DNA of 12,880 nucleotides from Candidatus Micrarchaeota archaeon (GTDB lineage Archaea; Micrarchaeota; Micrarchaeia; Norongarragalinales; UBA8480), in assembly GCA_043805855.1 (NCBI GenBank), contig JAZDHP010000004.1, positions 1-12,880 of the forward strand, in the 5' to 3' direction. Positions within the stretch are counted from its first letter, which is position 1, and each line of letters starts with the position of its first letter. Shown here one piece after another: positions 1-12,880 of the stretch. A program made the position numbers and the translations under genes. The notes beneath the pieces were generated by a model. It had not been told where the DNA came from. It made no database searches and worked only from the letters and a program-made list of their open reading frames with translations.

Positions 1-161
1 CGTTTCTCGCGATTAAATTACTATTCGCAGTTGCGGTTGTCTATGTGTTGCGCCGCGAGAAAGTATCTGTCAACGAAAACACATTCATTGCACTTGTAAT
101 TACAATTTTCGGCCTAGCGCCGGGGCTAAGAGATGCGTTGAGATTACTTTTTGGCGTCTAG
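1..161 (+). CDS. DUF63 family membrane protein, 3' end (partial)
   Basis: Frame from nt 3 reads FLAIKLLFAVAVVYVLRREKVSVNENTFIALVITIFGLAPGLRDALRLLFGV* (TAG 159-161): two hydrophobic helices and the GLAPGxRDxLRxxxGV C-terminus typical of archaeal DUF63. Not in the ORF track. Confidence 0.8.
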   Translation, partial: FLAIKLLFAVAVVYVLRREKVSVNENTFIALVITIFGLAPGLRDALRLLFGV

Positions 162-170
162 AGCTTTAAA

Positions 171-422
171 CTATTCTGGTGCTGGTTGTTCCCCTTGTGG
201 TTGGCCAACTGGGATCTCTACAAAGCGAACTTGGTCGCCGCCAGCTGAGTAAATTACTCTAATTACTCCGGAAACCATATTGTTGTCGTTAAGCTTGTCC
301 ATGAATCCGAGGGTAGTGTCTTCTTTTACGCCAACTGCGCCTTCAAAAACAGCGTCGACTGGCGTAAAGCCGGCTTTTTTCAAAGCGTCGATAACTGTTA
401 AAACTTCTTCTTTTATTTTCAT
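171..422 (-). CDS. Hypothetical protein (83 aa)
   Basis: ATG start with a GGAGAG SD-like sequence upstream; converges on DUF63 with a 9-nt gap; no family recognised. Confidence 0.7.
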   Translation of the reverse strand: MKIKEEVLTVIDALKKAGFTPVDAVFEGAVGVKEDTTLGFMDKLNDNNMVSGVIRVIYSAGGDQVRFVEIPVGQPQGEQPAPE

Positions 423-462
423 TTATTTTTACACTCTCCATTAAACGGTATTAAATGCATTA

Positions 463-481
463 CCGAAACCATATTTAAATA
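463..481. promoter_or_regulatory. Putative BRE/TATA promoter between divergent genes
   Basis: CCGAAA (463-468) precedes TTTAAATA (474-481); TTTAAATAT is also read on the minus strand, about 50 nt upstream of the 422 start. Confidence 0.45.
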
Positions 482-489
482 GTTATCCT

Positions 490-628
490 ATAGCACTATG
501 CAAAAGTGGTTTTGTAGAGGCGGCATAGTGCTATCAGCACAACGCAAAGCGTTGTGTCTGAATCATCGCCAGCAGGCGATGTTCAATTGCAATGTGCGTA
601 AAACATTTGAGAAATTTTAGCACATTGC
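490..628 (-). repeat. Intergenic multi-hairpin element, copy A (core 534-585, inverted relative to B and C)
   Basis: Four consecutive stems: ATAGCACTATGC 490-501/GCATAGTGCTAT 523-534; CACAACGC 538-545/GCGTTGTG 549-556; CATCGCC 564-570/GGCGATG 575-581; GCAATGTGC 589-597/GCACATTGC 620-628. The reverse complement of 534-585 matches the B/C core. Confidence 0.75.
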
Positions 629-658
629 TATAAAACATGTGAGTCAAGGTAATTTACA

Positions 659-1171
659 ATGAAAAAACTTAAAATAAAACAAACAAAAACAGCAAAGTCA
701 AAATCCACCAAGCTAAAACATATGACAAAGCAGGACGATGCTAAGGAAATGAAAGAAGTTGATGCTAAAGTTAAAGCCGAAGGCGAGAAAGACGTTGGCC
801 AGCCGGCGTTGAAATTATGCCCGCGTTGTGGGTCAATGGACCTCGGGTTTAGAAGAATTGATATTCCCGGGTTTGCGCCTGAATTGCAAGTTTGTAACCG
901 CTGTGGTTTTCGCAGTGAAGCAGCTGTTGAAGTTAGGCCAATTGAATACTTTGAAGAAGTTGAAGACGAAGAGAGTAAATTGCAAATTGAAGAAATTGAA
1001 AAACGCCTACAACGCGCCGGTATTGGAAAAATAATTGACCCAAAGTTAAAGAAAAAGCTAGGTGAAAAAAGCAAGCCAAAGGCTAAACTTAAAATTAAAC
1101 TAGTTCCAACGAAAGTTACAAAGAAGCAACCGACTAAAGTTAAATCGAAACCAGCGAAAAAGAAACGCTAG
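659..1171 (+). CDS. Zn-ribbon protein with lysine-rich N- and C-terminal tails
   Basis: CPRCGS...CNRCG (two CxxC pairs), an acidic patch EEVEDEE and highly basic low-complexity ends; AAGGT SD-like sequence upstream. Confidence 0.75.
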   Translation: MKKLKIKQTKTAKSKSTKLKHMTKQDDAKEMKEVDAKVKAEGEKDVGQPALKLCPRCGSMDLGFRRIDIPGFAPELQVCNRCGFRSEAAVEVRPIEYFEEVEDEESKLQIEEIEKRLQRAGIGKIIDPKLKKKLGEKSKPKAKLKIKLVPTKVTKKQPTKVKSKPAKKKR

Positions 1172-1176
1172 GTTCC

Positions 1177-1275
1177 CGTTGGTTCAGTAAGTGAGCACAA
1201 GCTAAGCGCTTGTGACTCAGTCACAAACGCCGCGGTGTTTGTGCTGAGGCCGCGGTGGGGGCCCTTGAGCGAACG
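1177..1275 (+). repeat. Intergenic multi-hairpin element, copy B (core 1192-1247)
   Basis: TGAG-CACAAGC(1196-1202)/GCTTGTG(1208-1214)-A-CTCAG-T-CACAAACGCC(1222-1231)/GGTGTTTGTG(1234-1243)-CTGAG; central 17-nt palindrome TTGTGACTCAGTCACAA at 1210-1226; possible enclosing stem 1177-1186/1266-1275. Confidence 0.8.
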
Positions 1276-1337
1276 CCTTTTAAACTTTGCAATCCTTTGT
1301 TTTAGCACTAGAAAGTATTTTTGAGAGGGATTTATTT

Positions 1338-1601
1338 ATGCCAAAATATGCAATTGCAAAACAACTAGCTGGAAAGCGAATAATCACAACTGACGGCGAA
1401 GAACTCGGCCGCATTGTTGACCTGTACGTAAACGAGCTAAATGGAAAACTCGAAAGCGTCATTGTTGAACCAAACCCAGAATCTTCACTTGGGATAAAAG
1501 CTGGCCCCGAAGGAGTTATAACAATTCCTTACAGTTCAGTTCTCGACGTCAAAGACGTAATGGTAGTTGACCGACGCGGACTAGCAGCACAAACTGCTTA
1601 A
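1338..1601 (+). CDS. PRC-barrel domain protein (87 aa; CdpB-like possible)
   Basis: AKQLAGKRIITTDGEELGRIVDLYVNELNGKLESVIV...IPYSSVLDVKDVMVV is the PRC-barrel pattern. Start moved to ATG 1338 because GAGGGA lies just upstream and a TTTTAAAC TATA-like box is at about 1278-1285. Confidence 0.9.
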   Translation: MPKYAIAKQLAGKRIITTDGEELGRIVDLYVNELNGKLESVIVEPNPESSLGIKAGPEGVITIPYSSVLDVKDVMVVDRRGLAAQTA

Positions 1602-1604
1602 ATA

Positions 1605-1695
1605 GTTTCTAATTTTTCTTTTTTCTTTATTTTTTATTTTCTTTATTTTTCTCTTTTCTTTAATTCTTTTTTTACCGTGGCTTTTTGTTAGTTTT
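1605..1695 (+). terminator. Long oligo-T/pyrimidine tract, archaeal-type terminator region
   Basis: About 90 nt of repeated T-runs directly after the PRC-barrel stop codon. Confidence 0.55.
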
Positions 1696-1758
1696 TAAAC
1701 TTTCTCTGCTTTACGTTTACTAATTAAATTTGTTAAGTAATGACTGAGGCGCTTTTGT

Positions 1759-2142
1759 ATGTTGTCGACGATTTTGAAAGAAATTCACAAAGTTTCTACA
1801 ATTAGCAGAATAAAAGTCGAAGGTGCTAAGAGTTTTGTTAGGGGTTCTGGAAAGAGCTCTGCGCAGTTAATTACGCTTGTATTAGACGCTTATGACGATA
1901 AACCATTTATGCACACTATTGCTTCGGGATTAAAAGCAAAAGGGTTTGTTATATTGAGCGGCGGCAAAGCTCAACTTCCATCTGTTAAAGTAGCAAAAGA
2001 TGGCCGCGCGATGTTGCTAGTGAGAACTGCTCCGGATTTAATTCAAGTATCGCTGTGCAATGCGCCCGACCAAAAAGATAAAACATTTACTGAAGAAGAA
2101 ATAGCAGAAGCGCACAGTACGTTAACCAAATTAAGAAGCTAG
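1759..2142 (+). CDS. Hypothetical protein (127 aa)
   Basis: ATG with GAGG upstream; stop overlaps the convergent NFACT stop by 4 nt; no family recognised. Confidence 0.65.
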   Translation: MLSTILKEIHKVSTISRIKVEGAKSFVRGSGKSSAQLITLVLDAYDDKPFMHTIASGLKAKGFVILSGGKAQLPSVKVAKDGRAMLLVRTAPDLIQVSLCNAPDQKDKTFTEEEIAEAHSTLTKLRS

Positions 2143-3263
2143 TTTTGCAATTCTAGTTCTACTTTTCCACTTTTTGCTTTTACTTCTTTTATTTTGTTCA
2201 TTTTTTCTGTTTCCTTTTTTTCAATAAACGACGCTAATTGTTTTTCAATTTCTTTCTCGCTTTTCTTTTCCTTTGTTAATTGCGCTGCAGTTTCAAGGAG
2301 TTCCTCGTAAAATTCGTAGTTGTTTTGCAATTCCTCTGCAATTTCCGTGTTTTCTTTTTCTACTTTTTTAAATTCTTCAAGCGCTTTACGCTGTGATTCT
2401 AAACGGTTTGCAGTTTTGCTCGTTGCTATTCTTGTACCTTTTTCTTTTTCCGTCTCCTTTTCTACTTTTGGTGCGCTGGCGTAGTAAAATTCCAACGCCT
2501 GCGAGAATGTTTCAAATGTTTTTTCTTCCATTTCTCCAAAACGTTTTAGTTTAGTGAAGGAAAATGCAGTTGGAATTCCATCTTTAAGGTAAACAGTCGG
2601 CGCGCATTCGCTGCTAATGTTTTTTAATTCCTTTAGTACTTCTTGTTTTTGCTTTTCGCTTAATTCCGTTATTTCGAGTGGTGCTTTTGTGCGTTGAAGT
2701 GCCTCTTCAATGTAAAATGGAGGAATGTTCGCCACGCCGGAAATTGCAGCGACTGTTTTACCAAGTGGTTTGAAATCGCTAGGCGTTAATCTGTCAAGAT
2801 TTTTCTTCGCTGGCGGTAAAACGTATTGTTCTTTTGGTTTTAGTGAACGCGACGCATATGATTCTCTTTTTAGCAAATCAACAATTTTTCCATCTTTTAA
2901 CAATAGTGCGTTTCCCTTGGCAAATAACTCAAAAACTAGCGAAAAGTTATCGCCGTTACGTTGCTTAAATTCAAAACTCACAACCCGGTCGTTGTTAAGT
3001 TGTTTTACTTCGCTTAGGTTGCTATTTTCTAGCCATTTGCGTATGATCATTGCGAATTGCGGCGGGGTTTCTTTTGTCTCTGGTGAATTTTCTGCAACAT
3101 AAAGTCGATCGCTATAAGCGACGATGTTAACTGTTCCTTTTTTCCTTAACTTCAATAAGCAACTTCCGTCTTGGCAGATGTAAAACTTGTCAAAAAACGC
3201 TCCGCTGTACGCGTTCAATTCGCGTGCTATCGCGCTGTAATCCCAGTTTCCCATTGATTGCAT
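2139..3263 (-). CDS. rqcH: NFACT family (Rqc2/RqcH/FbpA-like) protein, N-terminal part only
   Basis: NFACT-N motifs: D in MGNWDYSAIAREL, PPQFAMIIRKWL, QLNNDRVVSFEF (DR motif), FELFAKGNALL, RSLKPKEQYVLPP; then HhH-like region, FETFSQALEFYY and coiled coil. No NFACT-R domain. Confidence 0.88.
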   Translation of the reverse strand: MQSMGNWDYSAIARELNAYSGAFFDKFYICQDGSCLLKLRKKGTVNIVAYSDRLYVAENSPETKETPPQFAMIIRKWLENSNLSEVKQLNNDRVVSFEFKQRNGDNFSLVFELFAKGNALLLKDGKIVDLLKRESYASRSLKPKEQYVLPPAKKNLDRLTPSDFKPLGKTVAAISGVANIPPFYIEEALQRTKAPLEITELSEKQKQEVLKELKNISSECAPTVYLKDGIPTAFSFTKLKRFGEMEEKTFETFSQALEFYYASAPKVEKETEKEKGTRIATSKTANRLESQRKALEEFKKVEKENTEIAEELQNNYEFYEELLETAAQLTKEKKSEKEIEKQLASFIEKKETEKMNKIKEVKAKSGKVELELQN

Positions 3264-3266
3264 TTG

Positions 3267-3986
3267 TTATTTCGCCGCCGTTTTTCTTTCCATTTTTTCC
3301 AATACTTTTATTGCGTGTTCGTTGGTTAGTTTGCTTTTCAACAGTTTAATATTTTCTTCTAAGTTGCCAGGAACGTTGTGCAACCAGTTTGTTAAGTGGT
3401 TAGAATAATCTGGGGTAAGTTCTCTATCTTTTTCAAAATGCATTCCATAAAAGTCAAAGTCAGTTACCATTATCTTTTTGCCTGTTTTTGTTGGTACGAC
3501 GTTTATACTATCTGGCGCTGGCAAAATTCCTGCATTTGTAATCTTTGCGATTACATCTAGCAATTCACGTCGGTTTTTTTCTTTATTGAAATGCGCTTTC
3601 AGCGCAGAGTTCATTTTGAAACCTGTTGGATTTCCCCGCCTTGGTTGGAATTGCAATATTGGTTCAAACTTACTGCCTCTAGCTGTCGCGCCGTAAACCG
3701 CGCTAACTTGGACCCAGTTTCCTTCATGTTTAACGAAGCCAACTTTTGGCATTGGCGCGCCTACCCTTCGTAGGTTTTCAAGAGTTTGTCGATAAGCTCG
3801 TATGACTTCGTCAGTGACTTGCCAACCTGGATGAAACTTTTTAACCGCAACTCTCAATGGTTTTTTTCCCTTGAACCAAATTCTTCCATGGTAAACTGTG
3901 CCGAAGGCACCTTGTCCGATTTCTTTATCACTAACAACTAGTCGCTTCACTTCACTTGCGGTTTTCCATTCAATTTTTGCGGGCAT
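3267..3986 (-). CDS. Atypical protein kinase-like protein
   Basis: Gly loop IGQGAFGTVYHG, VAVKK lysine, PKV strand, candidate catalytic loop ILPAPDSINV and Mg-binding VTDFD. Confidence 0.8.
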   Translation of the reverse strand: MPAKIEWKTASEVKRLVVSDKEIGQGAFGTVYHGRIWFKGKKPLRVAVKKFHPGWQVTDEVIRAYRQTLENLRRVGAPMPKVGFVKHEGNWVQVSAVYGATARGSKFEPILQFQPRRGNPTGFKMNSALKAHFNKEKNRRELLDVIAKITNAGILPAPDSINVVPTKTGKKIMVTDFDFYGMHFEKDRELTPDYSNHLTNWLHNVPGNLEENIKLLKSKLTNEHAIKVLEKMERKTAAK

Positions 3987-4018
3987 TTTACTTTTCTCTC
4001 TTTTTTCTTGCCTTTCTT

Positions 4019-4747
4019 TTATTTTCTCGCTTTTCTTTCTTCTTTTCTCTGTTCAAGTACGTATTTTGCTGCGCGCGCTAACCTTCGAATTGGGCTTGCG
4101 GTTATTTGCTTGTGAATTTCTTCAGCTAGTTTGCGCGAAATATCCGGGTGTAAATATTTTTCTTGGCCTGGTGTTTTAAGCCCAGCTACTCGAAGTTGGT
4201 TATTTGTTCTCATGTTTATAACTAGTGTTTTCTTTTCGTTGGCCGTTAGTTCATTTCCATCTAAAAGTGCCATTGCTTCCCTCGCGTAGCCATTTGCAAC
4301 TAGCTTTTCAAGTGTGCGTTCAAGTACATCTTGGTAAAGTGCTGGCACTTCTACAATGAAACCGTTACTTCCAACGTGTGCAACTGCTAGCTCTGCAGCA
4401 GATGTTAATGCCTTTCCTACATTAAAGTCTCTAGGTTGTTTTGTAGTTGCTTTTCCCATTTTGTTTGCAGGGGTAGAATGAAAGTTTACAACTGGCGTTC
4501 CAAAGGCCAGTGCTGCTTGCTGTGCTAGTAAGTTGCTGTTAAGTGGTTCCCTCGCTAATTTTAAAAGCGTTTCTTTCATTGGCCTATCTTCTCTCAATTT
4601 GCCATAGCTAGTTGTGTGTAGTGGCACTTTTTCAAAAATAACTTTGTGCCCATATTCTCTTCTTAAAATCTCAGCAACTTTCCTCGCGTGGTAACTAGCA
4701 ACCACTTCCGTCGGGTGCTCTCCAATTATGAAAGTAACTTCTGCCAT
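4019..4747 (-). CDS. Putative M14/AstE-like zinc hydrolase, paralog A
   Basis: IIGEHPTEVVA (HxxE), PVVNFHS (third Zn ligand), FIVEVPA (catalytic-Glu position); clearly paralogous to 6041-6778. CDS is solid; the family call is motif-based. Confidence 0.65.
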   Translation of the reverse strand: MAEVTFIIGEHPTEVVASYHARKVAEILRREYGHKVIFEKVPLHTTSYGKLREDRPMKETLLKLAREPLNSNLLAQQAALAFGTPVVNFHSTPANKMGKATTKQPRDFNVGKALTSAAELAVAHVGSNGFIVEVPALYQDVLERTLEKLVANGYAREAMALLDGNELTANEKKTLVINMRTNNQLRVAGLKTPGQEKYLHPDISRKLAEEIHKQITASPIRRLARAAKYVLEQRKEERKARK

Positions 4748-4749
4748 GT

Positions 4750-5373
4750 TTACTTCACGTTTCGTATTTTTTCAAGCGTTTCTTTTTTCCATTGACTGAT
4801 TTGTTTGAACGTTTTGCCAACATAATGGCTGTCCTTGTTGTCGAACTCACGTATTACTCTAGTTAGTTCAATAAGTAAATGAAGTTTACTGTGTTTTTTC
4901 AAAGTTTTAAAATATTCTTCTAAATCTACAGCGTAAAGTAAAAGGGAAATGATGTCAATTGCATCTTTCTTTCCTTTTATAGTATTTTTACGGTCGCGTT
5001 CAGCACCTTGCTTTAAAATAAGTAGGTTCTCGGCAGATATGGTTTTGACGCCGTTTATAACTACTGTATTTTCAAGCAGGATTTCAACTGGAAGTTCTAA
5101 CTTTGAATAATGTGGCACGTAAATATCCATGTCAAACTGTTCAAATTTTACTTCATACTTGTTCAATCGATCGTTTTTTGCTAGGTTAAACGTTGCCCGA
5201 AGCTTTTCAAGCGAAGTGTAGTCAACAACTACATCAATATCCTTTGATTTATGCTGCTTAGTCCACAAGTACACTGCCCAGCCGCCAATCACAGTAACGT
5301 CGAACTCCTTGGCTATTTCTAGGAGTTTCTCCCAAGATTTTACAGTCACTATTTCATTCCAATATTCGCTCAT
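4750..5373 (-). CDS. Nucleotidyltransferase, AbiEii/MenT-like (type IV TA toxin)
   Basis: VIGGWAV...SKDIDVVV (GG..SxDxD), MDIY, and LLILKQGAERDR...KGKKDAIDI (K..R..KDxxD) are the AbiEii-like NTase motifs. Confidence 0.8.
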   Translation of the reverse strand: MSEYWNEIVTVKSWEKLLEIAKEFDVTVIGGWAVYLWTKQHKSKDIDVVVDYTSLEKLRATFNLAKNDRLNKYEVKFEQFDMDIYVPHYSKLELPVEILLENTVVINGVKTISAENLLILKQGAERDRKNTIKGKKDAIDIISLLLYAVDLEEYFKTLKKHSKLHLLIELTRVIREFDNKDSHYVGKTFKQISQWKKETLEKIRNVK

Positions 5374-5951
5374 TTGAGTTTTTCACCCAGTGCGTTTAGA
5401 AAGTCTCTAGCGTACCAGCCGCTTGCGTTCCAAAGGTCAACAAACAACAAATTAGTCGCGGCTATTGAGCCACTTGTCGTACTTGCTATAGTGTCGTTTG
5501 CTTTTAGTAAGTATAAATTCTTTGCGCCTTTTTTTTCTGGAAACCGGCGTTTAATTTCAGCTAGCTGTTCTTCTGTACAATACGCATAGACTTCGCTATA
5601 GTCAGCAGGCACGTCGTCGAACTTGAACTTGTACCCACTGAACGCCGTGAATATAACGTTTGAAGGAAGCGAATTTTCAATTTCCTTTACGCCGCTAGCA
5701 ACGCACGTAGAGTATAGCACATCTTTATCAAGTTTCCGAATAGTTGCCCAGTACGTGCGAATTTTCTCTTGGTCAATTACGCGTAACTCGCGAGGCTTAA
5801 CATCAACCGCGTGCATTTTTCTCAACGGCAGCAGCGCGTTGTTAACTGTACTAAGCGAAATGTCCAAAGCATTTGCTATTCCATCTTGGGTTATTTTTCC
5901 AGTTTTGTATTTTTCCAAAATATAGAGGTAAACCTCTTCCTTACGTTTCAT
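5370..5951 (-). CDS. Winged-HTH protein, AbiEi-like antitoxin/regulator
   Basis: N-terminal HTH TQDGIANALDISLSTVNNAL; DQEKIRTYWA, FTAFSGY, VYAY and LFVDLWN pattern; ATGA overlap with the NTase gene. Confidence 0.75.
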   Translation of the reverse strand: MKRKEEVYLYILEKYKTGKITQDGIANALDISLSTVNNALLPLRKMHAVDVKPRELRVIDQEKIRTYWATIRKLDKDVLYSTCVASGVKEIENSLPSNVIFTAFSGYKFKFDDVPADYSEVYAYCTEEQLAEIKRRFPEKKGAKNLYLLKANDTIASTTSGSIAATNLLFVDLWNASGWYARDFLNALGEKLK

Positions 5952-5953
5952 AC

Positions 5954-6015
5954 TTTCGAAAAAGAAAGAAACAGCTATTTAAACGTTTCGATAATTATCG
6001 AAAGTTATATTTCGA
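5954..6015 (-). promoter_or_regulatory. Promoter and palindromic operator of the wHTH-NTase pair
   Basis: Minus-strand TTTAAATA (5976-5983) about 25 nt upstream of ATG 5951; perfect 18-bp palindrome TTTCGATAATTATCGAAA 5986-6003; further TTTCGA units at 5954 (TTTCGAAA) and 6010. Confidence 0.7.
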
Positions 6016-6040
6016 GGGAACAGGGGGCATTCTTTTGAGT

Positions 6041-6778
6041 TTACTTTGTCTTTTTCCTTTCTTTCAACTGCGTAATTTTGTATTTAGCTGCACGCGCTAG
6101 TCTTCGAATAGGATCCGCAGTTATTTGCTTGTGAATTTCTTCTGCTAATTTTCGTGAAATATCTTCATGTAAATACTTTTCCTGTCTTATTGTCCCGAGT
6201 TTTGTTGCTTCTGCGTGGTAAGTTGGGTTAAGCAGCTTTGCTATTGCTAGGTAATGTTCTTTAGATTTGCCTTTAAGCAGCGCTCTTGTTTTTTGTACTA
6301 TCTCTGCTAATTCTTTGACTTTAAGTTTCATAGGTATTGGCGCATAAACTGCAGGCATTTCTACGAGAAAGGCGTTTTCGCTTGTCTTTGTAACAATCAA
6401 TTCTTTTTCCATTTGTCGGTCTTGTGGCATGCGTCGGCCAATTTGAAATTCAGGTGGCTCCTTTCTCCTAGCATGTCTAAATGCAGTATCTTGCGATGCA
6501 TGAAAGTTAAACACTGGACACCTTGCTTTTTTTGCTGTGTCCCTTACAATTCCTACTGAGCCTCCGCCAGTTGCAAGGTTCATCAATTCTAAAGCCTTTT
6601 CCTCTGGAGTCATTTTTTCATTGCGCAGTAGCCCGAAAATAGTGTATTGAGGTGGAAGTTTAATTGTTAGTATATCGTGTCCGTATTTCCTGCGCAAAAT
6701 CGCAGCTACTCTCCGGCAGTGTACTCCGGCTACAACTTCAGTTGGATGTTCATTCCACAATAAAACCGCGCGTGCCAT
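6041..6778 (-). CDS. Putative M14/AstE-like zinc hydrolase, paralog B
   Basis: LLWNEHPTEVVA, PVFNFHA, FLVEMPAVY; shares QEKYLHxDISRKLAEEIHKQITAxPIRRLARAAKY with paralog A. Confidence 0.65.
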   Translation of the reverse strand: MARAVLLWNEHPTEVVAGVHCRRVAAILRRKYGHDILTIKLPPQYTIFGLLRNEKMTPEEKALELMNLATGGGSVGIVRDTAKKARCPVFNFHASQDTAFRHARRKEPPEFQIGRRMPQDRQMEKELIVTKTSENAFLVEMPAVYAPIPMKLKVKELAEIVQKTRALLKGKSKEHYLAIAKLLNPTYHAEATKLGTIRQEKYLHEDISRKLAEEIHKQITADPIRRLARAAKYKITQLKERKKTK

Positions 6779-6804
6779 TTTGTATCAGCAACTTTTGCTA
6801 AGAT

Positions 6805-7017
6805 TTATTGTCTCGCGGCGAGTTTAATATCTTGAGCAGTTACTGTTTTCCTGCCAGCGTGTCGAGCAAGTTGAGAAGCCTTTTGTGCTAAGTCCAAAGC
6901 GTAGTTTTCCAAAACGTCTCCCAGCGCTTCAGCTGCTTCTGGCGAAACCCTCTCTGCCCCTGCTTTTCTAATTAACCTTTCAATTGGCGCAACCGGTAGA
7001 TTTGCCTTTGTTTCCAT
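6805..7017 (-). CDS. Archaeal histone (HMfA/HMfB-like, 70 aa)
   Basis: LPVAPIERLIRKAGAERVS...LARHAGRKTVTAQDIKLA is the canonical archaeal histone fold. Start moved to ATG 7017 (METKANLP), preceded by AAGGTG SD. Confidence 0.95.
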   Translation of the reverse strand: METKANLPVAPIERLIRKAGAERVSPEAAEALGDVLENYALDLAQKASQLARHAGRKTVTAQDIKLAARQ

Positions 7018-7078
7018 AAATAACACCTTCTTCGTGCTTGGATTGTTCCAAACAACGCTATAATTCCTCACAAAACAG

Positions 7079-7095
7079 AATTAAAAGCTTTTCCC
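7079..7095 (-). promoter_or_regulatory. Putative BRE/TATA promoter of the histone gene
   Basis: Minus strand reads GGGAAAAGCTTTTAATT: purine-rich BRE followed by TTTTAA. Confidence 0.5.
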
Positions 7096-7126
7096 GCGAT
7101 TAGCGTCACTTTTTGTACTTCCTTTA

Positions 7127-7236
7127 CTTAACGAAGCAAGCTTCGTTAAGGCCTTGAGCACAATGCCGCTGCATTGTGACTCAGTCGCAAGGCTTCGAGC
7201 CTTGCGCCGATACGCCTCGCTTGCAAGCGAGGTGTA
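7127..7236 (+). repeat. Intergenic multi-hairpin element, copy C (core 7155-7210)
   Basis: Four stems: CTTAACGAAG 7127-7136/CTTCGTTAAG 7141-7150; CACAATGC 7159-7166/GCATTGTG 7171-7178; CGCAAGGCT 7186-7194/AGCCTTGCG 7198-7206; TACGCCTCGCT 7211-7221/AGCGAGGTGTA 7226-7236. Shares TGAGCACAA...TTGTGACTCAGTC with copy B. Confidence 0.8.
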
Positions 7237-7363
7237 AGTTAACTCTTCCGTCGTTTCGTCGATTTTTCACAACAACCGCAGCGTTTTTTCAATTGTTTTG
7301 ACGGTTTTTTTCGCGTAAATCTTATCTCCCAGCTGGCGGCTTTATCTTGCAAGGGGTTTACAG

Positions 7364-8275
7364 ATGGAAAAAAGCGAAAAGAGTAGTGCAAGTGCGACGT
7401 TGATGTCAGAAGTTTTACTATTTACAACTAATTTCTTTCACAAAAAAGGTTTTCGCCAATTGCTTCCGGTTATTTTGTCGCCAATTACAGACCCGCTTGG
7501 ACCTGATCCAGGAAGTAGTGTTATCAAAACCGGCGAAATTGAATACTTCGGCCAACGGCTTTGCCTTACGCAGTCGATGATTTTGCATAAGCAAATTGCA
7601 GTGAAGCGCGGCTTGGAAAAGTTGTTTATTATTTCGCCAAACGTTCGCTTGGAACACGCTAGCCGAGGAAGTAGTGGCAAGCATTTGTTTGAATTTTCCC
7701 AAGTTGATTTTGAAATCGCACATGCGAAGAAAGAAGATGTTTTCGCGCTGATGGAAGAATTTATGGTTGGAGTTACGAGGCACGTTCGCCGCGAGTGCGC
7801 ACCCGAGCTAACGTTGTTGGGAAGAAAACTGCCTGAAATTAAAACACCGTTTGCGCGTTTCACGACTATGGAGTTGAGGGAAAAGTATGGCGAGGATTGG
7901 GAATTGCCCGCGTCGCGTGAAGCAATGCAACCATTCTGGGCGCTTAGTCACAAGAGAGAGTTTTACGATAAGGAAGATCCACTGCGGCCGGGTCATTTTC
8001 TCAACTATGACTTGATTTACCCTGAAGGTTACGGCGAAGCGCTGTCAGGTGCAGAGCGTGAACACGAATACGCGATTATTGTAAAGAAAATCCAACGCGA
8101 TGCTCTTAAACAAGAAAAGTACGCTGCGTTTCTCAAAGTTGCAGCTGATGGTTTAGTACCTTCTGCAGGCGGCGGTTTCGGAGTTGAACGCTTGGTGCGC
8201 TACCTAGCTGGTGCAAAGCACGTTGGCGACATACAGTTGTTTAGAAGAGTGCCAGGAGAAACGGTTATTGTTTAG
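7364..8275 (+). CDS. asnA: Archaeal asparagine synthetase A (AsnRS-like catalytic core without anticodon-binding domain)
   Basis: PVILSPITDPL, LTQSMILHKQI, SPNVRLE, HLFEFSQVDFE, REFYDKED, NYDLIYPEGYGEALSGAERE and SAGGGFGVERL class II aaRS-like motifs; 303 aa, no OB domain. Confidence 0.92.
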   Translation: MEKSEKSSASATLMSEVLLFTTNFFHKKGFRQLLPVILSPITDPLGPDPGSSVIKTGEIEYFGQRLCLTQSMILHKQIAVKRGLEKLFIISPNVRLEHASRGSSGKHLFEFSQVDFEIAHAKKEDVFALMEEFMVGVTRHVRRECAPELTLLGRKLPEIKTPFARFTTMELREKYGEDWELPASREAMQPFWALSHKREFYDKEDPLRPGHFLNYDLIYPEGYGEALSGAEREHEYAIIVKKIQRDALKQEKYAAFLKVAADGLVPSAGGGFGVERLVRYLAGAKHVGDIQLFRRVPGETVIV

Positions 8276-8329
8276 TTAACCAACAAGCAAACCGCCACTT
8301 TTATAAGTTTGTGCCGTCAAATTGTTGCT

Positions 8330-8767
8330 ATGGATGAGAAAGATAGTATCCTTTTGACGGAATTGCGCCGCGATGGCCGACAGTCAACAGCTCTTATTGC
8401 ACGGAAAACGGGTATTCCGCGGGTTACTGTTCACGATCGGCTGGAAAAACTAAAGAGTAGTGGTGTGATAAAGCGGTTTACGGTTTCGCTGGATTATGAA
8501 AAGCTCGGCAGGCCAGTTACGGTGTTTGTTTTTGTATCTTATTCTTCTACTGCTAAACTCGACCAGCATGAAACAGCGAGGCAAATTAGCGACGTTCCTG
8601 GAGTCGAGGCAGTTCACATTGTTTCCGGCGAGTGGGACTTGTTGTTGAAAATCCGCGCGGCGACGATTAAAGAAGTTGGTGAGCTAATTGTTGATAAAGT
8701 CAGGCAAATCCCAGGAGTTCACAAGACACTAACAATGGCTTGCTTTGAAACTGTGAAAGAAGAGTAG
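8330..8767 (+). CDS. Lrp/AsnC family transcriptional regulator
   Basis: MDEKDSILLTELRRDGR...TVHDRLEKLKSSGVIKRF HTH and VHIVSGEWDLLLKI RAM domain. Start moved to ATG 8330; TTTTATAA at 8299-8306 implies a leaderless mRNA. Confidence 0.93.
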   Translation: MDEKDSILLTELRRDGRQSTALIARKTGIPRVTVHDRLEKLKSSGVIKRFTVSLDYEKLGRPVTVFVFVSYSSTAKLDQHETARQISDVPGVEAVHIVSGEWDLLLKIRAATIKEVGELIVDKVRQIPGVHKTLTMACFETVKEE

Positions 8768-8840
8768 TACTAAGATGGGCTTTAGCTAAACCATTGCTTT
8801 TTCTTTTTTCCCTGTATTACAATTAGCGTTTAATTGAATT

Positions 8841-10379
8841 ATGTTTGACTTTGCTTCGCTGTTGTTAAAAGGTTTCGAGCCACGGCAATACCAGTTAGAT
8901 GCGGCGCAAAGCGTGTTGGATAAAGGCAACACTCTTGTTGTTATGCCGACTGCGCTTGGGAAAACTTACGTTGCACTTCTCGTGCTCGCGAAAGTGCTTA
9001 AAGATAAGCCAACTAATCGCGCTTTATTTTTAGCGCCGACCAAACCCTTAGCAGCGCAGCAGTTGAAAAAAATTCAAGAAACTCTAGATTTGGATGAAGA
9101 AAGCGCAGCGTTGCTCACTGGAGAGTTGTCTCCAACTAAACGTGAGCCGTTGCTAAAATCGCTGCGCGTTATTTGTGCAACTCCACAGGCAATTGAAAAC
9201 GACGTACTCGCTGGCAAAATTCATTTGAAAGATTTTGTGTTGATTGTTTTCGACGAAGTGCACCGCGCGGTCGGGGATTATTCCTATTCTTTCATCGCGC
9301 AAACTGCGGCAAGATGTGTGCCGTCGCCAATATTGTTAGGGTTAACTGCTTCGCCTTCTTCAGAGCGGGCAAAAATCAAGGAAATTTGCAATAATTTATT
9401 GTGCCGTAACATTTTTGTGCGTAGCGACCGCGACGAAGAAGTGCAAAAATACACGCAACCGGTAAAAGTAGAGTGGGAGTTCATTACGCTTCCTAGCGAG
9501 ATGAAAGAAATTCGCGATACGCTTACTGACATGCTACGCGATATTTTACGCGAATTAAAGCAAGGTAATTTCATCGAATCTGCAGATGTTAATCAAATTA
9601 ATAAAAAAGATTTACTCGTGCTGAGAAGTAAAATTGTAAAGGATTTGCAGAAAAATCCAATTGGCTATCGTGCGCTTTCGTTACAAGCAAAAGCGCTTTC
9701 AATAACGCACGCGCTTGACCTTCTCGACGCGCAAGGTTTGTCGTCACTACTTGCTTTTCTCCAGTCAATTTCCAAACGCACTAAACCTAGCAAAGCTTCG
9801 CGTGAACTCGCGGCTGATTTTCGCTTGCAAAAAGCAATTGTGATTACAGAAAAATTACTCAAGAGTGGGATTGACCACCCGAAGTTTTCAGTGCTACAAA
9901 GTATTGTCGAAGCTGCGAACAAGCAAGACCAAAGTGTAATTGTGTTCGCGCATTTCCGGGATAGTGTTGAAAAGATTGTAAAAATGTTCAGCGATAACAA
10001 AATCGCCGTAGCGGCACTTGTTGGACGCGCGATGAAAAACGGTTCGGGAATGACGCAGAAAAAGCAACTTAGTGTTATTGAAAAGTTCAAAAACCGCGAG
10101 TTCAAAGTTTTAGTTTGCACTAGTGTCGGCGAAGAAGGGCTTGATCTCACTACGGTCGATCTTGTTGTGTTTTTTGAAGCTGTGCCTTCTGAAATTCGTT
10201 TAATTCAACGCCGTGGCCGTGCTGGGAGAACAAAAAGCGGAAAAGTAATTGTACTCGTTGCCAAGGGAACAAAAGACGAAGCGTTTCACTGGATTTCGCG
10301 TCGCAAAGAAAAGAAGATGGGTGAAGTGTTGAAAAACCTCCCACAGTTACAGTTAGGAGATTTTGGTGAACAAGAATGA
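8841..10379 (+). CDS. hef: Hef/FANCM(Mph1)-like SF2 helicase (helicase portion only)
   Basis: EPRQYQ Q-motif, MPTALGKT, FLAPTKPL, FDEVHRAVGDY, LGLTASP, HPK, TSVGEEGLD, SEIRLIQRRGRAGR; ends in PIP-like QLQLGDF. Confidence 0.92.
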   Translation: MFDFASLLLKGFEPRQYQLDAAQSVLDKGNTLVVMPTALGKTYVALLVLAKVLKDKPTNRALFLAPTKPLAAQQLKKIQETLDLDEESAALLTGELSPTKREPLLKSLRVICATPQAIENDVLAGKIHLKDFVLIVFDEVHRAVGDYSYSFIAQTAARCVPSPILLGLTASPSSERAKIKEICNNLLCRNIFVRSDRDEEVQKYTQPVKVEWEFITLPSEMKEIRDTLTDMLRDILRELKQGNFIESADVNQINKKDLLVLRSKIVKDLQKNPIGYRALSLQAKALSITHALDLLDAQGLSSLLAFLQSISKRTKPSKASRELAADFRLQKAIVITEKLLKSGIDHPKFSVLQSIVEAANKQDQSVIVFAHFRDSVEKIVKMFSDNKIAVAALVGRAMKNGSGMTQKKQLSVIEKFKNREFKVLVCTSVGEEGLDLTTVDLVVFFEAVPSEIRLIQRRGRAGRTKSGKVIVLVAKGTKDEAFHWISRRKEKKMGEVLKNLPQLQLGDFGEQE

Positions 10380-11065
10380 CGAATTCCGTTGAATTTAATT
10401 TAGGGGAAATAAAAGCAGCTGGCAAGCCGCTTATTTTTGTTGATGATCGTGAGTTGAAAAGCGAAACTGCAAAAACGCTATTTAAGTTAGGTGCGTCGCT
10501 TCGTCCGCAGCGTTTGGAAGTTTCAGATTTTATTTTATCTCCTCGAGTTGCAATTGAAAGAAAAACAGCAGCTGATTTTGAGGGTAGTGTAATTGATGGG
10601 AGATTATTTGAACAAGTGAAGAACCTTTTGGAAAACGTCGAACGGCCGCTGCTGTGCGTTGTTGGAAAAGAATTCCAACGCCTCAACGCAAAGGCAATGC
10701 GCGGCGTTGTGATTTCGCTTGTTGTAGATTTTAGTTTGCCTGTTTTGTTTTTCGAAAGCGAAAAGGAACTCGCGGAATTTTTATATCATGTTGCTGAGAA
10801 GGAGCAATTGAAAGAACACAAGGAGCAAAAATTGCGTTTTGGTAGAAAAGGGGCGACGATTGCCGAGAAGCAGCAGTTCATTGTCGAGAGTTTGCCGATG
10901 GTGGGCCCCAACGCAGCGAAGAAATTACTCGAACATTTTGGAAGCGTCGAGGCAATTTTCAAAGCAGATGAAAAAGCACTTCAAGAAGTTGACTTAATTG
11001 GAAAGGAAAAAGCAAAAGAAATTAGAAATATAATTTGCACGAAGTTTGGTAGTGAATTGGTTTAA
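10376..11065 (+). CDS. xpf: ERCC4/XPF nuclease with C-terminal HhH (nuclease portion of Hef)
   Basis: IFVDDRE, SDF, IERKTAADF, DGRLFEQ nuclease motifs; SLPMVGP...LLEHFGS...IGKEKA tandem HhH; own GGTGA SD at 10365-10369. Confidence 0.92.
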   Translation: MTNSVEFNLGEIKAAGKPLIFVDDRELKSETAKTLFKLGASLRPQRLEVSDFILSPRVAIERKTAADFEGSVIDGRLFEQVKNLLENVERPLLCVVGKEFQRLNAKAMRGVVISLVVDFSLPVLFFESEKELAEFLYHVAEKEQLKEHKEQKLRFGRKGATIAEKQQFIVESLPMVGPNAAKKLLEHFGSVEAIFKADEKALQEVDLIGKEKAKEIRNIICTKFGSELV

Positions 11066-11079
11066 TTGACTACTTTGTT

Positions 11080-11643
11080 TTATTTTGAAACGTTGGTTTC
11101 ATCTTTTTCAATTGGTATTTCCTTCGCCGGTTCAGGAATATCTATATCTCCAACTGTGATTTGAAACTCTTCGTGGAATTTCTTCGTTGGTTTTAGCCGC
11201 CACGAGTGGCCGAGTTTTTGCCTCTCGAGATAACCTTTCTCGCGTAACTCGCCAACATACTCATAAATATCTCCCTTGAAATATTTGCGCAAATCACTCT
11301 GCGTTAACTCTCCCTTTTTTGCGATTAACGCAAGCATTTTCATCGACTTGCGGTGTAACTCAATCTTGCCAGCTAACTGCGCAACGCTAGGGAGCCACTT
11401 GGCCTTTATCTGCATTGTTGCGGTTTTCGTTTCGCTATTTATTGTAATTTCAACTGCTCTATCGCTAGATTCGTAGGATTTTGCCAATTCGTTTAACGCT
11501 GCTAGCGCGTCTTCCTCGTTTGTCTTAGTTAATTCAGCCAACTCTACAAAAGTCAACGCCTTGTTCGCCATGAAAAGGCTAGCTTCAATTACGCGTTGTA
11601 CTTTGTAACTGTTCTCCTCTTGCTCGAAACGAGTTTGTTGCAT
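11080..11643 (-). CDS. scpB: SMC-Scp complex subunit ScpB
   Basis: VIEASLFMANKALT, LNELAKSY, MKMLALIA...TQSDL and PTKKFHEEF: tandem winged-helix pattern of ScpB. Confidence 0.88.
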   Translation of the reverse strand: MQQTRFEQEENSYKVQRVIEASLFMANKALTFVELAELTKTNEEDALAALNELAKSYESSDRAVEITINSETKTATMQIKAKWLPSVAQLAGKIELHRKSMKMLALIAKKGELTQSDLRKYFKGDIYEYVGELREKGYLERQKLGHSWRLKPTKKFHEEFQITVGDIDIPEPAKEIPIEKDETNVSK

Positions 11644-11666
11644 ATTCTTACGTTACTCTATTTCTA

Positions 11667-11716
11667 CTTTTAAACACTGTGCCGGCTATACCGCAGTAGC
11701 GCAACGGTTTTATACT
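11667..11716. promoter_or_regulatory. Divergent TATA boxes for scpB (-) and rps2 (+)
   Basis: Minus-strand TTTAAAAG at about 11667-11674, roughly 25 nt from the scpB ATG; plus-strand TTTTATAC at about 11708-11715. Confidence 0.45.
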
Positions 11717-11814
11717 CGTGGTTTTCCATCTATTGCAGGCAGTTTCATCTAAGCAAACTGTACTAAATTCCCAATGGTAATACGGCGGGAGTAAAAAATT
11801 AGGTGTTTTAGTTA

Positions 11815-12405
11815 ATGGTAAGTTTCCTTGTCCCGCAAGAAAAGTTTTTAGAAACAGGTATGCACATTGGTACCCGCACGAAGAACGGTGCAATGCGTCG
11901 CTTTATTTACAAAGCAAGAGAAGATGGTTTGCACGTTTTGGACCTCAAAAAGACCAACGAACGCATTTTCGACGTTGCTAATTTCATTGCTAAGTATCCT
12001 CTAAATAAATTTTACATTGTTGGCAACAAGGAAAACGCGCGAAAGGCAATTGACAAGTTTTCAGAATTAACTGGCTGCCAAGCGCTTTCAACTCGATTTA
12101 CTCCTGGTAGGTTCACCAACCCGGCGAGGAACGACTTTGTCGAGCCTGAACTAGTTATGGTTGTTGACCCGGCTGTTGACAAACAAGCGGTAAAAGAAGC
12201 TTTTGAAATTAACGTTCCAGTAATTGCTATATGTGATACGAACAACTCGCTAAAATGCATTGACTTAGCAATTCCAGCTAACAACAAAGGGCGAAAGTCA
12301 ATCGCGCTTATCTTCTGGATACTTGCTCGAGAAGTGCTCAAAGCCCAAGGCCGCATATTAAGCGACGACCAATACTTAACGCAAATTGAAGAATTTGAAG
12401 CGTAA
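11815..12405 (+). CDS. rps2: 30S ribosomal protein S2 (uS2, archaeal type)
   Basis: GMHIGT, FIYKAREDGLHVLD, RFTPGRFTNP, EPEL, DKQAVKEA, CDTNN, IPANNKGRKSIAL; AGGTG SD upstream. Confidence 0.97.
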   Translation: MVSFLVPQEKFLETGMHIGTRTKNGAMRRFIYKAREDGLHVLDLKKTNERIFDVANFIAKYPLNKFYIVGNKENARKAIDKFSELTGCQALSTRFTPGRFTNPARNDFVEPELVMVVDPAVDKQAVKEAFEINVPVIAICDTNNSLKCIDLAIPANNKGRKSIALIFWILAREVLKAQGRILSDDQYLTQIEEFEA

Positions 12406-12406
12406 T

Positions 12407-12775
12407 TTAGAGAATTTCTACGTTTTCCAAACCGCGGAAGTCGTTGTCAGAAGTAATTAGTTTAACTTTGCTTAGCTTTGCCGTTGCGTAAATTAGCGAG
12501 TCAGCCAAGGCTAGTTTTTTTGCAGCGTTTGTTTTAGACGCTTCAATAGCTATTTCTTTTGAAACTTCAATTATATTGCATCTTGTCAAAAGATAGTTTT
12601 TTTTCTCCTCAGCTTCGCCGGGCCAACTTCTTAAATATTTTGCGTAAATCTCAATGAGATTAATTGGAGATAGGATTATTTCTTCTTGAGAATTTAAATA
12701 ATTTCGAACAAGTCCGCCTTTCTCTTCGCCCAAAAAATAATTAAGCCAAGCGGACGAATCAATCAAAACGGTCAT
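12407..12775 (-). CDS. vapC: VapC family PIN-domain toxin
   Basis: VLIDSSAW, NLIEI, LALADSLIYATA and LITSDNDF supply the conserved acidic PIN residues; 122 aa. Confidence 0.9.
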   Translation of the reverse strand: MTVLIDSSAWLNYFLGEEKGGLVRNYLNSQEEIILSPINLIEIYAKYLRSWPGEAEEKKNYLLTRCNIIEVSKEIAIEASKTNAAKKLALADSLIYATAKLSKVKLITSDNDFRGLENVEIL

Positions 12776-12880
12776 GTTTATCCCTCAAATCCGCCAGCGA
12801 GTCGCCAGGAGCAAGTTTTGTGCTTCCGAATAAATCCTTTTTTCTACAGAAGAAGTCTGCAAGAATTGTATTCAATGCCT
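12759..12880 (-). CDS. Probable VapB-type antitoxin, 3' end (partial)
   Basis: Minus-strand frame reads ...ALNTILADFFCRKKDLFGSTKLAPGDSLADLRDKHDRFD* (TGA 12761-12759) and overlaps the vapC start by 17 nt; the LFG...LRDxxDR tail resembles archaeal antitoxin C-termini. Not in the ORF track. Confidence 0.7.
   Translation of the reverse strand, partial: ALNTILADFFCRKKDLFGSTKLAPGDSLADLRDKHDRFD

What the first reader, a model, noticed from the sequence alone, without database searches (positions are those of the whole stretch)
534..7210. Dispersed, covarying double-hairpin element in three intergenic gaps
Seen: copy B 1192-1247 TGAGCACAAgctaagcgcTTGTGACTCAGTCACAAacgccgcggtgtTTGTGCTGA; copy C 7155-7210 TGAGCACAAtgccgctgcaTTGTGACTCAGTCGCAAggcttcgagccTTGCGCCGA; copy A, reverse complement of 534-585, TGAACAtcgcctgctggcgaTGATTCAGACACAAcgctttgcgTTGTGCTGA. 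Consensus: TGARCA-stem1-TGAYTCAGWCRCAA-stem2-TTGYGCYGA. B and C are both 56 nt; A is 52 nt. Stem tips differ completely but still pair. Compensatory changes are visible: CAC..GTG becomes CGC..GCG in C, and TGAG..CTCA becomes TGAA..TTCA in A. Each stem has a single bulged base near its foot. Established: REP/REPIN elements, IS200/IS605 ends (HUH transposase substrates) and integron attC sites are recognised as ssDNA hairpins with extrahelical bases. Inference: this is a structure-selected repeat family, either a REP-like or non-autonomous mobile DNA or a structured RNA motif, that I do not recognise; three copies in 7 kb suggest many genome-wide.
Basis: partly seen in the sequence, partly recalled or inferred. 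Interest (0 to 1): 0.85.

Follow-up and report, generated by a model that had tools for sequence, protein, structure and literature searches.

The report
Tiny mobile double-hairpin DNA in archaea
A DNA piece of about 54 bases, folded into two hairpins, sits base-exactly and without target duplication at 25 places in this tiny archaeon's genome and inside genes and other repeats of related archaea; it likely moves as a folded single strand with the help of an enzyme that was not found.

Summary
The three copies are real and belong to a small mobile DNA family, TGAG-hairpin-ACTCAGW-hairpin-CTGA (49-60 nt). G000 holds 22 copies plus 3 four-hairpin forms with the same ends. It also occurs patchily in related Micrarchaeota and in Altiarchaeota. 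Removing exactly TGAG..CTGA restores an intact target (78 of 87 testable junctions gap-free; no duplication). The main target rule is A before or T after the insert (85 of 91; 28 of 30 held out). Copies are enriched in other hairpin repeats. They lie in either orientation in genes: frame kept in 7 cellular genes, broken in 2 IS256 genes. So the insert is likely translated, not spliced. Loop flips and head-to-tail dimers point to a folded single-stranded DNA intermediate (inferred). No mobilising enzyme was found: Y1 transposase is missing or only a remnant in 9 of 9 carriers tested. It works like REPIN, PATE or fungal double-hairpin elements but is a member of none. The scan reported this element before on other pieces of this genome (e1-9908701, e1-7655440, e1-9808182).

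The parts
534..585 (-). Element copy A, 52 nt; foot variant TGAA/TTCA; target T^T
   Evidence: E 1.6e-13; absent at the orthologous site of G001, G002, G003
489..632 (.). Host double-hairpin repeat (TATAGCA...TTGCTATA frame) whose centre is interrupted by copy A
   Evidence: frame matches the family seen by eye; BLAST found no spanning empty copy, so this assignment is inference; absent in G001-G003
1192..1247 (+). Element copy B, 56 nt; target G^G, an exception to the A^/^T rule
   Evidence: E 2.7e-14; absent in G002 and G003
1167..1267 (+). Host GC-rich hairpin-plus-tail repeat interrupted by copy B
   Evidence: 5 uninterrupted matches elsewhere
7155..7210 (+). Element copy C, 56 nt, end variant CCGA; target T^T; near-identical twin at the same host site on G000 C1:2506
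   Evidence: E 9.3e-15; absent at the syntenic site of G002 and G003
7123..7243 (+). Host double-hairpin repeat (TTTACTTAAC...GTAAGTTAAC frame) interrupted by copy C
   Evidence: 11 uninterrupted matches elsewhere; other copies interrupt the same host 6 nt further upstream

Best explanation
This is a gene-less mobile DNA element of about 54 nt that is inserted precisely and without target duplication, and that likely moves as a folded single-stranded circle cut and joined by an unidentified enzyme supplied in trans, most likely one working like HUH (Y1) transposases. Shown: fixed ends and centre, free but paired stems, exact insertion, a one-base target rule that holds on either strand, both orientations, and reading frames kept open in cellular genes. 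Inferred: the central ACTCAGW strand can pair with either end and would hold the two ends together as a dumbbell with the junction CTGA|TGAG in the middle. Each arm has one unpaired base near its foot and would bind one subunit of a dimer. Because the element is nearly two-fold symmetric, either strand could be the one that moves, joined next to an A. Inferred second route of spread: copies that land in other mobile repeats are carried along when those repeats multiply. My odds by step: mobile element 0.93; folded single-strand DNA intermediate 0.7; HUH-type catalysis 0.4.
For: Exact insertion: 78 of 87 junctions with an empty counterpart are gap-free; 49 of 55 where the two flanking bases are identical, which rules out a 1-bp duplication. 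Exact 18-aa gap against three orthologues in a Whirly-like gene. Target rule: 85 of 91 versus 52% background, p 8e-18, T^A 0 versus 5.3 expected; 28 of 30 held out; 9 of 11 in G063. All 25 G000 copies begin with T and end with A. Head-to-tail dimers with the predicted junction or a one-base variant: L253, L258, L132. Loops inverted in place: 5 of 74 (null 0.84, p 0.001) and 3 of 24 (null 0.35, p 0.003). Enriched in other repeats: 18 of 25 versus 56 of 400 random intergenic points. One insertion in an IS605-like repeat amplified to about 10 near-identical copies in G064 (host label partly recalled). IS200/IS605 precedent for ssDNA circles, hairpin ends and no duplication (PMC10055086, PMC8266576, passages).
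Against: PF01797 (Y1 transposase) was not found in G000-G003, G062, G063, G086, G100 and only as fragments in G064, while G004 and G005 have it but no element. A motif scan found no convincing HUH protein in G000 or G063. There is no 4-5-nt target motif as in IS200/IS605. No half-ends flanking an ORF were found. No circle was observed. The C at +4 of the target (51 of 91; 20 of 30) is not explained. Insertion points show no preference for stems, loops or hairpin feet. Junction counts are not fully independent, because of hitch-hiking and kinship.
Confidence: 0.55

Rival explanations
1. Same mobile element, but moved without a dedicated transposase: host enzymes that cut and reseal cruciform or branched DNA (junction resolvase, flap nuclease, topoisomerase, ligase) release and insert it, and gene conversion between filled and empty host repeats spreads it.
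For: No transposase of any tested class in carriers. G000 and G063 share no recognisable mobility gene apart from a common integrase type (27% identical); 255 of 321 shared proteins were listed and read by eye. Loop flips and one chimera of two different flanks (L144 versus L106 and L080) show recombination at DNA level.
Against: Host repair would be expected to give ragged ends, deletions or duplications; ends are exact. It does not explain the near-fixed end and centre letters (partly fixed by the search pattern) or the absence in most kin that have the same host enzymes.
Confidence: 0.2
2. The element moves through an RNA intermediate (cut and ligated by the tRNA-splicing machinery or by itself, then reverse-transcribed), as has been suggested for fungal double-hairpin elements.
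For: No target duplication; hosts include tRNA introns (read by eye); an RNA route was suggested for Allomyces elements for the same reason (PMC2800124, passage).
Against: No reverse transcriptase in the six Micrarchaeota carriers tested. Both orientations occur in transcribed genes. The frame is kept in cellular genes, so it is likely not spliced. Flanks show no fixed pairing partner for a bulge-helix-bulge site (motif recalled). Loops are mostly 3 nt and lack RNA tetraloops.
Confidence: 0.1
3. Double-stranded recombination at a central AT dinucleotide by a serine (IS607-like) or IS110-like recombinase that tolerates one mismatch.
For: The circle junction is a near-perfect palindrome centred on AT, and targets match AT at one or both positions.
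Against: A mismatch would change the first or last base of the element in about half of A^A and T^T insertions; none of 25 G000 copies shows this. No PF00239 in G000 and no PF01548 over cut-off in six carriers.
Confidence: 0.07
4. A functional non-coding RNA or cis-regulatory hairpin kept by selection for the host.
For: Strong covariation; many copies lie upstream of genes.
Against: Sites are not shared between congeners; it interrupts genes and repeats at arbitrary positions in both orientations; no Rfam match.
Confidence: 0.04

Closest known systems
REP / REPIN / BIME with RAYT (TnpA-REP), bacteria (PMC3116915 abstract and passages; PMC8266576 passages)
   Same: Tiny non-autonomous doublet of hairpins in inverted arrangement; bulged stem; tetranucleotide at the hairpin foot; nested repeat clusters.
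   Different: No GTAG tag, no spacer between the two units (their feet overlap), stems are not sequence-conserved, target rule is A^ or ^T instead of CT/CA cleavage, no RAYT found, host is a DPANN archaeon.
IS200/IS605 non-autonomous elements (PATEs) (PMC10055086 passages)
   Same: Gene-less, hairpins at both ends, fixed end tetranucleotide, no target duplication, scarless empty sites.
   Different: No 4-5-nt target motif, both strands appear usable, ends are held by one shared central strand, TnpA not co-distributed.
Double-hairpin elements (DHEs) of fungal mitochondria (Paquin 2000 not held; seen only through passages of PMC2800124 and PMC10085805)
   Same: Two adjacent hairpins, patchy between close relatives, no flanking duplication, mover unknown.
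   Different: Archaeal chromosome; about 50% GC against a >75% GC screen for fission-yeast DHEs; a target rule and a four-arm form are measured here; sequence homology not tested.
Rickettsia palindromic elements (PMC10969869 passages)
   Same: Palindromic inserts kept in frame in unrelated housekeeping genes.
   Different: About 54 nt rather than about 150; mostly outside genes; used in both orientations.

Membership tests
REP/REPIN-RAYT | GTAG tetranucleotide 5' of a palindrome | tested here: not met
   feet are TGAG and TCAG
REP/REPIN-RAYT | Two inverted hairpin units moving as one doublet | tested here: met
   no isolated halves, whole-unit insertion
REP/REPIN-RAYT | RAYT (Y1 HUH) gene flanked by the repeats | tested here: not met
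   PF01797 absent or fragmentary in 9 of 9 carriers tested; MAGs are incomplete
IS200/IS605 PATE | No target-site duplication, scarless empty site | tested here: met
IS200/IS605 PATE | Conserved 4-5-nt target motif next to the left end | tested here: not met
   only A^ or ^T plus a weak +4 C
IS200/IS605 PATE | Ends shared with an autonomous tnpA element | tested here: not met
   no half-ends around ORFs in G000 and the loci then held; TnpA loci of G004, G005 and L051 gave no DNA match to G000 intergenic DNA with the element masked
IS200/IS605 PATE | Single-stranded circular intermediate | not testable with these tools
   no runs listed; dimers with the junction are indirect
MITE (DDE) | Target-site duplication | tested here: not met
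MITE (DDE) | Terminal inverted repeats | tested here: inconclusive
   8 of 9 in modal copies, lost when the two arms differ
Integron attC | RYYYAAC / GTTRRRY ends (recalled), direct orientation after cassette genes, IntI | tested here: not met
   ends differ; orientation mixed; the two tyrosine recombinases are not co-distributed
TIGR array (PMC12045711 passages) | 5-15 tandem units with unpaired 8-12-nt spacers | tested here: not met
   dispersed single units; the parts between CA and TG are self-paired
TIGR array | Adjacent Nop-domain Tas gene | tested here: inconclusive
   no recurrent neighbour family among 401 ORFs; not scanned with the Nop profile
Known Rfam RNA | Match to a family model | tested here: not met
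   0 matches to E=1 in the window
Fungal mitochondrial DHE | Two adjacent hairpins, no flanking duplication | tested here: met
   definition from secondary passages only
Fungal mitochondrial DHE | GC-rich and mitochondrial | tested here: not met
   GC 0.31-0.69, mostly near 0.5; archaeal chromosome
Fungal mitochondrial DHE | Sequence homology | not tested
   no DHE sequence was fetched

The most novel reading that the evidence does not exclude
A 54-nt dumbbell DNA is a complete mobile unit of a class not yet described in prokaryotes: its own central strand splints its two ends, either strand inserts next to a single A, its centre can carry extra arms, and it is moved by an enzyme outside the known transposase families, possibly the same one that moves the hairpin repeats filling this lineage's tRNA introns.
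Probability: 0.25. Interest if true: 0.87.

Novelty: new variant of a known kind. Interest (0 to 1): 0.63.

Why it matters
How tiny palindromic repeats without target duplication spread (REPINs, RPEs, mitochondrial DHEs) is a long-open question. This family gives exact ends, about 140 mapped junctions, a measured target rule, dimers, a four-arm form and carrier versus non-carrier genomes, so short oligonucleotide assays could test the mechanism directly. It adds 17-19 residue inserts to core proteins (GlyRS, LeuRS, PGK) of DPANN archaea. Its patchy presence in Micrarchaeota and Altiarchaeota suggests transfer between the two groups. If the mover is new, it would be a minimal scarless insertion system.

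Tried and rejected
Rfam: none. Enzymes: PF01797, PF00239 (39, G000 only), PF07282 (40, G000 only, none over cut-off), PF01548, PF00078, tyrosine recombinase co-occurrence (72: in G000, G003, G026 and 10 non-carriers, not in carriers G001, G002, G010), HUH motif scans, neighbour clustering, shared G000/G063 proteins (106, 107; 1.46 of about 1.6 Mb fetched). Autonomous form: no half-ends. Viral contigs: 1 hit that does not fold, then 0, 0, 0. Plasmids and phages: none. The 7 bacterial pattern hits do not form the double hairpin. Sequencing runs: none was listed; no evidence either way. Target palindromy and position in folded targets: no signal. Orientation versus GC skew in G000: 17 of 25 in one sense, not pursued. 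Hammerhead (the circle junction reads CUGAUGA but no GAAA follows), box C/D, bulge-helix-bulge intron and topoisomerase IA (C at -4) readings were considered from recalled motifs and dropped because the sequence does not fit. The sigma-70 and terminator scan gave chance-level counts and does not suit archaea. Four-hairpin form: 3 in G000, 1 in L083, none in 11 other family genomes. Literature searches found no description of this element; the library lacks most subscription journals, and no supplements were read.
Full report
Observation. The window is contig C4 of G000, a 1.03-Mb, 92%-complete archaeal assembly with histone, Hef-like, ScpB and ribosomal S2 genes. I read it as Micrarchaeota from titled records that carry the same element beside genes similar to those of G000 and from an earlier scan note; this is inference. 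The three copies are as described. Rfam gave nothing.

Anatomy. The frame is TGAG, hairpin 1, ACTCAGW, hairpin 2, CTGA. Among 171 distinct sequences the frame letters are 96-100% fixed except W, although most of these were collected with a pattern that fixes them. Stems vary freely and stay paired: 96.6% of cells paired, 15 of 21 pairs with two-sided change (relatedness not corrected). TGAG can pair with CTCA and TCAG with CTGA, so the two feet compete for TCA. Each arm has one unpaired base near the foot. The minus strand reads almost the same frame, so the model hits most copies on both strands. A four-hairpin form keeps both ends and adds two arms in the centre with fixed linkers: G000 C31:253-360, C59:9625-9729, C66:6256-6361 and L083.

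Distribution. G000 has 22 two-hairpin and 3 four-hairpin copies. The model hit 6 of 61 relatives (G000-G003, G010, G026), 2 of 146 in a phylum sample and 8 of 61 genomes in the phylum of G063, which holds a locus titled Ca. Altiarchaeota. A pattern scan of the genome collection gave 27 stretches: 20 archaeal, all double hairpins, and 7 bacterial, none folding. The metagenome scan stopped at 127 stretches; 110 of 123 matches in L047-L154 and 48 of 49 in L155-L201 are double hairpins. Viruses, phages and plasmids gave nothing that folds. Absence means not found in incomplete genomes.

It is inserted DNA. The sites of copies A, B and C lack it in G002 and G003, and site A also in G001. G001 copies fall where the G000 gap between orthologous genes is shorter. 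Of 141 distinct junctions, 87 have an uninterrupted counterpart, 78 of them gap-free across the junction; where both flanking bases are identical 49 of 55 are exact, so there is no 1-bp duplication. The same host repeat is interrupted at different positions by different copies. In G000 a Whirly-like gene differs from three orthologues by exactly the 18 residues of the insert.

Targets. Either the base before is A or the base after is T in 85 of 91 distinct targets (background 52%, p 8e-18; T^A never), in 28 of 30 held-out targets and 9 of 11 in G063. Copy B is an exception. A C four bases downstream is common (51 of 91; 20 of 30) and unexplained. 18 of 25 G000 copies sit in other repeats against 56 of 400 random intergenic points. 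Part of this is hitch-hiking: G064 has about 10 near-identical copies at one site of an IS605-like repeat (the label rests on a neighbouring tnpA fragment, and recall), and copy C has a twin on C1.

Inside genes. The frame stays open in PGK (L087, 51 nt, sense; Pfam), an MTA-phosphorylase-like gene (L203, 51, sense; name recalled), GlyRS (L079, 51, antisense), LeuRS (L080, 54, antisense), a NurA-like gene (L182, 53 nt, frame open, so a compensating change is inferred), the Whirly-like gene (54, antisense) and an HTH gene (57, antisense) (GlyRS, LeuRS and NurA names are read by eye). The last two were found through ORF overlap, which favours in-frame cases; the flank test that does not need the frame kept found 4, all open. 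A random copy is 3n long and stop-free about 19% of the time (54 of 107 and 244 of 642). Three insertions lie in two IS256 transposase genes (L052; L123 twice, opposite orientations): one is 55 nt, one 56 nt and one brings an in-frame stop. The simplest reading is that the insert is translated, not spliced. Two G000 copies appear to lie in tRNA introns, antisense (read by eye; ARAGORN called only 5 tRNAs).

Mechanism. Joining the ends would give a dumbbell with CTGA|TGAG opposite the central strand (inferred). Three head-to-tail dimers show this junction or a one-base variant. Loops occur as exact reverse complements on identical arms more often than chance, loops are mostly 3 nt, no GNRA or UUCG occurs among 50 four-base loops, and G-T versus A-C mismatches are 5:3. 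These favour DNA-level folding over an RNA strand. A double-stranded AT-core recombination predicts altered end bases in about half of mismatched insertions; none of 25 G000 copies shows them. A single-strand route with one base read on either strand fits best. IS200/IS605 and RAYT enzymes act on ssDNA hairpins with bulges and foot guides and leave no duplication (PMC10055086, PMC8266576, passages), which is why HUH-type catalysis is my first choice. The evidence against it is real: Y1 transposase is missing or fragmentary in all 9 carriers tested and present in two non-carriers. Serine resolvase, TnpB, IS110 and reverse transcriptase were also not found, the tyrosine recombinase does not follow the element, and G000 and G063 share no other recognisable mobility gene.

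Comparison. It works like REPINs, PATEs, RPEs and fungal DHEs but fails a defining test for each (see membership table). Papers were seen as listings and passages only: PMC3116915 (abstract, passages), PMC8266576, PMC10055086, PMC10969869, PMC12045711, PMC2800124, PMC4478555, PMC10085805 (passages). Paquin 2000 was not held. Six searches found no description of this element. Earlier scan notes describe the same element on other pieces of G000; they are not independent support.

Verdict. Real, mobile, a new variant of the non-autonomous palindromic mini-elements, with an unidentified mover. Interest 0.63.

Noticed in passing
G000 C53:5691-5884, C26:938-1063, C22:4551-4614, C9:30679-30764, C53:15950-16013: A T/A-rich hairpin repeat family sits inside tRNA genes as T-loop or D-loop introns; ARAGORN finds only 5 tRNAs in the genome. 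The same kind of repeat hosts the element in G063. Earlier scan notes cover it.
   Followed up: partly
G000 C48:5569-5662, C64:25531-25625, C10:42111-42174; window 489-632 and 7123-7243: At least two other double-hairpin repeat families with fixed feet and free stems; one has AGCA/TGCT ends like this element and may use the same mover.
   Followed up: partly
window 4019-4747 and 6041-6778: Two paralogous ORFs with no Pfam hit, an N-terminal HPTE motif and a near-identical C-terminal block; relatives occur on several element-bearing contigs.
   Followed up: no
window 4750-5951: HTH gene plus nucleotidyltransferase-like gene, resembling a type IV toxin-antitoxin pair (label recalled); not seen between the neighbouring genes in the G002 and G003 loci fetched.
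   Followed up: no
L005:509-1550: Two element copies in direct orientation, each in a host repeat, flank about 930 nt with a nucleotidyltransferase-like gene that is missing at the G000 site; looks like a repeat-bounded cassette.
   Followed up: no
L144:1081-1134: Left flank matches one insertion site (L106) and right flank another (L080): likely recombination between two copies.
   Followed up: no
G000 C66:6759-7658 and L328:3104-3997: A Fic-like gene (read by eye) is 63% identical between G000 and G063, among the highest of all shared proteins; likely horizontal transfer.
   Followed up: no
L055:780-960: A copy lies just after a tRNA 3' end, in a repeat bounded by a short duplication of that end.
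   Followed up: no
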